Positions 1-64,000 of a stretch of DNA of 64,000 nucleotides are shown in pieces. How positions within the stretch are numbered: the stretch's first letter is position 1; each line of letters begins with the position of its first letter. The translations under genes and the position numbers were made by a program. This DNA comes from Candidatus Aenigmatarchaeota archaeon (lineage in GTDB: Archaea; Aenigmatarchaeota; Aenigmatarchaeia; CG10238-14; SpSt-28): contig JAWBAC010000001.1 of the NCBI GenBank assembly GCA_038997355.1, positions 4,820-68,819 on the forward strand, given 5' to 3'. Below the pieces are notes generated by a model. That model ran no database searches. It worked only from the letters and a program-made list of their open reading frames with translations, and had not been told where the DNA came from.

Positions 1-55
1 AATTTCATAAACAAACTCTATAATTGTTAAATAAAAAAATAAGAATAATAATCTT

Positions 56-128
56 TGGGGCGGGAGGGATTCGAACCCTCGACCTTCCGGTCTTCAGCCG
101 GACGCTCTCCCAGCTGAGCTACCGCCCC
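56..128 (-). tRNA. tRNA-Phe (anticodon GAA)
   Basis: Reverse complement folds as a cloverleaf: acceptor GGGGCGG/CCGCCCC, anticodon loop CTGAAGA, T-loop TTCGAAT. GC-rich island in AT-rich DNA. Confidence 0.85.
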
Positions 129-171
129 TTATAAAAATATTTAAAAATAATCATTATTTTAATTTTTAATA

Positions 172-369
172 ATGGGAAGAGTGAGAACAAGAGATATAAA
201 AAATTTAGCATTGAAAATCTTAGAAGCACATAGAGATAAATTTACTGCAGATTTTGAAAAAAACAAGCAAATAATAAATCAACTTTATTACTTCTATTCT
301 AAAAAAATAAGAAATAAAATCGTTGGATATATTACAAAGCTAATTGCTAAATCTTCTAAACCATCTTAA
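172..369 (+). CDS. rps17e: 30S ribosomal protein S17e
   Basis: 65 aa. N-terminus MGRVRTRDIKN... is the characteristic S17e start. Confidence 0.8.
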   Translation: MGRVRTRDIKNLALKILEAHRDKFTADFEKNKQIINQLYYFYSKKIRNKIVGYITKLIAKSSKPS

Positions 370-980
370 ATTTCAAACCTAAGCAAAGCTGCAATTTTCA
401 TTTTTTCACAAAATTCTTTTTCGCTCAATAAAACTATTTTTGCGTTTTGATTTAATGCTTTAATTATTTTTTGCAAAAATTCAAAAAAGTTTTCTTTACA
501 TACATAAAGCCTTTCAATTATTCCATATTCTAAATATTCTTCGATTTTATTTTTATCTGTAATAAATCTGCTAGAAGCTTTAGATACAATTTCTTTAATT
601 TCATTCATTTTACCAATTTCAAAGTTTCTTATTTTTTCTAATATTAATTTTATACTCTCATTTACTCCACTCTTTTTTGTTATAACTAATTCTTTACCAA
701 TATCTATATTTTCGCCATGATGCCCTTTATCTAATCTTTCGCTAGATACTTCTTCAATCTTTCCAACAATTCTACTTTTTTCGAAACTAACCTTTTCAAT
801 TCTTATTTTCGCAAAAGCTTCGATTCTATCCAAAAATTTTCCATCTTTTTTAGAATATACATTCCTTATTATTTTCATTTCAACTAAATCAAATTTTTCT
901 ATTATAAGCAATGTTAAAAACTTTTCTATTTCGTTTTCTACTTTAACATATATTTTATCTGAATTTAATAATTTAATCAT
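366..980 (-). CDS. hypothetical protein
   Basis: 204-aa ORF, 4-nt overlap with S17e stop. No motif recognised. Confidence 0.3.
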   Translation of the reverse strand: MIKLLNSDKIYVKVENEIEKFLTLLIIEKFDLVEMKIIRNVYSKKDGKFLDRIEAFAKIRIEKVSFEKSRIVGKIEEVSSERLDKGHHGENIDIGKELVITKKSGVNESIKLILEKIRNFEIGKMNEIKEIVSKASSRFITDKNKIEEYLEYGIIERLYVCKENFFEFLQKIIKALNQNAKIVLLSEKEFCEKMKIAALLRFEI

Positions 981-989
981 AAATATTTT

Positions 990-1892
990 ATGCCAGATAA
1001 ATATCCTATAGATGAATTTTCATTGATATTAATAGGAGCATTAATATTTTTTGTTGGTATTGCAGCAATAAATTACTATTTTTTTACATCTTCAATCCAA
1101 CAAAACATTTCAATCCAAACTAATAAATCAATTTTATTATCCAGTTATTTCTTATTGGATGGCTTATTCAGAGAAAACATAATATTTAGCGATGAAGATA
1201 AAATTTACAAAAATCTTTTTGAGGAAAAAACTTTTATTGCAAAAATAAGATTTAGTAAAGAAGAATTACAAAATATAGATAGTCTAAAAATAAAGTTTGA
1301 AAGCGAAAAAGGAATTTCTAAGCTTTATTTATTAGAAGGAAAAAATTTAGTAAAAGCTAAAGAGATATATTCTGCCAACGAAATAAAGCAGGAAATGATT
1401 TTCGTTGCAAAAATAGAAGAATATGATACAACTTTACATTACATAATTTTGGCTATTTTGCTAGGCAGCATAATAACGTTAGCAATTTTATATAGAGAAA
1501 TGATTCATCAAAGAGAAAAAATAAAAATAATAGCTGTTTCAATAATTATTGCATTATCGATAGTTTTCATTTCATTAGCACTAATAAAAGTTTATGATAA
1601 AATATCTCTTACTATATATTCAATAAAGCAAACCGCTTCGAAAGAATTTTATTTTCCTTATGTATCTAATATAACAAAAATGGAAATTTCATTCGAAATA
1701 GGCGCAAATAGTTTGAGAACAGAAAATCTTAAAATATATTTGAATAATGAATTAATCTACGATGCAAAACCAACCACATACTTTGTAAAAATAGTTAAGC
1801 AAAGTCCTCAACTAAAAAGTACTAATATAATAAAGTTTGAAACTTCAAATGCTAAATACGAAATAAAAAATCTATATATCTTATTTTCTTAA
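990..1892 (+). CDS. hypothetical membrane protein
   Basis: 300 aa. Hydrophobic segments at N-terminus and mid-protein. Confidence 0.35.
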   Translation: MPDKYPIDEFSLILIGALIFFVGIAAINYYFFTSSIQQNISIQTNKSILLSSYFLLDGLFRENIIFSDEDKIYKNLFEEKTFIAKIRFSKEELQNIDSLKIKFESEKGISKLYLLEGKNLVKAKEIYSANEIKQEMIFVAKIEEYDTTLHYIILAILLGSIITLAILYREMIHQREKIKIIAVSIIIALSIVFISLALIKVYDKISLTIYSIKQTASKEFYFPYVSNITKMEISFEIGANSLRTENLKIYLNNELIYDAKPTTYFVKIVKQSPQLKSTNIIKFETSNAKYEIKNLYILFS

Positions 1893-1898
1893 TTTATT

Positions 1899-3215
1899 AT
1901 GACTTCTATAGTTTTTGCCTTTGAAGTTCATCAACCCTTTAGATTAAGAGAAAGAGTCAACGAAAATTCCAACAATTTAATAGAAAGATATTTTGATATA
2001 GAATTGAACAAATTTTATTTAGATAGAATTTCTGAAAAATGTTATTTAAAAGCCAATAACATTATTCTAGATTTAATAGATGCGTTTAAAAAGCAAAAGA
2101 AAAAATTCAAGGTTGCATATTCTATTAGTGGAATATTTCTAGAAGCATTAGAAAAGTATAGAAGAGATGTTTTAGAAAGTTTTAGAGAATTAGCAAAGAA
2201 AAAAGAAGTAGAAATATTGTGCGAAACTTATTATCATTCGATCGTTTCTTTGCATTATGATTATGATGAATTTATTAAGCAAGTAGAGATGCAAAGAGAA
2301 ACTTTACATTCATTGTTAAATGTAAAACCAAAAGTTTTTGTAAATACTGAAATGATATTTAACAATAAAATTGCGAAAATAGCTGAAGATTTAGGTTTCA
2401 AAGCAATATATACCGAAGGAGTTGAAAGAATTTTGAAATGGAAAAGTCCAAATTATGTATATGTTAGAAAGTATGCATTTCCTAACGATCCTATTCCTAA
2501 AAAAAGAATAAAAATTTTGCTAAGAAATTATAGATTAAGTGATGATATTGCATTCAGATTTTCTGCAAGAAATTGGGATCAGTGGCCGCTAACTGCTGAT
2601 AAATATGCTTCTTGGTTAGCAGCAACTCCTGGAGATGTAATAAACATTTTTATAGATTATGAAACTTTTGGAGAGCATCATTGGGAAGAAAGTGGAATAT
2701 TTTGGTTCTTAAAAGCATTACCATATTATGTTTTGAAGTATGAGCACTTAGAGTTTGATCTACCAAGCGAAGTAATTAAGAAATATAATATTGTTGGAGA
2801 ATATGACGTTTTTGAATTGTCTTCCATATCTTGGGCAGATAGCGATAAAGATGTTAGCGCTTGGTTAGGTAATGAAATGCAATTAAGAAGTTTTGAAGAA
2901 GTTATGAATTTAAGAAATAAAGTTTTAGAAACGAATGATGCTGAACTATATAAAATTTGGCAATTATTTACTCAAAGCGACATTTATTATTATATGTGTA
3001 AAAAATCACAAGCAGATCAAGATGTTCATCAATATTTCAATCATTATAGAAGCGCTGAAAAAGCTTTTGTGAGTTTTATGAACATATTAGCAGATTTTAA
3101 AGCTCAACTAGAAATAAGAAAGATAAAGCAATCACTGAAAGAAATCTTAGCAAGTAAAAATATAATAGAAAATTTAGAAAAAGAATTAGATATTAAAGTT
3201 TATGAAAAGATTTGA
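1899..3215 (+). CDS. glycoside hydrolase family 57 protein (alpha-amylase/4-alpha-glucanotransferase-like)
   Basis: N-terminal FAFEVHQPFRL motif typical of GH57 (HQP motif). 438 aa. Confidence 0.6.
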   Translation: MTSIVFAFEVHQPFRLRERVNENSNNLIERYFDIELNKFYLDRISEKCYLKANNIILDLIDAFKKQKKKFKVAYSISGIFLEALEKYRRDVLESFRELAKKKEVEILCETYYHSIVSLHYDYDEFIKQVEMQRETLHSLLNVKPKVFVNTEMIFNNKIAKIAEDLGFKAIYTEGVERILKWKSPNYVYVRKYAFPNDPIPKKRIKILLRNYRLSDDIAFRFSARNWDQWPLTADKYASWLAATPGDVINIFIDYETFGEHHWEESGIFWFLKALPYYVLKYEHLEFDLPSEVIKKYNIVGEYDVFELSSISWADSDKDVSAWLGNEMQLRSFEEVMNLRNKVLETNDAELYKIWQLFTQSDIYYYMCKKSQADQDVHQYFNHYRSAEKAFVSFMNILADFKAQLEIRKIKQSLKEILASKNIIENLEKELDIKVYEKI

Positions 3216-3630
3216 AATTCTAGAATATCCGACCGCAGATACAGGATTTGTTGCATATGGAAAGAATTTAGAAGAATTATTTGAAAACGCAGCTATAGCT
3301 ACGTATAGCATAATGGTAAATTTAGAAAAAGTAGAACCAAAAATAAAAAGAGAAATAAGAATTGAAGCAATAGATTTATATCAATTGATGTTTAAGTGGA
3401 TTAATGAATTGCTCTATTTTTTAGATACAGAGATTTTGGTTTTTAGTAAGTTTAAAGTGAAAATCGAAGAGAAAGATGGAAAATATTTTTTGTTTGCTGA
3501 AGTTTTTGGAGAGAAAGTAGATAAAAGTAAGCATGATTTAGGTACATTAGTTAAGGCATGTAGCTATCATAACATGGAAATTAAAAAAGAAAATGATATT
3601 TGGATTGCAAAAGTTATAGTAGATATATGA
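3202..3630 (+). CDS. archease (RtcB ligase activator)
   Basis: 142 aa. EYPTADTGFVAYGKNLEELFENAA matches the archease HTAD/TADxG signature. Adjacent to RtcB. Confidence 0.8.
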   Translation: MKRFEILEYPTADTGFVAYGKNLEELFENAAIATYSIMVNLEKVEPKIKREIRIEAIDLYQLMFKWINELLYFLDTEILVFSKFKVKIEEKDGKYFLFAEVFGEKVDKSKHDLGTLVKACSYHNMEIKKENDIWIAKVIVDI

Positions 3631-3697
3631 ATTAAACATAAAAAGCTGGAATATAAAAAATAGATATATAAATTTATTCTATTATTTTGTACTTAAG

Positions 3698-3755
3698 AGA
3701 TAAATTAATTCTATAAATTTTTCCTATAAAGAAAAATTATAGAATTAATTTATCT
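3698..3755. terminator. long near-perfect palindrome (19-nt perfect arms plus inner extension) between convergent genes
   Basis: agataaattaattctataa (3698-3716) is the exact reverse complement of ttatagaattaatttatct (3737-3755). Inner tttttc/gaaaaa extends the stem. T-rich tract upstream. Likely a bidirectional terminator hairpin. Confidence 0.5.
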
Positions 3756-4324
3756 AAGAAATGATTAATTATTGCGATAGATGTTGAAGTTAAATAAGGT
3801 ATTGAACCTAAACTTATTTTTCTTGCATTAAACTCTCTAATGATAAATTTTTCAACTTTCTTAGGCAAACCTATATGATCTCCAACTATAAAACAATTAT
3901 TTTCGCTTAAATACTCTTTTTCCAAATTTTCTCCTTTTTCATGCAAAACAAAGAAATTAGGATTATACTTTTGCTTTATAAATCTTAAGAGAGGTATTAA
4001 ATCTAATTCGTAAAAATTAAAACCTTCATCCAATTGAACTCTTTTGTAATATTTTTCTAAGTTTTGTCTTATTTTTTCAGCAAAATGCTTTTCATTAGGT
4101 AAAATTCCTTTAACTCTTTCAGAAATTATTTCTAAAGAAATTGGTTTGTTTGGTTTTCTTAAGATAGCATAAAATATTACATCTTTTCTGTATTCTCTAC
4201 TAATACAAATTGCTTGTATTGCGCTTTGAACAACTATATCAAATCTTCCAAAACGTTCTAGATTTTCGATATCAAGATCGTAAGAATTATATGAAGCTCT
4301 ACTAGCTAATACAAATATCCTCAT
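3737..4324 (-). CDS. SPOUT-family methyltransferase, TrmY-like (tRNA pseudouridine54 N1-methyltransferase family, COG1901)
   Basis: 195 aa. Size and C-terminal CFIVGDHIGLPKK resemble the SPOUT knot/SAM-binding region. Sits between archease and RtcB. Confidence 0.45.
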   Translation of the reverse strand: MRIFVLASRASYNSYDLDIENLERFGRFDIVVQSAIQAICISREYRKDVIFYAILRKPNKPISLEIISERVKGILPNEKHFAEKIRQNLEKYYKRVQLDEGFNFYELDLIPLLRFIKQKYNPNFFVLHEKGENLEKEYLSENNCFIVGDHIGLPKKVEKFIIREFNARKISLGSIPYLTSTSIAIINHFLDKLIL

Positions 4325-5775
4325 TAACCCTTTACAACAGCAATAGGTCTCATTCTAACAACAATTTTGCTTATTCCGGCTCTCTCTGTTGTTAAAACAA
4401 CTTCATCAACATTTTTATATGCTTCTGGCAATTCTTCTATAACACCTTCTTTTGTTGTTGATTTTATTAATATACCTTTTGATTCTATTAGCTTAACTGC
4501 ATCTTGATATCTATATTTTCTCATCATTGCAGCTCTTGATGCAACTCTTCCACTACCATGAGCTGAAGAATAAAATGTTTTTTCTGCTGTCTCAACGCCA
4601 ACTAAAATATAGCTTGCGGTTCCCATACTTCCAGGAATTAATACTGGCTGGCCAATTTTTTCATAAGCTTTTGGTATGTATGGACTGTATGGCGGATATG
4701 CTCTAGTTGCTCCTTTTCTATGAACTAATAATTTTTTCTTTTCACCATCTACTTTATGTTCTTCTAATTTTGCCATGTTATGATGAATATCGTAAACAAT
4801 TTGTAAACCAATTTCTTCTAAGGGCATTTTCAAAACTCTAACAAAACTCTCTCTTATCCAATGAGTTATCATTTGTCTATTTGCAAAAGCATAATTAGCT
4901 GCTGAAAACATAGCTCCAAGATATCTTTCAAAAACTTTTGTTCCACTTGGAGCATATGCTAATTGTCTGTCTGGCAATTTCCTTATTAAATCTCTAAACT
5001 CTCTTTCTATTATTTCTAAATAATCGCTTGCAACTTGATGACCTAAACCTCTTGAACCAGTATGAATCATAACAACTATTTGACCTTCTCTTTCTATTCC
5101 CAAAACTTTAGCTATTTCTCTATCAAAAATTCTATCAACAACTTGAATTTCTAAGAAATGATTCCCAGAACCCAAAGTTCCTAATTGCGGCATACCTCTT
5201 TCTATTGCTTTTTGAGAAACATATTCTGGATTTGCATTTTCTTCCTCGCAACCATTATCTTCTATAAATTCTAAATCTTTTTCAGTTCCATATCCATTTT
5301 CTACTGCCCATTTTGCACCATATTTTAATACTTCATATGTTTGACTAGCAGAAAGTTTTACTAATCCTTCGCTACCTACACCAGCTGGAACAGATCTAAA
5401 TATTTCATTTACTAAATCATAGAGTTTATCTTTTATTTGTTCGTAAGTTAAATTTGTTCTTAAAACTCTTACTCCACAACCTATATCAAAACCAATACCT
5501 CCAGGACTTACGCAACCATTATAATAATCTATTCCAGCTATTCCTCCAACTGGGAATCCATATCCAAAATGCATGTCTGGCATAGCAATGGAATATCTTT
5601 GAATTCCAGGCAATGTAGCAACATTAATGGCTTGCTCTATTGCACCGTCTTCAACTTCTTGCAATAATTTTTCAGATAAGAACAATCTTACAGGAACATT
5701 CATATTTGGTTTTACTCCTTTCTCTATTTCCCATTCATAATCACTAATTTTTTTAACCTTAGATTTCCAACTCAT
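4324..5775 (-). CDS. rtcB: RNA-splicing ligase RtcB (3'-phosphate/5'-hydroxyl RNA ligase)
   Basis: 483 aa. Conserved RtcB blocks (GFDIGCGVRV, HxGSRGLGHQ, NHFLEIQ) and size. Confidence 0.9.
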   Translation of the reverse strand: MSWKSKVKKISDYEWEIEKGVKPNMNVPVRLFLSEKLLQEVEDGAIEQAINVATLPGIQRYSIAMPDMHFGYGFPVGGIAGIDYYNGCVSPGGIGFDIGCGVRVLRTNLTYEQIKDKLYDLVNEIFRSVPAGVGSEGLVKLSASQTYEVLKYGAKWAVENGYGTEKDLEFIEDNGCEEENANPEYVSQKAIERGMPQLGTLGSGNHFLEIQVVDRIFDREIAKVLGIEREGQIVVMIHTGSRGLGHQVASDYLEIIEREFRDLIRKLPDRQLAYAPSGTKVFERYLGAMFSAANYAFANRQMITHWIRESFVRVLKMPLEEIGLQIVYDIHHNMAKLEEHKVDGEKKKLLVHRKGATRAYPPYSPYIPKAYEKIGQPVLIPGSMGTASYILVGVETAEKTFYSSAHGSGRVASRAAMMRKYRYQDAVKLIESKGILIKSTTKEGVIEELPEAYKNVDEVVLTTERAGISKIVVRMRPIAVVKG

Positions 5776-5861
5776 ATATATTTATTTTTACACAGAATAA
5801 ATTTAAAAATTTCTAATTCTGCAATTAATTAAAAAATAAATAAAGAGAAAAGAGGAAGAAA

Positions 5862-7556
5862 TTAAGGTAGTTCTATTCTTTTTTCTCTAACTCCTACTTT
5901 TCTCGCTATTAATACTACTAGCAATACTAATAAAGCTATTAATAGTACTATTACTGTTGCAATTACTAATGTTTCTAATATCTTGCCTAAGTTTACATCT
6001 ATTCTTAGTGGTTTTGGTTTTTCCCTAACATTAAATTCAAAATGCTCTTCTACTTCTCCTACTTTAATTTTTACTTTTGTTGCTGATTTTTCAAAATCTT
6101 CGCTTACAAACAAAGATAACTTTACTACTTTTGTTTGTAATGGCAATATGTTTATGCTAGATGTTTCTAAAGAGCTTAATACTCCTCTTTCTGTTTCTAC
6201 AGATATAGGTAATTTTTCAAAGGCTTTTATATCGCTGTTTTTAACTGTTATGTATATATCATTCCACTCTCCCTTATTTAATTCTCTTTTATCTACTGAA
6301 ACTTTTAATACTTGTATATGTGTTGCTCTTTCTATATAGAAATCATACTTAATACTTACTAAATTATTAAATGCAAATACCGTTGCTAATTTTCTTTCCC
6401 CTTGTTCGACATTCATTACATTAAAGTATACAAATTTTACTTCGTTTGGTAAAATAGCTGGAATTATCTTAATTTGCACTTCTTCTCCTATAACAAACAT
6501 CACTGTTACATTATACAATCCTACATCTCCACAATTTCTTAAAAATACATTTACTCTTCCTTCTTCTATGATTCTATTTTCTACTTTTTCAAAATCTAGA
6601 CAATAGTTAAAGCTTAAACCTTCTATTTCGTATGAACTAAAAGATGGAATGTACTTTACTGAATTGCTTATTCCATACATCGTTAGTAATAATCTTGCTA
6701 CTTGATCAAAATTTACTAAGTTTCCTATATTTAATACATTAAGATTTGAATTGCCGTTAATATCGCTGTTATTATTACTTATTTGATTTGTGTTGTTGAA
6801 ATAAACCTGTGTTAATAAATCTATTAATAATGATAGTTTGTTTATGATTTCATTGGTGTTATTGAAGTATATATAATTCGTATTATTCAAATTGATTTGT
6901 GTTAGTAAATCGATTATTGGTAATATTGTGTTAATAATTTCGTTAACATTTATGTTTGTATTATTTAAGTTGTTAATTAAGTTTAGCAAATTATTTAGAT
7001 TTGCTACTAAACTTACTTCGTTAATGTTACTATTGTTGTTATTGATGTTTATCTGATTGTTATTTGTAATGTTATTCAATAGATTTATTATTGAAAGCAC
7101 ATCTATTGGTGTAACTTTTTGTTCTGATGTTGGACAATTCCAGGTTATTTTAATTCTTTGACTTTCTATTGTAGGATCGCTAGTTACTACATATGTTACT
7201 TTTGCATAATATTCGTTGGTAACTGGACATGTGTTGCTAGTTACAAAAGTAAAGCAGAAGAATTGTTCACTTCCTTGATTTGTGCATTCTTTAATTTTAT
7301 TATTGTTCTCAAAAATTTCTATCTTAGTTACTCTTACTCTATTTATATCGTTAAACTTTGCTATAGCTACTAATAATACTTGCTCGTCTTTTATTGCTTG
7401 GGTCTTACTTGCTAAAAGTTCTACACTATCTGCTAAAGCTAGATTGCTACCTAACATAAGTATTCCTGCTGCTATTAGTATTATTAGTAAAGTATTTAGC
7501 CTCATAATGTTATTTATGTAAAAAGTATATAAATACTTTTTGGTGGTAACAATCAT
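5862..7556 (-). CDS. Asn-rich repeat-containing cell-surface protein (signal peptide, C-terminal TM anchor)
   Basis: 564 aa. N-terminal hydrophobic signal, C-terminal TM plus basic tail (LVVLIARKVGVREK). Central region has degenerate repeats (...IIDLLTQ...NNTN...) and Asn-rich low complexity. The underlying DNA shows degenerate tandem repeats. Confidence 0.5.
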   Translation of the reverse strand: MIVTTKKYLYTFYINNIMRLNTLLIILIAAGILMLGSNLALADSVELLASKTQAIKDEQVLLVAIAKFNDINRVRVTKIEIFENNNKIKECTNQGSEQFFCFTFVTSNTCPVTNEYYAKVTYVVTSDPTIESQRIKITWNCPTSEQKVTPIDVLSIINLLNNITNNNQININNNNSNINEVSLVANLNNLLNLINNLNNTNINVNEIINTILPIIDLLTQINLNNTNYIYFNNTNEIINKLSLLIDLLTQVYFNNTNQISNNNSDINGNSNLNVLNIGNLVNFDQVARLLLTMYGISNSVKYIPSFSSYEIEGLSFNYCLDFEKVENRIIEEGRVNVFLRNCGDVGLYNVTVMFVIGEEVQIKIIPAILPNEVKFVYFNVMNVEQGERKLATVFAFNNLVSIKYDFYIERATHIQVLKVSVDKRELNKGEWNDIYITVKNSDIKAFEKLPISVETERGVLSSLETSSINILPLQTKVVKLSLFVSEDFEKSATKVKIKVGEVEEHFEFNVREKPKPLRIDVNLGKILETLVIATVIVLLIALLVLLVVLIARKVGVREKRIELP

Positions 7557-7625
7557 TATTATACTTCTTCAGTAGTAATACTTGTTAACTAAAAAATAAT
7601 TAGTAGATAAAAAATTTATTAATTT

Positions 7626-8360
7626 ATGGTAATAAAGGTTGGTTGTTGTGGATTTCCTGTTGCTAAAAACAAATATTTTCAAAATCTTAAGCTAGTGGAA
7701 ATTCAACAGACTTTTTATAAGTTGGTTAGTGAAGACTTATTAGAAAAATGGAGAAAAGAAGCACCAAAGGATTTTGAATTTACAATAAAAGCTTTTCAAG
7801 GATTAACCCATTCGATTAAAAGCTTTACTTGGAAAAGAAGTGGATTATCTAAAGAAGAATTAAAAAAGATTGAAAAGTATGTTGGAAGTTTAAAAGTAAA
7901 TAAAGTGACTATGGAATATTGGGAAGTTATGCTAAAATATGCAAAAATTTTGAATTCTAAGATTATTTTACTTCAACTTCCAAATTCTTTTAATGATAGT
8001 GAAGAAAACATAAAACAAGCAAAAGAGTTCTTAAAAAATGTAGAAAGTAGTAAAGTAATAATAGCTTTAGAGCTTAGAGGTTGGAAAAAGGAAAACAAAC
8101 TAAAAATATTTGAAGAATTTAATGCTATAGATGTTGTAGATCTAAGTTTCGAAAAACCTAGCATAGTAAAAGATATTTTATACACCAGATTACATGGAAA
8201 GCACGAAGGAAATAAAATAATCTATAGTTACGAGTATACAAAAAACGAATTAGAAAAAATTAAAGACTACTTACTTGAAATCAATGCAAAAGAAAGTTAT
8301 GTTCTATTTAACAATTCTTCGATGTTTAAAAATGCCTTAGAATTTATTTCCCTTCTTTAA
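7626..8360 (+). CDS. DUF72 family protein
   Basis: 244 aa. N-terminal IKVGCCGFP...LVEIQQTFYK matches the DUF72 pattern (iGtsGW...vEiNstFY). Confidence 0.5.
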   Translation: MVIKVGCCGFPVAKNKYFQNLKLVEIQQTFYKLVSEDLLEKWRKEAPKDFEFTIKAFQGLTHSIKSFTWKRSGLSKEELKKIEKYVGSLKVNKVTMEYWEVMLKYAKILNSKIILLQLPNSFNDSEENIKQAKEFLKNVESSKVIIALELRGWKKENKLKIFEEFNAIDVVDLSFEKPSIVKDILYTRLHGKHEGNKIIYSYEYTKNELEKIKDYLLEINAKESYVLFNNSSMFKNALEFISLL

Positions 8361-8721
8361 TTTTTAATATCGTTTTAAAGATTTTTTCTCCATTCTTAAT
8401 TCCGCTAAATTCTATTTTTTCTCCAAAAGAGCTAATAACTATTTTAGATAAACCTAAAATATAAAGGTATGGAGTTTTTTCTAAGCTTATTTTTTGCACA
8501 AGGTTTAAATCAATTTTTTCGATTTTTTTATAAAATATTCCTCTTCTGATAAAAAGCTCTTTACCTTTTATTTCTAAATAATTAAAGTTTCTATATATTT
8601 CTACAGCAAGAACAAAAGAAATTAAAAATAAAAAAGTGATAAAGGAAGGATAAAAAAGTATTAATAAAAAGAAGAGTAAATAGTATGGTAAGTAATAAAT
8701 CCTAGAAACCTTAACTTTCAT
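8344..8721 (-). CDS. small membrane protein
   Basis: 125 aa. Two N-terminal TM helices followed by a soluble domain. Confidence 0.3.
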   Translation of the reverse strand: MKVKVSRIYYLPYYLLFFLLILFYPSFITFLFLISFVLAVEIYRNFNYLEIKGKELFIRRGIFYKKIEKIDLNLVQKISLEKTPYLYILGLSKIVISSFGEKIEFSGIKNGEKIFKTILKIKEGK

Positions 8722-8737
8722 AAATTTATTATATTAT

Positions 8738-9340
8738 ATGGATGATAAAATAAATTCGGACGAACATGCAAAACTATATATAGAAGCACTAAATAATCTT
8801 AAAACTGCTCTCCCAAAATTTTCCCTATTTTTATTGCTTTTAGTCTTTTTGTGGATAATATCGCCTTTTATAATAGAGTTAGGAAAAGATATATACTTGG
8901 AAATCTTTAATGTAAAAATAGAAACAAAAAATCTGATAAATATTCTTTTAATAACATATTTAACTGTTTTGCTATTATTTACATACAGAGAAATAATACT
9001 TATAGGAAGTGCTTTTTCTAAATTAATAGTTTTTTACTCTTCAAATCCTAACGACGATATTTCGAAGTTAAATATTAGAATTAAAAAGTTTGAAAACATT
9101 TTAAGTTTATTGTTAGTTAATATAATTTCTTTTTTGATTTATTACATTTTTAAAGATTTTCTATCTCAAATAAGTCAAATATTCGCATCTGCTTTATTAC
9201 TAATTTTAACACTTTCATTTTTAATACTTCTATTCCTTCTCTCTATCTCTTTGAGTTCTGAATTAGAGTTAAAGATACAGGAAGTTTTTAGAACTAGAGA
9301 AAAAAGAAAAAATGGAAGAAATAATAACCAGAATAAATAA
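8738..9340 (+). CDS. hypothetical membrane protein
   Basis: 200 aa with multiple hydrophobic helices. Start uncertain (only 16 nt from the divergent gene). Confidence 0.3.
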   Translation: MDDKINSDEHAKLYIEALNNLKTALPKFSLFLLLLVFLWIISPFIIELGKDIYLEIFNVKIETKNLINILLITYLTVLLLFTYREIILIGSAFSKLIVFYSSNPNDDISKLNIRIKKFENILSLLLVNIISFLIYYIFKDFLSQISQIFASALLLILTLSFLILLFLLSISLSSELELKIQEVFRTREKRKNGRNNNQNK

Positions 9341-9764
9341 AAATTTTAATGCAGAAATTCCAAAAGATTTGGACTTTGAAATAAGAAATGAAAAGATTTA
9401 TGTTTTTAAAAAAGAATTAAAAAACATTTACGAATTTTTAAAATCTAAAGGGCTTAGATTAGAGAAAATTGGAATATATTTTGGGAAATTAAAGAAAAAT
9501 GATAAAATTCAGTTAAGCATAGAAGGTTCACAAATAGTTGGGAAAACAGCAAAAAAGAACGTAATAGAAATTAACGATCTAGAAAAGCTTGAAAAATTTC
9601 TAAGAGATGAGATTTCTTTAAGTTTAGAGGAATTTAAAAATGTTGAAAAACATAATTTTCCAATCATTAAATATAAAAACTATATAGTTTGTTCAGCAGC
9701 AAGTTTAGAGAAGGAAATTAAAAATCTTTTTCCTAAAAATGCTAAAAGACTTTTATACGATTAA
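9312..9764 (+). CDS. hypothetical protein (possibly Nip7-like PUA-type RNA-binding protein)
   Basis: 150 aa. Weak resemblance to Nip7/pre-PUA architecture. No firm motif. Confidence 0.3.
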   Translation: MEEIITRINKNFNAEIPKDLDFEIRNEKIYVFKKELKNIYEFLKSKGLRLEKIGIYFGKLKKNDKIQLSIEGSQIVGKTAKKNVIEINDLEKLEKFLRDEISLSLEEFKNVEKHNFPIIKYKNYIVCSAASLEKEIKNLFPKNAKRLLYD

Positions 9765-9769
9765 ATTGT

Positions 9770-9870
9770 TGCCGGGGGTGGGATTTGAACCCACGACCTC
9801 CGCGTTTCTATCATCAATATCAAAGCTCATTTGATATGAGCGCGGCGTTCTGCCGCTAAACTACCCCGGC
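9770..9870 (-). tRNA. tRNA-Met elongator (anticodon CAT) with ~29-nt intron. Could alternatively be tRNA-Ile2 (CAU)
   Basis: Reverse complement: GCCGGGG acceptor, anticodon stem CCGCG/CGCGG, loop CTCATA|intron|A. Intron ATGAG pairs with exon CTCAT (bulge-helix-bulge). T-loop TTCAAAT. Confidence 0.8.
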
Positions 9871-9894
9871 ATATAAAAAATTAAGAAAAAGTAA

Positions 9895-10392
9895 TTATAA
9901 TTCTTTTAATTCTTCTTTTAACTTATTAACAGTTAACAAAAATTCGGAAACATTTCTAGAGTTTAGTTTTTCTATTGATAAAATTTTATTCATATTCTCT
10001 ACAAGGTTTTCGCTTATTTTAGAAATATATGGTTTATATGGAGCTAATCTTTTAAACTCCTTTACTAAATAATTATAAGCTGTTTTGGCGTTCTTTTTAT
10101 TTATTTTTCCTTTACTTTCCAAATACTCTTTGATTTTTGTTAATTCGTTCCTAATATAAGCAATGGTTGCTTCATCGCTTCTTTCAATAAATATTCTTTT
10201 TAAATTAAACAAATGCTCTTTTCTATAGATTAAATAAGCCGCTAAAACTAAAATCAACAAACTAATAACTATTAAACCAAAATTAGAAGATAAAGACTGT
10301 ACATCACCAAAATTTCCTGTTGTTATTAAGCCACCAACACCTATTATTGTTAATAAAGCAGCAGAAAGTATTAAAATTCTCACATCTTCCAT
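9895..10392 (-). CDS. hypothetical membrane-anchored protein
   Basis: 165 aa. Two N-terminal TM helices, charged helical C-terminus. Confidence 0.35.
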   Translation of the reverse strand: MEDVRILILSAALLTIIGVGGLITTGNFGDVQSLSSNFGLIVISLLILVLAAYLIYRKEHLFNLKRIFIERSDEATIAYIRNELTKIKEYLESKGKINKKNAKTAYNYLVKEFKRLAPYKPYISKISENLVENMNKILSIEKLNSRNVSEFLLTVNKLKEELKEL

Positions 10393-10443
10393 AAAATATT
10401 TTATAGCAAAGTTAATATTTAAATTTATTTATATATATCTAAT

Positions 10444-11571
10444 TTACAAAAATTTTACTAAAGATTTTTGCTTAAGATAAATTTTAAATATTTCGCTTAA
10501 ACTTGTATCTATATTAAAACTTTTTAAATATTTTTCAACTTCCTCTAAACTTTCAAACTTCATATAATTTTTATTAAAAGCATCTCTTATGCACTCTCTA
10601 ACTTTCCATACTCCTAAAGGAATTGTATAAAATTTCTCAATTTTCCTAAAAATAACTATAGCAGCTTGTCTCCTAATTTTTTCTAAATATTCGCAGCTAG
10701 CTAATCTAGCTGCATAATATCCGCCAGCAACATTTTCTGCATATTCTTTTCTTTCAAAAAATATTTCATAATCTTTAAGTATTTTATTTCCAATGATTTC
10801 AATCATCTCAAACCCAAAAACATAAGGCAACAAAACTATCCAAAATTTATTACCTAGGTATTCATTATAAAAAACTCTTATTTCATCAATCATTTCATAA
10901 TCTTTAATTCTTTTAATAAGTTTATCAGAAATAATGCTATCAACAGCTGTTATGCTCCATCTAGTTGGAACAAACTTTTTTTCTATTCCTAATAATCCAG
11001 CAGAAAATATTTTCTGAATTTTAGAAACTTCTAAGCCTTTTTCATAAAGTAAAAAAGTTGCATCGTAAGCTTTTAATTCATCATTAATGATTTTTTCAAC
11101 AAAGTTTTCTACTTTAACATTGCTTTGAATTTTAAAATTTTCAATCTTTGCTGGATTTCCTATAGGAGAAAAGAATTTATCAAAAGCAAAAGCAAATTTT
11201 GGTTTGTTCTTTAACTTTACTTCTACATCAACAACATTCTTTGCAATAGCAATTTCTTGAAAGTTTTCTAAAAGTTTATAGTCTCTTTTAATATTAAATT
11301 TTTGAAATGAATAAATTAATCTGCTTCTCAAATCTATTATTTCTTCAAAACCTAATTTATCTTTATACCATTGCTCTGGATAGTCTAAGTAAAAACTTCT
11401 TTCATCGATTATTGGCTCAGAAAGAATTCCAACATTAACCCTTGGATAATTAACAGAAGAAATGAATATACTTGGCGGAGAACTTCCAAAAAATTCTTTT
11501 TTGCTTTCAATTAGAAGTTTCCATCTATAAACTTTTCTTAGCAAATCCTTAGGAATTTCTCTGAATTTCAT
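10444..11571 (-). CDS. Nre-family (archaeal DNA repair protein NreA-like) protein, zinc-finger-less variant
   Basis: 375 aa. FFGSSPPSIFISSVNYPRVNVGILSEP resembles the sPPSvFvG..YP motif of the Nre N-domain. Not certain. Confidence 0.35.
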   Translation of the reverse strand: MKFREIPKDLLRKVYRWKLLIESKKEFFGSSPPSIFISSVNYPRVNVGILSEPIIDERSFYLDYPEQWYKDKLGFEEIIDLRSRLIYSFQKFNIKRDYKLLENFQEIAIAKNVVDVEVKLKNKPKFAFAFDKFFSPIGNPAKIENFKIQSNVKVENFVEKIINDELKAYDATFLLYEKGLEVSKIQKIFSAGLLGIEKKFVPTRWSITAVDSIISDKLIKRIKDYEMIDEIRVFYNEYLGNKFWIVLLPYVFGFEMIEIIGNKILKDYEIFFERKEYAENVAGGYYAARLASCEYLEKIRRQAAIVIFRKIEKFYTIPLGVWKVRECIRDAFNKNYMKFESLEEVEKYLKSFNIDTSLSEIFKIYLKQKSLVKFL

Positions 11572-11972
11572 AATCTAATTATTTCTAAAAAATCTACTTT
11601 TTCAAAGTCTCTATCAAAAGTAATAATTTTTCTTATCTTATAATATTTACAAACTGCAGCAACTAAAGCATCGTTAGGATTTAAATCATATTTTAAATAT
11701 ATTTTCAAAAACATTCTAAAAGGAAGCTTTTTTATAATTTTAATATCTAATCCTTCAGTTAGCTCTTTAATTCTTTTAATGCATAGTTCTTTTGATTTTT
11801 TGAATATTTTACTTAATACATAAAGTGTTTCTTCTATTACATTTATAGAAGTGTAAAATTCTTCATTTATATATTTTTCAAGAATTTTTCTCATTTCTTC
11901 AGTAAATTCTGTCTCCACTATTAAACTTATTAAAGCATTCGTATCAAGGAAAATCTTCATACTTTTCTTCAA
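11568..11972 (-). CDS. vapC: PIN-domain toxin VapC
   Basis: 134 aa. N-terminal IFLDTNALISL is the first PIN acidic motif. Co-directional and overlapping with the upstream small antitoxin-like ORF. Confidence 0.7.
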   Translation of the reverse strand: MKKSMKIFLDTNALISLIVETEFTEEMRKILEKYINEEFYTSINVIEETLYVLSKIFKKSKELCIKRIKELTEGLDIKIIKKLPFRMFLKIYLKYDLNPNDALVAAVCKYYKIRKIITFDRDFEKVDFLEIIRL

Positions 11973-12162
11973 TAATTCTTTTTATATCAGATAAAGAAAG
12001 AATTTTACCAACATTTATTGGTTTAAGATTTTTTAACAGCTTTTTTCTCTTTTCTGCTTTATCATAATAAATTTTTATTCTAACTCTTTCCCCTTCTTTT
12101 AATTTTAATTTTTTTAGCGGCTTTAAAACCCCTTTTTCATATATTGCTTCGATTTCTCTCAT
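11944..12162 (-). CDS. vapB: VapB-type antitoxin (DUF104/UPF0165-like)
   Basis: 72 aa. MREIEAIYEKGVLKPLKKLKLKEGERVRIKI matches the DUF104 antitoxin pattern. Overlaps VapC start by 29 nt. Confidence 0.5.
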   Translation of the reverse strand: MREIEAIYEKGVLKPLKKLKLKEGERVRIKIYYDKAEKRKKLLKNLKPINVGKILSLSDIKRIIEEKYEDFP

Positions 12163-12171
12163 AATAATATT

Positions 12172-13278
12172 ATGGATATTCTTTTCTATAAAAGCATTGA
12201 AATTTGGAAAAATGAAGAAGTTAAGAAAAGATTAAGTTGGTATTATAATGTTTTAAAGAAAAAATATCCAGCAAAATATTTAATAGCTAAAAGCATAAAA
12301 TTAGAAGAAAAAATAAATTTGAAAGAACTAGAAGAAAAAGAGTTGTGGAAAATTCATTCAGAATTAAGAAATATCTTTATCGAAAAACTTGAAAAAATAA
12401 AAAATGGAAAAGAAACCGAAATAAAAGAAGAAAGCCCTAATTTTTTAGATGTTAAAATAGAATTGGCATATAGATTGTTATCTCCATGCAGATTTTGCGA
12501 AAATTTATGTTTAGCAAAAAGATTAGAAGGCGAAAAAGGTAAATGTGGATTAGATTATAAAGTTAGAGTTGCTTCAGCATTTTTGCATTATGGAGAAGAA
12601 GTTCCATTAATACCTTCTGGTACAATATTTTTTACTGGTTGTAGCTTTAAATGTGTATTTTGTCAAAATTGGGATATTAGTCAAATTCCGAAAAATGGTT
12701 TTGAAGTTGATGCAAAAACCTTAGCAGAAATAGAAAAAGAGTTAGCAGATAAAGGTGCTATAAATATTAATTTTGTTGGTGGAAATCCAGATCAAAACTT
12801 ACATATAATACTCGAATCTCTAAAATATTTTAATGAAAACGTTCCATTACTTTGGAATTCTAATTTTTACATGACAGAAGAGAGTTTAAACTTACTTTTA
12901 GATGTAATTGATATTTGGTTACCAGATTTTAAATATGGAAATGATGAATGTGCATTCAAATATAGTAAAATAAAAAATTATGTAAAAGTTGTTTTAAGAA
13001 ATCACAAAATTGTTCATGATAATAACGAAAACATAATTATTAGACATTTAGTTTTGCCAAATCATTTAGAATGTTGTACATTTAAGGTTTTAGATATGAT
13101 TTCAGAAAATTTACCAAATGCATTAGTTAACATAATGTCACAATATAGGCCAGAATATTTAGTTGAAAAGTTTCCAGAAAAATTTAAAGAAATCGCAAGA
13201 AGAGTTAATTTTGAAGAAATGAAAAAAGCATATGATTATGCAAAATCTAAGAAAATTTGCTTTGAACCAATAAGTTAA
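12172..13278 (+). CDS. radical SAM protein (PflX/COG1313-like, PFL-activase homolog)
   Basis: 368 aa. CSFKCVFCQN is a CxxxCxxC radical SAM cluster. An upstream Cys cluster CRFCENLC...KGKCG is also present. Confidence 0.55.
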   Translation: MDILFYKSIEIWKNEEVKKRLSWYYNVLKKKYPAKYLIAKSIKLEEKINLKELEEKELWKIHSELRNIFIEKLEKIKNGKETEIKEESPNFLDVKIELAYRLLSPCRFCENLCLAKRLEGEKGKCGLDYKVRVASAFLHYGEEVPLIPSGTIFFTGCSFKCVFCQNWDISQIPKNGFEVDAKTLAEIEKELADKGAININFVGGNPDQNLHIILESLKYFNENVPLLWNSNFYMTEESLNLLLDVIDIWLPDFKYGNDECAFKYSKIKNYVKVVLRNHKIVHDNNENIIIRHLVLPNHLECCTFKVLDMISENLPNALVNIMSQYRPEYLVEKFPEKFKEIARRVNFEEMKKAYDYAKSKKICFEPIS

Positions 13279-13562
13279 TAAATTTCAACATCTTTATATC
13301 CTAAGGAATTTAGTAATTCTCTTATTCTCCTTCTATGATCTCCTTGCAATTCAATAATCCCATTTTTTATTGTTCCTCCGCAACCTAATTTGCTCTTAAG
13401 AAAGCTTGCAATTTTTTTCAAATCACCATCTATTCCACTAATTAAAGTAACAATTTTTCCAAAACTTCTCCTTTCAACTGTAACAACTACTTTCTGCTCT
13501 ACTTTCTTTTCGCAAATGCATAAATCTTTCGGTAAACCACAAATTTGACAAACTTCGCTCAT
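13275..13562 (-). CDS. translation initiation factor SUI1 (aSUI1/eIF1)
   Basis: 95 aa. ...GCGGTIKNG...IQGDHR... is typical SUI1. Canonical position at the end of the S3-L29 operon. Confidence 0.85.
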   Translation of the reverse strand: MSEVCQICGLPKDLCICEKKVEQKVVVTVERRSFGKIVTLISGIDGDLKKIASFLKSKLGCGGTIKNGIIELQGDHRRRIRELLNSLGYKDVEIY

Positions 13563-13769
13563 TTATAATTTTATACCTCTTTCTCTTAGAACTGTAAGAA
13601 TTCTTGCTATTGTTCTTCTTAGCTCTCTTATTCTTCCAACGTTTTTTATTGGTCTTTTCATTTCTGTTTGCATTTTAAACTTAATCAATTCCTCTCTAAA
13701 AGCCTTTAATTTTTCTATTAATTCTTCGTTCTTCATATTTCTTATGTCTTTAATTCTTAAGATGGCCAT
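13563..13769 (-). CDS. rpl29: 50S ribosomal protein L29 (uL29)
   Basis: 68 aa. Sequence and position after S3. Confidence 0.8.
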   Translation of the reverse strand: MAILRIKDIRNMKNEELIEKLKAFREELIKFKMQTEMKRPIKNVGRIRELRRTIARILTVLRERGIKL

Positions 13770-14359
13770 TATTGCGTTTTAGCAGAAATTAGTTGAGGCA
13801 ATTCTTTAAGAATTCTAACTTTTATTCCAACTATTCCCACAGGAATTATTGCTTGAGCTTGCGCTTCATCGACATAAACTTCTTTTAGAAATCCAGTATG
13901 CAAAATATATCCTTTAGAAAACTTGTATGCTGCACTTCTTTCTTTACCTAATAATTTTCCTGCAACTCTAACTTCAATACCAATCGCTCCGTTTTCCATG
14001 CAACGCTCTATATAAAATAATGACGCTTTTTTAAAATTTATACCTTTCTCTATTGCTCTTTTAATTCTGTATGCAACTATTCTCGCATCCAAATAAGGAT
14101 TTTTAACTTCTTCAATAACGATTTGAGGATTTAATATGTTATATTTCTTTATTAACGTTTCTTTTATTTCGTCTTCTCTCTTTCTTAATTTTGCGATGGC
14201 AATTGCAGGTCTTCCAACATAAACGATAATTCTAGTTAATATAGGTGTTTTTTCTATTTTTAAGCTACTATATTCGGCTTTCTCGAAAATACTCTTTAAA
14301 TAATCTTCTAATTCAACTTCAATTATTTTTTGTGCAATAATCTTTTTTTCTATTCCCAT
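13769..14359 (-). CDS. rps3: 30S ribosomal protein S3 (uS3)
   Basis: 196 aa. KH-domain r-protein in canonical operon position. Confidence 0.85.
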   Translation of the reverse strand: MGIEKKIIAQKIIEVELEDYLKSIFEKAEYSSLKIEKTPILTRIIVYVGRPAIAIAKLRKREDEIKETLIKKYNILNPQIVIEEVKNPYLDARIVAYRIKRAIEKGINFKKASLFYIERCMENGAIGIEVRVAGKLLGKERSAAYKFSKGYILHTGFLKEVYVDEAQAQAIIPVGIVGIKVRILKELPQLISAKTQ

Positions 14360-14360
14360 A

Positions 14361-14714
14361 TTAATAAGATAAAATAATTTTTATATGAGTATTCTTTTTT
14401 TCTCTTCCTCTAAACTTCCATCTTTTCGGTGTTCTTATTCTAGAACCTTTATGAGCTTCTATTATTTTTATTCTTAGCTTACTTTCATCTAAACCTTTTT
14501 GTCTAGCATTTGCTAATGCACTTTCTAAAGCTTTTAGAATTGCTTTAGTAGCTTTAGTATAATATTTTTTACCATCTAAAGTTAATTTACCCTGAGCAAC
14601 AAGCTCTAAAAATCTTTTCGCTTTTAAAGCATTTTTACCTCTAATAATTTTTGCAATGTATGTTGCATGCTTAGTAGAAATTCTAAGATTTTTAATGTAA
14701 GCTGAAGCCATCAT
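14361..14714 (-). CDS. rpl22: 50S ribosomal protein L22 (uL22)
   Basis: 117 aa. Sequence and position between S19 and S3. Confidence 0.85.
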
Positions 14715-15109
14715 TTAACAGCTAAGAATTTTGTACCTCTCGTTGCTCCTATTCCAGGACCGCCATGCTTTACTTCTTTAATAGGTATTGAAAACTCTCC
14801 CAACCTTCTTCCTATCATTTCTGGCTTTATTTTAACTGGAACGTATTCTTTTCCATTATGCACACCAATAGTTAAACCAACCATTATTGGTAATATTACC
14901 ATTTGTCTTAAATGAGTTTTAATGAATTTGTTTGGATTTTTCTCCTTTATTTCTTTGATTTTTTCTAAAAACTTTTTTTCTTGCTCTGTCAATCCTCTTT
15001 TTAATATTTTTCTTCTTATTCTTGCATCAAAAACTTTTTTTGCTAATTCCTCTAAACTCATCTTTTGCAATTCTTCTAATGTATATCCTCTTAATCTAAA
15101 TTCTGCCAT
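14711..15109 (-). CDS. rps19: 30S ribosomal protein S19 (uS19)
   Basis: 132 aa. C-terminal [10 protein letters not shown]...[13 protein letters not shown] is the S19 signature. Confidence 0.85.
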
Positions 15110-15150
15110 ATTAATTAATTATGAAAACATTTAAATTTTTAAAGATTTAT

Positions 15151-15248
15151 GGGGCCGTAGTCTAGCCAGGCAGGACGACGGGCTCCAGAAATGGAGCTCT
15201 GATAAATGAGGAAACCCGTTAACCCGGGTTCAAATCCCGGCGGCCCCA
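15151..15248 (+). tRNA. tRNA-Trp (anticodon CCA) with ~25-nt intron
   Basis: GGGGCCG/CGGCCCC acceptor. Anticodon stem ACGGG/CCCGT. Loop CTCCAG|intron AATGGAGCTCTGATAAATGAGGAAA|A. Intron AATGGAG pairs with exon CTCCA. T-loop TTCAAAT. Confidence 0.8.
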
Positions 15249-15283
15249 ATAGAAAATTTAAAAATTTATCTGAAAATTTTTTA

Positions 15284-15799
15284 ATGATTAGTCGTATAAA
15301 ATTAAAAGACATTTTCAAGAAAATCCTCATGTTTGTTGAGGAAAATGAGTTAGAACTAGCACTATTATTTCTATCTTTTTTACTAGCTTATGGGGTTGGT
15401 CTCATATTTTCATTTAGTGCTTTGCTCGAAATTGCAAAAGGTAATAGTAACACCCTTGTCGCTTTAATAATATCTTCCTTTACATTTCCTACACTATTAC
15501 ATTCATTATCTCGTGATGAAATTTTTAACGAAAAAATTAGAAAAAAATTCTTTTCTCTTATTTCTTTTTCAATCTATTCTGGAATTTTTATGGGATTTGG
15601 TTTAATTTTAATACCTCTCTCCTCTCTTACGACGATTTCTATAACTCTTGGTAGTATAATAAATCTTTCAGTTTTTCTGACTTTTTTTGGAGTAACTATT
15701 TTTTTATTTGTTGTTATTTTTACCGTTGGTCTAATAATACTTGCACCTTTTTTAAATAAAAATTTCTTTTCAAAAGATAAAAGATTAGAGCTATACTAA
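15284..15799 (+). CDS. hypothetical polytopic membrane protein
   Basis: The ORF-track start (15206) lies inside tRNA-Trp. The first internal Met after the tRNA is at 15284. Multiple TM helices. Confidence 0.4.
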   Translation: MISRIKLKDIFKKILMFVEENELELALLFLSFLLAYGVGLIFSFSALLEIAKGNSNTLVALIISSFTFPTLLHSLSRDEIFNEKIRKKFFSLISFSIYSGIFMGFGLILIPLSSLTTISITLGSIINLSVFLTFFGVTIFLFVVIFTVGLIILAPFLNKNFFSKDKRLELY

Positions 15800-16119
15800 A
15801 AATAAAAATAACAACTCTTAAAACTGCTTGTAAGAAAACGCTAAAAAGTTGTTTTTATTCAAAATTACAAAAGATGGTAATAACATTCTTATTTTACCTT
15901 ATTACATTTACATTCACTGCCTTAAGAAAAAGATTTGATAAAAAGCTGAAAAATTTCTATTGCTCAGAATTTTGTCCTTTTTCTTTGGACTATTTATAAG
16001 ATTTCGTTATTTTTAAAGAATCTCCACTTTCAGACTTTGTAATTAATCTAACTACAACAGATATAGGAATTTTTGTAAGTATTATTGCAAGTATTTTTTC
16101 AAATCAATATCTAAATTTT

Positions 16120-17100
16120 ATGATTGAAATAGATGGAAGTTATTTAGAAGGCGGCGGACAAATATTAAGAACTTCAATAGCTTTATCTTGCATCCTTAAA
16201 AAACCTTTCAGAATTTATAACATTAGAAAAAATAGACCTCAACCTGGATTAAAAGCTCAACACTTAGCAGGTGCAAAGTTTGCAGCTGAATTATTAAATG
16301 CAGAAGCTAGAGGCTTAGAAATTGGTTCTACAGAAGTTACTTTTATTCCAAAAGAAGAAAACATTCCAGATTTTAAAGAAATTAATATTGGAACTGCTGG
16401 AAGTATTTCTTTGTTTTTACAAACAGTTTATCCAATAATTGCATTCTTATCCAATAAAAAAGTTAAGCTAAGAATTATTGGAGGTACTAGCGTATTGCAT
16501 GCACCAACAATAGATTATTTAGATTTAGTTAAGTTCGAAATTTTAAAATTCTTAGGTATAGAAAGACCAAAAATTAATATTATAAGGCATGGATTTTATC
16601 CAAAAGGCAATGGAATAGTAGAAATAGAAATTTACCCGATAAAAAATGTTAAAGGTATCGAATTAATCGAAAGAGGAAAATTTATCAAAAGAATTGCAAG
16701 AATCTCTGCAAACGAAAAAGTTGAAAGAATAAATAGAGAAGTTGAAGTTTTAAAAAAATTAGAAAATACTGAAATTTTTGTTAGAAACGAAAAAACTTTA
16801 AGTCCTGGATTTTCAGTTACTATTGCATCCTACTTCGAAAATTGTGTTTTGGGTGCAGATAGTTTAAACTCTTCTCAAGAAGCAATAGAAAGTTTAAAAA
16901 AATCAGAAAATTCTAATGCATGCTTAGACAAATTTATGGCAGATCAAATTTTAATTTATTTGGCTTTATCTCAAGAGAAATCAATAATTAAAGTTGAAGA
17001 ATTAACCTCGCATACATTAACAAACATTTATACTATCGAAAAATTCTTAGGAAAAATTTTCGAAATTGATGAAAATCAAAAAATAATAAAGAGAATTTAA
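16120..17100 (+). CDS. rtcA: RNA 3'-terminal phosphate cyclase RtcA
   Basis: 326 aa. N-terminal IDGSYLEGGGQILRTSIALS is the RtcA signature. Confidence 0.85.
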   Translation: MIEIDGSYLEGGGQILRTSIALSCILKKPFRIYNIRKNRPQPGLKAQHLAGAKFAAELLNAEARGLEIGSTEVTFIPKEENIPDFKEINIGTAGSISLFLQTVYPIIAFLSNKKVKLRIIGGTSVLHAPTIDYLDLVKFEILKFLGIERPKINIIRHGFYPKGNGIVEIEIYPIKNVKGIELIERGKFIKRIARISANEKVERINREVEVLKKLENTEIFVRNEKTLSPGFSVTIASYFENCVLGADSLNSSQEAIESLKKSENSNACLDKFMADQILIYLALSQEKSIIKVEELTSHTLTNIYTIEKFLGKIFEIDENQKIIKRI

Positions 17101-17102
17101 CT

Positions 17103-17241
17103 CGCCGGGGGTGGGATTTGAACCCACGCGGGCTTATCGCCCACCGGCTTTCTCTTTGATATTTTACTCATCATTACTCAGCTACCCCAGAGCTTATCAT
17201 AACTCGAGGCCGGCGCCCTGGTCCAGCTAGGCGACCCCGGC
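17103..17241 (-). tRNA. tRNA-Ser (anticodon CGA) with ~53-nt intron and long variable arm
   Basis: Reverse complement: GCCGGGG acceptor, 3-bp D stem, anticodon stem CCGGC/GCCGG, loop CTCGAG|intron|A. Variable arm TGGGCGATAAGCCCGCG. T-loop TTCAAAT. Confidence 0.75.
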
Positions 17242-17275
17242 ATAATTAATTTATTTTTAACAAAAATCTAACATT

Positions 17276-17330
17276 TTTATGAAGAATGCCGCCGCATCTG
17301 ATAAATGATGAAATGGAGTACCTCTGATTA
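17276..17330 (+). ncRNA. box C/D sRNA candidate (2'-O-methylation guide)
   Basis: Canonical archaeal layout. C box ATGAAGA (17279-85). 12-nt guide ATGCCGCCGCAT. D' box CTGA (17298-301). 3-nt spacer. C' box ATGATGA (17305-11). 12-nt guide AATGGAGTACCT. D box CTGA (17324-27). Confidence 0.6.
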
Positions 17331-18491
17331 AGAATGATAAATTTTTATAACATCTCTATGATTCAATACATAATCTTTTCCAATTTTTCTTTTATTTTTT
17401 ACATCTATAGCATACAAAAAGTTTTTAGCTATTTCAGAATGAATTTTTTCAGCTAAATCTATAACTTTTGCATCTTTTTCTAATAAAAATGCGTTAGGCA
17501 AAACATTTCCTTTTTTATCGCTAAGTTTATTTTCATTTTCAACAGGAAAAACAACTTTATACTTCATAACATTAAAAACTAATCTATTTAATGCATTAAC
17601 AACAAAACTTCCATTATTTTTTTCTAACATTTTTCTAATCTTCTCTAATGCATCTAATTGATTTTTATTCAATTCACTTTCTTTCAAAATTTTGAATGAT
17701 TTAAAATCGTAACTAATTATTCCTTTCTTATCTAACTCTCTAAGTATTAATTCTGATAAAGCGCTGCATTCTACAACTTCTAAATCTAAATTTTCTTTTT
17801 TGATAAATTTTCTTAATTCTTCAATATTTTTGTAAGAATTTTCATCATCTATTTTATTTGCTATTATTATCATCTTTTTACTTTCGAAAAGCAAATTTTT
17901 TGCAAAAGTATCTAAATCTTTTATTTCATTTATGTGTTTTTCTATGTATTCTCTTTTTATTTTTAAACCGCTAAGCTTTTGAGTTAAAACATCTATTAAC
18001 TCTTTTTCGTTAGAATAAAATTTTGGAATGTGTTTTTGAATTATTTGCTTGTACCACTGAATTAATTCATTAATCAAAAAATTTACTTCTTCAACTACAT
18101 TCGAGCTTTCGCTTTCTATTCCTTCTAAGTTTGTTTTTCCACTTGCATCAATTATGTATGCGATTCCATCGACATGATTTATAGAAGATAAGAATTCGTT
18201 ACCCAAACCTTTACCCTTATGAGCTTCTGGAATTAATCCTGGAACATCCCAAAGAATTATTGGAACGTATCTTATTGAATTTATACAAAAACCGTCTTGA
18301 GGATTGCACTTAACATTAAAATCTTTGCATGCACATTCTGTAGATACATATGCAATCCCTTTATTTGGTTTTAGAGTAGTAAATGGAACGTTCGAAATCT
18401 TTACATCGATCATTGTAACGGCTTTAAAAAATGTTGATTTTCCTGCGTTAGGTTTTCCCACTAAAGCGATTTCAATCATATTAAGCAACAA
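17328..18491 (-). CDS. Obg-like GTPase with C-terminal TGS-like domain (DRG/YchF family)
   Basis: 387 aa. G1 GKPNAGKST, G2 TT, G3 DVPG, G4 NKID. Unusual Cys-rich insert CACKDFNVKCNPQDGFC after G2. Confidence 0.6.
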   Translation of the reverse strand: MLLNMIEIALVGKPNAGKSTFFKAVTMIDVKISNVPFTTLKPNKGIAYVSTECACKDFNVKCNPQDGFCINSIRYVPIILWDVPGLIPEAHKGKGLGNEFLSSINHVDGIAYIIDASGKTNLEGIESESSNVVEEVNFLINELIQWYKQIIQKHIPKFYSNEKELIDVLTQKLSGLKIKREYIEKHINEIKDLDTFAKNLLFESKKMIIIANKIDDENSYKNIEELRKFIKKENLDLEVVECSALSELILRELDKKGIISYDFKSFKILKESELNKNQLDALEKIRKMLEKNNGSFVVNALNRLVFNVMKYKVVFPVENENKLSDKKGNVLPNAFLLEKDAKVIDLAEKIHSEIAKNFLYAIDVKNKRKIGKDYVLNHRDVIKIYHS

Positions 18492-18532
18492 TAAATAAAA
18501 AATTTTTTAATTTTTATTTATAGTGCTTAATA

Positions 18533-18651
18533 TGCGGGGGTCGCCTAGCCTGGTCAAGGGCGGCGGGCTTAAGGTAAAACTTAAGCTTTGATATCGATGA
18601 TAAGATACCCGCTGGCTTAGTGCCGTCGTGGGTTCAAATCCCACCCCCCGC
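18533..18651 (+). tRNA. tRNA-Leu (anticodon TAA) with ~34-nt intron and long variable arm
   Basis: GCGGGGG/CCCCCGC acceptor. Anticodon stem GCGGG/CCCGC. Loop CTTAAG|intron|A. Variable arm TGGCTTAGTGCCGTCG. T-loop TTCAAAT. Confidence 0.8.
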
Positions 18652-18748
18652 AAGATTCTTATGAACTTTAAGTTTTGTTTTATTGTGTTTAATATGTTTA
18701 ACTTTTAAGAAAATATAAATATATTTTCTTTCATCTATAATATTCTCT

Positions 18749-18976
18749 ATGGTAAGGAAAGTTGGTCCTAGTGGAAGATTTGGAGCAAGATATGGAATGA
18801 AATTAAGAGAAAAGGTAGATGAAATTGAAAAAATCCAAAGAGCTACTCACATTTGTCCTAAATGCGGATTCAAAAAGTTAAAAAGGATTTCAACTGGCAT
18901 ATGGTATTGCAAAAAATGTAATACAAAAGTTGCATCTTCAGCATATTTTCCACCTGGAATGGAAATAAAAGTGTAA
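18749..18976 (+). CDS. rpl37ae: 50S ribosomal protein L37Ae (eL43)
   Basis: 75 aa. Zinc ribbon CPKCG...CKKC. N-terminal MVRKVGPSGRFGARYG is typical. Confidence 0.85.
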   Translation: MVRKVGPSGRFGARYGMKLREKVDEIEKIQRATHICPKCGFKKLKRISTGIWYCKKCNTKVASSAYFPPGMEIKV

Positions 18977-18977
18977 T

Positions 18978-19103
18978 ATGTACAGATGTATTAATTGCAA
19001 AAGAGTTTATGATAAACTTGAAAGATTAGTTTGCTTAAATTGCGGCGGAAGAATTTTTGAAAAGGTTAGACCACAAAAAATTATAAGAGTTCAAGCAAGA
19101 TGA
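18978..19103 (+). CDS. rpoP: DNA-directed RNA polymerase subunit P (RpoP/Rpb12 homolog)
   Basis: Not in ORF track (41 aa): MYRCINCKRVYDKLERLVCLNCGGRIFEKVRPQKIIRVQAR. CxxC...CxxCG zinc ribbon immediately after L37Ae, the conserved archaeal gene order. Stop overlaps the next ATG. Confidence 0.7.
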   Translation: MYRCINCKRVYDKLERLVCLNCGGRIFEKVRPQKIIRVQAR

Positions 19104-20197
19104 TTGTAGCAAAACAAGCATTAACAATTAACGAAAACGAAAGCGTAAAGAATGCAATAAAGTTTATGTTAAAAAATAATGTTAGAGATTTAATAGTTGT
19201 AAACGATAAGAACGAATATAGAGGCATCATAAGGCTAAGAGATTTAATAGCTGAAAAGAATCAAAACGAAAAAATCAAAAAGATTAAAAAAAGAGATTGT
19301 AAAGTTTATGAATTAAATGAACAACAAATTGCTAAAGTCATGCTACAAAACGATTGTTATTTAGCTGCATACTTAGATAAAGACAATAAAGTTCTTGGAA
19401 GCGTAAGCATAGATGATCTATTAGAAATAATTAAAGAAAGGTATGGAAATTTAAAAGTGGAAGAAATAGAATCTCAAAACGTAATAATATTAAACCATAA
19501 CGAAAGCATTTATAAAGCTATTAAAGTAATGGCTGAATATAAAATATCTCACATTCCTATAGTAAAAAATGGAAAACTATACGGAATTGTTTCATCAAAA
19601 GACATTTCAGAATTTTTATTAAAAAATGTAAAAGAGAGAGTAAGTCTTGGCGAGCTAATAGGTAAGAAGTTAAAAATTTTCGAAAATCCAATAGAATCTA
19701 TAGCAACGAAAAAAGTAATTACATATTCTAAAAATGAGAAAATTTCAAATATAATAAAGAAATTTTTATACTATAACATTTCCTGCTTAGTAAAAGAAGA
19801 TCTAAAAGGAATAGTAACCAAAAAAGATTTGTTAAAACTTTTGGTTACTGAAGAAAAATTAGGAATAGATGTTATTGTAAGCGGAATAGAAAATGTTCCA
19901 AGCTATTATAAAGAAAACTTAGATTATTACATTTCTAACTTCTTAAGAATAGCAAAAAAACTTTTTAACTCTGGATTTCTAAAAGTTCATATAGAAAAGC
20001 ATAGAGATATTTACTCGATTCACTTAGTTTTTAGCGATTATAAAAGAACGTATAGAGTTAGTAGAGAAAGAAGAGAGTTTCTAGATGTTTTACAAGAATG
20101 TTTTGATGCATTAAAAGAAAGTGTGCTAGAAGAACATGCAGAAATTTCTAAGAAAATTAGGGCACAAAAAATCTTAGAATATTTAAAAAACTTTTAG
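19100..20197 (+). CDS. CBS domain-containing protein (tandem CBS pairs)
   Basis: 365 aa with repeated CBS-like segments (e.g. ISHIPIVKNGKLYGIVSSKDI). Confidence 0.55.
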   Translation: MIVAKQALTINENESVKNAIKFMLKNNVRDLIVVNDKNEYRGIIRLRDLIAEKNQNEKIKKIKKRDCKVYELNEQQIAKVMLQNDCYLAAYLDKDNKVLGSVSIDDLLEIIKERYGNLKVEEIESQNVIILNHNESIYKAIKVMAEYKISHIPIVKNGKLYGIVSSKDISEFLLKNVKERVSLGELIGKKLKIFENPIESIATKKVITYSKNEKISNIIKKFLYYNISCLVKEDLKGIVTKKDLLKLLVTEEKLGIDVIVSGIENVPSYYKENLDYYISNFLRIAKKLFNSGFLKVHIEKHRDIYSIHLVFSDYKRTYRVSRERREFLDVLQECFDALKESVLEEHAEISKKIRAQKILEYLKNF

Positions 20198-20208
20198 AAT
20201 TAATATTT

Positions 20209-20730
20209 ATGAACAAAACGCAAATAACTGTATTGATTGCATTAGTAATCGCAATAATAAGCTTATTACTGGCTCTAATTCAAAAAGAAGAATTTATAGA
20301 TTTTACAAACTTAATTCAAACAATTCCATCTTTATCTACTTATGGTTATTCTAAAGTTGATAAAGTAGAAGTTTCTTTTTCTCCAGCAGCAATAGCATTA
20401 TATGCAAATTGTTATAGATTAATTGGGTATGTTGAAGATGTTCAAGCAAAATCTGTTTATAATGCTTTAAATAAAATAAGGGATTGGAGACCTAATACGC
20501 ATGATGTAACTATAGATATTTTTAAAGAATTCGGAATAAAAATTATTGATGTTAGAATCGAAAATGTAACAAATAATGCGTACATAGCAAAAATTTTTGT
20601 TATGCAAGGTAATAAAATCAGAGAGTTAGATATAAGACCTAGCGATGGAATTGCTTTAGCATTAAGATACGATGCACCAATTTACATAAGAAATGTATTA
20701 TTAGAAACTAATGGAGAAAAAGTTTGTTAA
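20209..20730 (+). CDS. membrane-anchored bifunctional nuclease (BFN/DUF151) domain protein
   Basis: 173 aa. N-terminal TM. C-terminal RPSDGIALALRYDAPIYI matches the BFN-domain motif (RPSDaiaLAlr..PI). Confidence 0.5.
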   Translation: MNKTQITVLIALVIAIISLLLALIQKEEFIDFTNLIQTIPSLSTYGYSKVDKVEVSFSPAAIALYANCYRLIGYVEDVQAKSVYNALNKIRDWRPNTHDVTIDIFKEFGIKIIDVRIENVTNNAYIAKIFVMQGNKIRELDIRPSDGIALALRYDAPIYIRNVLLETNGEKVC

Positions 20731-21314
20731 AGTTTTGAAACAAACTTGTTTCCTTTTATGTAAAATCTTAAGTTTTCATCTAAATCTCTTTTAACACCAA
20801 TTCTTTTTGATTCAATAATCTCAAAATCTTTGAAGTTAGAATTTGCAACATATAAATAACCTTTTTTGTAAACTTTTGTTCCATTCAAACTTTTATCTAT
20901 CTTTAATGCTTTTGTTAATTTTCCTGGACCATTAGTTAATTCTTTAATATTTTTAACTTTTCTATTCTCTAGCATAAATTCTATACCTTCTATTGGTTCA
21001 ACTGCCCTTATTAAAACAGCTCCAGCTCTGTTTCTTTCATGCGCTACAAAATTTAAAAGCCAGTTTGAATGTACCATATAAATTAAAGCTAGCCCAACAT
21101 CTCCATAAAGCATTTCTACAACATATCTTGGAAAACCTAAATATGCTCTACTTGCCGGATCTTCTTTTCCGTAATAGGCTTCAGTTTCTACTATCATACA
21201 AACTAATTTTTTACCATCTATTTCTCTAACTAAATATTTTCCTAATAAATCTTTAGCAACATCCTTTGCATCTCTTTCAAAAAATTTTTTACTCAATATT
21301 CTCATTTTTTGCAA
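20727..21314 (-). CDS. DNA-3-methyladenine glycosylase (Mpg/AAG family)
   Basis: 195 aa. IVETEAYYGKEDPASRAY is the AAG-family catalytic region. Confidence 0.75.
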   Translation of the reverse strand: MQKMRILSKKFFERDAKDVAKDLLGKYLVREIDGKKLVCMIVETEAYYGKEDPASRAYLGFPRYVVEMLYGDVGLALIYMVHSNWLLNFVAHERNRAGAVLIRAVEPIEGIEFMLENRKVKNIKELTNGPGKLTKALKIDKSLNGTKVYKKGYLYVANSNFKDFEIIESKRIGVKRDLDENLRFYIKGNKFVSKL

Positions 21315-21918
21315 AAATTATTACAACATCAATCAACTTTTTCTTTTTCTTGTGAAACCAAAAAGTTTTTGGCAACTCAAACTTTTTTTCTACAAACTTT
21401 AAAACACTAAAATTTCTCTTAGATAAAAAATCTGTAAAAAATTCTTTATTTTTTCCATTGGGATTTATAGAACAAATAAAATTTGAATTTTTAGTTGCAA
21501 AATCTAAAAATTCTAAATCTTTTATTTTTCCTTGAATTCCAAAAGGTGGATTCATAACAATTAAATCAAACTTTTTTCTAAACTTTATTTTTCTAACATC
21601 TGCAATCAAAAAATATATTTTAGATGTTTCAAATTTTTCTTTAATTTTTTCATAGTTTTCCTTAGCTATTCTAATTGCTTCTTTATCTATATCGAATGCG
21701 ACAACGAACTTAGGATTAAAAAAAGAAATTGCTATAGAAAATTTCGCAGTTCCACATGCAGGCTCTAAAACAATTTTATCTTCAACCAAATTCATTAAGT
21801 TTAATTCATTGACTATTTCTGCAATCAAATAGCTAGGAGTTTCATATTGCTCTAATTCTACTTTAGGATTTTCATAAGAACTTAATTCAGATATTATTTG
21901 CTCTATTTTTTTCTTCAT
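21289..21918 (-). CDS. class I SAM methyltransferase, METTL5/COG2263-like (predicted RNA m6A methylase)
   Basis: 209 aa. Motif I LEPACGTAKFSIA. NPPF-type motif IVMNPPFG. Confidence 0.55.
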   Translation of the reverse strand: MKKKIEQIISELSSYENPKVELEQYETPSYLIAEIVNELNLMNLVEDKIVLEPACGTAKFSIAISFFNPKFVVAFDIDKEAIRIAKENYEKIKEKFETSKIYFLIADVRKIKFRKKFDLIVMNPPFGIQGKIKDLEFLDFATKNSNFICSINPNGKNKEFFTDFLSKRNFSVLKFVEKKFELPKTFWFHKKKKKLIDVVIIFAKNENIE

Positions 21919-22855
21919 AAATTGATTGTTTTATTATCGAATAGTTTAATATTGGAATTTTGTATCTTTCTAAATCATCTGGAAAAATTCTAGGACACGC
22001 AACATTAACTAAAAAATCTACATTAATTCCTTCTAATTTTTCTGGCAAGATTTCATCGAAAGCAAAAATATAAACTTCTTTTCCTAAGCTTTCTAATTCT
22101 TTTTTTACTTTGAAAACATCGAAAAATATTTGACCTTTTTTCCAGCTAACTAATATTCCAACTTTTTTTGCCTCCTTAAACTTTATTAAATTCCATGCAA
22201 TTATTTTTTCATATTTTTTTCTTAGCTCAGAAATATCTTTTATTTCATTTTTTTCTATGTCGATATAAATTATTGGTTTGTCTTTTATTTCTATCAATAA
22301 ACCTAGAGGATAAAAAAATCCTTCAGAAATTATTATTATTGCTTCTGCTTCGCTAACTCTTGCAGCTGAAACATTGCAACCTAGAATTTGACCTTCATAC
22401 TCTAATACTTTTTTCGTATAAACTTTTTTTCCTAAACTTTCTAAAAACTCTTTTAAAATTTTTAAATATTTCACATATTGCAAAGAAGAAACTAAAGCAT
22501 AGCTATTATGAATAAACTTTTCTTTATTTTTTTCTAATAAATCCTTGAAATCTTCTTTTGGTTCAAAAATCCAATGAATATAAAATGTTGGTAAAGAAGT
22601 TTTTACTCCAAAATTTGCATGCCCAATATGAACTATTGCATCGCAACCAAATCTCTTTGCTTCATCGTCTCTAACATCACAAGCTCCATAAGTTGGTTCT
22701 AAAGAAAATATAACTTCAAAACCTTCTTTTTCAAATTCGTTCTTAATCTTTTCTATTTCGCTTTTTAATCCTTCAGCTATTTGTATAAATATCTTTTTGA
22801 AGTTTTGAGATTTCAATTCTCTAAGTATTTCTATCATTTCATTTTTATTTTCCAT
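21887..22855 (-). CDS. dph2: 2-(3-amino-3-carboxypropyl)histidine synthase Dph2 (diphthamide biosynthesis)
   Basis: 322 aa. Matches archaeal Dph2 layout, with conserved Cys residues in three sub-domains. Confidence 0.75.
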   Translation of the reverse strand: MENKNEMIEILRELKSQNFKKIFIQIAEGLKSEIEKIKNEFEKEGFEVIFSLEPTYGACDVRDDEAKRFGCDAIVHIGHANFGVKTSLPTFYIHWIFEPKEDFKDLLEKNKEKFIHNSYALVSSLQYVKYLKILKEFLESLGKKVYTKKVLEYEGQILGCNVSAARVSEAEAIIIISEGFFYPLGLLIEIKDKPIIYIDIEKNEIKDISELRKKYEKIIAWNLIKFKEAKKVGILVSWKKGQIFFDVFKVKKELESLGKEVYIFAFDEILPEKLEGINVDFLVNVACPRIFPDDLERYKIPILNYSIIKQSIYEEKNRANNI

Positions 22856-22958
22856 ACAAATTAAACAATCAAAATTTTTAATAAACTATAGTAAAATCTT
22901 ATTAACATTAATATTAATCGATAAAGTATATATACCATAGTAAGTTATTTATAATTTT

Positions 22959-23693
22959 ATGACCACTAAAAAGGGTGTAAAATTAATATTGGATGTAAAT
23001 TTGTTGGTTGGAGCACTTTATTCAATTACAAAAGATGGAGAAGAGAAAAATGAATTTGAAGAAGGTTTTAATAAAGTAGGATTGTTAAAAGAATTATTCG
23101 AAGAAAAATATGGAGTCCATACAAAAATAATAGTCAGAGAAAGAGATTTAGAAAGAGCATACGAAATTCTAAAAGGAAGTAAAGAATACTCTTCGAAACT
23201 TTCTCAAGAAAAAATTAAAGTTTTGGAAAAGTATCTTTCAAAAAGAAAATTTAGTGGAGATGAGAATGGTTACTCAATTTCTATCAATGGAATAAATATA
23301 TATGTAGTAAGGAGTAATAAAGAAGATAGATACGTAGAAGAGTTATATAAAAAACATCCTGAATACGTAAAAATTGTAGAAGGATTAAAAAAAAATAGGT
23401 ACATAGATGGAGGAGATGTAGATTTAATGAAGTTTGTAATAGCCTTTTCTGCAAAACATAATGGAAAAAATTATTACATCTTATTGACTTTAGATGAACG
23501 AATATTAAAAGAACGTACAAACATTTGTAGAGTATTGAATAAAGAGAATAAGATATTCATTTCAACTCCAGAAAATCTTTTATACTCTTTAAAGATAGAC
23601 AAAGGAGATTATAAAAATTTAGAAGAATCATTAAGATTAAACTCTATAATCTACTTTTTTAACTCCGAAAACAAAAATAAAAAGAATAAATAA
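22959..23693 (+). CDS. hypothetical protein, possible PIN-like fold
   Basis: 244 aa. N-terminal LILDVNLLVGAL and distal LLTLDERI resemble the first and last PIN acidic motifs. Weak. Confidence 0.3.
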   Translation: MTTKKGVKLILDVNLLVGALYSITKDGEEKNEFEEGFNKVGLLKELFEEKYGVHTKIIVRERDLERAYEILKGSKEYSSKLSQEKIKVLEKYLSKRKFSGDENGYSISINGINIYVVRSNKEDRYVEELYKKHPEYVKIVEGLKKNRYIDGGDVDLMKFVIAFSAKHNGKNYYILLTLDERILKERTNICRVLNKENKIFISTPENLLYSLKIDKGDYKNLEESLRLNSIIYFFNSENKNKKNK

Positions 23694-23713
23694 GTAGTAT
23701 TTAATAGAAGTAC

Positions 23714-24604
23714 ATGAGAAAAATTGCATATGATAAACCAATAGATATAAACGAAATAGGAAAATCAACAGCAATCAAAATTTTAAATGATATTCCTGGA
23801 CCAGTTTACGTAGAAGAAAAAGTAGATGGAGAATTACACGATACAATAACTGCCTGTATCGAGAAAAACAAATATCTTCTTATCTGCTTTTTTGGTGAAA
23901 AAATGCTAACTAAAGATGTTCACATACTAACTTATAAAATTCCTGCTAAAAGATTAGTTTTTGATATAGCTATCTTTTCTGAGAATTTAGATAATCCCTA
24001 TTATCTTAAACCAGAAAAAGCCGCTTTACTTACATTTTTAACTGGACAAAAGTTTGTTCCAATAGATAAAAAATTCAACAGCGGAAAAGAAGTTTCGATA
24101 GAAATTTTGGAAGTTCTTCTATATATGAACTCTAATTTCGAAACCTTTATAAATCCAAAACTCTTTGAAAAAAATAAAGAAACATTTAACAAACTTTTTA
24201 ACGAAGCTTATAATAATAGAGAAGGTATTGTAATTAAAGTCTATGAAAAACCAGAAAAGCCAATATTTATAAAATATGTTAGAGACGAGTTTGAAGAAGC
24301 AAAAAGAATATTCCCTAGAGAAAAATATCCATATCCGTATTTTTATTCAGAAAACATTATAACTCCTTACGACTATGAAAAATTTGTAAAGTATTGGAAA
24401 AATATATTTAAAACTTTAGGTATCTATGAAGAAGCTACAAAAATAGCTGAAAAATTGGGAGGCATGAAAAAAATTTACGAACAGTATCTAGAGAATTATA
24501 ACTTAGAAGAAGTGGAAGAAATTTTTTCTAATTTAAATCCTGAAATAAAAAATTTGCTTGACAAAATACTAAATAAGATTTTTAATAAAATAGAAAAATT
24601 ATAA
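23714..24604 (+). CDS. covalent nucleotidyltransferase superfamily protein (ATP-dependent RNA/DNA ligase-like), uncharacterised small family
   Basis: 296 aa. Motif I VEEKVDGEL (KxDG). Motif III LVFDIAIF. Motif IV REGIVIKV (EGhhhK). Motif V IFIKYVR. Spacing matches the ligase/capping-enzyme NTase domain. Helical C-terminus. Confidence 0.5.
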   Translation: MRKIAYDKPIDINEIGKSTAIKILNDIPGPVYVEEKVDGELHDTITACIEKNKYLLICFFGEKMLTKDVHILTYKIPAKRLVFDIAIFSENLDNPYYLKPEKAALLTFLTGQKFVPIDKKFNSGKEVSIEILEVLLYMNSNFETFINPKLFEKNKETFNKLFNEAYNNREGIVIKVYEKPEKPIFIKYVRDEFEEAKRIFPREKYPYPYFYSENIITPYDYEKFVKYWKNIFKTLGIYEEATKIAEKLGGMKKIYEQYLENYNLEEVEEIFSNLNPEIKNLLDKILNKIFNKIEKL

Positions 24605-25276
24605 TTGTTTAAGCTTTCCTATTATTTCGCTTGCAACTTTTTCTGGTTCTTTATTTGCCCAAACTTCTATAAATCTTATTCCTCTTTTTCTTAAATATTC
24701 TTCTACAGGCTTTGATTGTTGATAATAAACTTTTAATCTCTCTCTAACAACTTCTGGCTTATCATCTTCTCTTTGAATTAATGGAGAACCACATTTATCG
24801 CATTTCATATCTTCTTTTGGTAATATAGCTGGTAAATAATAGTGAATTCCATCTATTGTTTTGTCTATAAAGGTAACATTGTAATTTCCATCGCATTTAG
24901 GATTGCTACATATTCTTCTTCCAGAAATTTTCTCTATCAATATTTCGTCATGAATGTTAATTTTTATTACTGCATCTATTTTTGTATAACTTAATAACCA
25001 TTCTGCTTGTTTAACTGTTCGAGGAAAACCATCTAAGATATAATTGTCTTTCTTTTCATCTAAGATTTTCTTAACAACCTCTATAACAATTTCATCAGGA
25101 ACTAATAAACCTTGCTTAACATATGTTTCAACTTTTTTACCTAATTCTGTTTGATTTTTTATTTCGGCTCTAAAGAAATCCCCAGTAGATATTTTTTCTA
25201 TTCCCATTTTTTCTCTTAACATTGCTGAATATGTTCCTTTACCGCTTCCAGGTGGACCAAATATTATTAGCCTCAT
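24599..25276 (-). CDS. adk: adenylate kinase (long form with Zn-binding lid)
   Basis: 225 aa. P-loop GPPGSGKGT. Lid CSNPKCDGNYN...CDKCGS. Confidence 0.85.
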   Translation of the reverse strand: MRLIIFGPPGSGKGTYSAMLREKMGIEKISTGDFFRAEIKNQTELGKKVETYVKQGLLVPDEIVIEVVKKILDEKKDNYILDGFPRTVKQAEWLLSYTKIDAVIKINIHDEILIEKISGRRICSNPKCDGNYNVTFIDKTIDGIHYYLPAILPKEDMKCDKCGSPLIQREDDKPEVVRERLKVYYQQSKPVEEYLRKRGIRFIEVWANKEPEKVASEIIGKLKQL

Positions 25277-25310
25277 AAATAGTGAAATAAATTATTAATA
25301 AAAATTTTTA

Positions 25311-25880
25311 ATGATAATTTTAGGTGTTTGTGGTTATGCAGCTAGTGGCAAATCAGAAGTTTCTAATTATTTAAAAGAAAAGTATAATTTTGAAGTATTT
25401 GAATTTTCAGATATAATAGAAGAAGAAGCAAAAAAATTAGGATTAATTTCAGAGAATTTAAATCTTGAAGAGAAAAAGAGAAAGTTAAGTGAAGTAGGAA
25501 AAATAATAAGAGAAAAATTTGGTAGAAAAGATATATTTGCAATAAAAATAATTGAAAAAATAAAAGAAAAGAATTTAGAAAAAGTTGTTGTTAGTGGAAT
25601 AAGAAGCTTAGATGAATATTTTGCATTCAAAAACGCTTTTGGAAAAAACTTTTATTTAATTTTTTTAGATGTTGATGCAAAAATAAGATATGAAAGAAGA
25701 AAACTTCAAGATAAGAGTTTTAATTTAAGTTTTGAAGAATTTTTAGAAAGAGATAAAAGAGATGAAAAAGAATTAAACCTTAAAGAATTAAAAGACTTAT
25801 CAGATTTCATTATAGAAAATAATTCTAGCTTAGAAGATTTGTATAAAAAAATCGATTTAATAATTTCTTCTCTAATTTAA
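25311..25880 (+). CDS. P-loop nucleotide kinase, UPF0200/dephospho-CoA-kinase-like family
   Basis: 189 aa. MIILGVCGYAASGKSEVSNYL is a Walker A motif. Overall pattern matches archaeal UPF0200 proteins. Confidence 0.5.
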   Translation: MIILGVCGYAASGKSEVSNYLKEKYNFEVFEFSDIIEEEAKKLGLISENLNLEEKKRKLSEVGKIIREKFGRKDIFAIKIIEKIKEKNLEKVVVSGIRSLDEYFAFKNAFGKNFYLIFLDVDAKIRYERRKLQDKSFNLSFEEFLERDKRDEKELNLKELKDLSDFIIENNSSLEDLYKKIDLIISSLI

Positions 25881-25884
25881 ATTA

Positions 25885-25937
25885 TAGATGAAGACACGAC
25901 GGTCAACTGAAAGATGAAGAAGGGTGTCGAATTCTGA
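25885..25937 (+). ncRNA. box C/D sRNA candidate
   Basis: C box ATGAAGA (25888-94). 12-nt guide CACGACGGTCAA. D' box CTGA (25907-10). C' box ATGAAGA (25914-20). 13-nt guide AGGGTGTCGAATT. D box CTGA (25934-37). Lies in an intergenic gap. Confidence 0.5.
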
Positions 25938-26243
25938 TCACTTATTTTCCTCAGCCTCTAATAACATTTTACAAGCTAATATGTGGCTACATTCTTCTTT
26001 TTTTAACGAAAACCACTTACAATCGCAACTAAATTCATCTTTAATTTTATCGTAAATTACATAATGAATATCTTCATAACCTTTAACTGTAAAATGTATC
26101 CTTAATTCATTTTCAAAATCTTTAGTGACTCTGCCTTCTCTTAACAATCTTCTTGCTTTAATCTTCTTCCAAGCATATCTTATTCCCATAAAAAGATTAT
26201 TCGATTCTCTCAAATTGATATATAACTCTTTTTTTAAACACAT
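25938..26243 (-). CDS. SWIM-type zinc finger protein
   Basis: 101 aa. CDCKWFSLKKEECSHILAC fits the CxC...CxH SWIM signature. Confidence 0.45.
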   Translation of the reverse strand: MCLKKELYINLRESNNLFMGIRYAWKKIKARRLLREGRVTKDFENELRIHFTVKGYEDIHYVIYDKIKDEFSCDCKWFSLKKEECSHILACKMLLEAEENK

Positions 26244-26808
26244 CTAAATAAATTTTTTCTAAATACCATTCTCCAGAACCTTTTAAAAATATTAATGTTA
26301 GAGATAAATCCTCTTCTAGGGGTATTGTTGAAGAACATTCAGTATATATAAACAAACTTCTTTTTATAATTCTTGCTATCTCTTCTCTAATTTCTTTTCC
26401 TTCTCTAGCAGTTTTTGATGCACCATATTCTGTGACTATGTCAGCTACTCTATCTCTAAACGGCAACATTCTTGCATCAGCAATAACAAAATCAAAATAT
26501 ACTTCTAATCCCTTTTTTCTAAAATCTTCTGGTAATTTAGGTTCATTATACAAATCTACACCTATATACCAAATATTTCTTCTTTCATTTTTAAACCTAT
26601 AAAAGGTTTGTCTCAAATTTTGCTCAATTGATATTTCATCTCCACAACCAACATCAATCCAAGTTATTTTTTGCTTACTTAAATTATTAGAATATTCAAT
26701 AGCTTTGTCGCTAGCAAGATCATATCTTGCATGATATGATGAAAGTCTTATTTTTCCTTTTGGAAATTCATTAAATTCTGTGGTCATAATTAGTATGAAT
26801 ATACACAC
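26197..26808 (-). CDS. class I SAM-dependent methyltransferase-like protein
   Basis: 203 aa. WIDVGCGDE (motif I), YIGVDL (post I), FDFVIADARML (motif II). Overlaps the SWIM ORF by 47 nt in another frame. Confidence 0.4.
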   Translation of the reverse strand: MCIFILIMTTEFNEFPKGKIRLSSYHARYDLASDKAIEYSNNLSKQKITWIDVGCGDEISIEQNLRQTFYRFKNERRNIWYIGVDLYNEPKLPEDFRKKGLEVYFDFVIADARMLPFRDRVADIVTEYGASKTAREGKEIREEIARIIKRSLFIYTECSSTIPLEEDLSLTLIFLKGSGEWYLEKIYLDVFKKRVIYQFERIE

Positions 26809-26852
26809 TTAGGAAATAGTTTTTAAGAGTTACAAACAATGTTAAAAATCGA

Positions 26853-27392
26853 TTAATAATTATCAAATTTTAATCTTAATTTTTCTGAACTCATCGAATC
26901 TTCTTTGAATAGTAATCTAAATAGATAACCTCTTTCCAACATATTTAATTCTTTTTTAATTTCTTTCTTATCTTCATCTACTATTATTTTTAAATATATT
27001 CCTTTCTCTAGAGCAGAATATAAAGGTTTGAAACTTCTTTTTAATTCTTTGTTAAAGTATTCTGCTTCTTCCGGAGAAAGTCTTTCTTCATTTATTATTT
27101 CAGATAAAGATATCAAAGTTTTCGCAGTTTTTTCTATTACTTTATCAACGTCGATATACTTCTTAACACATAATATACCGACATAAAAATTACAATTGTT
27201 TTCCTTACCTACACAATAAATTAGTTTGTTGAAATTTAATTCCGCAAATTCTGACTTATAAACAGCTTCGGATGAATACACTAATTTAACATTTCCAAAT
27301 TTCTCTTTTAATTCCGATGTTAATATCTCTTCTAACTTATTGGAATTATCTAGATTGTATATTTTTTCTGTTAATTCTTTTATATCTATCAT
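26853..27392 (-). CDS. hypothetical protein
   Basis: 179-aa ORF, first gene of a three-gene minus-strand cluster. No motif recognised. Confidence 0.3.
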   Translation of the reverse strand: MIDIKELTEKIYNLDNSNKLEEILTSELKEKFGNVKLVYSSEAVYKSEFAELNFNKLIYCVGKENNCNFYVGILCVKKYIDVDKVIEKTAKTLISLSEIINEERLSPEEAEYFNKELKRSFKPLYSALEKGIYLKIIVDEDKKEIKKELNMLERGYLFRLLFKEDSMSSEKLRLKFDNY

Positions 27393-27493
27393 AAAGTATT
27401 TTATTTAAAATAAATTTTAAACTAAAAAAGTAAGGGTGTAAATCTTTAGGTTCGGTTGATATAAGGAGAGAAGGATTCGGAAAATTTTCTGAC

Positions 27494-27593
27494 AGCCGGG
27501 GCCGGGATTCGAACCCGGGATCTGCGGGTTTCTATCGATCATTTTTCACAAAACCCTGCAGCCCGCCGCGTGAAGCCACTCCGCCACCCCGGC
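27494..27593 (-). tRNA. tRNA-Cys (anticodon GCA) with ~26-nt intron
   Basis: Reverse complement: GCCGGGG acceptor. Anticodon stem GCGGG/CCCGC. Loop CTGCAG|intron|A. T-loop TTCGAAT. Discriminator U73 typical of tRNA-Cys. Confidence 0.8.
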
Positions 27594-27621
27594 ATGAATA
27601 AATAATAGATTTCAAAAATAA

Positions 27622-28590
27622 TTATTTTCTAATTCTTTCAAGGAATTTTTCAAAACTTTCTTCGATATATTTTTTCTCTAATAGTTTTTTAGTATCTAAA
27701 TAAGAGTGATAAAAAGAATAGAAGTCTTTAATATTATTTTCGCTAATACTAGAAAAAACAACAATTTTCTTTTCATATTTTTCGAAATTTTTTATTGGAA
27801 ACGCTTCCATCTTTAGGTTTTTATCACTGTCTATAAATATTGGTTTGTCAAATCCGATACAATCTACTACAATAATTTCTTTAACTTCTTTGAACAAATA
27901 TTCAAATTCTTTTTCAAAGATTCTATATCCATAACCCCAATATGGTTTTTCAAATGAAAGTTCTTCAGAACCACAAATTAAAAAGAGATTTTCTTCTTTC
28001 AAATATTTGCTATTTGTTATGAGACTTAATAAGAACGCTGTCCCACTAGAATTGTCTATTGCGCCGTTTAGAACTGTATCATAATGAGCAAAAATTAGCC
28101 TCTTCGAAGTCTTTATGTTACCAACAATAATATTATATCCAGTAAATTTTTCTTTTTTTATTTTAACTTTGCCATATATTTCGTCAGCTTTTAAGACTTT
28201 TTGAACATCATTTCTGCTTATTGTTAAAGAAGCAACATAATAAAAAGTCGCTAAAGAGATAGCTTTAGAATATGGATTAAAAGCAATGTTTGGCTCGCTA
28301 AAATTTTCTCTTATTAGAATATTAGGAATCAAATTTTTATCCCTAATTTTTCCGCTAACAAAGGAAGATGGTAAAGATTTAATTTCGACGCCATCACATA
28401 TTAATTTACTCTTTCCGTTTGGAACTTGATTTTTAAATTTTTGAATTTCATAACTTATGCCTTTTTCTTCTAGGAAAGACATTATGAAGTTTGCAGCTAA
28501 TTTTTCTCTTTTACCTCTTATAGGATAAAATTTTTCTAACTCTTTTATTGCATGTTGAAAGTTTATAAAAAAATTGCTTAAAGGGCTCAT
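27622..28590 (-). CDS. M28-family metallo-aminopeptidase
   Basis: 322 aa. AHYDTVLNGAIDNSSGTAFLLSL matches the M28 zinc-ligand region (HYDSV..GA.DN.SG). Confidence 0.6.
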   Translation of the reverse strand: MSPLSNFFINFQHAIKELEKFYPIRGKREKLAANFIMSFLEEKGISYEIQKFKNQVPNGKSKLICDGVEIKSLPSSFVSGKIRDKNLIPNILIRENFSEPNIAFNPYSKAISLATFYYVASLTISRNDVQKVLKADEIYGKVKIKKEKFTGYNIIVGNIKTSKRLIFAHYDTVLNGAIDNSSGTAFLLSLITNSKYLKEENLFLICGSEELSFEKPYWGYGYRIFEKEFEYLFKEVKEIIVVDCIGFDKPIFIDSDKNLKMEAFPIKNFEKYEKKIVVFSSISENNIKDFYSFYHSYLDTKKLLEKKYIEESFEKFLERIRK

Positions 28591-28593
28591 AAT

Positions 28594-29580
28594 CTATAGA
28601 TGTTCATTCAAGTATTTAAGAGTGATTTCTGCAATTGTTCTTTGAACTTCATTTATTTTTAAATCCTCCCTACTTTTTCCGATTTTTTCAATTTCATTTA
28701 TTGCTTTCTCTACTATTTCTTCAAATACGATAGGAGAAAAAGAAATTCTATAGAAATTTTTCGGATTCCCTCCAATCTTTTTTATTATATCGCTATATTT
28801 AGTTATTTCTTCAGCTAAAGGATAATTAATCCTAATAATGGGTAACTCTCTATCAAAAGAACAATATCTAATAAAACCCATCTTTTCTCTTATGAAATTC
28901 TCGTCAACAATATCAAAATTTTCAAATAAGTATTTTGCTAACATTATTCCTCTTGATTCGCCACAATGTCCTAAAACATAAAGAGGATAATAATCTTTTG
29001 ATAGAGGCCTCCAATTATTCTTCTCTTTAATACTTTCTATTATTTTCTCGATACTATTAACTAAATAACTTTTTCCTGTTTTTTCATCTATCAGGTATAT
29101 TGATGTTGGAATATATCTATACTTTTCTAGTATTCTAAACATATCTCTCATTAAGTTGCTAACATCATAAATTTTTAAATTAATCTTGTTTGAGGAAAAC
29201 AATTCTTTAATAATAAATTCCTGAATAGGTGTTCCATCTATTTTTAGATTTCTAATCGTTATTCCATCAAGCGAATTAGTATTTAGGTTACTTTTTATTT
29301 TTCTTTCAAAGTTAAAAAATTTTACTTTCAATTTTTTTGTTTTCTCATCCAAAAACATGTAAATAGGGTTAACTGCATTTATAATATCACTATTCTTAGA
29401 ACTGTATGGCAAATCTGCAAAGTAAAATAAATAGAGCTCATTATTTTTATTGTTATTCTCATCTATAATTTTTTCTAGAACAAATGTTTGCAAAACTTCG
29501 TAATTCAGAATATGAATTTGTCTATGTAAACCTAATGATTGTAATTTAGATGTTAAATCTTCTAATTCTTTCAAAGTCAA
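28594..29580 (-). CDS. hypothetical protein
   Basis: 328 aa. The tracked start is a TTG codon. The frame stays open upstream without ATG. No motif recognised (LYVLGHCGESRG noted). Confidence 0.35.
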   Translation of the reverse strand: MTLKELEDLTSKLQSLGLHRQIHILNYEVLQTFVLEKIIDENNNKNNELYLFYFADLPYSSKNSDIINAVNPIYMFLDEKTKKLKVKFFNFERKIKSNLNTNSLDGITIRNLKIDGTPIQEFIIKELFSSNKINLKIYDVSNLMRDMFRILEKYRYIPTSIYLIDEKTGKSYLVNSIEKIIESIKEKNNWRPLSKDYYPLYVLGHCGESRGIMLAKYLFENFDIVDENFIREKMGFIRYCSFDRELPIIRINYPLAEEITKYSDIIKKIGGNPKNFYRISFSPIVFEEIVEKAINEIEKIGKSREDLKINEVQRTIAEITLKYLNEHL

Positions 29581-29970
29581 TTCAACATTTTTCTCATCGA
29601 TATTATATAAAGATTTTAATGTTCTTTTTAAACATTCTCTCCATTCTTTGTCTTTTTTATCTCTTTCTTGTTTTAATTCTCTAAATGTTTTATCTGGATT
29701 TATGTATGGTATAAGAGGTACTGAAGTTGAGAATAATAATACTAAACTTTCATTGTGGGGGTCTTATGGTTTTATTACCACACCCCCAAAGAATAATCTA
29801 GAAAATACAAAAAACCAAAATGCAAAAAACATATACATAAAATAAGCTAATGAGATTTTTCTTTCGACAACATTCAAAATTTCGCTTTTATTCATAATTA
29901 CTTAATCTTTAATATATCGAAAAAAATTTATACCTTTCGTTTAATATTTTGATATTATCCTAAAATTTAT

Positions 29971-30738
29971 ATGATAGATGTTCATTGCCATTTAAGTATA
30001 AAAGAATTTAGAAATTCGAAAAATCCCTTAGTAGATAGAATAGATGAGTATAGAAAACATTTAAAGGCAATAATAGATTCTGCACCAACTTTTGAAGAAG
30101 CAAAAACATCTTTAGAACTTTCAGAAAAGTATAAAAATTTCGTTTTTAGCTCTTTAGGATTACATCCTGTTGATGCATTAAATTATACTGAAAAACAGAT
30201 AGAAGAATACTTAGAATTCATAAATGAAAATAGTAAAAAAATAGTTGCGATTGGCGAAATAGGTTTAGACTATTATTGGGTAAAAGAATCTCACAAAATC
30301 GAGAAACAAAAAGAAATTTTCAAAAGATTTATTGAAACAGCAAAAGATTTAAAAAAGCCAATAGTAATTCATGCAAGATTAGCTTTTGAAGATGCTTTAA
30401 AGATTTTGATTGATGAAGATGCAAAAAAAGCTTTATTTCACTTTTTCGATGGAAAAGTTAAAGTTGCGAAAGAAATAGTTAAAGAAGGATATCTAATAAG
30501 CATTAATAACCAAATATACAAAAATCCAGCGATTCAAAATGTTGCAAAAGAAATAGATTTGAATCATCTTGTTTGCGAAACAGATTCTCCATGGGCGGGC
30601 ATAGGAAAAGAAATTAATGAGCCAATAAATGTAAAAATTTGCATAGAAGAAATTGCAAGAATTAAAAACTTACCAAAAGAAGAAGTCGAAAAAATAACAG
30701 ATATGAATGCAATAAATTTTTTCGAATTAGAAATATGA
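29971..30738 (+). CDS. tatD: TatD-family metal-dependent hydrolase/DNase
   Basis: 255 aa. N-terminal MIDVHCHL. Internal IGEIGLDY and VIHAR blocks. Confidence 0.8.
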   Translation: MIDVHCHLSIKEFRNSKNPLVDRIDEYRKHLKAIIDSAPTFEEAKTSLELSEKYKNFVFSSLGLHPVDALNYTEKQIEEYLEFINENSKKIVAIGEIGLDYYWVKESHKIEKQKEIFKRFIETAKDLKKPIVIHARLAFEDALKILIDEDAKKALFHFFDGKVKVAKEIVKEGYLISINNQIYKNPAIQNVAKEIDLNHLVCETDSPWAGIGKEINEPINVKICIEEIARIKNLPKEEVEKITDMNAINFFELEI

Positions 30739-30995
30739 ATGAAAATCTAAAAGAAATTGCTAAAGCAGAAATAGATAAAATGGAAAAAGTTTTTGAGAAT
30801 TTAAAAATCATCGAAAATTCTGAAGTTATCGATTTGGCAAAAAGATATTTCGAAGATGCAAAATATTTTTTCGAAAAAGAAGATTACATAAGAGCCTTTG
30901 AAGCAATAGTTATTAGTTGGAGTTACATAGATGCTTGCCTACATTTTAAAAAAGTCGAAATTCCAGAAGATTTGAAAAAATATTTTACTGTTTGA
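30735..30995 (+). CDS. hypothetical small helical protein
   Basis: 86 aa, 4-nt overlap with TatD. No motif recognised. Confidence 0.3.
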   Translation: MNENLKEIAKAEIDKMEKVFENLKIIENSEVIDLAKRYFEDAKYFFEKEDYIRAFEAIVISWSYIDACLHFKKVEIPEDLKKYFTV

Positions 30996-31914
30996 ACTTT
31001 CTCATAAACTCTAAAACTTCATATTCTTTTGCTTCTACTACACTTCCAAAACTCATAACATTTAATGCAGCAACAGCAGATGCAAACTTTAAGGCTTGCT
31101 CAACATTCCTAAACCTAAAGTAATAATGAACGAAACCAGCAGTAAAGCTATCTCCAGCGCCTAATGTACTTACTACTTTAACATTAAAGGCTTTTTGTTT
31201 AATTCTAGAATTTAAATCATAATAAACAGAACCTTTTTTTCCTAAGGTTATTATTACTCTTTTAAAATGTTTTAACAAAACTTTTGCTGCTTTATTAATG
31301 TTTTTCGAATTTGTAATTTCTTTTGCTTCTTCATCATTCAAAATTATTAGTTCTGCGTTTTTAAAAATGTTTAACAATCTTTTCTCTTTTCTTATTACTG
31401 AAATGCTAGGATTAAAAACAAAGAATTTATTATATTTCTTAGAAAGTTCAAATAGCTTTTTATAAATTTCATAAGAATTTTTTCCACAACTAGTTGCTAT
31501 TATTACATCGCTATTTTTAACGAATTCTTCTTTAATATCATTAGCTTCTAAATTTTCCGAAGCACCTTTACTAGCTAGAACAATTTTTTCTCCATCTTTC
31601 ATTAAAATTACAGAAAATCCAGTAGATTCTTTATCATAAGAAATATAAGATTTTACATTGTGCTTTTTCAAAAAATCTAAAATATAATTTGCATACAAAT
31701 CTTTTCCAACTCTTGAAACTAAATAAACTTCGTTACCTAAATTAGATAAAGTGCATGCAACATTCAGTGCTGAACCACCAACTGAAAATTCTATTAACTC
31801 TAAATTATATTTACTACCTAAATTCAGAATCAATTTGCCTTTAGAAACCTTAACATTATCTTCGAATTTACAAACAATATCTATTAAAGCACTTCCAACA
31901 ACTAAAGCTCTCAT
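30985..31914 (-). CDS. PfkB-family carbohydrate kinase (ribokinase/phosphofructokinase-like)
   Basis: 309 aa. N-terminal VVGSALIDIV. C-terminal GAGDSFTAGF is the PfkB signature. Confidence 0.7.
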   Translation of the reverse strand: MRALVVGSALIDIVCKFEDNVKVSKGKLILNLGSKYNLELIEFSVGGSALNVACTLSNLGNEVYLVSRVGKDLYANYILDFLKKHNVKSYISYDKESTGFSVILMKDGEKIVLASKGASENLEANDIKEEFVKNSDVIIATSCGKNSYEIYKKLFELSKKYNKFFVFNPSISVIRKEKRLLNIFKNAELIILNDEEAKEITNSKNINKAAKVLLKHFKRVIITLGKKGSVYYDLNSRIKQKAFNVKVVSTLGAGDSFTAGFVHYYFRFRNVEQALKFASAVAALNVMSFGSVVEAKEYEVLEFMRKFKQ

Positions 31915-32558
31915 AAAATTTTATCGATTTCTCTCAAAAACTTTAGTTTATCTTTGAATTTTGCAAAGGCACTTGCTATTAAAACTCCTTTAGTTCCTAA
32001 ATCTTTTGCAATTTTCACATCTATAGCTTCAGAAATTCCTGCGCCGCAAATAGGAATACTTTTAACTATTTTAACGAATTCTTTAAGACTTTCTGCTTTA
32101 TACTTTGAAATTGCTTTTCCAGTTCCTATTAATTCTGGAACTTCGTATGCAATATAAATTGGATTTAGCTTATCTATGATTTTTGCTTCTTTTAAATCTT
32201 TAACGCAAACCATAGTTTCTAAACCAATTTTTTTAGAATAGTTAACAAACCTTGAAATATCTTCATAAGAAATTCTGTTTTCAAAATGATTCAAAAGAAT
32301 TCCATCAAATTTTAAATCTTTTAAATATTCTAAAGGAATGCTACCAGTAAAACTTCCATAAGTTTCTGCATATTTATTCAGCGAAGTATAAAGTTTCACA
32401 TACTTTCTTCTTAAATTAGCAACAAAACTAACATCTGCAGGATTTACTATTGCAATAACTTTTATGTTTTTGAATTTCTTATCTATTTTTTTAATAACTT
32501 TTCTTGCATTTTTACCAATTAACTCTTTGTATGCCTTAAAGTTCAAAGCTACAATCAT
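31911..32558 (-). CDS. tpiA: triosephosphate isomerase, archaeal short type
   Basis: 215 aa. MIVALNFKAY start. GSFTG. LNHFENR (NHSERR-like). AYEVPELIGTG (EPPELIG motif). GAGIS. Confidence 0.7.
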   Translation of the reverse strand: MIVALNFKAYKELIGKNARKVIKKIDKKFKNIKVIAIVNPADVSFVANLRRKYVKLYTSLNKYAETYGSFTGSIPLEYLKDLKFDGILLNHFENRISYEDISRFVNYSKKIGLETMVCVKDLKEAKIIDKLNPIYIAYEVPELIGTGKAISKYKAESLKEFVKIVKSIPICGAGISEAIDVKIAKDLGTKGVLIASAFAKFKDKLKFLREIDKIL

Positions 32559-32567
32559 AATTATTTT

Positions 32568-33398
32568 ATGTTCAAAGATTTACTAAAAGATAAAATTCCT
32601 AAAGATATACTAGAAAAAATTCCAAGAAGTTTTGATATTATTGGAAGTAAAGAAAAGGCTGTTGCAATAATTGATTGGGATGAAAGTTACGATAATTATA
32701 AGCAAGAAATTGCAAATGCAATAATGAAAGTCAATAAAAATATTAAAAGTGTTTTATTCAAAAAAAGTGCTAGAAAAGGTGAGTTTCGATTGTATGATTT
32801 CGAAATTGTTGGAGAAGAAAATACAGAAGTTATTCATAAAGAATTCGGATATTTATTAAAATTAGATCCAAGAAAAGTTTATTTTTCTCCAAGAGAGGCT
32901 ACAGAAAGGCAAAGAATAGCTTCTATGGTTAAAGAAAACGAAAAAATTTTATATTTGTTTAGTGGTATAGCTCCTTTTGCAATAGCGATAGCAAAAAGAA
33001 TTAAAAATGTAAAAATATATTGCGTAGAAATTAATAAAGTAGCGATTAAATATGCAGAAATAAATAAAAAATTAAACAAAGTCGAAAACAAAATATTTAA
33101 TATAATTTGTGACGTGAAAATTTTAAAACTTAAAGAAAAATTTGACAGAATATTAATAACATTGCCTTTATCGAAAGAAAACTTTTTGTTAAAAGCTTTG
33201 GACTTTGCAAAAGATGGAACAATAATCCACTATTATAATTGGGGTAAAGAAGAAAATCCATTTGAAAACGCAATGAATCATTTAGAAGAAGCTAAAAATA
33301 AGTTCAATATAAATTACGAGATATTAAACAAAACTATAGTTCTTCCATATGCTCCAAAAATATATAAGGTAAGGATGGATTTAAAGGTCTACTTCTGA
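32568..33398 (+). CDS. Trm5/Taw2-family tRNA methyltransferase (tRNA m1G37 / wyosine pathway class I MTase)
   Basis: 276 aa. FDIIGSKEKAVAII. KVYFSPREATERQR (Trm5 family YFSPRL.TER motif). Class I MTase fold. Confidence 0.6.
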   Translation: MFKDLLKDKIPKDILEKIPRSFDIIGSKEKAVAIIDWDESYDNYKQEIANAIMKVNKNIKSVLFKKSARKGEFRLYDFEIVGEENTEVIHKEFGYLLKLDPRKVYFSPREATERQRIASMVKENEKILYLFSGIAPFAIAIAKRIKNVKIYCVEINKVAIKYAEINKKLNKVENKIFNIICDVKILKLKEKFDRILITLPLSKENFLLKALDFAKDGTIIHYYNWGKEENPFENAMNHLEEAKNKFNINYEILNKTIVLPYAPKIYKVRMDLKVYF

Positions 33399-33400
33399 TT

Positions 33401-33540
33401 ATTTACTCCTCTTCTTCTTCAAATTCTTCCTCTTCTTCCCACTCTTCTTCAAAGTCTTCTTCGTCCCAGTCTTCTTCTTCCCACTCTTCCTCTTCCTCTC
33501 CTTCCTCCTCTTCTTCTTCTTCGTAGTATTTGAAGACCAT
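33401..33540 (-). other. 45-codon ATG-initiated micro-ORF: poly-Glu peptide with interspersed W/F, coincident with a ~135-nt polypyrimidine tract
   Basis: The minus strand reads MVFKYYEEEEEEEGEEEEEWEEEDWDEEDFEEEWEEEEEFEEEEE then stop. The plus strand is almost pure C/T over 33403-33537. Confidence 0.25.
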
Positions 33541-33607
33541 ACAAAGATATAAAAATTAAATATTTATATTTTTCTGTTTTTTATTGCATAAAAACATAAA
33601 TATTTTA

Positions 33608-33896
33608 GGGTGGGGCCTCCGGCGGGGGGCTGGGCCTCCCCTACGGCAGCTTTTTGCTGCCGTGGCAAAAGGTCCATAACGGCCGCCGTAGCTTAGGGAA
33701 GGTAGGATAGCTCAATAGGATCCAGCCTTAGGCTATGAAATAATCACTCCTGCAGGGCAGTCAGTACAGCGAACCTGGTGAGGCCCGAAAGGGAGCAGCC
33801 ATAAGCTGTGCTGGCTGCGTTTGCAGGAGTGATTATGAGCCGATGGCTGGGTTAATCCTATTGGGCTATCCTATCGACCCTAAGCGCGCCCCACCC
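33608..33896 (+). ncRNA. ffs: signal recognition particle RNA (7S/SRP RNA)
   Basis: ~289-nt GC-rich island. 5' GGGTGGGGC pairs with 3' GCCCCACCC. Contains the conserved helix-8 motif CCTGGTGAGGCCCGAAAGGGAGCAGCC and a helix-6-like hairpin CGGCAGCTTTTTGCTGCCG. AT-rich TATA-like element upstream. Confidence 0.8.
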
Positions 33897-33934
33897 TATT
33901 AATCTTTTAAAATAAAGTAAGTAATTATATTAGT

Positions 33935-34714
33935 ATGGCAAAAAGAAAAAAAGAAAATAATTTTAATGTATTAATATTAGCAGTGTTAGTTATAATAGTT
34001 GGAGTTGTTTCTATTTTCATTAACTTACAAAAGTACCTAGGAGAAACGAAAAAAATACAAAATGTAGAAAAACCAATTACACAATTTTTTTCTTCGTTTT
34101 CCTCTAATTATACGAGAGTAGAATTTCCTTTATTAGCTATAGATGAAAACGGAAACGGAGCAGTAACAAAACTAATAGTTGAAATAAAAAATGGCACTGG
34201 AAAAGTTTTAGTAAACATAGAAAATTTATTATTTTGGGTAGACACTCAAAATTCCATAAGAACTGCCAAAAATCTCGCAGAAAAAATAACAAAAATAAAT
34301 ACATCGAACTTAGATATAATATATACAATAGAAGTAAATGCATCCCTAGTTGGAGGACCTTCTGCAGGCGCAGCTATTACAATAGCTACTATAGCTGCGT
34401 TAACTCAAAAACAAGTTAATAAAGATGTAGTAATTACAGGCACTATAGATGAAAATGGAAATATTGGAGAAGTTGGTGGTATAAAAGAAAAATGTAAAGC
34501 AGCAAAAGATTACGGAGCAAAAATTTGTTTAGTTCCAAAAGGCCAATCAAAAGAAATTGAATTTATCCCAAAAAGAAGTTGTACTCAGATAGGAAATTTT
34601 GAAGTTTGTAGAATAACTTATGAAATAAAAGAAATAGATATTTCAAAAGAAATTGGAATTAGCGTAATAGAAGTTTCAAATATTTACGAAGCAATGAAAT
34701 ACTTTTTTGAATAA
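33935..34714 (+). CDS. membrane-anchored Lon-type (S16) peptidase domain protein without ATPase module
   Basis: 259 aa. N-terminal TM. VGGPSAGAAITIATIAAL (Lon catalytic Ser motif) and GGIKEKCKAAK (catalytic Lys region). Confidence 0.6.
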   Translation: MAKRKKENNFNVLILAVLVIIVGVVSIFINLQKYLGETKKIQNVEKPITQFFSSFSSNYTRVEFPLLAIDENGNGAVTKLIVEIKNGTGKVLVNIENLLFWVDTQNSIRTAKNLAEKITKINTSNLDIIYTIEVNASLVGGPSAGAAITIATIAALTQKQVNKDVVITGTIDENGNIGEVGGIKEKCKAAKDYGAKICLVPKGQSKEIEFIPKRSCTQIGNFEVCRITYEIKEIDISKEIGISVIEVSNIYEAMKYFFE

Positions 34715-35266
34715 ATGTTTGTGAGAAATATTATAAACATTTTTATAGCCTCTCTTTTTTGTGGAATCTCTTTTGGATACATTTTTTCTTTAAATTTTCT
34801 TAATTCGTTTCTTTTAGCATTTGGTATGTTGTTTATTTCCTTTTTAGTTTCATATTGGTATTCAGAGAAAAGTTATATTAAGCCTGTTTTCGATCTGTTT
34901 ATTCCTGGAATGATAATTTCGTTATTACTCATATTTTTTAAACTCCCAATATTTCCTATACTTTCTATTGCAGATGTTTATTATTATGCCAAAGCAAGAA
35001 AAATATTCGAAAGAAAAATTTCTTCTTTAGAAATAGGAAAAATAGCAAAAATTTTTCTTTTAATTTTATTTTTATTTAATATATTTGGTATTCTAATAAA
35101 AAATTTTTATATTTCTTTTCTTTCTTCCTTGCTAATACTTTCGTTTTTAATTCCTTACAAAAACTCTTTCGGTTCTATACTATTTTTTTATGATATTCAA
35201 TTTTTTGCTATTATACTAATATCTTCACTAATATTTTTATTTATCTCTTTCAGTTTTATGTTTTAA
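34715..35266 (+). CDS. hypothetical polytopic membrane protein
   Basis: 183 aa, highly hydrophobic. Starts at the stop of the Lon-domain gene. Confidence 0.35.
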   Translation: MFVRNIINIFIASLFCGISFGYIFSLNFLNSFLLAFGMLFISFLVSYWYSEKSYIKPVFDLFIPGMIISLLLIFFKLPIFPILSIADVYYYAKARKIFERKISSLEIGKIAKIFLLILFLFNIFGILIKNFYISFLSSLLILSFLIPYKNSFGSILFFYDIQFFAIILISSLIFLFISFSFMF

Positions 35267-35273
35267 AATTATT

Positions 35274-35684
35274 ATGGAAGCTTGGAAATTACATGCAATC
35301 TTACATATTATAATACCGATAATCGTATTTTCACTTTCTTTCATTTATATTCAAGAATTAAGTTTATTGGAAAGATTTATAGCAATATTTTTGGGTTCTT
35401 TAATTCCAGATATAGATCATCTAATTTATTTAAAATATATAAGATTTAGAAATTTTAAAGAATTTCTTTTGTTTAACATTAAAAGCGATAGATATAGAAG
35501 AGGGTTTTTACTATTTCACAATTTCATTTTTATATCCATTTTAGCAGTATCTATACCTATAATAATGTTTTTCAGCATTTTTTGGGCACTCTTCTTTTTA
35601 GCTTTTTTAATACATTTAATATTTGATTTTTTTGAAGATAGAATATTAATACGAGCTACTTCTTATTGGAAGTTTGGAAAATAA
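35274..35684 (+). CDS. membrane-bound metal-dependent hydrolase-like protein (DUF457/YdjM-like)
   Basis: 136 aa. HAILHIIIP...GSLIPDIDHL resembles the DUF457 His/Asp motif set. Confidence 0.4.
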   Translation: MEAWKLHAILHIIIPIIVFSLSFIYIQELSLLERFIAIFLGSLIPDIDHLIYLKYIRFRNFKEFLLFNIKSDRYRRGFLLFHNFIFISILAVSIPIIMFFSIFWALFFLAFLIHLIFDFFEDRILIRATSYWKFGK

Positions 35685-35755
35685 GGGCCCGTAGTCTAGC
35701 GGTAGGACGCCGCCCTCACGCGGCGGAGAGCTGGGTTCAATTCCCAGCGGGCCCA
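35685..35755 (+). tRNA. tRNA-Val (anticodon CAC)
   Basis: GGGCCCG/CGGGCCC acceptor. Anticodon stem CCGCC/GGCGG. Loop CTCACGC. T-loop TTCAATT. No intron. Confidence 0.85.
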
Positions 35756-35822
35756 ACAACTTTAATTTAATAATTTCAAATAGAATTGACTAACATTTTC
35801 GTATAATTTAAATCAAAAATTT

Positions 35823-35961
35823 CGCCGGGGGTGGGATTTGAACCCACGCGGGCTTATCGCCCAGCGGATTTCTTTCTCTTTTACTTTTTGCATCATTAAA
35901 TCAGCTTCACGCCAATCTATCACTCAAGTCCGCCGCCCTGGGCCAGCTAGGCGACCCCGGC
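35823..35961 (-). tRNA. tRNA-Ser (anticodon TGA) with ~53-nt intron and long variable arm
   Basis: Near-identical exons to the 17103..17241 gene. Anticodon stem GCGGA/TCCGC. Loop CTTGAG|intron|A. Variable arm TGGGCGATAAGCCCGCG. Confidence 0.75.
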
Positions 35962-35999
35962 ATATAATTAAGAGTTTTTTTTTGAAAAATAAAATTTTT

Positions 36000-36073
36000 T
36001 GGGGCCGCCGAGATTTGAACTCGGGCCACCGGCACCCCAAGCCGGCGTCGCTGCCAAGCTAGACTACGGCCCC
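36000..36073 (-). tRNA. tRNA-Pro (anticodon GGG)
   Basis: Reverse complement: GGGGCCG/CGGCCCC acceptor. Anticodon stem CCGGC/GCCGG. Loop TTGGGGT. T-loop TTCAAAT. Confidence 0.75.
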
Positions 36074-36105
36074 ATATAAAAATTTAAGTTTAGAAATTAC
36101 ATTTT

Positions 36106-37557
36106 ATGAAAGTTAGAAAAGAAGAATACGAAATAATTAATTTATTAAAAAAATTCGAAAGGCTTAGCTTTGAAGAGTTATTAGAAAAAATTAAGTTAAA
36201 AAAAGATCAACTAGAAAGATTATTACAAGAACTAAAAGAAAAAAATCTTATAGAAATAGAAGCCATAGAAAAAAAGTTTTATAGATTAACTGAAGAAGGT
36301 AAAGAATATTTAGAGCAAGGATTACCAGAAAGAAAAGTCTTAGAATTAATCTCTAGCGGAATAACTAATGTTGGGGAACTTTCAACAAAATATAAAAAAG
36401 CAGATATCGGAATTATTTGGTTAAAGAACGATAAACTAATAAGCATTATAAAAGGAGAAGTATCACTAACTGAATTAGGTAAGGAATATTTAAACAAAAA
36501 AATGCCAAAAGAATTGCTTTTAGAAAAATTCAAATATGAAATTTTTGAAGAAGAAATTCAAGAAAAAGAAATTTTGCAAGAATTTTTAAAAAGAAAAATT
36601 GTAGAAGAAAAAATCGATAAAAAAAGATTTATAAAGCTAACTGAAAAAGCTAAAAGCGAAACTTTTGAAATAGCTGAAGAAGAAATTACTCAATTAACTC
36701 CAGAAATTTTGAAAAGAGGCTTATGGAAAGGAAAAGCTTTCAAAAAATATGAATTAGTAAGTGCTGGAAGAATTCATTATGGAAAAATTCACTATTATAA
36801 TAGAATTCTTAACGAAGTTAGAAAGTTTTTAATTTCTAGAGGTTTTCAAGAATTTAAGGGAAAAATTATAGAAATAAACTTTTGGAATTGCGATGCATTA
36901 TTTATGCCAAGCAGACATCCTGCTAGAGATATTCATGACATATTTTTTATAGATACTAATCAACTTGCAGAAATAGATAAAGAAATTTTTGAAAACGTTA
37001 AACAAGCACATTTAGGCAAATATTCTAAAGGCTGGGGATATTTTGATGAAGAATTAGCAAAAAAATACATATTAAGAAGTCATAATACTTCAATAAGTGC
37101 AAGAGTTCTTTATAAAATAAGTAAAAAAGAAGTTGACATTCCTTTAAAAATGTTTGCAATAGATAGAGTTTTTAGACCAGATACAATAGATGCAAGACAT
37201 TTCATAGAATTCGATCAGTTAGAAGGAATTGTTGTTGACGAAAACATAAACTTCAGCAATTTATTGTATACTTTAAAAGAGTTAGTAGAAATTTTTGGAA
37301 GTAAAGAAGTGAAATTTAAGCCAGCATACTTTCCGTTTACTGAACCAAGTGTTGAAGTTTTTGTAAAAATTGGTAATAAATATGTAGAAGTTGGTGGTGC
37401 AGGAATTTTTAGAGAAGAAGTTGTAAAACCATTCAACATAGATGTGCCGGTTTTAGCATGGGGAATAGGTATTGGAAGGTTAGTTATGCTAAAAACAGGA
37501 ATAGATGATATAAGAAATATAATGTCTTCAGACATAGAATTTTTAAGAAATATGTAA
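36106..37557 (+). CDS. pheS: phenylalanine--tRNA ligase alpha subunit
   Basis: 483 aa. Class II aaRS motifs, including FRPDTIDARH and FPFTEPSVEV. Confidence 0.85.
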   Translation: MKVRKEEYEIINLLKKFERLSFEELLEKIKLKKDQLERLLQELKEKNLIEIEAIEKKFYRLTEEGKEYLEQGLPERKVLELISSGITNVGELSTKYKKADIGIIWLKNDKLISIIKGEVSLTELGKEYLNKKMPKELLLEKFKYEIFEEEIQEKEILQEFLKRKIVEEKIDKKRFIKLTEKAKSETFEIAEEEITQLTPEILKRGLWKGKAFKKYELVSAGRIHYGKIHYYNRILNEVRKFLISRGFQEFKGKIIEINFWNCDALFMPSRHPARDIHDIFFIDTNQLAEIDKEIFENVKQAHLGKYSKGWGYFDEELAKKYILRSHNTSISARVLYKISKKEVDIPLKMFAIDRVFRPDTIDARHFIEFDQLEGIVVDENINFSNLLYTLKELVEIFGSKEVKFKPAYFPFTEPSVEVFVKIGNKYVEVGGAGIFREEVVKPFNIDVPVLAWGIGIGRLVMLKTGIDDIRNIMSSDIEFLRNM

Positions 37558-37558
37558 C

Positions 37559-39151
37559 ATGCCAACTTTTGAATTCGATCTAAAAAAATTAAAAGATGAG
37601 TTAAAAATAGAAGAAAACAAAAAGTTAGCTGAAATAATAGAAAGTTTTAAACCAGAAGTCGAAGAAATAAGCGAAAACAAAATTAAAGTTACTATTACTC
37701 CAGATAGATGTGATTTATATTTTGAAGAAGGCTTCATTAAAGCATTAAAAGATTATGTTTTTGGTGGAATGATTAAAAAAGTTGAAATGGAAAATTCTGG
37801 CATAAAAGTTTATTATAAAAATGTTGTTAGATGTAGGCCTTATTTTTCTTGTTTTGTAGTAAAAGATATAAAAATGAATGAAAACTTATTGAAAAAAATT
37901 ATAGAATTTCAAGAAACTTTGCATAAACATTTAGGTAGAAACAGAAAATTGGTTGCAATAGGAATTCACGATTTAGATAAAATAGAAGGAAGTATTAGAT
38001 ATTCTGAAGCATTACCTAACGAAAAAATGATTCCATTAACTTATGGTTCTGAATTAACTTTAAAAGAAATTTTGGAAATAACTGATAAAGGAAAAGAATA
38101 TGGAAAATTGATTTATGAACCTTATCCAGCAATCTATGATGAAAAATCTATAATATCTTTTCCACCAATATTAAACTCAGAAAAAACAAAGTTAACAACT
38201 AGCACAAAAAACATTTTCGTAGATATTACTGGCACAGATCAAAGAGTTGTAGAAATAGCAACAAAGCTTTTAATTTATTTCTTTTCCTTTGTTGGCATAC
38301 CTCAAAAAGTTTATCTTAACGATGAAGAATTTCCAAAAATAGAAAATGAAATAGTTAGAATTAAAAGAAGTGAAGTTGAAAAATTCTTAGGAATTAAACT
38401 TTCTGTTGCAGATATTAAAAACTTGCTAGAAAGAATGGGCTATGAATGCATAACATTAAACGAAGAAGATATAGATGTTGTAGTTCCTTTCTATAGGGTT
38501 GATATATTGCACAAATACGATATTTTTGAAGATATTGCAATTGCATATGGATATAATAACATAGAGTTAAAGTCCTTAAAAGTTTATACTCCTGGAAAAA
38601 TTCATGAAAGAGAAGAGTTAGAAAATAAAATTAGAGAAGTTTTGATTGGAATGAAATTTTTAGAAATAATTACTCCAACATTAATTAGTAAAAAAGTTTT
38701 GGAAAAATCAAAAATAAAAGATGTTACAACTAAGGTTTTAAATCCAGTAAGCGAAGAATATGAATATTTAAGGAATTATTTGTTTCCAAGCACTTTACTT
38801 TTCTTATCTAAGAACATTGCAAAAGAATATCCACAAAATGTTTTTGAAATAGGTTATGTAGTAAAGAACTTAGATGAATACAGACATTTATGCATTGCTT
38901 TATGCTATGAAAATTCTAATTTAGCAGAAATGTTATCGATAATAGAAGAATTGTTCAAAAACTTAAATTTAAAAGTTAGATTTGAAGAAAGTAATTTAGA
39001 ATATTTTATTCAAGGAAGACAAGCATACATAATAGCTAATGAAAAAATTGTTGGATTTGTTGGAGAAGTTCATCCAGAAATATTAGAGAATTTTGAAATA
39101 TTCATGCCAATTACTTTAGCCGAAATAAACCTTTCAGAAATTTTGAGTTAA
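37559..39151 (+). CDS. pheT: phenylalanine--tRNA ligase beta subunit
   Basis: 530 aa. Immediately downstream of pheS, with archaeal PheT size and B3/4-like region. Confidence 0.8.
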   Translation: MPTFEFDLKKLKDELKIEENKKLAEIIESFKPEVEEISENKIKVTITPDRCDLYFEEGFIKALKDYVFGGMIKKVEMENSGIKVYYKNVVRCRPYFSCFVVKDIKMNENLLKKIIEFQETLHKHLGRNRKLVAIGIHDLDKIEGSIRYSEALPNEKMIPLTYGSELTLKEILEITDKGKEYGKLIYEPYPAIYDEKSIISFPPILNSEKTKLTTSTKNIFVDITGTDQRVVEIATKLLIYFFSFVGIPQKVYLNDEEFPKIENEIVRIKRSEVEKFLGIKLSVADIKNLLERMGYECITLNEEDIDVVVPFYRVDILHKYDIFEDIAIAYGYNNIELKSLKVYTPGKIHEREELENKIREVLIGMKFLEIITPTLISKKVLEKSKIKDVTTKVLNPVSEEYEYLRNYLFPSTLLFLSKNIAKEYPQNVFEIGYVVKNLDEYRHLCIALCYENSNLAEMLSIIEELFKNLNLKVRFEESNLEYFIQGRQAYIIANEKIVGFVGEVHPEILENFEIFMPITLAEINLSEILS

Positions 39152-39166
39152 AAAATAAAGTATATT

Positions 39167-39412
39167 ATGGAAGAGAAACTTTTAGAAAGGGCTAAAAAGT
39201 TTTTAAAAGAAGCAGAAGATGATATTAAAAAAGAGTTTTATGATTTAGCTATTTTTCATTTAGAGTAAGCACTACAACTTTTAATAAAATATATTTTAGC
39301 TGAAGAAGTTAAAAAAGTTAAACCAGATTTAGCAAAATTTTTGAAGAAAAATGAAAATTTTCTATTAGAATTAGAAAGAACTTATATTGTGCTAGATTTT
39401 TTAACTTTGTAA
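39167..39412 (+). pseudogene. HEPN-domain gene remnant interrupted by an in-frame TAA
   Basis: MEEKLLERAKKFLKEAEDDIKKEFYDLAIFHLE[TAA]ALQLLIKYILAEEV.... The stop sits where HEPN proteins have the conserved Q of the FH..QA.Ek motif. Confidence 0.45.
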
Positions 39413-39420
39413 AGAAAGTT

Positions 39421-39642
39421 TTTGAAAAATGGGCATAGAAATTGCATTAGATATACAATTCATAGCGATTTAGATGTTTTAGTAATTAGTAAAAATGCTG
39501 AAAAAGTTAAATATGAAGATGTAATTCAAAGAGTTGAAAAAATTATAAAGAAAAATTAATTGGAGTTGAAATTCATTTAGTAACTCCTGAAATTTTTGAA
39601 AAATGGTATAAAAGATTTTTAGATTATTACGAAGAGCTTTAA
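39421..39642 (+). pseudogene. minimal nucleotidyltransferase (MNT) gene remnant with stop and frameshift
   Basis: The same frame continues: ...NGHRNCIRYTIHSDLDVLVISKNAEKVKYEDVIQRVEKIIKKN[stop]. The MNT motif SDLDVLVI is present. The C-terminal segment GVEIHLVTPEIFEKWYKRFLDYYEEL lies in another frame. Confidence 0.4.
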
Positions 39643-39938
39643 AAATAAGTAAACAAGGCATAAAGTATTATTGCTAAGATTATTCCTAAGGCAATCACTA
39701 AGAAAATGTTTTTAATTAGCCAAATAAAAACAATTATTGCTAAAATTATTAGAGCTATGTATAAAATATTTTTTGTTGTTTGATCTAAGGATTTTAAAAA
39801 GTTTCCAACTAAATTTTCTAAACCCAATGTTTTAAAAATAAAATTTCCAACATAGTTAGAAAACTCTTTTAAAATATCCAAAAATTGAAAATTTAAATTT
39901 TCCAAAATCAATAAAAATATTAATGCTATTTGAATCAT
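39639..39938 (-). CDS. small membrane protein
   Basis: 99 aa with two TM helices. Confidence 0.3.
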   Translation of the reverse strand: MIQIALIFLLILENLNFQFLDILKEFSNYVGNFIFKTLGLENLVGNFLKSLDQTTKNILYIALIILAIIVFIWLIKNIFLVIALGIILAIILYALFTYF

Positions 39939-40459
39939 ACAAAATATAATTTTTTATCTATAAATACAAATGCTTTTCCTCCCTTATGTAAAGGAATTTT
40001 CCAAAACTCTTTCAAACCATATTCATCTAAATTCTTTCCGTCGTAATTAACAACTTCAGCAATATAGAGAGCTACTTCTACAACATCGATTTTATTTATA
40101 ACTTTTGCTTCTAAAAATGCCAAAGAATTTTCTAATATCGGTACATCTAATATTTTGCCTCTAATAACTTTTAAATTGAATTCTTTTACTTTATTTATTT
40201 CTTTTCCGCTTGTTGTTCCTAATTTCCAGATTAAATTTATATCATCGATCAAATTTACTGAAAATTGTTTATATTTTTCGATTAATTGATAAGTGTATTG
40301 CTCTTTATCGCAAGCCAAACATATAGATGGAATGTCTTCAGCAACAGGCATTACCCAGCTTGCTGCCATAAAGTTTATTTCGTTATTATTAAAACTTCCC
40401 GAACCTATTACATATACTGGCCTTGGATGTAGAAGATAGTAAAATTTTTTAGGAAGCAT
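39935..40459 (-). CDS. flavin reductase-like FMN-binding domain protein (flavoredoxin-like)
   Basis: 174 aa. LLHPRPVYVIGSG...NFMAASWVMPVAEDIP fits the PF01613-type pattern (HPRPvvlv...N.Mt.SW..pvs..PP). Confidence 0.5.
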   Translation of the reverse strand: MLPKKFYYLLHPRPVYVIGSGSFNNNEINFMAASWVMPVAEDIPSICLACDKEQYTYQLIEKYKQFSVNLIDDINLIWKLGTTSGKEINKVKEFNLKVIRGKILDVPILENSLAFLEAKVINKIDVVEVALYIAEVVNYDGKNLDEYGLKEFWKIPLHKGGKAFVFIDKKLYFV

Positions 40460-40520
40460 AAAAATTATCTCATATAAAAAGCTTTATTTCTGAAAAATAT
40501 GTAATTATGTAATTCTTCAA

Positions 40521-41990
40521 TTACCTATTTTGTCTAGCTTGTCTTATATATATATCCATGAGAAAATTAACAGCTGCTTCTATCCAGTTTTTCATATCTT
40601 TTAAAGTCCTTTTAGTTTCTTCATCGACCTTTACACCTTGTTCTTCTATTATTCGAAGAACTGTATTGACTGCGTTTAATAATGAGTTTAATCTTTCTAA
40701 TGCAGTATTAACACTACCTTCTAGCTGTTGTAATTTGTCTTTGTGTTCATCAAATGCAGCACGGATTTGAGAAATCACTGGTTGAATATCCGTCTGAAAG
40801 ACATTCTTAATTGCTGATACAACATTACTTACATATTCTTTATCAAGTTTTTGAACAGATTGAGCTAAACTATTAAGATTTCTTTCCATACTCTCTAGTC
40901 TCGGTAGGAGCCTCTCTTCTATCGATTTTTGTATATCACTCATCAATTTCAAAAGAGTTTGTTGTTCAATAACCTTAATTTTACTAATTATTCCATCAAT
41001 TATTCTTTTTGGAATTATGGAAAGAACGGCAGCCATTAAAACAGCTACTCCACCCCACATTCCATAGGCAAACAAGTCAAGTAAGAAATATCCTATCAGC
41101 TGTCTTGCTCCATAAAGTGCTATAATAAATGCCATTACTCTTGTAATATTTTTTCCTAAACCTTGATCGCCTCCAAAGAAAGATGGTAAACCAATAGCAT
41201 TAAATATTCCATAAGTAAAAGCAAACAGAAAAGCAAACGGTAATATCACTGCAAAAATAAGGAAACTTACTTGCGATAATATATCTCTTGGTTTAGCATA
41301 ATAACCTGTCAAAAAACAAGATGTCATCTCTATCCATCCAGCATAAGTTTTGCATGGTGCAAATTCGACGCTTCTAAATTGAATAGGGATATAATTTATA
41401 AAAAGAAATATAGCAACCATAGAAATACCTATAAATATTATCAAAGAACCTAAAGAGGAATATATTTTTGCCATCGTCATCATTGAATCATCACTACCTG
41501 CACTCCTTAATACAGAGAGGTATGCCAAATATTCTAATACACCACCAATTACTACTACAATAAATGCAAAAGCCAAAAACGAATGAATAAACCCAAATCC
41601 AATTAAAAAACTATAAAATGATGGAAGAAATATTGGTGAAAATATTAATAAGAGAGGTATAACATCCCTCCGTAAGAAGAATATTTTTGCTTCCTGATTA
41701 TTAATCTTTTTTGTTATCGGTCTTTTTCCCGTTATAATATCATAAGCAATTTTTGCTATCCATATGAAACCAATAATAGAAAGAATTATGCTAACATAGA
41801 AAATAATGGTTTCTAAAAATTTAGCATCTGGATTTTTGACAAGATCAGCAATTTTAGCTTTAACTTCTTCAGGAGTGGTTTGTGAAAATGCAATAAAATT
41901 AATAATTAGAACAAATGCTAAAAATAAAACGATTAGAGTTTTTATAATGTCTAATCTCAAACTACCTTTAAACATAAAATTATTACCCAT
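40521..41990 (-). CDS. hypothetical polytopic membrane protein with C-terminal cytoplasmic coiled-coil domain
   Basis: 489 aa. About 8 hydrophobic helices in the first 330 aa. The last 150 aa are heptad-like (LNSLAQSVQKLDKEY...LERLNSLLNAVNTVLRIIEEQ). Confidence 0.4.
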   Translation of the reverse strand: MGNNFMFKGSLRLDIIKTLIVLFLAFVLIINFIAFSQTTPEEVKAKIADLVKNPDAKFLETIIFYVSIILSIIGFIWIAKIAYDIITGKRPITKKINNQEAKIFFLRRDVIPLLLIFSPIFLPSFYSFLIGFGFIHSFLAFAFIVVVIGGVLEYLAYLSVLRSAGSDDSMMTMAKIYSSLGSLIIFIGISMVAIFLFINYIPIQFRSVEFAPCKTYAGWIEMTSCFLTGYYAKPRDILSQVSFLIFAVILPFAFLFAFTYGIFNAIGLPSFFGGDQGLGKNITRVMAFIIALYGARQLIGYFLLDLFAYGMWGGVAVLMAAVLSIIPKRIIDGIISKIKVIEQQTLLKLMSDIQKSIEERLLPRLESMERNLNSLAQSVQKLDKEYVSNVVSAIKNVFQTDIQPVISQIRAAFDEHKDKLQQLEGSVNTALERLNSLLNAVNTVLRIIEEQGVKVDEETKRTLKDMKNWIEAAVNFLMDIYIRQARQNR

Positions 41991-42066
41991 TATAAAATAT
42001 TTATTTTATCTTTCGTATATACTAAAAACAAACCAAAATATATAAGTTTATTGCTGATTTAATTAT

Positions 42067-42327
42067 ATGGACTACCAAAAAATAATATTATATCCATACC
42101 AAACAGAAAAAGCAATAAGATTAGCCCAAAAAGAGAATAAATTAGTTTTCGTTGTTGATAGAAGAGCTAACAAATTACAAATTAAAGAAGCTATTGAAAA
42201 ATGGTTAAATGTTAAAGTTGAAAAAGTAAATACATTAATAACCAAAAAAGGGTTAAAAAAAGCATATGTGAAATTAAAAAAAGAATATAATGCCAATGAA
42301 ATTTTAGCAAAACTAGGAGTTATTTAA
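42067..42327 (+). CDS. rpl23: 50S ribosomal protein L23 (uL23)
   Basis: 86 aa. Typical archaeal L23 sequence. Stand-alone, not next to L4/L2. Confidence 0.8.
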
Positions 42328-42415
42328 ATCTAAATTAAATTTATTGCTATTCTTTGAATTTTGAAAAATTATGAAATTGTTTCGTTTTAGTAAGAGACAA
42401 GGAAAAAGATTATTC

Positions 42416-42487
42416 GGCCCGGCCCGGGATTCGAACCCGGCCTAGGGGCTCCACAGGCCCCTGTGCTGCCGCTACACCAACCGGGCC
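42416..42487 (-). tRNA. tRNA-His (anticodon GTG) with encoded G-1
   Basis: Reverse complement: G(-1) plus GCCCGGT acceptor pairing GCCGGGC. Discriminator C73. Anticodon loop CTGTGGA. T-loop TTCGAAT. Confidence 0.85.
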
Positions 42488-42533
42488 ATAATAAAATTAA
42501 CAAAAATTTAATTTTTTGAACTAAACTTATTAA

Positions 42534-43793
42534 ATGATAGAACTGGTAGAAACAATATTAACAATAATACTTATTCCTTTAGTATCAATACAAATTTCTT
42601 GGATTATTTTAATATTTCTTTCCTTTTTCAAAAAACCAAAAACAAAAGAAATTAAAAACTTGCCAAAAATAACAATATTAATTCCAGCACACAATGAAGA
42701 AAAAAATTTACCAGAACTAATAGAAAATCTAAATTCCTTAGATTATCCAAAAAATAAAATAGAAATCCTTATAATAGAAAATGGTAGTAGCGACAATACA
42801 TATAAAGTTGCAAAAGAATTAGAAAAAAAATATAAAAACGTAAAGGCATATCACTTAAAAATAAGCAACAAAAGTATTGCATTGAATTTTGGATTAGAAA
42901 AAACAAAAAGTGAATACGTATTAATATTGGATGCAGATACAAGATTAGAAAAAGATTCATTGAAAAATTCATTAAAATACTTTGTAGATAATGTTGCTGG
43001 AGTAACTTTTTCTATTAGAGTTAAAAACAAAAACAAAATTATTGCATACTTTCAAAATGCTGAGTATATGTTTTCAAATTTATTAAGAAAGGGATTAAAC
43101 TTATTAAAAGAAGGTAGCGTATATATTTGGGGATGCGCAATAATTTATAAAACGAAAATACTAAAAAAAGTAAAGTTTAGAGAACTAGCAACAGAAGATA
43201 TAGATACAAACTTAAGAATTCAATCCTTGGGTTATAAAATAATTTACGCAGAAGATTGCATAGGTTATACTGAAGTTCCTGAAAAATTAAAAAACTTTGT
43301 AAAACAAAGATTAAGATGGTATTCAAACTCTTTTTTAATATTAGATACATACGTTTCTAATTTTAATAAAATGAATAAAAGTCTAAAATATTATTCTGTA
43401 CCATTTTTAATTTTCTTTTGGTTGCCTTTCTCTTTCATAGTATTACCTCTAAATGCCTATTCAATAAGTTATTGGCTCCAATATCAAAAAACCTTGGAAG
43501 ATTATATTATTTATTTTATTAATTGGTTTTCGTTTTTCGGAATAATTAACGGAATTTATAAAGTTTATATTGGAGAATGGATTTTAAAGCCTATAATGAT
43601 TTTTGGATATGCAAGTGGAATAATTACATTTTTCTTAATAATCTTTGCGCTTATATACTATAAACAATTAAATCCAAAAAACTTTTTATTACCAATTTTT
43701 TCTTTTCCATACTTCTTTTTCATAAACTTACTTTATGTAATTTCTTTCATAATCTTTTTAGTAAAATCTAACAAAATGCCCTGGCTAAGATAA
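42534..43793 (+). CDS. family 2 glycosyltransferase, processive (cellulose/chitin-synthase-like)
   Basis: 419 aa. N-terminal TM. IPAHNEE, DADTRL (DxD) and KQRLRWYS (QxxRW) motifs. C-terminal TM bundle. Confidence 0.65.
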   Translation: MIELVETILTIILIPLVSIQISWIILIFLSFFKKPKTKEIKNLPKITILIPAHNEEKNLPELIENLNSLDYPKNKIEILIIENGSSDNTYKVAKELEKKYKNVKAYHLKISNKSIALNFGLEKTKSEYVLILDADTRLEKDSLKNSLKYFVDNVAGVTFSIRVKNKNKIIAYFQNAEYMFSNLLRKGLNLLKEGSVYIWGCAIIYKTKILKKVKFRELATEDIDTNLRIQSLGYKIIYAEDCIGYTEVPEKLKNFVKQRLRWYSNSFLILDTYVSNFNKMNKSLKYYSVPFLIFFWLPFSFIVLPLNAYSISYWLQYQKTLEDYIIYFINWFSFFGIINGIYKVYIGEWILKPIMIFGYASGIITFFLIIFALIYYKQLNPKNFLLPIFSFPYFFFINLLYVISFIIFLVKSNKMPWLR

Positions 43794-43794
43794 A

Positions 43795-45075
43795 CTAAAT
43801 ATCCTCGTACTTTTTAGCTTCTCTTTCACTTAAATACTTTTTCATCGTCTCAAAATTTCCAATTTTTGGTGTTTTAATCCAATAATAGTTATTAGTAAAC
43901 AATGCCCTAATGAAATAAATTGAGTTATTTATTGCAGTTATTGGGCCTAAAAACAAACAAAGCATTATAGTTTCTAATGGGCTAGAAATTTTTTCTCTAA
44001 TAGAAACAAAAATACTTAAAACAATAAAACCACTTGTTAATGCAAAAATAGTAAAAAATCTGATTACATCTTCTAGTGTTATTGGTTTTGGAGAACCTGT
44101 TAACCAAGCTATTGAAGAAAAAATAAATGATAACGCAGCAATTAAAGAAAACGAATAAAATATTATTGGAGAAAAAATTATAAGTCTCTGTAACATGGAA
44201 AAGTTCTTATTACTCATTATTTCTCTAATGTTTTCTATTAAGCTCCTTGTAATTCCAAAAACCCATCTTCTTTGTTGTCTAAGAAAATGATATAACTTTG
44301 TTGGAACTTCTCCTTTTGCTTCAAAATTGTATAAATACAAAACTTTATAACCTTTTGCTAATAGTTTGATGCTTAAATCGAAATCTTCAGTTAAATTATT
44401 AGCATTCCATCCACCAACTTCTCTTAAATATTTAGTTCTTACTGCCATTGCAGTTCCGCCGCCAAAAGCAATAGAGAAAAGACTGTAAATTCTCAAAATA
44501 ATACTATAATGAATTAATTGTAACAGAGACGCAAATTTAGATATGTAATTATTTCTTTTGTTAATGAAATTTTGTTTTGCCTGTACTAATGCAACTTTTT
44601 CGTCTTCAAAATATTTCACTATTTTTTTCAAAAAATTTTTTGGAACTATCCAATCTGCATCGAAAACAACTATTATATCTCCTTTAGTATAATTTAGTGC
44701 ATAATTAAGCGCTCCCGGCTTAAATCCTTCTCTACTATTTCTTCTCAAAATTTTTACTTTGTCTTTATATTTATCTATTATTTTTCTAGTTTTCTCATCT
44801 GTACTATCATCTACAACAATTATTTCATATTTAGATTTTGGATAATCTAATTTTAAACAACTTCTTATACATCTTTCTACTATAGGATCATTATAAACTG
44901 GTATTTGAATTGTCACAAAAGGATAAAATTTTCTGCCAGATAATTTAATTTGGCTTTTATTTCTTAAAAAATATGAAAAAATTAGAAAGAAATAAAACAA
45001 AAAAGATAATAAAATTAATGGATATAAAGTCAAATTATACAAAAATAAACTTATTTCATGTATTTGTTCTTTCAT
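43795..45075 (-). CDS. family 2 glycosyltransferase, processive (cellulose/chitin-synthase-like)
   Basis: 426 aa. IPVYNDP, VVDDSTD, VFDADW (DxD) and RQQRRW (QxxRW) motifs. N- and C-terminal TM helices. Confidence 0.65.
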   Translation of the reverse strand: MKEQIHEISLFLYNLTLYPLILLSFLFYFFLIFSYFLRNKSQIKLSGRKFYPFVTIQIPVYNDPIVERCIRSCLKLDYPKSKYEIIVVDDSTDEKTRKIIDKYKDKVKILRRNSREGFKPGALNYALNYTKGDIIVVFDADWIVPKNFLKKIVKYFEDEKVALVQAKQNFINKRNNYISKFASLLQLIHYSIILRIYSLFSIAFGGGTAMAVRTKYLREVGGWNANNLTEDFDLSIKLLAKGYKVLYLYNFEAKGEVPTKLYHFLRQQRRWVFGITRSLIENIREIMSNKNFSMLQRLIIFSPIIFYSFSLIAALSFIFSSIAWLTGSPKPITLEDVIRFFTIFALTSGFIVLSIFVSIREKISSPLETIMLCLFLGPITAINNSIYFIRALFTNNYYWIKTPKIGNFETMKKYLSEREAKKYEDI

Positions 45076-45086
45076 ACTAATATATT

Positions 45087-45716
45087 ATGAAAAACTTTAA
45101 AAAAGTTTTAATTTTTAGCATTGCGTTTTCCTTAATATTTTACATTTTAGGAATAATTAGTGGGATGAAAATTTTCGAGTTCTTTTATTCTAAAAATCTG
45201 GAAAAGTATGAAGAATTAGAAAAGGAATTAACAAACATCAGAAAAAATCTAGAGAGTTATGTTTTTACGAGAGATTGTGAGTATTTAAAAAATTATTTAA
45301 ACTTAATAAAGAAAGAAGTTCAAATATACAGAGAATACTTGCCATATAGATTAGAGAATTTAACAGATATTTATTCTCCTTTTCTAAATGAATATTATAA
45401 AATTCAAGCATTAATTTGGCTAATAGCTAAGGAATATGAAAAATGCAATAAAAACTATAAAACTTTGCTATACTTTATAGATAATAATTGCTCTTCGTGT
45501 ATTAAGCAAGGAGAAGAAATTGATAAAATTAAAGATTATCTTATTTCAAAAAATATAGAAGTAGATATTTTTACAGTTGGAATTAATGTAAATTATCCAT
45601 ACATAAGAAAAATTAAAGAAGAGTTTAATATTTCATCTGCTCCTTCTTTTATTTTTGATTCTACTGTGTTTAATTTTATTACTTTTGAAGATTTTATAAA
45701 TATAACTAAAATCTAG
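45087..45716 (+). CDS. membrane-anchored thioredoxin-fold-like protein (CxxC)
   Basis: 209 aa. N-terminal TM. YFIDNNCSSCIKQ resembles a thioredoxin-like CxxC active site. Confidence 0.35.
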   Translation: MKNFKKVLIFSIAFSLIFYILGIISGMKIFEFFYSKNLEKYEELEKELTNIRKNLESYVFTRDCEYLKNYLNLIKKEVQIYREYLPYRLENLTDIYSPFLNEYYKIQALIWLIAKEYEKCNKNYKTLLYFIDNNCSSCIKQGEEIDKIKDYLISKNIEVDIFTVGINVNYPYIRKIKEEFNISSAPSFIFDSTVFNFITFEDFINITKI

Positions 45717-45950
45717 AAAAGATAATAGAAACGAAATAGTAAAAATTTGAATCCATGCAATTAATAAACCAATGTCTCTCAAAACAATAGCACTATAAAG
45801 ATATCTAAACAAAGTGAAAGGATTTAAAAAATTCTGAAAAAAATTTAATAAATATTCTGCTTTTTTCCAGTATAAAAAATCGTTAATAGCAAAAAGAAGA
45901 GAAAAAACAAAATAAAAGATTATAAACCTAAATAGAGTGAATTTGAACAT
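45633..45950 (-). CDS. small membrane protein (uncertain)
   Basis: 105 aa, hydrophobic. Overlaps the 3' end of the previous gene by ~80 nt. Confidence 0.25.
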   Translation of the reverse strand: MFKFTLFRFIIFYFVFSLLFAINDFLYWKKAEYLLNFFQNFLNPFTLFRYLYSAIVLRDIGLLIAWIQIFTISFLLSFLDFSYIYKIFKSNKIKHSRIKNKRRSR

Positions 45951-46536
45951 ATTTCTTGGGAATTATTAAAGTTCCTTCACTTACATCTCCTAACTCTTCA
46001 GTCAAACCTTTAAAATGCATATAAGCTATTAATGCGCAAACAGTAGCGTCTAATTCATGCAAATTCTTAATTTCATTTTCGAAGCTAACATACTCTTTTA
46101 AAAAATTTAATATTTTGTCTTTTTCTTTTCTTGGAATACCAAAAATATCATAAAACGCACCAGGAAAAGTTTCTATAACTTTATAACCTAATTTTTCTAG
46201 TTCGTTTTTTAGTTTTATACCTCTTAAAGTTAACATTCTCATAGGTCCTAAGGTTATCGGAAAGAATTTTATTTTATATTTTCTTAACTCTAAATCGCAT
46301 TTTCTGAAATGTATATTATTTTTTTCATTTATATCTCTTCTTCCTTTTGGCAAAGATAATGGAGCATCTATAGCAATTACTATAGGCTTATATTTATCAA
46401 TTTTTTCTAATATTTCTTTATCAGAAAACAAAGAAAATGTTTTAACTTCGAATTTTTTGTTCATTATTGCAAAGCCGCTAATTCTTTTTTCGCTACCAGC
46501 CAAATCTATTCCACAAAAAATTAGCTTTCTGTGCAT
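45928..46536 (-). CDS. DUF429-like predicted RNase H-fold nuclease
   Basis: 202 aa. N-terminal CGIDLAGSEKR and IVIAIDAPLSLP fit the DUF429/COG2410 pattern. Confidence 0.4.
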   Translation of the reverse strand: MHRKLIFCGIDLAGSEKRISGFAIMNKKFEVKTFSLFSDKEILEKIDKYKPIVIAIDAPLSLPKGRRDINEKNNIHFRKCDLELRKYKIKFFPITLGPMRMLTLRGIKLKNELEKLGYKVIETFPGAFYDIFGIPRKEKDKILNFLKEYVSFENEIKNLHELDATVCALIAYMHFKGLTEELGDVSEGTLIIPKKYVQIHSI

Positions 46537-46943
46537 ATTATTGGCGAGTTGATGCTTGCTTTACATAATTCTTTTATTAAATTTTCTTCTGTTAAATTAA
46601 AAATGCTTCCTTCATATATAGGAGAAATAATTATTGCTTGAGAAACATTTCTCTTTACTAAGAAAAAATAAACATCATTATAAAATGTTTTCGAAATGTT
46701 TTCATAGTATTCTTTGCTACTGAATTCATTAGAGTAAACAATAGCTACTATTTTACCTTTATTTATAATTTCTCTCAAAATTTCTGTGCTTGGTTCTTCA
46801 TAAATAACTCTATCCTTTATTTTCTCAGAATATCCATAAATTCCTATATTTAAAGTTAAATATCCAGAAAAAATCGATAAAATAAGCAATGCCTCCGCTA
46901 TTATTATTCCTGCTATCAACCAAATTTTTGTATTTTTCTTCAT
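46521..46943 (-). CDS. hypothetical membrane-anchored protein
   Basis: 140 aa. Single N-terminal TM, then a soluble domain. Confidence 0.3.
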   Translation of the reverse strand: MKKNTKIWLIAGIIIAEALLILSIFSGYLTLNIGIYGYSEKIKDRVIYEEPSTEILREIINKGKIVAIVYSNEFSSKEYYENISKTFYNDVYFFLVKRNVSQAIIISPIYEGSIFNLTEENLIKELCKASINSPIICTES

Positions 46944-46950
46944 AATATTT

Positions 46951-47721
46951 ATGGTATTAGAATCTTTAATTGGAGTTAAGACTTTAAAAGAAAAACCTTG
47001 GATAGCATTTTTCTATTCTGCTATAATAGCGATAGTTAGTGTTTACGTTTCTTATGTTGTTTTTACAGAATATGCTGGAATTTTCATAGCAATTTTCATT
47101 TCTGTAGCAATTACACCAATATTTAAAACTCTTATATTATCTCAAATGAAAAAAGAAATATATAGATTTAGAAAGAGTTTTTTTGAAAGACATTATGAAA
47201 CCATAAAATCTTTCCTTATAATATTTTTCGGATTAGTTTTTGGATTAACATCTATTTTTTACATTCTTCCAGAAGAAATTTCAGAAAAAATTTTTAAACA
47301 ACAAATAGAAACTATAGAAAAAATAAGAGGAAACTTTATGGTAAATGATATTTTTCTTAAAATATTTCTAAATAATTTCTCTGTTCTAACTTTATCTTTT
47401 ATTCTATCTTTTATTTATGGCGGTTTCTTAATAGTTTTAGCTTGGAATATTACTGTTCTATCTTCTGCAATAGGAATGTTAAAAGAAACTTATGGAATTC
47501 TTGCCTTACCAATAGGATTGTTAACTTATTTACCTCACGGAATTTTTGAATTTATTGCATATTTTATAGGGAGTTTCGCAGGATTAATACTTTCCTCTTA
47601 TTTTATGAAAGGAAAATTTAAATCAAGCTACATACTTAAAGATGCTATAAGACTTTATTTGTTTGGAATAATTATTCTATTCATAGGTGCAATTATAGAA
47701 GTATATTTATTGTTATCTTAA
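46951..47721 (+). CDS. SpoIIM/DUF95-family membrane protein
   Basis: 256 aa. Multiple TM helices. LPHGIFEFIAYFIGSFAGL fits the DUF95 motif. Confidence 0.45.
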   Translation: MVLESLIGVKTLKEKPWIAFFYSAIIAIVSVYVSYVVFTEYAGIFIAIFISVAITPIFKTLILSQMKKEIYRFRKSFFERHYETIKSFLIIFFGLVFGLTSIFYILPEEISEKIFKQQIETIEKIRGNFMVNDIFLKIFLNNFSVLTLSFILSFIYGGFLIVLAWNITVLSSAIGMLKETYGILALPIGLLTYLPHGIFEFIAYFIGSFAGLILSSYFMKGKFKSSYILKDAIRLYLFGIIILFIGAIIEVYLLLS

Positions 47722-47729
47722 TTTTATTA

Positions 47730-48626
47730 ATGTATAATCATTTAATATTTTCACACAACGATTTAGATGGTTTAATAAGTGCAGCGATAGCTGCAAAAAG
47801 CTTAGAAGGAAAGTATAAGGTATATTTTTCTTCAAACGTTGCTCTAAAATCCTTATTTTTCAAAGCTTTATCCAAAATGGATAATTATGAAAACATTTAT
47901 TTCTTTGATTTTAGCATAAGAGAAGAAATATTAAAAGTTTCAGCAACATTATTTAAAAAAGTTGTTTGGATTGATCATCATATCAATAATAACATTTTAA
48001 ACTTTCAAAATTCAGAAATAATAATAGATACTTCTTCAGAAAGCGCCGCAAAATTAGTTGCAAAATATTTTAATTTTTATTCTGATTGGATTGATATAGT
48101 TAATGAAGTTGATACAAATAATTGCAAATCAGAAATTTCAATGATAATAAGAGATTATTTTTCCTATCTAAGAATAAAGTATAAAAATCTTTATAACAGA
48201 GTTCTTGCAATAAAAGTTAACAAAATTTTAGATACACATCCAAAAGATTTTATAAACATAGAAGAAGTAAAATCTTCTATTTCAGAATTCGAAAAAATGA
48301 AACAACATTTTATAGAAATTATAGATAGTTCTTTTGAAATTAGAGATGTAAAAAATTTAAAAATTGCAACAGTCGAAATTAAAGAGAATATTCCTCCTTA
48401 TATAATTTATGACCATGTAAAATCCAAAAATAATGCAGATATGCTTTTAATAATCTACAGAGGTTTGAGAGGAACAAAATTAGAATTTAGAAGTTTTAAC
48501 GATATAGATGTACAAAAGATTGCTAAATTCTTTAATGGTGGCGGCCATAAAAAGGCTTCTGGCGCTTATTTGAAAGAAAACCTAACAAAATCACAAATAT
48601 TGCAAAAAATAGAAGAGTTATTATGA
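47730..48626 (+). CDS. DHH/DHHA1 phosphoesterase (NrnA-like nanoRNase/pAp phosphatase)
   Basis: 298 aa. N-terminal FSHNDLDG (DHH motif I), WIDHH (motif III) and GGGHKKASGA (DHHA1). Confidence 0.65.
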   Translation: MYNHLIFSHNDLDGLISAAIAAKSLEGKYKVYFSSNVALKSLFFKALSKMDNYENIYFFDFSIREEILKVSATLFKKVVWIDHHINNNILNFQNSEIIIDTSSESAAKLVAKYFNFYSDWIDIVNEVDTNNCKSEISMIIRDYFSYLRIKYKNLYNRVLAIKVNKILDTHPKDFINIEEVKSSISEFEKMKQHFIEIIDSSFEIRDVKNLKIATVEIKENIPPYIIYDHVKSKNNADMLLIIYRGLRGTKLEFRSFNDIDVQKIAKFFNGGGHKKASGAYLKENLTKSQILQKIEELL

Positions 48627-49116
48627 GAAGTTCTAAGGAAAAACTTCCTAAAGAAAAAGAAGATACTGAAAGATTTAAATAACTTCTTATACAGGTTTTA
48701 CCACTCTGTATAGTGCAATATTCTGTAGAACAATCCTGAATTATTTCTCCATAACTTTTAACTAATCCACTACTACAAACTTTAATTTCTACTCTTCTAC
48801 CTTGTAAGCTAGTATAAGCAATCAATCTTATTGGTACAGAATTTTCCTGATTAGGTTCTAAGCTCAAAGAATAACTTATAGGACTAACATAAACATCTAA
48901 ACTGTTTGATGTAAGAGTTATATTATAAATGTCGCCCAAAAAACCAGAATTTTTGATAGTTATATAAAATATAACCTCTTCATTCAATTTAGCATTTACA
49001 TTTTGTGGAATTCTAACAGAAAAACTATATGGAAGAAAAGAATGCGAAAATGTATAAAAAGCGAAAAATAGTGCTACAATAATTATAAAAATAAATACTT
49101 TATTAAGGCTAATCAT
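48532..49116 (-). CDS. secreted/membrane-anchored hypothetical protein
   Basis: 194 aa. N-terminal signal-like TM and C-terminal TM plus basic tail. 95-nt convergent overlap with the DHH gene. Confidence 0.35.
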   Translation of the reverse strand: MISLNKVFIFIIIVALFFAFYTFSHSFLPYSFSVRIPQNVNAKLNEEVIFYITIKNSGFLGDIYNITLTSNSLDVYVSPISYSLSLEPNQENSVPIRLIAYTSLQGRRVEIKVCSSGLVKSYGEIIQDCSTEYCTIQSGKTCIRSYLNLSVSSFSLGSFSLELLIITLLFFAIFVILLGFLSNKRQKPFYGRHH

Positions 49117-49129
49117 AAATTATATTAGA

Positions 49130-50401
49130 ATGATAAAAATAAAGTTTTTAGGCGCACTAAATGAAATTGGAAACAGTGGAATACTAATAGAAACAGAAAA
49201 AGAAAAAGTAGTTTTAGATTATGGATTAAAAGTTTTTGAAAATCCACCAAAACCACCTTTAAAAGTTAATAGTGTTGATTACGTTATTTTATCGCATTCA
49301 CATTTAGATCATAGTGGTTCTTTGCCTTTACTATTACACTCTAAACCAAAAGTATATGCACTAAGACCAACAAAAGAAATCACAAAAATATTACTAAAAG
49401 ATAACTTAAAGGTTTTGAAAAGAAAAGGAATAATCACATACTTTAACGAAAATGATATAGAAAAAATTATTTCTAGATTTAGAAATTTAACATACGAAAA
49501 AAATTTAGATAAAAAAACATTTAGTTTTAAGTTAATAGATGCAGGCCATATATTAGGAGCTAGCATGATAGAAATAATTTCTGAGGATAAAAGAATAATT
49601 TATACAGGAGATTTTAAGTTAAAAGAAACAAATCTTACTTTTGGAGCTTCTTTGCCAGAAAAAGATCCAGATATATTAATTACAGAAAGTACTTATTGGT
49701 ATAGAGTTTTGCCAGAGAGAGATAAATTAGAGAAAGAATTTGTAAATGATATAAAAGAAGTTTTGGATAAAGATGGTACAGTATTACTACCTTCGCTAGC
49801 TGTAGGAAGAGCACAAGAAATTTTAACAATTTTAGCAAAGTATAATTTACATAAACAAGTTGAAATATATGTAGATGGTATGATAATAGAAGTTAATAAA
49901 GTATATTCTCAATTCGAAAATTATCTTAATGACAGAAAAAACTTTATTAAAGCATTAAAGGAAGTTAAAAAAGTTAAGAGAAGAGCTCAAAGAAAAGAAA
50001 TAATTAAAAAGCAAAGCCCAAAAATTATTATTGCTGGCTCTGGAATGTTAGAAGGAGGTCCTGCAAATTATTATGCTAGATATGTTATAGAAGATGAAAA
50101 CTCTGCAATATTTTTAACATGCTATCAAGTTGAAAAAACTGTTGGAAGAACTTTACTAGAAACTGGTAGACTAATAACTAATGATGGATTAAATAAAAAA
50201 GTTAAATGTAAATATAAACTATATGAATTTTCTGCTCATGCAGATAGAGAAGAAATTTTAGAATTTATTGAACGATTAAACCCTAAAATTGTTTTTTTAG
50301 TACATGGAGAAAATTTAGAAAATTTCGAAAAAGAACTAAAAGAAAGAAATATTAATGCAATTGTGCCTACATATGAAAGCAATACATATATTTTACCCTA
50401 A
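49130..50401 (+). CDS. beta-CASP metallo-beta-lactamase ribonuclease (aCPSF2-like, short form)
   Basis: 423 aa. ILSHSHLDHSGSLP (HxHxDH), later D and H motifs. Size of the archaeal short beta-CASP RNases. Confidence 0.7.
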   Translation: MIKIKFLGALNEIGNSGILIETEKEKVVLDYGLKVFENPPKPPLKVNSVDYVILSHSHLDHSGSLPLLLHSKPKVYALRPTKEITKILLKDNLKVLKRKGIITYFNENDIEKIISRFRNLTYEKNLDKKTFSFKLIDAGHILGASMIEIISEDKRIIYTGDFKLKETNLTFGASLPEKDPDILITESTYWYRVLPERDKLEKEFVNDIKEVLDKDGTVLLPSLAVGRAQEILTILAKYNLHKQVEIYVDGMIIEVNKVYSQFENYLNDRKNFIKALKEVKKVKRRAQRKEIIKKQSPKIIIAGSGMLEGGPANYYARYVIEDENSAIFLTCYQVEKTVGRTLLETGRLITNDGLNKKVKCKYKLYEFSAHADREEILEFIERLNPKIVFLVHGENLENFEKELKERNINAIVPTYESNTYILP

Positions 50402-51568
50402 TAGTTTTTCTTCTATCCTTAGCATCTCATTAATTTTTACTGTTCTTTCTCCAGCAATTCCCAGCTTAATATAATCAGCTCCGAAACCCACAGCCAAATG
50501 AGAAATAATTGGATCTTCTGTTTCTCCACTTCTGTGAGAAAATACTAGCTTAATATCGTTCTTTTTTGCAAATCTTACTAATTCTGCAACTCTTGAAATT
50601 AATCCAACTTGATTTGGTTTAACTATTACAGCATTAACAGATTTTAATTCTACTGCTTTTTTTAATCTTTCTATATTTGTGGCGATTAAATCATCGCCAA
50701 CTATTAATTTTTGAGAAAAATGAGAATAAAAAGTTGAAAAACTAACAAAATCGTCTTCATGAAATGGATCTTCGATATAAAATATTCGTGATTCACTAAC
50801 CAAATCAAACAAATAAGTTAAATATTCGATTCTGTTCATTTCTAATCCTTCTTTTTCTAAAACATACAAATTCTTTTCTGCATCATAAAAAGAAGATGCC
50901 GCAACATCTATTCCCAAAAGCAAATCGATAGAAAATTTATCAAGAATTTCCAAAATTTTTTTAGTAGATAAATTTGTTATCCATGCTGATTCTATATTTC
51001 TTCCAAAATTGAATTTCCTATCTTCTATTTTGAGTATTTCTGCAATTCTAAAATATGCGTTTATAATCTTTTTTATCTCTTCCTTAAAATATGGTGATTT
51101 AGCTATTAGCAAAAACTCTTGAAAATCGCTCCCTCCAAAATGTTTTCCCCCACCAATAACATTACATACTGGTTTTGGAATTTTTACCTTTTCCCCAAAA
51201 TGATCAGAAACATATTCAAAAACCTCTAAATCTTCATGCAATGCAAAAGCTTTAATCATTGCTAAAGAAATCCCTAAAGCTAAATTTCCTCCAATTTTTT
51301 CTAAGTTTGGTGTATCATCATATTTTTGAATTACTTGCTCTACTTCTTCAAATGTTTTGAATTCCTTCATTTTAAACTCATCCTTTATTCTTAGAAAGTT
51401 TTCAATAACTTTTTCAGTTGGTAAATTAACAACTTCATATTTACCTTTACTAGTACCTATAGGAACACTAGCCCTAACTTTTCCCTTAGAAATTTCTACT
51501 TCTACTTCTATAGTACTTTTTAGATTGTGAGAAAAAATTTCCCTTATAGAAATATCTCTTACTATCAT
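50393..51568 (-). CDS. eno: enolase (phosphopyruvate hydratase), short divergent form
   Basis: 391 aa. FSHRSGETED is the enolase signature. N-terminal capping domain present. Confidence 0.7.
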   Translation of the reverse strand: MIVRDISIREIFSHNLKSTIEVEVEISKGKVRASVPIGTSKGKYEVVNLPTEKVIENFLRIKDEFKMKEFKTFEEVEQVIQKYDDTPNLEKIGGNLALGISLAMIKAFALHEDLEVFEYVSDHFGEKVKIPKPVCNVIGGGKHFGGSDFQEFLLIAKSPYFKEEIKKIINAYFRIAEILKIEDRKFNFGRNIESAWITNLSTKKILEILDKFSIDLLLGIDVAASSFYDAEKNLYVLEKEGLEMNRIEYLTYLFDLVSESRIFYIEDPFHEDDFVSFSTFYSHFSQKLIVGDDLIATNIERLKKAVELKSVNAVIVKPNQVGLISRVAELVRFAKKNDIKLVFSHRSGETEDPIISHLAVGFGADYIKLGIAGERTVKINEMLRIEEKLLG

Positions 51569-52770
51569 AGTTTTTTAAGAAAGTTCCATAAATCTTTGGG
51601 ATAGAATTCTTTCTTAGATTTTGAAGCATCAACTTCGCTAAAGTTCTTCATACTATTTCCTTTTATCTTCTCGCTATAAATTAATATTGGTACGAAACCA
51701 AATTCATGCCTTCCAGTAATACAATCCGTAATGTGATCTCCAGTAATTACTAAAGCGCTATTTTCAAAATCAATATTATTTAATAAATATCCAACGTATT
51801 TATCTAACATTTCTATAACTTCTTTTTTTCTTTTGCAATCTTTATCATGCCCAGCTTCATCTGCACCTTTAATATGCATATAAATTATTTGATATTTTTT
51901 TCTAGCTTCTAATGCTTTCTTAAATATGAAATCGAATTGGTTTTCTAATTCCATTTCTTCAACATTTATTGTTTCAAAACCCGCAACTTTACAGCTACCC
52001 TTTATTACGCCATTCTCTGCTATAACAACTCCATTTTTAAACTTCCATTTTTTGAAAAAATTAGGTATTTTTGGTAATTTATTTCCAGCTTCTCTAGTTA
52101 ATAAATAATTCGCTTCTAATAATCCAAGCTCTTTTCTTTTTTTGTTTATTTCGTGTTTCTTTGCAAAAAAGTAAAATTTTTCTAAAAGTTTTTGAACTAT
52201 TTGAGCAGATTTTTTAGCTAAGGGTTTTTTAGAAGTTGGTAAAACAAAATTCACTCTTTTTCCATTTTCTAATGGATCGCTATTAGTTATTTCATCGCTC
52301 AACTTCTCTTTTATAATTAAAACACCCCTATGCCCATAAGTTCTTTTTAATACAAATGGAACTTCAAAATCAATTTTATTAAAATCTTCAACTAATTTAT
52401 CTAATCCATAAACATTCCTACCAACTCTTCTATCTTTAACTATTAAATTTTCGTCTACACTTCCAAAATCTACTCTAATAGCAAGCCAACCATTCTTATA
52501 TTCTAAATCGCTACCAATCGCTTCTATTACTCCTCTTTTAATGTAAAGTTTTGAAACATTATAACCTAAAATGCTGAAATTTGCATATTGGCTAACGCTT
52601 GCATATCCGCTTTTTGGCCATGTTTTTTTAGTTAATGGCCAAAATCTTGCAACTATTGATTTAGATAAAATAGAAGATATATTGGGCTTAATCGCTAATT
52701 TTAATGGCGTGTCTTTTCTTTTTAAATCTGCTAGTCCATCAACTAAGATAAAAAATATGTTTTCAAGCAT
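51565..52770 (-). CDS. apgM: 2,3-bisphosphoglycerate-independent phosphoglycerate mutase, archaeal type
   Basis: 401 aa. N-terminal ILVDGLAD. Size matches ApgM. 4-nt overlap with enolase (operon). Confidence 0.75.
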   Translation of the reverse strand: MLENIFFILVDGLADLKRKDTPLKLAIKPNISSILSKSIVARFWPLTKKTWPKSGYASVSQYANFSILGYNVSKLYIKRGVIEAIGSDLEYKNGWLAIRVDFGSVDENLIVKDRRVGRNVYGLDKLVEDFNKIDFEVPFVLKRTYGHRGVLIIKEKLSDEITNSDPLENGKRVNFVLPTSKKPLAKKSAQIVQKLLEKFYFFAKKHEINKKRKELGLLEANYLLTREAGNKLPKIPNFFKKWKFKNGVVIAENGVIKGSCKVAGFETINVEEMELENQFDFIFKKALEARKKYQIIYMHIKGADEAGHDKDCKRKKEVIEMLDKYVGYLLNNIDFENSALVITGDHITDCITGRHEFGFVPILIYSEKIKGNSMKNFSEVDASKSKKEFYPKDLWNFLKKL

Positions 52771-52777
52771 AAAATAA

Positions 52778-54175
52778 TTATCTTAATACATACTTTATTT
52801 TTGGTTTAGAAAACTTTATTTCTCCAACAATTTCTAAAAGAGGTTTTATAGTATAAGAAATTATTACTTCTTCTTTAGGCTTTAATTCTCTAATTTTCCA
52901 AGTTAATTCATATCCATCCTTAGTTTTTTTAACTGTCGGTTTTATAGTTTCAAAAGAAACAATAGAGAATAAAGAAGGTACAAAGTCTTTGATTTCTATA
53001 TTTTTCATTTTTTTGTTCTTTCTGTTTTTAATTATTAGCTTAATTTTATAAATCTCTTCTTCTTTTTCAACTTTTTTAGTATAAATTGGTACAAAATAGA
53101 AGAAGAATAAAAACATAAAAGCAAGTAAAAGTATTAAAGAAATTGTTGCAATAGGAATCCAATAAATTATTGAATAAGAGAATTTTATCTCTTCTCCAGG
53201 CTTTAGATTAATATTCCATATTGCAACATCATCTTTTATTTCTGGTTGCAAATCTTTAAAAACAGTAAAATATCTTAACAAAGCTGGAATTCTTTCTTCT
53301 AATTTAACATTTTCCTCTACATTTCCATAATTTTTAAGATTGATCGTAATTTTGTATTCTAAAAATGTTTGCTCTACTTTTACATCTTTTGAAACATTTC
53401 TAACTTCTTTTACTTCTACATCAAACACTAATTTAGAAATTAATTTGTTAGATTCGTCATAAGAACTTATTACATAAGAATATTTTCCAGGTTTTGTATA
53501 AAGAGTAATTTTCTCATTATATGTAAATGTTTCTTCTGAAAACGAAAGAATGTTTAAATTATATTCTTTTTCGCTAATTAAAGTTTTTCCCTCATAATAC
53601 TTTTGTAAAAATATTTTAACGTTTGATGCGTATTCCTTTAAATTTTTAAATTTTACATATATATTTACTTCATCGTCTATGTTTAAAATTTGCTTATTAA
53701 CACCAAAATCTTCAACAATTATTTCGCTTTTGCTCGAAACCTCTAAAGAAACCTCATACACATCTAAGGTTTTTCCATATGTTGGATGAAAATACTCTAC
53801 AAAAATCTTATATGTTACTATTCTTTCCCTAGAAGTTATTGGTATCTTTATTATTAAGTATGTAGTTGATTGAGAGTTTGCCTTAACTAATAATTCATTA
53901 TTCTCTACATAAGCACTAATACCTTCAAAATATGGTGGAAAAACAGTTAGAAATACTTTCAAATCAGAATTTAAAGGATTTGAAATTTTTATAGGTATTT
54001 TTAAAGTATCGCCAGCAACTGCTCTAACATATCTTTGAACATCAACAAAAATAGAAGATGATTCTATTGGTTTTAGTATTAAAAGGTTTATTGCAAAAAC
54101 TAAAAAAATTGTTATTAATATTTCTCTTTTCATCATATTTATTTTCATTTTAAAATTATTTAAGTTTTTTGCCAT
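52778..54175 (-). CDS. hypothetical extracellular protein with signal peptide and distal TM segment
   Basis: 465 aa. N-terminal hydrophobic signal. TM at ~aa 330-355. Beta-rich composition. Confidence 0.4.
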   Translation of the reverse strand: MAKNLNNFKMKINMMKREILITIFLVFAINLLILKPIESSSIFVDVQRYVRAVAGDTLKIPIKISNPLNSDLKVFLTVFPPYFEGISAYVENNELLVKANSQSTTYLIIKIPITSRERIVTYKIFVEYFHPTYGKTLDVYEVSLEVSSKSEIIVEDFGVNKQILNIDDEVNIYVKFKNLKEYASNVKIFLQKYYEGKTLISEKEYNLNILSFSEETFTYNEKITLYTKPGKYSYVISSYDESNKLISKLVFDVEVKEVRNVSKDVKVEQTFLEYKITINLKNYGNVEENVKLEERIPALLRYFTVFKDLQPEIKDDVAIWNINLKPGEEIKFSYSIIYWIPIATISLILLLAFMFLFFFYFVPIYTKKVEKEEEIYKIKLIIKNRKNKKMKNIEIKDFVPSLFSIVSFETIKPTVKKTKDGYELTWKIRELKPKEEVIISYTIKPLLEIVGEIKFSKPKIKYVLR

Positions 54176-54692
54176 ATTCGTTGTAAAAAAGAATAGATTC
54201 CAAAGGTTTTCTTTCTGGTCTTACTGGATCTTCATCTGCATAGCCTACAGGAATTATAAATATTGGTTTTATATTTTCAGGAAGTTTTAATAATTCGCTA
54301 ATCTTTTTATCATCGAAAGCAGCAACTATACAACTAGCTAATCCCAACGCAGTTAAACTTAAAATGAAATTTGCTGCAGCAAAAGAGCAATCCATATACA
54401 TATATCTTTCTTTACCTCTCTTCCCATATGCATTATATATTTCTTCTTCATCAGCACAAATAACCAAAACATAAGGAGCTTCCTTGATGAAATCTTGATT
54501 ATAAGAATATTCGGCAAGTTTTTCTTTAATCTTTTCGTCTTCAACTAAAATAAATCTCCATTCTTGAGTATTACCAGCTGAAGGGGCTAAAATTGCTAAA
54601 TCTAAGGCGGCAAGTATATACTTTAAATCTGGCTTAATTCTTTTATATTTTCTTATACTTTTTCTTTTTTGTATGGCTTCAAAGATATTCAT
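54156..54692 (-). CDS. nitroreductase-family protein
   Basis: 178 aa. N-terminal EAIQKRKSIRKY. PSAGNTQEW region. Confidence 0.7.
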   Translation of the reverse strand: MNIFEAIQKRKSIRKYKRIKPDLKYILAALDLAILAPSAGNTQEWRFILVEDEKIKEKLAEYSYNQDFIKEAPYVLVICADEEEIYNAYGKRGKERYMYMDCSFAAANFILSLTALGLASCIVAAFDDKKISELLKLPENIKPIFIIPVGYADEDPVRPERKPLESILFYNEYGKKLK

Positions 54693-55435
54693 AGAAAACT
54701 TCTAAATTTAAACATTTCCCATATGCTAGGTTTAAACTCTATTAACTCTCCACTTAAATAACTTGCAAAAGTTAAAATCTGAGAAGATATGAAAGAATTA
54801 GGATAAAGCTCTATGAAAGGAACTCTTTTTTCAATAGAGATTCTTACTCTCTTATCTTCTGGAAGAATTAAATTAATTTCTCTATTCAAATATTCTTCAA
54901 TCTTTTTTACATCATTTTTGTTATTAACTCTGTTTGCAACAACAGAAATAACTCTTTTATCTATTCTTTTACAAACTTCTAAAACTCTCTTCGCATCTAT
55001 TATGCTCGAAATTTCTGGATTTACAACTAATATTATTTCATTAGAATTCATTAAAGATGTTAATGCTTCTCTTCCAATTCCTGCTGCTGTATCTAAGATT
55101 ATAAATTCATCCTTTAATTTTTCTAAAAATATTTTGAAGTTTTCGATTCTAGCATTAATCATAGATTCTAAATCTACACTACCAGCAACTATTTTAAAGC
55201 CATAAGCTGTTCTAAAAATTATTTTACTTACATCGTTAACTTTTTCACTTAGAAAATCGTGAATAGTATTAAAATAAGTTAAATATCCGCTTAATAATGC
55301 GGTGTTTGGAGTTGTAAAGTTTGCATCTATTAATGTTACGCTTTTATTCAACTTAGCTAACGCATATGCTAAATTTACTGAAAAGAATGTTTTTCCTGCA
55401 CCACCTTTTCCGCTAGTTACAGCTATTATTCTCAT
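54689..55435 (-). CDS. MinD/ParA-family P-loop ATPase
   Basis: 248 aa. IAVTSGKGGAGKT is the deviant Walker A. Confidence 0.7.
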   Translation of the reverse strand: MRIIAVTSGKGGAGKTFFSVNLAYALAKLNKSVTLIDANFTTPNTALLSGYLTYFNTIHDFLSEKVNDVSKIIFRTAYGFKIVAGSVDLESMINARIENFKIFLEKLKDEFIILDTAAGIGREALTSLMNSNEIILVVNPEISSIIDAKRVLEVCKRIDKRVISVVANRVNNKNDVKKIEEYLNREINLILPEDKRVRISIEKRVPFIELYPNSFISSQILTFASYLSGELIEFKPSIWEMFKFRSFL

Positions 55436-56850
55436 AATACTAACTTTTCTTTAAAAATGAATTTTCTAAGGAATTTTCCAAAGCTTTCATCTTCTTTAAC
55501 AAAACTCATTATTTTAGATGTTTCGTTAGTTATATCGAATTGTTTTGAAATTGAAGAAGCAACAAAGCTTGGAATTCCTTTTTCTCTTAAAGTCTTTTCA
55601 TCTTTGCTTAAGCTATCTATAATTTTATCTATTGCTCTAACAAATCTTCTTGGAACTTCTGCTACCCATCTATCTTTTTCTATGTAAGTTAAATAGTCCT
55701 TATACTTTTCCAAAAATCTCTTAGTATTTTCTAAATCGAAAAAAATTGGACCTAATTTTTTCTCAACTTTTGGTAATTTAGAAATTTCCATTTCTAAAAC
55801 CAAATAGCAATATTTTTCGTTGCAATAAACATCTTTATTCAAAACTTTAAAATTATATTTTAGCAAAATATCTTCTATTCTATTTGCAAATTTTCTCATT
55901 TGAGGATAAATTATATCATCAACAACTTTTGGTCTAAAAAATCTTAAAACTATTAATTCAGTTCTTCTATCCATTTGATATTTTATTAATTCTTCTTGCT
56001 TTATAGTTTCATATTCTTTTGGTATGAAAAATTTAATCGAAGGATTTTCTAAAAACTTTCTTGCCAAATTTATAAACTTAAAATAATTTTCTACACTTAC
56101 AGCAGCCGCTGCATTTCTATCTTTATCAACAGGATCAATAATTATTAGAGGTTGATTTTTAAATATTTTTGGCAAGAATTCTTTTTCCTTTTCTGAATAA
56201 TAATTTTCGATATCTATTATAGTTATCGGTTTCCAATTTGCAGCTGCTTTAATAACATTCAAAAAGCTACCATAATTAATTATTAATAGCTCGCAAACAT
56301 ATCCGCTAAAGCCATTAACTTTTGCATCTGCTCCATAAATCTCGTTTGCAAGCATAAACTTCTTTAATAATCTTACTTCATCGTTTAAAATATTTTTTAT
56401 TTTCTCTCTAACATAAGTTGTGTGAAATGGTGTTCTATCTACTGCGCTAATTCTTTCGCTGGCTTTTTCAACTCTATATGCAGGAACTATATCAATTTGA
56501 ACATCTCTATATTTAATTCTTACATATGGATGTTCTGCATATTCTATAACATATTCTGCATTCAAATCTTCTGCAATTCTTCTACCAATTAATAATCCGA
56601 GTTCTTCTAATCTATCTCTATCAACCTTCGGAGAAAACAGAATAAAAACATCCATCTCATATTTTTTTGGTAACCAAGTATTTTTTGCAAAACTTCCACA
56701 AAGCATAACCTCTGCATTATATACTTTTGCATGTTGATTTGCAACATTAAGAACTTTTTCTTTTATTTCTTCCATATAATCGTATTCTGCTTTAGTAGGA
56801 ATTGATAATTTTAATGCCTCTTTTATAACTTCTTTATATTTTTCTTCCAT
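55432..56850 (-). CDS. cca: CCA-adding tRNA nucleotidyltransferase (archaeal class I)
   Basis: 472 aa. N-terminal polymerase-beta-like region GSFAKNTWLPKKYEMDVFILF. Size and layout match the archaeal CCA enzyme. Confidence 0.8.
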   Translation of the reverse strand: MEEKYKEVIKEALKLSIPTKAEYDYMEEIKEKVLNVANQHAKVYNAEVMLCGSFAKNTWLPKKYEMDVFILFSPKVDRDRLEELGLLIGRRIAEDLNAEYVIEYAEHPYVRIKYRDVQIDIVPAYRVEKASERISAVDRTPFHTTYVREKIKNILNDEVRLLKKFMLANEIYGADAKVNGFSGYVCELLIINYGSFLNVIKAAANWKPITIIDIENYYSEKEKEFLPKIFKNQPLIIIDPVDKDRNAAAAVSVENYFKFINLARKFLENPSIKFFIPKEYETIKQEELIKYQMDRRTELIVLRFFRPKVVDDIIYPQMRKFANRIEDILLKYNFKVLNKDVYCNEKYCYLVLEMEISKLPKVEKKLGPIFFDLENTKRFLEKYKDYLTYIEKDRWVAEVPRRFVRAIDKIIDSLSKDEKTLREKGIPSFVASSISKQFDITNETSKIMSFVKEDESFGKFLRKFIFKEKLVL

Positions 56851-56909
56851 AAATATTTGGAAGTAATAATTTATTTTGATTGTTGATATATTTTTAAATT
56901 ATATAGCAG

Positions 56910-56984
56910 AGCGGGGTAGGGCAGCCTGGAGTGCCCGCCGGGCTCATAACCCGGAGGTCCCCGGTTCAAATCCGGGCCCCGCTA
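56910..56984 (+). tRNA. initiator tRNA-Met (anticodon CAT)
   Basis: AGCGGGG/CCCCGCT acceptor with A1:U72. Anticodon stem ending in three G:C pairs (CCGGG/CCCGG). Loop CTCATAA. T-loop TTCAAAT. Confidence 0.8.
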
Positions 56985-57032
56985 TAATTAATTCTTTCCA
57001 CTCTTCTCCAAAGAATTAAAAAATAAAAAAGA

Positions 57033-57551
57033 TTAAGGAGAAAGTTTAGCAAAGAATTCTTTTAGTGCAATTCTATTTATTATTTCAACTACTTTTCTAT
57101 TAACATACTTTTTCCATTCTTCATTTCCCTCTTTTATTAATCTTCTTATGTTTGTTCCGTTTATTGTATCATACTTAAATGGTTTAAATCTCTTAACCTG
57201 CTTTTTGCTTTCGAAGCTTTTTGCTACCCAATCGCTTGCTGTATATACTTCATCGAAATTTGCTTTTTGAATTAATTCATTTGCCCATTCTTCATCGCTG
57301 CTCTTATCTTCTATTGTTATTATTTCTATTTTTCCTTCGTTTATCTCTTTTGAAAACACTGCCTCTAACATTAACTTTCTTTCTTCTGCTGTGAAAGGAT
57401 TATTTTCGCTTCTAGCTTTATCTGCGCTTCCTATTACTACTATTACTTTTTCATATAGCTTTAGTGCTTTCTTTATAGCTCTTTCATGACCTTTGTGCAA
57501 AGGTTGAAACCTAGCAACAAAAAGTCCTACTGCCATGATATACTTTTTCAT
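57033..57551 (-). CDS. nadM: nicotinamide-nucleotide adenylyltransferase (archaeal NadM)
   Basis: 172 aa. GLFVARFQPLHKGH is the (H/T)xGH nucleotidyltransferase motif in the NadM context. Confidence 0.8.
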   Translation of the reverse strand: MKKYIMAVGLFVARFQPLHKGHERAIKKALKLYEKVIVVIGSADKARSENNPFTAEERKLMLEAVFSKEINEGKIEIITIEDKSSDEEWANELIQKANFDEVYTASDWVAKSFESKKQVKRFKPFKYDTINGTNIRRLIKEGNEEWKKYVNRKVVEIINRIALKEFFAKLSP

Positions 57552-57567
57552 TAATCTTTAAAAATTT

Positions 57568-57804
57568 TTACTTCCTTTCTCTTAAGTAGTATAATGGTAA
57601 GCCTTTGTATGCAGATAAATATAACATTATTATAATAATTAAAAAGATAGTCATTATAAAAATTAAACCAATGAGATCTAATTTCTCATTTTCTGGCACT
57701 ATAGAATTAATATAAAATATGAATATCATTACAATAAATAGAATAGCTAAATTTATCCAAAACACCCATTTAGGTAATATAACTTCTTTTACTTTTTCTT
57801 TCAT
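57568..57804 (-). CDS. small membrane protein
   Basis: 78 aa with two TM helices. Confidence 0.3.
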   Translation of the reverse strand: MKEKVKEVILPKWVFWINLAILFIVMIFIFYINSIVPENEKLDLIGLIFIMTIFLIIIIMLYLSAYKGLPLYYLRERK

Positions 57805-57832
57805 AATATCTAATCTAAAAACAAAAAATTTT

Positions 57833-58930
57833 ATGAAAGAAGCAATACTTTATAGAATAGAAAATGAAAGAGTTGTTTGTACTGCATGCGCAAGATATTG
57901 TAAATTATTGCCAAATCAAATAGGATTTTGTGGAATAAGAATAAATAAAGATGGAAAACTTTATTTAGCAAACTATGGATTGCTTTCTGCTCTAAATTTT
58001 GATCCGATAGAGAAAAAACCATTTTTCCATTTTTATCCTGGAAGTGTTGCATTAAGTATGGGAACTTTTGGTTGTAATTGGGCTTGCAAATATTGCTGTA
58101 ATTTTGATATTTCTCAAAGAAGAAAAATAGAAGGTTTTGAATTCTTACCAGAAGATATTTTAGAGATTGCCAAAAAATACAGAGAAAAGTTCAACATATC
58201 TTCTATTTGTTTTACTTATAATGAGCCAAGTATATATGCAGAATACATTTATGATGTTGCAAAATTAGCTAAAAAAGAAGATTTTAAAATAATTTTCATA
58301 ACTAATGGATATTTAAGCGAAGAAGCAATAGATTTCTTTTCAAAATTCACAGATGCAATAACTATAGATTTTAAAGGTAATGGAAACTCTGAATTTGGTA
58401 GAAAATTTATTTCTATTCCTTCATACGAAATAGTATTTCAAAATTTGGAAGAATTAAGCAAAAAGAAAATTCACTTAGAAATAACAGATTTAGTAATTCC
58501 TAAGGTTGGAGATAATTTAGAAGATTGTAGAAAATTGTGTAAAAAAGTTTATGATGTTTTAGGAGAAAAATCAATGATTCATTTTTTAAGATTTTTCCCT
58601 ATGTATAAAATGTTAGATTTTCCTTCTACACCAATAGAAACTTTAGAATTACATGCAAAAATTGCAAAAGAAGAAGGAATAAAATATGTTTATATTGGAA
58701 ATGTTTGGGGGCACAAATTAGAAAATACTTATTGTTCTAATTGCGGAAATTTAGTAATAAGAAGATATGGATTTGAAGTTTTAGAAAGTTATTTAGATGA
58801 TAATAATAGATGTAAATTTTGCAATTATAAATTACCTATAGTAGGAAAAGTAAGCAAATCTTCTATTTCATTGCCTATTGTTGTTCCAGAAATTTCTAAT
58901 AAAAAGTATGTACAAGTTAACTTCGGATAG
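57833..58930 (+). CDS. AmmeMemoRadiSam-system radical SAM enzyme (AmrS-like)
   Basis: The ORF-track start (57719) is extended. First ATG at 57833. CTACARYC...C N-terminal cluster. GCNWACKYCCN radical SAM motif. Convergent neighbour is a Memo-like gene. Confidence 0.55.
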   Translation: MKEAILYRIENERVVCTACARYCKLLPNQIGFCGIRINKDGKLYLANYGLLSALNFDPIEKKPFFHFYPGSVALSMGTFGCNWACKYCCNFDISQRRKIEGFEFLPEDILEIAKKYREKFNISSICFTYNEPSIYAEYIYDVAKLAKKEDFKIIFITNGYLSEEAIDFFSKFTDAITIDFKGNGNSEFGRKFISIPSYEIVFQNLEELSKKKIHLEITDLVIPKVGDNLEDCRKLCKKVYDVLGEKSMIHFLRFFPMYKMLDFPSTPIETLELHAKIAKEEGIKYVYIGNVWGHKLENTYCSNCGNLVIRRYGFEVLESYLDDNNRCKFCNYKLPIVGKVSKSSISLPIVVPEISNKKYVQVNFG

Positions 58931-59741
58931 CAACTATTGATGCATAACCTACGATAATTTCTTCATCATTAGTAACATCTGCAGAATTATAATAGCACAA
59001 AAGCTTATTTTTTGAATTCATTTCTTTTGTGAATTCTATGAAAACTTGAAAAGAATAATATCCACAAATAGTGTAAAACTTTTTTGCATGAGAAACAAAA
59101 GAATTCAAATCTTTATTTAATATCGATTCGATGAATTTCATATCTGCATTTCTAACGTTTTCTTTTTTGTTTTCTTTAAAGACTTCAAAACCATATATTT
59201 TTCCGTGATGAATAAAATCGCCACTAAACAAATAAAATGTTTTTTCATCAAAGATTTCTTTTAATAATTGAACTAATGCTTTAATTTCTTGTAAACTTAA
59301 ATTGCTAACTAGTATTGGTACGATAGAAAAATCTTTTAAATAATATTGCAAAAATGGCAATTGAACTTCTATTGAATGTTCTTCGCTATGAATATCTTCA
59401 TTTATTTCTGAAAATTCTAATTCCAAAAATTTTTTAACCAATTTTTTATTTATCTTAACTTTTCCTAAAGGCGTTTTAATATCTTCTGTCGATAATATAA
59501 CTTTACCTATTGATGAATGATTCGTAGCAACAATTATTACATTTTCAAAGTTAGAATTTTCCAAATTTTTATAAGTATGTAATGCACATTTTCCACTATA
59601 AATCCAACCTGCGTGAGGAACTATAGAAGCAAATATTTTTTCATTAAGTGTTTGAATGTCTTTTTCGTTTTCTTTAATAAAATCAATTATCTCTTCTTTT
59701 GAAAAAGGATAAAAACTGCCAGCGAAGCTTGCTAATCTCAC
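58917..59741 (-). CDS. Memo1-family protein (AmmeMemoRadiSam system protein B)
   Basis: 274 aa. N-terminal ASFAGSFYP and VPHAGWIYSG are Memo signatures. Confidence 0.7.
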   Translation of the reverse strand: MRLASFAGSFYPFSKEEIIDFIKENEKDIQTLNEKIFASIVPHAGWIYSGKCALHTYKNLENSNFENVIIVATNHSSIGKVILSTEDIKTPLGKVKINKKLVKKFLELEFSEINEDIHSEEHSIEVQLPFLQYYLKDFSIVPILVSNLSLQEIKALVQLLKEIFDEKTFYLFSGDFIHHGKIYGFEVFKENKKENVRNADMKFIESILNKDLNSFVSHAKKFYTICGYYSFQVFIEFTKEMNSKNKLLCYYNSADVTNDEEIIVGYASIVAIRS

Positions 59742-60127
59742 TTTAAATCCTTTAAAGTTCTAATACCCATTATTTCATAGTACCAAGTTTCTTCTCCTTC
59801 TTTTAATTTTCCTCGCTTCTCTTCAGGAATTTCTAATTCAAAGTTCTCATAAGTTTCTAAATCCATTAATTGGACTTTATCCCCTATAATAGCTAAAACT
59901 TGAGCTTTTTTTCTTTTTATTATTGGTATTTCAACATCTTCATCTGCTGGCTGTACGATACTTCTTCTTCTTCCATCAAACAATCCTATTGCCTCTACTC
60001 TTGTTTTTGCTGAACCGTGCTTTCCAGTAACACTAGTAGAAACGCTTTCAACTTTGCAAGGTACACCTTCTATCAATACTAAGTCACCTTCTTTTAATTC
60101 TTTTATTGCTTTTCTTGTTGTTTCCAT
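59738..60127 (-). CDS. translation initiation factor 5A (aIF-5A)
   Basis: 129 aa. STSVTGKHGSAKTRVEAIG contains the hypusination loop (GKHG). Confidence 0.85.
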   Translation of the reverse strand: METTRKAIKELKEGDLVLIEGVPCKVESVSTSVTGKHGSAKTRVEAIGLFDGRRRSIVQPADEDVEIPIIKRKKAQVLAIIGDKVQLMDLETYENFELEIPEEKRGKLKEGEETWYYEIMGIRTLKDLK

Positions 60128-60172
60128 AATTTTTGTAATTAAAATTAATATATTTTGTAACTATCATTTCTT

Positions 60173-60367
60173 ATGGCAAAAATAAGAGTTAATGAAAAAT
60201 GCATTGGCTGCGGAGCTTGTATTGCAATAGCTCCAGAAATATTTGAATTCAATAAAGATGGTTTTTCTTATGCAAAAATTTCTGAAACAAATGACAAAAA
60301 ACTTATAGGAAAAGCTAAAGAAGCGGCTGAAGCTTGCCCAGTAGGAGCTATTGAAGTAGAAGAATAA
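60173..60367 (+). CDS. ferredoxin (single 4Fe-4S cluster type)
   Basis: 64 aa. CIGCGACIAIAP and a C-terminal CP motif. Confidence 0.75.
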   Translation: MAKIRVNEKCIGCGACIAIAPEIFEFNKDGFSYAKISETNDKKLIGKAKEAAEACPVGAIEVEE

Positions 60368-60392
60368 AAATATATTAAAAAAGTATTTTTTT

Positions 60393-60659
60393 ATGGTAAA
60401 AGTTGAGAAAAAGATTCTAAAAGCAAGAGAATATTATTTAAAAAGAGAAACAAAGCTCAATTTTGCTATATTGCTTATTGGCATATTATTAACGATAACA
60501 TTTTTTCTCATATTGATTAATATTTCTAATCAAAATATAGAAAGTGAACAACAATTACCTAACGAAGGTATTCCGTCAGAATATTTTTTAGAAACTTCTG
60601 AAGAAGAATTTCCACCAATACCTACAGGAGAATTTATATTAGAAGAATTAGAAATATAA
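60393..60659 (+). CDS. small membrane-anchored acidic protein
   Basis: 88 aa. One TM, then an acidic tail. Confidence 0.3.
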   Translation: MVKVEKKILKAREYYLKRETKLNFAILLIGILLTITFFLILINISNQNIESEQQLPNEGIPSEYFLETSEEEFPPIPTGEFILEELEI

Positions 60660-60677
60660 TAAATTTATTCTAAATCT

Positions 60678-60749
60678 TGCGCCGGCCGGGATTCGAACCC
60701 GGGCTACTGGCTTGGGAAGCCAGTGTCCTGCCTCTAGACTACCGGCGCT
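60678..60749 (-). tRNA. tRNA-Gly (anticodon CCC)
   Basis: Reverse complement: GCGCCGG/CCGGCGC acceptor. Anticodon loop TTCCCAA. T-loop TTCGAAT. Confidence 0.85.
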
Positions 60750-60781
60750 TATATTAATGGCATAAATAAATATTAATTCTT

Positions 60782-61723
60782 ATGGATTTTGTAACCCTTT
60801 CGATAATTTTCTTTTCAATAGCTATAGCTATCGATATACTTTATAGCAAAAAGGATAGAATAATAACATTTAAAAAAGCGTTTGTATGGAGTTTTATATG
60901 GATATTTGTATCAATAATCTTCATTATAGTAGCGCATGAATTAAAAGTGAACGATTTTTTTACTCTAATGGCAATTTACTTAACAGAAAAGATTTTGTCT
61001 ATTAATAATCTATCTATTTTTCTTCTTATCTTTTCACTAACAAAAATAAACATAAGAGAAAAATTAAAAGTTCTAACATTTGGAATATATATTTCAATAA
61101 TTTTGAGAATAATGTTAATTTTCATTGGCACACTTTTAGTAAAAACATTTCTCAACATATCTTACTTGTTAATATCTATATTACTTTTGTTTTTTGGATA
61201 CTCGATGATTAAAGAAAAAAATGAATTTTTGAATAGATTTTTATATCTCATAGAAATTTTTGGGAAAAATATATCAAAAGAAGTGACACAAAAATTTCCT
61301 ATGTTTCACTTATCCTTTTCAAAACTAATAACTCTTATATTTCTAATAGGAATTGTAAATTTTATATTTTCACTAGATAACGCGTTTTCTGTTTTAGTAA
61401 TTTCTTCAGATTTTATATCTCTTCTAGTTACAACTTTGTTAGCAGTAATTGGTTTAAAACCACTATATTTTCTTTTGGAAAATGTTGCAAAAAAAGTTGA
61501 AAAATTAAAATTATTTTTAGGTATTTATATGTTTTATTTGGCTTTCGAATCTTTTCTAAAAGTTTTTGGAATAGAAATACCAAATAGCATAACTATTTGT
61601 GTTTTGTTAACTCTAATTTCAATTCCAATTATTTTACATTTTAGCAAAGATTTCACTCCAAGCCATAAAAGAAAGGAAAAGATAGAGGAAAAATCCAGTT
61701 ATAAGAATTATAAAAACTATTAG
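60782..61723 (+). CDS. TerC-family integral membrane protein
   Basis: 313 aa, ~8 TM. FSLDNAFSVLVIS and LSINNLSIFLLIFS resemble the TerC paired DN motifs. Confidence 0.45.
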   Translation: MDFVTLSIIFFSIAIAIDILYSKKDRIITFKKAFVWSFIWIFVSIIFIIVAHELKVNDFFTLMAIYLTEKILSINNLSIFLLIFSLTKINIREKLKVLTFGIYISIILRIMLIFIGTLLVKTFLNISYLLISILLLFFGYSMIKEKNEFLNRFLYLIEIFGKNISKEVTQKFPMFHLSFSKLITLIFLIGIVNFIFSLDNAFSVLVISSDFISLLVTTLLAVIGLKPLYFLLENVAKKVEKLKLFLGIYMFYLAFESFLKVFGIEIPNSITICVLLTLISIPIILHFSKDFTPSHKRKEKIEEKSSYKNYKNY

Positions 61724-63064
61724 ATTTGGTTTTATCATTTGATAAATCTTATAACTCAAGAATTTTCTAGCAATAACATAATTGTAATATAGAACTAAGG
61801 GTATTGAAAAGGTTTGAAATATTAAAGCAATGTTTGCGGATAGTTTAATTAAAAAATCTGGATTTAAAAACTCGGAAATTTTTGTTAAATATATCCATAG
61901 CAAACCATAAGCACTAAAAACTAAAAGCAAAAAGAAGTATAGTTTGTTTATTTTTATTTCTTTTTTCCTGTATTTCAAAAAGTAAATGTAAATGCTATCA
62001 GATATTTGCCTTATTAATCCTTCTGTTATGGAAAATTGTGTAGAAAAAAGTTGTATCGCAACAATTAATAAATAAAGCATTCCAAAAATATTTCCTAACT
62101 TTTGAGAAATTAGCTCAGAAACTGAAATTGCAGCATTTTTAATTTCTGAATTGCTCCCATATAGCAAATGGCCCAAAGATATAAAAATTGCCAAAGTTAA
62201 AAAGTTTAAAAAGAAATAGATAGAAAAAAATCCCATTCTAAAATTTTTTATCCATTTACTCATTTTTTCTAAATTTTCTTTATCTTCTTTTGGAAATATT
62301 GGATCTATTAAAATTTTTTCTTGTTTTTTTCTTATTCCCTTAATGCTTCCAACATATTTGCCCATACCCCATCCAATATCTCTTAGCCAATAGGTATACC
62401 AAATGTTAAATATTCCCCCAGCACCAACAAAAGCAACTGCACTAGCTAAAGTATACATCGATATATCAAACCTTAAACTTCCAAAATCTGTAAACAAAGA
62501 AACAAAAACTTTTGCTATTTCTTTATAAAGCTCTAAACTAAATATTAGAAAGATTAAGTATATCCAGCTTATAATAGTAATTGTTTTAAATATTTTTTCT
62601 AGCAGAGAAGAAATTTTATCTGCTAAAGCTAAGAGAATTATAGTTATTCCAAAAGAAATTATTGCCCAGATAAATAAACCAGTTTTATAATCTAGAGAGA
62701 AATTGTATAATCTCAATAAGCTTTCTGCACTATTAATAGCCCACGAAGGAATTCCGGCAGCTAATATAGTAAATATACCAAAAACCATCAAAGAAGTTAT
62801 TAATCCAAATATTCTTGCCATATATAACACAAAATGCTCTCCAGTAACTAAACTAATCTTTGCCATCTCTATAGTCCAAAGTGTTTGAACTAACAAACTA
62901 AAAAATGCTAACCAAACAAAAACTAATCCATAATTAGCAGCAATTTGTGGCCATAATAATAGCTCCCCAGCACCCAATCCTAAGCCAAATAATATTATAG
63001 TTGGTCCAAAAAAGAAATTCCTTAAATTTATTGGCTTTGGAACTTCCTTCTTTATTTTTGCCAT
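61634..63064 (-). CDS. polytopic transporter, Nramp-like divalent metal transporter candidate
   Basis: 476 aa, ~11-12 TM. N-terminal GPTIILFGLGLGAGELLLWP resembles the Nramp GPG.../LLW region. Low certainty. Confidence 0.4.
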   Translation of the reverse strand: MAKIKKEVPKPINLRNFFFGPTIILFGLGLGAGELLLWPQIAANYGLVFVWLAFFSLLVQTLWTIEMAKISLVTGEHFVLYMARIFGLITSLMVFGIFTILAAGIPSWAINSAESLLRLYNFSLDYKTGLFIWAIISFGITIILLALADKISSLLEKIFKTITIISWIYLIFLIFSLELYKEIAKVFVSLFTDFGSLRFDISMYTLASAVAFVGAGGIFNIWYTYWLRDIGWGMGKYVGSIKGIRKKQEKILIDPIFPKEDKENLEKMSKWIKNFRMGFFSIYFFLNFLTLAIFISLGHLLYGSNSEIKNAAISVSELISQKLGNIFGMLYLLIVAIQLFSTQFSITEGLIRQISDSIYIYFLKYRKKEIKINKLYFFLLLVFSAYGLLWIYLTKISEFLNPDFLIKLSANIALIFQTFSIPLVLYYNYVIARKFLSYKIYQMIKPNLIVFIILITGFFLYLFLSFMAWSEIFAKM

Positions 63065-63852
63065 ATTAATGATGGTTTGTTAAGAAAATTATAAAAATCT
63101 GGATTTTCTATAAAAGATTTGTAAAGATTTTCTTTCGGAAATTTAAAAAGTTTTTTTGGTCTTATAACTTCTACTTCAAAAGTTTCTGAATAATTTGGAT
63201 TTTTTATAATCTTTATTGGAATTTTAATAGGTAAAACCAATGATGATAAAATGTTATCATATGGATAAATTTGTTCGTTGCTTAACACATAAACAGCAGC
63301 TCCTCTCTTTTTTTCATAAATTTCGTAGTTTGAATGAAATTTATTACTAACTAAATTTGAAAGTATTAAATCTTTTTTGCCTATGTTTATGCTTACATGC
63401 CCAAAATTCGGAGGAATCAAAATTTTCTCTCCCTTTTTGCCAAAAACTAAAAAAACTTTTTTAACTCTTTCATTTTCAAACTCTTGTAAAATAAATAATG
63501 CTTTTCCTTTAAGAACTTCATAAACTTCTGGATAACTCAAATTGTTTTCTGCAATAGGATGTATATGGCCAAAAGTTTTATTAAATTCTCTGCCTAACAT
63601 TTTAGGAAAAATTATTGTAACATCGTATCTTAAACTTTTTTCTTCAAACAATTTTCTATCTTCTTCTCTTTTTAAATCTCTAAACATTAAGTATGTTATT
63701 TCATTTTCGTTATTCTCATTAACAAATTTTTCATCTAGTAAAACCTTTTTCATTTCTTTCAAAGTTCTTACGTTTGGCTTAATTTCGATATCATTTAAAA
63801 AAAGTTTTTTGTTTTTGTATTCTAAGTTTAGAGGTTCTGTGTTAAGTTTCAT
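63052..63852 (-). CDS. cupin-type glucose-6-phosphate isomerase (cPGI)-like protein with extra N/C-terminal sequence
   Basis: 266 aa. FGHIHPIAE...EVYEVLKGKALFILQ and LIPPNFGHVSINIG align with the archaeal cPGI metal site (GHFH...AEVY..LKGKG..LLQ and PPYWAHRTVNIG). Confidence 0.5.
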   Translation of the reverse strand: MKLNTEPLNLEYKNKKLFLNDIEIKPNVRTLKEMKKVLLDEKFVNENNENEITYLMFRDLKREEDRKLFEEKSLRYDVTIIFPKMLGREFNKTFGHIHPIAENNLSYPEVYEVLKGKALFILQEFENERVKKVFLVFGKKGEKILIPPNFGHVSINIGKKDLILSNLVSNKFHSNYEIYEKKRGAAVYVLSNEQIYPYDNILSSLVLPIKIPIKIIKNPNYSETFEVEVIRPKKLFKFPKENLYKSFIENPDFYNFLNKPSLIWQK

Positions 63853-64000
63853 AAAATTAAGTTTAATGCTTCGTAGAATATTAAAATTATCGATGTAAGC
63901 ATTAATAATAGTGATTCCTTTTTACTAACTTCGATTTTTTTATTAAACTTATAACCCAAATATCCGAAAATAAGATAATTAGATAAAATGAAAAATCCAG

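Follow-up and report, generated by a model that had tools for sequence, protein, structure and literature searches.

The introns of tRNA-Met(CAU), tRNA-Leu(UAA) and tRNA-Trp(CCA) in the stretch of aenigmatarchaeal DNA analysed here, hereafter the window (64 kb), are most likely intron-nested single-K-loop guides for methylation of nucleotide 34 (Nm34) that act before splicing. It is probable that each of them is a mini box C/D-type methylation guide for its own pre-tRNA. The Trp intron lies at the 37/38 site of its own target tRNA and is antisense to C34, and the Met and Leu introns are arranged alike with respect to their own wobble nucleotides. Motifs, register, covariation, distribution and two folds predicted to exclude each other form the basis of this reading. 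The genes and intron modules are the following.

9770..9870, (-) strand: tRNA-Met(CAU) gene, elongator type, with a 37/38 intron (Rfam tRNA model, 61.5 bits)
9806..9834, (-) strand: tRNA-Met intron, 29 nt, UCAA-AUGAGC-U-UUGA-UAUUG-AUGAUA-GAA (sequence reading)
9825..9830, (-) strand: Met antisense guide AUGAGC; its partner is nt 31-36 (GCUCAU, 9841..9836)
9809..9823, (-) strand: Met K-loop, with D' box UUGA (9823..9820), loop UAUUG and C' box AUGAUA (9814..9809); from a motif scan and covariation of D' position 1 with C' position 6
18534..18651, (+) strand: tRNA-Leu(UAA) gene with a 37/38 intron and a long variable arm (ARAGORN intron mode)
18574..18606, (+) strand: tRNA-Leu intron, 33 nt, GUAAAA-CUUAAGC-U-UUGA-UAUCG-AUGAUA-AGAU (sequence reading)
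18580..18586, (+) strand: Leu antisense guide CUUAAGC; its partner is nt 31-37
18588..18602, (+) strand: Leu K-loop, with D' box UUGA (18588-18591), loop UAUCG and C' box AUGAUA (18597-18602); from a motif scan
15189..15213, (+) strand: tRNA-Trp(CCA) intron, 25 nt, with a module as in Met and Leu: guide UGGAGC (15192-15197), D' box CUGA (15199-15202), loop UAA, C' box AUGAGG (15206-15211); C34 is at 15185
56910-56984: initiator tRNA-Met, a gene apart from the elongator tRNA-Met

The tRNA-Met gene was located by ARAGORN in intron mode but labelled Ser(aga), and the tRNA-Leu(UAA) gene was detected neither by default ARAGORN nor at the Rfam gathering threshold. Excision at 37/38 restores 7-nt anticodon loops, which for tRNA-Met gives the loop CUCAUAA flanked by CCGCG and CGCGG. 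The wobble nucleotides C34 of Met (9838) and U34 of Leu (18570) each stand opposite the fifth guide nucleotide upstream of the D' box, as the rule for box C/D methylation demands.

The original prediction that the Met and Leu introns have a core in common is borne out. The string AGCTTTGATAT(T/C)GATGATA occurs exactly twice in the window and is confined to these two introns. The 19-nt core AGCTTTGATATYGATGATA likewise has exactly two copies on both strands of the 64 kb (9827..9809 on the (-) strand and 18584-18602 on the (+) strand), against 0.15 matches expected with up to three mismatches allowed; two matches appeared in 1 of 100 dinucleotide-preserving shuffles. The strings quoted earlier for the Cys and Trp introns, ATGATCGATAG and CTGATAAATGAGGA, were both found in those introns. 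Read from 5' to 3', the core consists of the 3' end of the antisense stretch, one spacer nucleotide, the D'-type box UUGA, a free loop and the C'-type box AUGAUA. The D' partner UUGA within the core and the in-register stretch that pairs with the anticodon were both absent from the earlier reading. That reading placed the core outside the exon-pairing parts of the intron, which is wrong in detail at both ends: the AGC at its start ends the stretch that pairs with nt 31-33, and the UA(A)G at its end belongs to the strand able to pair with nt 32-35 in the bulge-helix-bulge (BHB). Its suggestion of an embedded conserved element with a C/C'-like box has gained support, GAUGAUA being the C' half of a predicted K-loop whose stem covaries in 34 to 48 sequences.

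A scan for the K-loop motif (NNGA, 2-8 nt, RUGA and two nucleotides pairing back to NN) gave exactly one match in every tRNA intron of the window, six in all, compared to 0.32 expected in their 696 nt on the window-wide density of 59 matches in 128 kb. In public collections the module was present in 48 distinct tRNA-Met and 36 distinct tRNA-Leu(UAA) sequences, mostly from Aenigmatarchaeota; related sequences in these counts are not independent events. The register is constant in the 48 Met, 36 Leu(UAA), 5 Trp and 1 Arg(UCU) sequences, with the helix starting at guide position 2 and nt 34 facing position 5. In an anticodon-agnostic scan of loci L001-L130 and the window, the module was found only in Met(CAU), Trp(CCA), Leu(UAA) and one Arg(UCU). 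Two pattern matches were rejected, one from L066 ('Thermococci') that is not a tRNA and one from L024, a Bathyarchaeia tRNA-Met with an ordinary BHB intron.

Covariation is found both in the guide helix and in the K-loop stem. Among the 48 tRNA-Met sequences nt 31 and guide position 2 form G-C in 38 and A-U in 10, with no mismatches. The pair of D' position 1 with C' position 6 is U-A in 20, C-G in 10 and U.G in 2 sequences of alignment A1, with 2 others; in the 36 distinct Leu(UAA) sequences it is formed throughout (C-G 16, U-A 19, U.G 1). The covariation score of A1 was reached by none of 500 shuffles, and sliding the partners lowered pairing from 93% to 38-48% of cells. In A1 the guide helix is paired at 100%, in part as a product of the method, since the exon strand was located by complementarity; independent tests are provided only by the tRNA position of the exon strand and by the stem of the K-loop. 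D' position 2 and C' position 5 mostly form U.U or another non-Watson-Crick pair, with the changes U/G, U/A and C/G among Trp orthologues; we take this to be the 3b.3n position of a K-turn, where non-Watson-Crick pairs are expected. The inter-box loop and the hairpin loop vary freely among orthologues. Methylation requires a Watson-Crick pair at N+5 (PMC6009581), and the N+5 pair is Watson-Crick throughout (C-G 31 and U-A 3 in A1). The antisense helix is contiguous over 6-11 bp (6 bp in 21 and at least 8 bp in 16 of 49 hairpins); in the window it measures 6-7 bp, with 6 bp in Met and Trp. Canonical guides form about 10 bp within a 12-nt spacer between boxes, and the introns lack an upstream box that would delimit such a spacer.

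The other three introns of the window contain a K-loop in a different setting.

27530..27555, (-) strand: tRNA-Cys(GCA) intron, K-loop GUGA-AAA-AUGAUC (27549..27537)
17150..17202, (-) strand: tRNA-Ser(CGA) intron, 53 nt, like a fuller box C/D sRNA: AUGAUAA, 12-nt guide GCUCUGGGGUAG, CUGA, GUA, AUGAUGA; K-loop 17181..17169
35870..35922, (-) strand: tRNA-Ser(UGA) intron, 53 nt, box C/D-like, K-loop CUGA-UUUA-AUGAUG (35904..35891)

The Cys intron has no antisense to the anticodon, and intron K-loops are in this case not strictly tied to wobble methylation. Its 5' part GGUUUU could weakly pair with AAACC (nt 38-40), which would put C39 at N+5. In the Ser introns a C-like box can be recognised (AUGAUAA, GUGAUAG) but a clear D box is missing; every relative conserves the Ser(CGA) guide. 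The terminal RAG-AAA, common to all six introns, is explained by pairing with C32-U33 and by the 3-nt bulge at the splice site.

A strict bipartite sRNA pattern (TGATGA..CTGA..TGATGA) had no match in the window, and a looser scripted scan gave two canonical stand-alone box C/D sRNAs.

17279..17327, (+) strand: AUGAAGA, 12 nt, CUGA, UAA, AUGAUGA, 12 nt, CUGA (scripted scan; weak full-length Rfam matches to sR2 and sR5)
25888..25937, (+) strand: second box C/D sRNA, whose D guide pairs with the tRNA T-loop with C56 at N+5

The sRNA at 17279..17327 is conserved in relatives and has an internal K-loop with a 3-nt loop; its internal motif CUGA-UAA-AUGAUGA nearly equals CUGA-UAA-AUGAGGA of the Trp intron. 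The presence of two such genes implies, indirectly, that the organism uses a box C/D system. Targets for the guides of the stand-alone sRNAs and of the two Ser introns were sought in the window and in 1.5 Mb of loci that include no rRNA, and the search gave only their own antisense strands and chance matches; an 8-bp match between the Ser(UGA) guide and the D-arm of tRNA-Cys was discounted as probably due to chance. No L7Ae, Nop5 or fibrillarin gene was present in the window or in the Aenigmatarchaeota loci examined, which is uninformative at 64 kb. Motif and tblastn searches, with approximate query sequences for fibrillarin and L7Ae, detected neither these two proteins nor RtcB in the window; the sole protein match was one L7Ae in a Bathyarchaeia locus.

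The guide:target hairpin is part of the predicted minimum-free-energy fold for both Leu (z = -3.25) and Trp (z about -3.3). With the BHB rule from PMC4090602, nt 32-35 can also pair with intron nucleotides, in Leu as UAAG (18601-18604) with C32-A35 (18568-18571), four pairs of four, which gives the BHB central helix. This helix has 3/4 pairs in the window Trp intron and 2/4 in the window Met intron, while among the 48 Met sequences it has 4/4 in 5, 3/4 in 28 and at most 2 in 15. AAA precedes the 3' stem strand in 39 of the 48 tRNA-Met sequences, and 3-nt bulges are present at the splice sites. The modelled guide and BHB folds are mutually exclusive, and the guide fold is predicted to be more stable by 5-8 kcal/mol, which argues that the anticodon-pairing stretch does not merely serve to build the BHB. 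Circularisation of the intron, which might have recreated a 12-nt C-to-D' spacer, was also considered and rejected because the resulting lengths of 13 (Met), 11 (Trp) and 17 nt (Leu) are not constant.

In view of the above, the following mechanism can be proposed. An antisense stretch of 6-7 nt (up to 11 in relatives) would pair with nt 31-36/37 of exon 1, followed by one unpaired nucleotide, a D'-type box (YYGA), a loop of 3-9 nt and a C'-type box (RUGA plus two nucleotides). The K-loop formed by the two boxes would contain tandem sheared G.A pairs and a short stem, which covaries. As in archaeal sRNPs, L7Ae could bind the K-loop and recruit Nop5-fibrillarin. Since nt 34 pairs with the fifth guide nucleotide upstream of D', fibrillarin would place its 2'-O-methyl group on the wobble ribose, with Cm34 as the product in Met and Trp and Um34 in Leu. 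The guide fold would hide the anticodon loop, and in relatives with longer helices also the 5' splice site, and would take up nucleotides downstream of the C' box on which the splicing fold depends. Before intron removal the RNA would have to refold into the BHB, with nt 32-35 paired to the four nucleotides preceding the terminal AA|A, and because this refolding must come first, methylation would precede splicing. It is from the sequence features and predicted folds that we infer the binding of L7Ae, Nop5 and fibrillarin, the methylation and this order of events.

Some features speak against a guide function. In the Met, Leu and Trp introns the guide is not preceded by a box C, C' is not followed by a box D, and a second guide is missing, which leaves a single K-loop. 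The antisense helix of Met and Trp in the window measures 6 bp versus about 10 bp in canonical guides. According to Tran et al. in 2003, efficient methylation by archaeal RNPs in vitro reportedly depends on C/D and C'/D' motifs being juxtaposed. A half-mer RNP crystal form was regarded as inactive (PMC6239191). We see an even chance that a natural half-mer, cis-acting box C/D guide is widespread in Met, Leu(UAA), Trp and occasionally Arg(UCU) introns of Aenigmatarchaeota and other small-genome archaea.

A guide of this kind has precedents. The euryarchaeal pre-tRNA-Trp intron contains a nested box C/D guide (Pyrococcus sR50, Haloferax volcanii; Clouet d'Orval 2001, Singh 2004), as summarised in PMC4090602, PMC11408192 and PMC7994747. 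The window modules are similar in that they occupy the 37/38 intron of the modified tRNA, in that the antisense puts nt 34 (C34 in Trp) at N+5 and in that the guide fold competes with the splicing BHB; the window Trp intron would be a reduced version of the euryarchaeal one. The known Trp intron is about 65-105 nt long (typically 65 nt; PMC4090602) and has C/D and C'/D' motifs with two guides (C34 and U39/C39), whereas the window introns measure 25-33 nt and contain a single box pair and a single guide. The hosts here also extend beyond Trp to tRNA-Met and tRNA-Leu(UAA), and to tRNA-Arg(UCU) in one relative. Reviews up to 2024 describe the Trp case as unique, and in the literature searched an intronic guide for the wobble position of its own tRNA is known only for the much larger tRNA-Trp intron; an earlier description of a K-loop in a tRNA-Met intron may exist.

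The same nucleotide is addressed by other guides as well. [quoted passage not shown] The putative guides in the window would address the same tRNA species at the same nucleotide. However, the Pyrococcus sRNAs for Met, Leu(UAA) and Leu(CAA) and sR-tMet are separate trans-acting genes with a full bipartite structure, while the putative window guides lie in the intron of their target and are half-sized. It is said that sR-tMet acts on the intron-containing precursor and that its unusual C'/D' motif is still bound by L7Ae. The intron K-loops resemble the internal C'/D' K-loop of archaeal sRNAs in the order D' box, short loop, C' box, in the conserved GA dinucleotides and in the Watson-Crick pair of D' position 1 with C' position 6 next to a mostly non-Watson-Crick pair of D' position 2 with C' position 5; their loop length of 3-9 nt also matches that of the stand-alone sRNAs of the window. 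They differ in that the D' box is usually UUGA instead of CUGA, which is offset by an A at C' position 6, and in that a partner terminal K-turn is missing. Compared to a canonical BHB intron such as that of the Bathyarchaeia tRNA-Met, the 37/38 position, the 3-nt bulges and the ability of nt 32-35 to pair with the four nucleotides before the last two intron nucleotides are the same. The canonical intron consists of the BHB and a small hairpin, to which the window introns add a K-loop and a second strand that pairs with the anticodon more stably. Their type of BHB central helix is often imperfect, with a C34.A mismatch.

The K-loop could also be a real L7Ae site with no role in methylation, acting as a chaperone or architectural element or protecting the pre-tRNA, which we consider unlikely. 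L7Ae would then help a weakly structured AT-rich intron to present its splice sites to an endonuclease of relaxed specificity, and the anticodon hairpin would be merely structural. Such a role would agree with the occurrence of the K-loop in all six window introns, including that of Cys with no nt-34 guide, with the single K-loop lacking the second box pair usually needed for methylation, with the imperfect BHB central helix (2/4 in the window Met intron, typically 3/4 elsewhere) and with the broad specificity that DPANN endonucleases are thought to have (PMC5829648). However, it does not explain why the spacing between helix and D' box is always one nucleotide, placing nt 34 at N+5 in four tRNA species, nor why the module is present in tRNAs that elsewhere are known nt-34 box C/D targets. 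The K-loop moreover competes with the BHB strand instead of supporting it.

The likeness of the Met and Leu introns might instead result mainly from recent common descent through intron transposition, duplication or gene conversion, with a functionless core. Intron transposition between archaeal tRNA genes was reportedly proposed by Fujishima et al. in 2010. Within one genome the Met and Leu modules are at least as alike as orthologues, although the genomes with both genes number only three, too few for a test of concerted evolution. The window loops are UAUUG in Met and UAUCG in Leu, the L003 modules read AGCUUUGAAU(CG/AA)AUGAUAAGAAA, and the RAG-AAA end is common to all six introns. Yet throughout the phylum each tRNA retains an antisense element directed at its own anticodon, the boxes show structural covariation, and the RAG-AAA end is accounted for by the pairing and bulge described above. 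The common positions are the constrained ones, and the free loop differs in L001/L002 (UAUUG in Met, CUAUAG in Leu); among Leu orthologues it reads, for example, TATCG, CTATAG or ATAA. The identity of the Met and Leu cores follows from G31-C32-U33, which both tRNAs contain and AGC complements, and from the use of UUGA and AUGAUA as boxes in both introns. The transposition or duplication put forward in the original prediction is not needed to explain the likeness, nearly all common positions being functionally constrained. We regard common descent as the main cause as very improbable, and gene conversion may have contributed a minor share. It is practically inconceivable that the match arose by chance from intron sequence that is AT-rich and of low complexity. 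The genome has about 26% G+C, short GA/UGA-rich strings are common, and the K-loop motif is loose, with its 59 matches in the window. Neither explains two exact 19-mers where 0.15 would be expected even with three mismatches, a motif in six of six introns, or covariation in dozens of independent sequences. A core that is simply AT-rich background had been proposed as the refuting outcome of a shuffle comparison; in the comparison run on the window, that possibility was refuted by the enrichment together with the covariation.

If the introns of tRNA-Met, tRNA-Leu(UAA) and tRNA-Trp are indeed guides, this would provide both a function and a selective reason for keeping these canonical introns in a large group of uncultured archaea, and the tRNA-Trp intron would no longer be the single known self-tRNA modification guide. 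If the half-mer reading is correct, the introns would be retained as wobble-methylation guides, with the switch between guide and BHB fold enforcing methylation before splicing. A functional box C/D RNP would then be built on one box pair, perhaps with two pre-tRNAs per Nop5 dimer. The introns would offer a natural minimal substrate of 25-33 nt with one K-loop, suited to probing box C/D RNP function without the second box pair. Annotation pipelines for tRNAs and sRNAs overlook or mislabel such genes, as with the Met gene called Ser and the Leu gene that was missed. For the organisms themselves it would mean that small genomes can fold guide RNAs into tRNA genes.

The window (G+C about 26%) contains an archaeal SRP RNA and GC-rich tRNAs, and its YchF-like GTPase (17328-18491, minus strand) matches a Candidatus Aenigmatarchaeota (DPANN) MAG protein at 100% identity. 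A canonical intron between nucleotides 37 and 38 is present in six of the 13 tRNA genes:

9870..9770, minus strand, tRNA-Met(CAU)
15151-15248, plus strand, tRNA-Trp(CCA)
17241..17103, minus strand, tRNA-Ser(CGA)
18534-18651, plus strand, tRNA-Leu(UAA)
27593..27494, minus strand, tRNA-Cys(GCA)
35961..35823, minus strand, tRNA-Ser(UGA)

Default ARAGORN missed five of these six and called the Trp gene with a four-base anticodon; its intron mode returned the Met gene as tRNA-Ser(aga) with a misplaced intron, and tRNA-Leu(UAA) escapes Rfam at the gathering score. The gene for RtcA (RNA 3′-terminal phosphate cyclase, Pfam RTC; 16120-17100, plus strand) adjoins tRNA-Ser(CGA), and its position beside the tRNA-Ser/GTPase/tRNA-Leu cluster is kept in most relatives; its function may be connected with the processing of RNA ends or with splicing.

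The Met, Leu and Trp introns share one arrangement, written here in tRNA sense from the end of exon 1 to the end of the intron and, after the slash, exon 2:

Met: ..CCGCG-CUCAUA, loop UCAA, antisense AUGAGC, spacer U, D′ UUGA, loop UAUUG, C′ AUGAUA, GAA / A-CGCGG
Leu: ..GCGGG-CUUAAG, loop GUAAAA, antisense CUUAAGC, spacer U, D′ UUGA, loop UAUCG, C′ AUGAUA, AGAU / A-CCCGC
Trp: ..ACGGG-CUCCAG, loop AAA, antisense UGGAGC, spacer U, D′ CUGA, loop UAA, C′ AUGAGG, AA / A-CCCGU

An antisense stretch complementary to nucleotides 31 to 36 or 37 of the intron's own exon 1 is followed, after one spacer nucleotide, by a D′-type box (NNGA) and, after a short loop, by a C′-type box (RUGA plus two nucleotides able to pair with the NN of D′). 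Judged by its motifs, the D′/loop/C′ unit corresponds to the K-loop in the internal C′/D′ motif of archaeal box C/D sRNAs, a predicted L7Ae site; antisense, spacer and K-loop together are called the module below. In all three introns nucleotide 34 pairs with the fifth nucleotide upstream of D′, in line with the box C/D N+5 rule, and a Watson–Crick pair at N+5 is required for methylation (PMC6009581).

Both strands of the window (128 kb) were scanned for K-loops, defined as NNGA, 2-8 nt and RUGA-X5X6, with X6 pairing N1 and X5 pairing N2 or forming U·U. There were 59 matches, with one in each of the six tRNA introns, where 0.32 were expected in those 696 nt. Scanning with flanking boxes gave two canonical stand-alone box C/D sRNAs:

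17279-17327, plus strand, AUGAAGA, 12 nt, CUGA, UAA, AUGAUGA, 12 nt, CUGA
25888-25937, plus strand, AUGAAGA, CACGACGGUCAA, CUGA, AAG, AUGAAGA, AGGGUGUCGAAUU, CUGA

Both give weak full-length Rfam matches below gathering (sR2/sR5 and sR3/sR35) and are kept in relatives, the second being seen in loci L001 and L003; their presence is indirect evidence for a box C/D system in this organism. The internal K-loop of the first, CUGA-UAA-AUGAUGA, nearly equals the CUGA-UAA-AUGAGGA of the Trp intron. This sRNA sits between tRNA-Ser(CGA) and the GTPase gene, and its D′ guide AUGCCGCCGCAU, kept in all relatives (L001-L011), resembles the complement of GCGGCGG, nucleotides 26-31 of several window tRNAs, which makes Gm26 a possible candidate target. 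The D guide of the second pairs with the tRNA T-loop GGUUCGAAUCCCU with C56 at N+5, and from this complementarity it is possibly an RNA guide for Cm56. Such RNA-guided Cm56 formation is known in Pyrobaculum, while in most archaea the protein enzyme aTrm56 carries out this methylation.

The K-loops of the other three introns lie in different surroundings:

17150-17202 and 35870-35922, minus strand, tRNA-Ser introns of 53 nt each, with C-like box, 12-nt guide, CUGA, loop and AUGAUGA/AUGAUGC
27530-27555, minus strand, tRNA-Cys intron, with a clean K-loop GUGA-AAA-AUGAUC

From their box order both tRNA-Ser introns resemble box C/D sRNAs that are all but complete; a terminal D box is recognisable in neither. 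The Ser(CGA) guide GCUCUGGGGUAG is kept in all relatives, with a diverged form in locus L109; since no target for it was found in tRNAs, SRP RNA or any fetched locus, it probably targets rRNA. The tRNA-Cys intron has no antisense to its own anticodon. Its 5′ GGUUUU and G37 could form a helix with GAAACCC (end of the intron and nucleotides 38-41) that would place C39 at N+5, position 39 being the other nucleotide whose methylation the tRNA-Trp intron guides. Its orthologues are only two and near-identical, too few to show covariation.

On the syntenic contigs L001-L013, from relatives with the GTPase 90% and 75% identical, the Leu, Trp, Met, Ser and Cys genes have intron-bearing orthologues. 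These keep the antisense, the spacer and the boxes; the loop between the boxes varies in Leu (UAUCG, CUAUAG, AUAA), the hairpin loop ranges from 6 to 15 nt, and D′ position 2/C′ position 5 in Trp is U/G, U/A or C/G. A tRNA-Met pattern scan, taken as one genome per species with 117 loci among the matches listed, gave at least 53 loci with a genuine intron-bearing tRNA-Met(CAU) among those matches; with the relatives L002 and L003 added, the module is present in tRNA-Met at 55 or more loci, in at least 48 distinct sequences. Hot-spring and groundwater MAGs of Aenigmatarchaeota make up most of the sources among the matches listed, which also include Woesearchaeota (L084, L092), a Hadesarchaea MAG (L038) and a MAG carrying the label Thermoprotei (L108); a large number of the sequences come from 'uncultured archaeon' records. 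The Leu version was found by scanning metagenomes at 45 validated loci (36 distinct sequences). An anticodon-agnostic scan of all loci fetched by then detected the module in no tRNA besides Met(CAU), Trp(CCA), Leu(UAA) and a single Arg(UCU), which is thus a fourth tRNA species using it:

L060 (Aenigmatarchaeota MAG SKYB42), 3122-3219, tRNA-Arg(UCU) with a 22-nt intron, module AGGAAGG, U, UUGA, AA, GAUGAA, U34 at N+5

The remaining intron-bearing tRNAs in the scanned loci are mostly without K-loops, and some of the introns that ARAGORN reported there, in bacterial loci, are probably false positives.

Many Aenigmatarchaeota tRNA-Met genes (L019, L053, L061, L064, L067, L077, L078, L082, L086, L090, L094, L096) appear to carry, besides the 37/38 intron, a second insertion of about 10-25 nt at the D-arm/anticodon-stem junction, which from its position looks like a non-canonical second intron. 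The tRNA-Met match in L021 (Aenigmatarchaeota MAG AUK218) has a C-box-like AUGAUGG upstream of the anticodon, in the expected anticodon stem region, and CUGA after the antisense; this variant may represent a guide that is more complete or sits in another place.

Across 48 Met sequences nucleotide 31 and guide position 2, counted upstream of D′, form G-C in 38 and A-U in 10 with no mismatches, the search pattern having accepted either pyrimidine at guide position 2 regardless of nucleotide 31. D′ position 1 and C′ position 6 are U-A in 39, C-G in 6, U·G in 2 and C·A in 1, in counts for which the choice of C′ box favoured candidates with this pair; the 36 Leu sequences have C-G in 16, U-A in 19 and U·G in 1. 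In an alignment of 34 distinct module strings of fixed length (Met, Trp, Leu, Arg), with the C′ box picked without a pairing requirement, the same pair is U-A in 20, C-G in 10, U·G in 2 and other in 2. Here 93% of cells pair, a share that falls to 38-48% once the partner columns are shifted by 1-3 positions, and the covariation score was reached by none of 500 shuffles. D′ position 2/C′ position 5 is mostly U·U or another non-Watson–Crick pair, as expected at the 3b·3n position of a K-turn. The 100% pairing of the guide helix in this alignment arises partly by construction, the exon strand having been located through complementarity; the placement of the complement exactly at nucleotides 31-36 and the covariation of the K-loop stem are independent of that construction. 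The helix always starts at guide position 2 (position 1 pairs nucleotide 30 in 7 of 49 hairpins) and is 6-11 bp long without interruption in these 49 hairpins, those of 9-11 bp (L038, L108, L092) running through the 5′ splice site. This start agrees with the S. solfataricus RNP structure of Lin et al. 2011, in which substrates reportedly pair with guide positions 2-11.

In the bulge-helix-bulge (BHB) splicing fold nucleotides 32-35 pair with the four nucleotides before the last two of the intron, and the splice sites, marked by slashes, lie in the 3-nt bulges 36, 37/i1 and i(n-1), i(n)/38 (PMC4090602). Such pairing reaches 4/4 in the window Leu intron, 3/4 in Trp and 2/4 in Met. In most Met sequences the strand is UAAG, with three of four nucleotides paired and a C34·A mismatch, and AAA (last two intron nucleotides and nucleotide 38) directly precedes the 3′ stem strand in 39 of 48. 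Because the BHB intron strand adjoins the C′ box on its 3′ side or shares nucleotides with it, even taking in the C′ GA itself in Leu introns of the type CUGA...AUGAAG-AAA, one RNA cannot form both the guide/K-loop fold and the BHB fold at once. Nearest-neighbour energies, computed without a K-loop or protein term, are -11.1 (guide) and -6.2 (BHB) kcal/mol for Leu, -9.3 and -2.8 for Met, and -10.8 and -2.6 for Trp, and the minimum-free-energy folds of Leu and Trp contain the guide hairpin (z about -3.3). The guide fold is thus energetically favoured, which argues that the anticodon-pairing strand is not simply a BHB component; refolding to the BHB would have to precede splicing. Guide pairing and BHB compete in the same way in the known pre-tRNA-Trp guide.

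Motifs, register, covariation, distribution and fold competition were observed here, and the Met, Leu and Trp introns are probably intron-nested, single-K-loop box C/D-type guides for 2′-O-methylation of nucleotide 34 that act on the precursor before splicing. L7Ae, Nop5 and fibrillarin would bind the intron, nucleotide 34 of the precursor would be methylated, and splicing would follow. The main weakness of the guide reading is that a terminal C/D pair is absent from these introns; archaeal RNPs normally need both the C/D and the C′/D′ motif. Half-mer RNPs have been crystallised and this form is considered inactive (PMC6239191). Genes for L7Ae, Nop5 and fibrillarin were not found in the 64-kb window or the fetched Aenigmatarchaeota loci. 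That the K-loop binds L7Ae solely for a role as chaperone or in splicing is, in our estimate, unlikely.

The similarity between the Met and Leu introns could also have other origins. The original prediction of a core common to tRNA-Met(CAU) and tRNA-Leu(UAA) is borne out: AGCTTTGATATYGATGATA has exactly two copies in the window, one in each of these introns, with 0.15 matches expected in shuffled sequence even when three mismatches are tolerated, and a chance match is hardly credible. The shared 19-mer runs from the third-last base of the antisense through the spacer to the end of the K-loop. Transposition or gene conversion would fit the finding that in a given genome the Met and Leu modules resemble each other no less than orthologues do (three genomes comparable), yet as the main source of the similarity we judge it improbable, somewhat more so than a K-loop without guide function.

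With respect to guide function, the host tRNAs match known targets at nucleotide 34. Three Pyrococcus species have four box C/D sRNAs directed at this nucleotide in tRNA-Leu(CAA), Leu(UAA), Met and Trp, of which the Trp guide alone is an intron of its target tRNA (PMC7994747); haloarchaea form Cm34 in elongator tRNA-Met with the stand-alone sR-tMet (PMC4033218). The pre-tRNA-Trp intron guide, called unique in reviews of 2014 and 2024 and typically 65 nt long, is the closest known system. Compared with it, what differs here is a single box pair and a single guide in shorter introns of 25-33 nt, and additional host tRNAs. The part of the literature that was searched held no description of mini intron guides of this type, and the module is seen in dozens of Aenigmatarchaeota MAGs as well as in other lineages.

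Follow-up and report, generated by a model that had tools for sequence, protein, structure and literature searches.

Among the archaeal box C/D sRNAs identified by RNA-seq, PCAsR136, Sac-sR19 and IHOsR437 carry the heptamer GGAGUAC at guide positions 3-9, the published guides reading GCCGGAGUACCU directly before CUGA, ..GGAGUACGA before CUGA and ..GGAGUACGG before CGGA, respectively (PMC4644070). The sequence GGUACUCC is present in the 16S rRNA of Pyrobaculum, Thermoproteus, Sulfolobus and Ignicoccus, and CGUACUCC in that of Nanoarchaeum, the consensus being gGUACUcC (PMC4644070). A second relevant group of guides acts on tRNA: Pyrococcus possesses full C/D sRNAs for nucleotide 34 of the Trp, Met and Leu-UAA tRNAs, plus Leu-CAA (PMC7994747). 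A literature search for canonical C/D guide RNAs of Aenigmatarchaeota returned none, the sole DPANN example retrieved being that of Nanoarchaeum equitans.

The 64,000-nucleotide stretch of DNA analysed here (the window) is archaeal, with a GC content of 26.6%, and contains an archaeal SRP RNA gene together with a dozen GC-rich tRNA genes, several of which are intron-containing. The computed motif, conservation and D-guide fit make it distinctly probable that this DNA includes the gene of a trans-acting archaeal box C/D sRNA of Aenigmatarchaeota (DPANN), which would be expressed, assemble into an RNP and act on the targets predicted below.

The sRNA gene, its setting and its conservation

Inspection of positions 17279-17327 of the forward strand gave ATGAAGA / ATGCCGCCGCAT / CTGA / TAA / ATGATGA / AATGGAGTACCT / CTGA, a 49 nt element from box C to box D which matches exactly the C-12 nt-D'-3 nt-C'-12 nt-D layout of the original prediction; the span then proposed, 17276-17330, corresponds to the same element plus a few flanking bases, and the mature sRNA probably extends by a few extra nucleotides beyond box C and box D at either end. 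The successive components, all on the forward strand, are box C (AUGAAGA, 17279-17285), the 12 nt D' guide (AUGCCGCCGCAU, 17286-17297), box D' (CUGA, 17298-17301), the 3 nt K-loop spacer (UAA, 17302-17304), box C' (AUGAUGA, 17305-17311), the 12 nt D guide (AAUGGAGUACCU, 17312-17323), in which the GGAGUAC core occupies positions 3-9 from box D, and box D itself (CUGA, 17324-17327), which abuts the stop codon of a GTPase gene (17328-17330). Box C is one base removed from the RUGAUGA consensus (U5 to A). The same UGAAGA variant is present in a second sRNA of the window, at 25888, and is common in expressed archaeal sRNAs identified by RNA-seq, for example MKAsR54, IHOsR95 and NeqsR10 (PMC4644070).

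When the degenerate pattern RTGAWGA-N12-CTGA-N3-RTGATGA-N12-CTGA was searched with at most one mismatch, a single match was recorded in the window and none in 100 dinucleotide-preserving shuffles of it. No open reading frame of at least 20 aa overlapping the element was found. Rfam recorded nothing at the locus at gathering score, and in a permissive scan the only non-tRNA matches with E <0.02 were to sR2 (RF01139; 25.3 bits against a gathering score of 42) and sR5 (RF01304; 23.1 against 40), both of them archaeal C/D families; because these scores lie under gathering, and because the alignments match the boxes only while the guides differ, the sRNA is not assigned to either family. A 7-bp pairing of the flanks can be drawn as a terminal stem in the window copy, but was rejected, since the flanks vary among relatives with no convincing stem kept.

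An 86-nt gap accommodates the sRNA, with a divergent tRNA-Ser(CGA) gene on one side and the stop codon of the convergent, YchF-related GTPase gene (17328-18479, reverse strand) on the other. The GTPase matches a protein named from a Candidatus Aenigmatarchaeota MAG at 100% identity, its closest homologues (94-75%) belong to the same group, and its gene served as the synteny anchor by which equivalent loci were retrieved from three GTDB genomes (GTPase amino acid identity: L002, 90%; L003, 77%; L004, 75%) and from two more assemblies (L129 and L130, both 75%). In all five of these related Aenigmatarchaeota loci the same 49-nt element is present on the opposite strand directly past the GTPase stop codon. 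Beside the GTPase of two relatives with 56% identity the element was not found, there being no room past the GTPase on either contig.

Alignment of the six loci, the window included, demonstrated that 43 of the 49 nucleotides are invariant, including those of all four boxes, and that identity to the window copy is 92-96% in the sRNA as against 61-72% at GTPase third codon positions (gap-free alignment). Both guide spacers are exactly 12 nt in each of the six loci, so the box spacing by which the prediction could be checked in related genomes proved to be conserved. The internal D' and C' boxes are separated by a short loop (CUGA-UAA-AUGAUGA), within the 3-8 nt expected of the class, the boxes being fixed and the loop variable (TAA, TTA, ATA and AAA). 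The D' guide is the same in five of the six loci, its single change being an A at position 10 from box D' in L004, and the D guide retains an invariant core, with changes limited to positions 2, 10 and 12 from box D. The invariance of the boxes, taken together with the excess of identity over the neighbouring third codon positions, indicates that 17279-17327 is, judged from its sequence, a genuine and selected box C/D sRNA gene, and the proposal of a stand-alone archaeal box C/D sRNA is supported by the layout of the element, by the rarity of such a pattern in shuffled sequence and by its conserved position in the five related loci.

The spacer upstream of the sRNA is poorly conserved, and the only invariant columns there in the six-locus alignment are those of AATTTA (17248-17253, forward strand), a candidate archaeal TATA element 26-31 nt upstream of box C, from which it would follow that the sRNA is probably transcribed from its own promoter. 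The intron-containing tRNA-Ser(CGA) gene (17103-17241, reverse strand; Rfam tRNA 41.3 bits, with a 57-nt insertion in the Rfam tRNA alignment) is divergent and not part of the sRNA; it directly adjoins the sRNA in the window, L004 and L129, lies about 1.4 kb off in L003, and was not detected at the L002 locus. As the upstream neighbour differs among loci, the element is not kept as part of a larger unit. A gene for an RtcA-like RNA 3'-phosphate cyclase (16120-17100, forward strand) adjoins the tRNA-Ser/sRNA pair, as it does in L129, L130 and L004; that genes for RNA-end processing and for intron-containing RNAs repeatedly lie together may be a coincidence. One further contig with an identical GTPase (L001, Logan contig SRR34265293_245999) ends inside the sRNA, its last ~25 nt past the D' box reading AGTCGGAGGGCCAAGCGGTCTTAGG. 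This tail resembles what we take to be sequencing adapter, and the divergent end is probably an assembly artefact and not an sRNA variant. A tblastn search for fibrillarin and L7Ae gave no match in the window and L129, which represent a small share of the genome only.

Predicted targets of the two guides

By analogy with characterised archaeal C/D sRNPs, boxes C and D would form a terminal K-turn and boxes C' and D' an internal K-loop, each of which would bind L7Ae and recruit Nop5 and fibrillarin; each 12-nt spacer would then pair with a target RNA, and 2'-O-methylation would fall on the target nucleotide that faces position 5 of the guide, counted from box D or D'. The sRNA most likely directs ribose methylation of 16S rRNA. 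Neither the window nor any of the fetched Aenigmatarchaeota loci contains an rRNA gene, and a scan of viral contigs found no rRNA; both the D and the D' duplex were therefore judged on the rRNA of other archaea.

The D guide, with the core GGAGUAC(C/U)U, would pair with the 5' base of 16S helix 23, A/G-G-G-U-A-C-U-C-C (E. coli 671-679), and its most likely target is the conserved, unpaired A equivalent to E. coli A675. The conserved part of that core, which is 7 nt long (9 nt with its flexible flanks), is complementary to GUACUCC of the archaeal 16S consensus (E. coli 673-679), and in the Rfam SSU_rRNA_archaea consensus the start of helix 23 appears as gG-UA-cccc with the UA unpaired. Among the seven archaea of the published rRNA alignments, GGUACUCC occurs only at this 16S site, its sole occurrence in the 23S file being in the E. 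coli line (PMC4644070). Where the D guide varies among relatives (positions 2, 10 and 12), it lies opposite rRNA nucleotides that are themselves variable in archaea (671-672 and 680-682), and opposite its invariant core is the archaea-wide GUACUCC. The window and L003 D guides differ in having AUU versus UUU facing 680-682, and C versus U facing 672. The register of GGAGUAC is the same as in the three published guides, and the N+5 rule consequently picks the same A, the E. coli A675 equivalent.

For the D' guide the preferred placement, at about even odds, is on A728-G732 of 16S rRNA and the adjoining 3' strand of helix 22, by which the G732 equivalent would be methylated. In this placement A728-N-G730-C731-G732 fits guide positions 1 and 3-5, amounting to four of the five of the conserved A-N-G-C-G, and the next seven nucleotides constitute the species-specific 3' strand of helix 22, for which a lineage-specific helix sequence is assumed; no match to the complement of the guide, AUGCGGCGGCAU, was found in the aligned rRNAs of the seven archaea (PMC4644070). 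As this proposed site is located about 50 nt downstream of the D site, pairing of AUGCCGCCGCAU with A728-G732 and the variable helix strand would allow a single sRNA to bind the h22/h23 junction on its two sides while the small subunit is assembled.

Other candidate targets were also considered. Within the window (SRP RNA, tRNAs and mRNAs) the sole perfect complement is the antisense strand of the sRNA itself, and an 8-bp guide match at 19040 falls within a small zinc-ribbon-like open reading frame, taken as RpoP. Helix 89 of 23S rRNA was rejected as a D' target, the combined pattern having given no metagenome matches.

A second sRNA, tRNA introns and the alternative readings

A second canonical C/D sRNA was located at 25888-25937 (forward strand), reading ATGAAGA-CACGACGGTCAA-CTGA-AAG-ATGAAGA-AGGGTGTCGAATT-CTGA. 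Its D' guide forms 11 of 12 pairs with archaeal 23S UAGACCGUCGUG (E. coli 2586-2597), with N+5 at nt 2590, and its D guide fits the base of 23S helix 93 with N+5 at the equivalent of E. coli C2606, a position for which Dennis et al. 2015 (PMC4644070) predict methylation in each of their six thermophilic archaea. Both nt 2590 and C2606 are known 23S hotspots, and from the fit of this sRNA to them the lineage appears to use canonical rRNA guides.

The introns of several tRNA genes also contain guide-like elements. The tRNA-Trp gene (15151-15248) has a 25-nt intron at about 15189-15213, AAATGGAGCTCTGATAAATGAGGAA, that comprises a guide and a D'/C'-like K-loop, AAAUGGAGCU-CUGA-UAA-AUGAGGA. Originally described as ~25 nt long with just a D'/C'-like core, the intron also carries a guide, whose position 5 pairs with C34. 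tRNA-Trp is one of three tRNAs with introns of about 25-45 nt in which a guide is followed by D'- and C'-like boxes with a loop of 3-6 nt between them (a K-loop half-mer), the others being tRNA-Met CAU (9770-9870, reverse strand) and tRNA-Leu UAA (18534-18652, forward strand), and tRNAs of this type recur in L002 (11679-11776 and 5824-5943), L003 (9960-10058 and 4385-4511) and L004 (12777-12873 and 4386-4504). In each host, guide position 5 pairs with nt 34, which is C34 in Trp and Met, and U34 in Leu-UAA. The Trp introns of four genomes keep the GA/UGA cores, and their third K-turn pair varies between G-U, A-U, G-C and A-A. An intron of 25 nt that houses a minimal half-guide acting in cis is possibly a new variant, and of more apparent interest than the free-standing sRNA.

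Longer introns (>50 nt) of tRNA-Ser(CGA) (17103-17241, reverse strand) and tRNA-Ser(UGA) (35823-35961, reverse strand) contain a C-like box, an 11-12 nt guide, CUGA and AUGAUG(A/C), with no clear box D seen in either; tRNA-Ser intron genes of the relatives are at 8580-8719 in L003, 7237-7375 in L004 and about 11224-11383 in L129. Unchanged between the window, L003, L004 and L129, the guide of the Ser(CGA) intron, GCUCUGGGGUAG, complements the archaeal 23S consensus CUACCCC(G/A)GGG (E. coli 2437-2447) with N+5 at nt 2441, which suggests that this intron encodes a trans-acting rRNA guide. ARAGORN mis-called tRNA-Trp and overlooked a further four tRNAs with introns that Rfam did find; the intron-containing tRNA-Leu(UAA) gene was missed both by ARAGORN and by the Rfam gathering scan.

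It is against this background that alternative targets for the stand-alone sRNA have to be weighed. Methylation by the D guide of the A2439 equivalent of 23S rRNA, beside the peptidyl transferase centre, would exploit a pairing with E. coli 23S 2435-2444 that is perfect over 9 bp and includes one G-U pair in addition (the target proper being 2435-2443, AGGUACUCC), a site to which the guide in the neighbouring tRNA-Ser(CGA) intron is also fitted in its archaeal consensus form. We regard it as very unlikely and rejected it as the D target, because the site itself differs in archaea: the Rfam archaeal LSU consensus there is AGcUACCCcgGGG and that of Halomicrobium AGCUACCCUAGGG, and GGUACUCC is absent from all seven archaeal 23S sequences aligned in PMC4644070. 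A metagenome scan for 23S rRNA of the lineage yielded 120 loci with GTACTCC at the site, every one of them closer to E. coli than to Halomicrobium 23S. With respect to the D' guide, the original prediction had noted partial complementarity to GCGGCGG stretches in tRNA-Val and tRNA-Ser; the matches are real, but consist of a 7-bp GC run only, at positions which are inconsistent among the tRNAs. A more defined form of this idea, in which the GC-only heptamer (nt 24-30) would direct the guide to G26 of tRNA-Leu(UAA), tRNA-Ser(UGA) and tRNA-Cys, gains from the fact that these three window tRNAs share one register (|x|||||||xx| or :x|||||||xx|) with N+5 at about nt 26. It nevertheless seems unlikely, given a run of only seven unbroken pairs, mismatches at positions 2, 10 and 11 of the guide, a match in tRNA-Val at another tRNA position, the sequence GCGUCGG in tRNA-Leu(UAA) of L003 and L004 where the guides are unchanged, and the ease with which tRNA stems rich in GC, set in a genome whose GC content is 26.6%, would yield such heptamers by chance. 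That the sRNA might be a dual rRNA/tRNA guide, the GC-only D' guide directing 2'-O-methylation of G26 in the Leu-UAA, Ser-UGA and Cys tRNAs, is given a slightly smaller chance still; if true, it would represent an RNA-guided route to Gm26 or m2,2Gm26, modifications to which, to our knowledge, no archaeal enzyme has been assigned. A weaker variant of the dual-guide reading is that the sRNA and the mini-introns may be of common ancestry.

The likeness of the sRNA to the tRNA-Trp intron had prompted the suggestion that the former is a relocated or duplicated derivative of the latter, acting in trans on tRNA-Trp to give Cm34 or Um39. Intron-encoded C/D guides for tRNA-Trp are indeed established in Euryarchaeota (PMC7994747), and the likeness exists, but in the form of two blocks in permuted order, CTGATAAATGA(T/G)GA and AATGGAG, shared by the window sRNA and Trp intron; in L002 both elements have GATGGAG. 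The first block is composed of the D'/C' boxes with their 3-nt spacer, so that the shared 14-mer is the K-loop motif and its sole non-motif part is a spacer that is free to vary in both elements (TAA, TTA, ATA and AAA in the sRNA; TAA, AAA, TAAA and AAA in the Trp intron). The second is lost from the sRNAs of L003, L004, L129 and L130, which have AAAGGAG, while their Trp introns retain AATGGAG; the GGAG in both elements would be accounted for by the Trp intron guide pairing with CUCCA of the Trp anticodon loop and the sRNA with CUCC of 16S rRNA. Paired to tRNA-Trp, moreover, the D guide gives |x|x:|||||xx, with N+5 at nt 31 and not at C34 or U39, and with the flanking, box D-proximal pairs broken, and the intron already has a guide of its own with position 5 opposite C34. 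Derivation from the Trp intron is accordingly not supported by these sequence comparisons, and the whole proposal of origin and action in trans is highly improbable. Least credible of all is the view that the element is a chance motif or a decayed remnant without function: box C is off consensus and every Rfam score lies under gathering, but against this the pattern is absent from all 100 shuffles, and boxes and guide cores have remained invariant beside a gene that is only 61-72% identical at third codon positions. Guidance of 16S rRNA methylation by a selected sRNA remains the preferred reading.

Comparison with described guide RNAs

The window sRNA is itself an ordinary, though real, archaeal box C/D guide RNA gene; it adds an example of a canonical C/D guide RNA in Aenigmatarchaeota and extends known biology without changing it. 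From its occurrence it seems that Crenarchaeota and a DPANN lineage both methylate the conserved A at the base of helix 23 in 16S rRNA. Its main practical value is one of annotation, since standard tools miss or misread this sRNA, the second one (25888-25937) and several of the window's tRNAs with introns.

In box order and spacing the window sRNA is like sR2 and sR5 of Pyrococcus, from which it differs in its guides. With Pyrococcus sR50 and the Haloferax volcanii pre-tRNA-Trp guide it has in common the box C/D machinery and a UGGAG-type guide segment; those guides, however, lie inside the tRNA and target C34 and U39 of their host, whereas the window sRNA is a separate gene with its guide in another register.

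The closest correspondence is with PCAsR136 (Pyrobaculum calidifontis), Sac-sR19 (Sulfolobus acidocaldarius) and IHOsR437 (Ignicoccus hospitalis), all three of which, like the window sRNA, are double-guide RNAs of ~50-60 nt with GGAGUAC at positions 3-9 from box D or D' (PMC4644070) and the same predicted 16S target, the A of GUACUCC; PCAsR136 has the full GGAGUACCU directly preceding CUGA in common with it (PMC4644070). The GGAGUAC guide is the D' guide in PCAsR136 and Sac-sR19 but the D guide in the window sRNA, and the second guides are unrelated to that of the window sRNA, the one in Sac-sR19 pairing with the 3' strand of h23. The window sRNA is further distinguished from the three published examples by its host, a low-GC DPANN archaeon, and by its AUGAAGA box C. 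Its resemblance to the published GGAGUAC guides may reflect either shared ancestry or convergence; in either case, by virtue of its D guide, it is the predicted functional counterpart of PCAsR136, Sac-sR19 and IHOsR437.

Follow-up and report, generated by a model that had tools for sequence, protein, structure and literature searches.

To our knowledge, the box C/D guide RNAs of DPANN archaea have been catalogued experimentally essentially only in Nanoarchaeum equitans, and a literature search found no work on C/D guide RNAs specific to the Aenigmatarchaeota. The N. equitans sRNAs are compact, come from a small AT-rich DPANN genome, and their "ends are not base-paired"; most of them lack a promoter of their own, are processed from longer transcripts, and lie packed against neighboring genes or overlap them (Randau 2012, Genome Biol 13:R63; PMC3491384). 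The Pyrococcus families of Rfam (sR3, RF01133; sR35; sR20; sR1; snoPyro_CD, RF00095) have lengths of 53–58 nt and guides spaced at 12 nt. Three further guide RNAs bear on the locus described here: IHOsR27 of the crenarchaeon Ignicoccus hospitalis, a C/D sRNA verified by RNA-seq (Dennis et al. 2015, BMC Genomics 16:632), Plasmodium snoR20 (Rfam RF01596), and yeast snR73, which guides 25S Cm2959 in the region of helices 90–93.

Here, we analyze a 64,000-nucleotide stretch of archaeal DNA, referred to as the window. Positions 25888–25937 of its plus strand very probably form the 50-base gene for an archaeal box C/D sRNA that would guide 2'-O-methylation. Judged from the sequence and its homologues, this is almost certainly a genuine and ordinary box C/D sRNA gene, so far unannotated, in a little-studied phylum. 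The kinase-like protein encoded upstream is 100% identical to an NCBI protein labeled "MAG: Candidatus Aenigmatarchaeota archaeon", and its homologues (45–88% identity) belong to the same phylum. Isolate names suggest that the related MAGs derive from hot-spring samples. Among the RNA genes that Rfam identifies in the window are an SRP RNA of archaeal type and many tRNA genes with introns.

Architecture of the element

The predicted RNA and the two genes that flank it are arranged as follows; all boxes, both guides, and the spacer were read directly from the sequence.

25311–25880, plus strand: upstream P-loop kinase-like gene (Pfam AAA_18/AAA_17; weak matches to CoaE and cytidylate kinase)
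25884–25939, plus strand: whole predicted box C/D sRNA, about 50–56 nt with approximate ends (Rfam C/D alignments span 25884–25939, the regular-expression architecture 25888–25937)
25888–25894, plus strand: box C, AUGAAGA (RUGAUGA with U5 changed to A, a 6/7 match; G·A core intact)
25895–25906, plus strand: D' guide, 12 nt, CACGACGGTCAA (RNA CACGACGGUCAA), with predicted 23S rRNA target UAGACCGUCGUG
25907–25910, plus strand: box D', CUGA
25911–25913, plus strand: D'–C' spacer AAG, 3 nt, loop of the internal k-loop
25914–25920, plus strand: box C', AUGAAGA
25921–25933, plus strand: D guide, 13 nt, AGGGTGTCGAATT (RNA AGGGUGUCGAAUU)
25934–25937, plus strand: box D, CUGA, abutting the stop codon of the convergent gene
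25938–26243, minus strand: downstream convergent ORF of 101 amino acids (SWIM-like match of 16.3 bits against a cut-off of 19.6)

The segments measure 7-12-4-3-7-13-4 nt in the order C, guide, D', spacer, C', guide, D. This is the organization expected of archaeal box C/D sRNAs. Terminal boxes C and D (25888–25894 and 25934–25937) provide an intact G·A/A·G core, D' precedes C' across a loop (AAG) that falls within the 3–9 nt of the class, and the guides are close to 12 nt in length (12 and 13 nt in the element itself; both 12 nt in the homologues L020, L003, and L044). Re-reading of the sequence bore out the letters, box order, and 12/13-nt guides given in the initial annotation, which began the element at 25885, 3 nt upstream of the C box. 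The gap of 57 nt that it described is likewise exact: positions 25881–25937 separate the stop codons of two convergent ORFs, and the element begins 8 nt past the kinase stop codon (25878–25880). Of the labels it gave to the neighboring genes, a kinase upstream holds in the form of the Pfam AAA_18/AAA_17 assignment, whereas the SWIM finger downstream falls below the cut-off. An alternative register of the boxes, xxGAUGA with 15/16-nt spacers, was rejected because its spacing departs from the 12-nt rule, whereas reading the boxes as AUGAAGA retains RUGA-GA and yields 12/13 nt.

The element has a GC content of 0.42 compared with about 0.2 in its surroundings and 26.6% in the window. The minimum free energy of the RNA is no better than that of shuffled sequences (z = -0.16). 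Folding, which had been proposed as a way to reveal a terminal stem, produced none, and no 5'/3' complementarity conserved among the homologues was seen in the aligned loci. Neither the missing stem nor the unremarkable fold is unusual in a compact archaeal sRNA (PMC3491384).

Expressed as a regular expression, the full C/D'/C'/D architecture occurs at two sites in the 64 kb, 25888–25937 and 17279–17327; two much looser expressions yielded no further sites in the window. The half-motif ATGAAGA-N10-14-CTGA is found four times in the window against 0.24 expected, and no shuffle reached four. Words rich in TGA and GA are frequent at 26.6% GC, and an ATGAAGA-N-CTGA match lies inside a gene at 24426, so that functionless, chance box-like words in an AT-rich spacer have to be weighed. 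Simulation argues against this explanation: the strict architecture appeared in 0 of 300 simulated windows (first-order Markov, 64 kb) and the relaxed pattern at 0.03 per window.

At gathering thresholds, Rfam returned no C/D family match anywhere in the window. In a relaxed search of a 101-nt region, about 15 archaeal C/D families aligned end to end with 25884–25939, on the plus strand only. The best of these matches, sR3 (RF01133), scored 23.1 bits (E = 1.6e-4 in the 101-nt search) against a gathering score of 41. With all scores below gathering, the element is a member of no existing Rfam C/D family. Sub-threshold scores are expected because these families are guide-specific; they support the class and not membership of a family. 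The same holds for the comparison with the Pyrococcus families, which share the length, box order, and 12-nt spacing of the element but carry other guides and score 10–23 bits against gathering scores of 36–60.

Conservation in related lineages

Relatives of the locus were gathered by three routes, through the kinase gene, through a metagenome scan for the DNA pattern of the sRNA, and through the GTPase gene that lies beside the second candidate sRNA of the window (candidate 1, 17279–17327). Most of what the pattern scan retrieved was fortuitous similarity in bacterial coding DNA of high GC content; L044 and L064 alone are real. The element and its homologues read as follows.

Window, L001, and L002 (kinase 100% identical): ATGAAGA CACGACGGTCAA CTGA AAG ATGAAGA AGGGTGTCGAATT CTGA
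L015 and L016 (kinase 88%): ATGAAGA CACGACGGTCAG CAGA GAG ATGAAGA AGGGTGTCGAATT CTGA
L020–L022 and L064 (kinase 74%): ATGAAGA AACGACGGTCAA CTGA ATTG ATGAAGA AAGGCTATTTAG CAGA
L003 and L004 (kinase 71%): ATGAAGA AACGACGGTCAA CAGA GATG ATGAAGA AAAACTATTTAT CAGA
L044 (28%-GC metagenome contig, where the element has an unrelated ORF on one side and a histone-like gene on the other): ATGATGA AACGACGGTCAA CGGA TGA ATGAAGA CAACGCTCCGCA CTGA

Five distinct homologues are thus available, four of them directly after the kinase gene (at 100, 88, 74, and 71% identity) and one, L044, in another context. Across their alignment, the invariant columns fall in box C (ATGA-GA), the D' guide (ACGACGGTCA), box D' (C-GA), and the whole of C'; counted by position, 6/7 are conserved in box C, 10/10 in the guide core ACGACGGUCA, and 7/7 in C'. 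Box C is unchanged in the four syntenic versions and reads AUGAUGA in L044. Box D' is CUGA, CAGA, or CGGA and box D is CUGA or CAGA, with C and GA invariant. The D guide, both flanks, and the spacer (3–4 nt) vary among the homologues. At the nucleotide level, the half of the element from C to C' is 88–91% identical compared with 79% for the kinase coding sequence; identity of the D guide drops to 38–54%. The 88% relative L015 has the very same D guide, to which those of L020, L003, and L044 are unrelated. Two halves of one sRNA therefore differ greatly in rate, the D' guide being frozen and the D guide turning over.

The element is absent from the syntenic place in L005–L010, L018, and L019, and such patchy presence is consistent with the mobility already described for sRNA genes in archaea (PMC3491384). 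The initial annotation had named loss of the boxes in relatives as an observation that would count against it; the boxes are kept while the flanks and one guide drift. It is this pattern, in which the elements persist across lineages with randomized flanks, that effectively refutes an origin by chance. Complementarity of one guide to rRNA, described below, speaks in the same direction, and chance box-like words are hardly credible as an explanation.

The D' guide and a site in 23S rRNA

Neither the window nor the related loci, which total about 150 kb, contained rRNA of the lineage itself, and the rRNAs of Haloarcula marismortui served as a surrogate along which all guides were slid. The H. 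marismortui locus was found with an archaeal 23S peptidyl-transferase sequence (31/31 match to haloarchaeal replicons) and is, according to Rfam, a complete 16S-23S-5S operon. In archaeal sRNAs, the methylated nucleotide pairs with the fifth guide base upstream of box D or D' (the N+5 rule).

The reverse complement of the D' guide is TTGACCGTCGTG. Against the H. marismortui 23S rRNA, its unique best match is UAGACCGUCGUG, with Watson-Crick pairs at 11/12 positions, an uninterrupted run of 10, and a paired N+5 nucleotide; the next best match has 9 pairs. An A·A mismatch occurs at guide position 2, which would face A2587, and position 1 is paired. Counting from D' (A1, A2, C3, U4, G5), N+5 is the leading C of GACC. 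When aligned with E. coli K-12 rrlB, this predicted methylation position corresponds to A2590, between U2585 and A2602. On surrogate rRNAs, the duplex thus exceeds the complement of at least about 9 bp with a Watson-Crick N+5 pair that is usual for guides of this class. The initial annotation had recommended matching the guides against rRNA and had regarded a lack of complementary targets as damaging; one guide, D', proved complementary to a conserved 23S site in surrogate archaeal rRNAs.

M. maripaludis, M. kandleri, and I. hospitalis also have the target sequence in their 23S rRNAs; those of Pyrobaculum, Thermoproteus, and Sulfolobus read GUCGCG at this place, and that of N. equitans has diverged to AGUACGCCGCG (Dennis 2015 supplement). 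It occurs in eukaryotic LSU fragments as well, and a scan of viral contigs for the target returned those fragments alone. N. equitans could not use the D' guide, because its own 23S site has diverged; N. equitans, which belongs to another phylum, shows that the site can diverge within DPANN, so a D' target inferred from other archaea may not hold in the organism studied here.

Known guides address the same nucleotide. The D' guide of IHOsR27, ACGACGGUCUC followed by CUGA, has a 9-nt core (ACGACGGUC) in common with that of the element, and its N+5 picks the same C in the 23S sequence GAC*CGUCGU. I. hospitalis is a crenarchaeon with a GC-rich genome, however, and the second guide, the boxes, and the genomic context of IHOsR27 differ. 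The likeness is compatible with common descent as well as with convergence on the same site. The consensus of Plasmodium snoR20, CACGACGGUCUU followed by CUGA, selects the same N+5 nucleotide, and the Rfam match of this family to the element scores no more than 18.8 bits, well short of its gathering score of 45. The eukaryotic snoRNAs snR73 and snoR20 differ from the element in that they are at least 82 nt long, have degenerate C'/D' boxes, and possess terminal stems.

We take yeast 25S C2959 to correspond to E. coli 2590, on the basis of the standard offset in which U2921 equals U2552; this mapping also leans on the gap-free alignment of the region between E. coli and H. marismortui. Helices 90–93 are a pan-archaeal hotspot of predicted methylation (PMC4644070; PMC7994747). 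These comparisons support a D' guide that addresses a 23S site adjoining the peptidyl-transferase center, which is a known guide target elsewhere.

The D guide

The search for a target of the D guide was less productive. A search of the whole window gave 8 matches against 4.3 expected, none of them convincing, and no convincing target was found in the 12 tRNAs and SRP RNA of the window or in the 16S, 23S, and 5S rRNAs of H. marismortui. In the rRNAs of seven archaea (Dennis 2015 supplement), no 8-mer of the complement AAUUCGACACCCU occurs in a meaningful place. Of the best rRNA matches, which carry a mismatch or a G·U at N+5 or close to it, the pairing with AAGUUGACGCCCU at position 1532 of H. 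marismortui 23S rRNA has a G·U at N+5, and that with the universal 16S sequence GAUUAGAUACCC has a G·A there. On the guess of a target in the region of helix 58, which is variable, we scanned metagenomes for GGTTAATATTCC-N10-40-AATTCGACACCCT and obtained no match; this negative is uninformative, because the organism is absent from the collection, from which its own sRNA was not returned. The D guide could be an orphan guide; alternatively, its partner may lie in some variable part of the organism's own RNA.

Among the 13 tRNAs of the organism that were covered, the closest match, to the T-arm of tRNA-Phe (G52–U64), comprises 9 Watson-Crick and 2 G·U pairs out of 13, with two central mismatches, and places N+5 exactly on C56. 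In Pyrobaculum, a guide RNP stands in for the protein enzyme aTrm56 in C56 methylation. By analogy, the D guide might direct 2'-O-methylation of C56 in the T-loop of at least one tRNA, a role to which we assign a slim chance.

The behavior of the D guide raises a different view of the particle, in which the RNP would act on rRNA only as a chaperone, without methylation, or in which only the D' half would be active and the D half vestigial. Chaperone roles have been proposed for sRNA-rRNA pairing (PMC4644070). The D guide is not conserved, becomes AT-rich in L003 (AAAACUAUUUAU), and has no target in the rRNAs and tRNAs searched. It is, however, identical in the 88% relative, and the D' duplex combines 10 contiguous pairs with a Watson-Crick N+5, which is the standard requirement for methylation, and the equivalent site is methylated in yeast. 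We consider this view quite unlikely and favor the element as a methylation guide.

Expression and the predicted particle

A transcript of the element would arise by read-through from the upstream kinase-like gene, followed by trimming, as its genomic context suggests. No separate promoter is recognizable in the AT-rich upstream sequence. A conserved TTAAAT just ahead of box C was weighed as a promoter element and dismissed, because at 7–12 nt from the box it is too near for an archaeal box A, which lies at about -26. By comparison with other members of the class, L7Ae would bind the terminal C/D kink-turn and the internal C'/D' k-loop, and a Nop5 dimer with two copies of fibrillarin would complete the particle. 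The D' guide would then pair with 23S UAGACCGUCGUG, to which its complementarity is observed, and fibrillarin would place a methyl group on the ribose of the C at the E. coli-equivalent position 2590, mapped to yeast Cm2959. A motif scan and tblastn searches with M. jannaschii queries detected no genes for fibrillarin, L7Ae, or Nop5 in the 64 kb of the window or in the loci retrieved. Fibrillarin (COG1889) and Nop5 (COG1498) belong to a set of 38 single-copy genes used to assess the completeness of archaeal genomes (PMC9258230).

The position of the element 8 nt after the kinase stop codon, its place behind that gene in all syntenic lineages, and the lack of a recognized upstream promoter would also suit a kink-turn that L7Ae binds within the 3' untranslated region of the mRNA for the kinase-like protein, with a regulatory or stabilizing role in place of guided methylation. 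Binding of L7Ae to mRNA k-turns is known in archaea (PMC5539422, PMC6298567). Such a regulatory k-turn, however, requires neither two box pairs spaced at 12/13 nt nor an invariant 10-nt complement to rRNA, and the homologue L044 follows a different gene. Moreover, sRNAs commonly arise by co-transcription with an mRNA (PMC3491384). We regard the mRNA element as very unlikely, and the box C/D sRNA remains our preferred reading.

The variant C box and the kink-turn

The C box AUGAAGA, shared by both C-type boxes of the element, recurs in candidate 1, as the initial annotation pointed out. The agreement holds for box C of candidate 1 but not for its C' box, which is the canonical ATGATGA. The further proposal that ATGAAGA is the organism's own C-box consensus was not sustained, as RUGAAGA is common in verified archaeal sRNAs and AUGAUGA is also present in the lineage. 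Among 489 RNA-seq-verified archaeal sRNAs, ATGAAGA occurs 90 times, GTGAAGA 64 times, ATGATGA 109 times, and GTGATGA 125 times; RUGAAGA is found in 154 occurrences compared with 234 for RUGAUGA (Dennis et al. 2015). AUGAAGA is not exceptional, because RUGAAGA is frequent among verified archaeal sRNAs. Nor is it exclusive within the clade, in which C' of candidate 1 and C of L044 are AUGAUGA.

In the variant C box, U is replaced by A at k-turn position 3b; the G·A/A·G pairs and the 4b:4n G:C pair are retained. Position 2 of D and D' switches among U, A, and G (CUGA, CAGA, CGGA) in the orthologues L003, L015, and L020 and in other homologues. The 3b:3n pair is accordingly A:U, A:A, or A:G, compared with the usual U:U, opposite an A that is invariant at position 5 of C and C' with the exception of the L044 box C, AUGAUGA. 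An older archaeal set showed a strong preference for U:U at 3b:3n (Ashraf et al. 2017, PMC5689011), and a Watson-Crick 3b:3n pair blocks folding in metal ions alone (McPhee et al. 2014, PMC4382518); C/D k-turns fold upon binding of L7Ae (PMC5689011). On the homologues aligned here, this particular clade of Aenigmatarchaeota may carry a fixed A at 3b, paired with U, A, or G at 3n in place of U:U. If true, the fixed A could alter the folding or recognition of the k-turn.

A sister sRNA and neighboring tRNA genes

The second site with the full architecture in the window reads as follows.

17279–17327, plus strand: candidate 1, sister box C/D sRNA, AUGAAGA AUGCCGCCGCAU CUGA UAA AUGAUGA AAUGGAGUACCU CUGA

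Candidate 1 abuts the stop codon of a convergent YchF-like GTPase gene. It is conserved beside that gene in the relatives L081, L083, and L085 (GTPase identities of 90% and 75%), in which the boxes are invariant and the guides nearly so. Its Rfam C/D matches are sub-threshold, the best being sR2 at 25.3 bits, and no targets of its guides were found in H. marismortui rRNA or the tRNAs of the window. By its sequence, candidate 1 is a second predicted box C/D sRNA of the same design, equally conserved.

The tRNA genes of the window have features of their own. Five of the 12 detected by Rfam are 98–139 nt long (9770–9870, 15151–15248, 27494–27593, 17103–17241, and 35823–35961) and carry introns, given these lengths. 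ARAGORN found only seven tRNAs, one of which was misread with a 4-base anticodon. The genes at 17103–17241 and 35823–35961, both on the minus strand, are 139 nt long, agree at their 5' and 3' termini, and contain a long insert. In the gene at 17103–17241, the Rfam alignment skips 57 nt, and the insert contains the box-like series UAUGAUAA ... CUGA ... AUGAUGA, which resembles intron-encoded C/D sRNAs; these motifs have no Rfam C/D support and were set aside. On the L044 contig, a second C/D-like pattern at 1464–1512 on the minus strand (ATGATGA ... ATGA ... ATGATAA ... CGGA) overlaps an intron-containing tRNA gene at 1382–1477 on the same strand. This pattern could mark an sRNA associated with the intron, or it could be spurious. 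Finally, a GC-rich island at 18534–18652 on the plus strand reads as an intron-containing tRNA-Leu(UAA)-like gene, with acceptor GCGGGGG, anticodon loop CUUAAGG followed by some 33 inserted nucleotides, a long variable arm, and T-arm GGGTTCAAATCCC; it was missed by Rfam (at gathering thresholds and at E <= 0.5) and by ARAGORN.

Implications

The element is an unannotated RNA gene to be added to the annotation of these MAGs, and it changes no general concept. Together with its sister, it indicates that thermophilic Aenigmatarchaeota keep conventional methylation guides. The predicted site, shared by guides of Aenigmatarchaeota, Ignicoccus, Plasmodium, and yeast, would provide a data point for a methylation that is either ancient or repeatedly selected.
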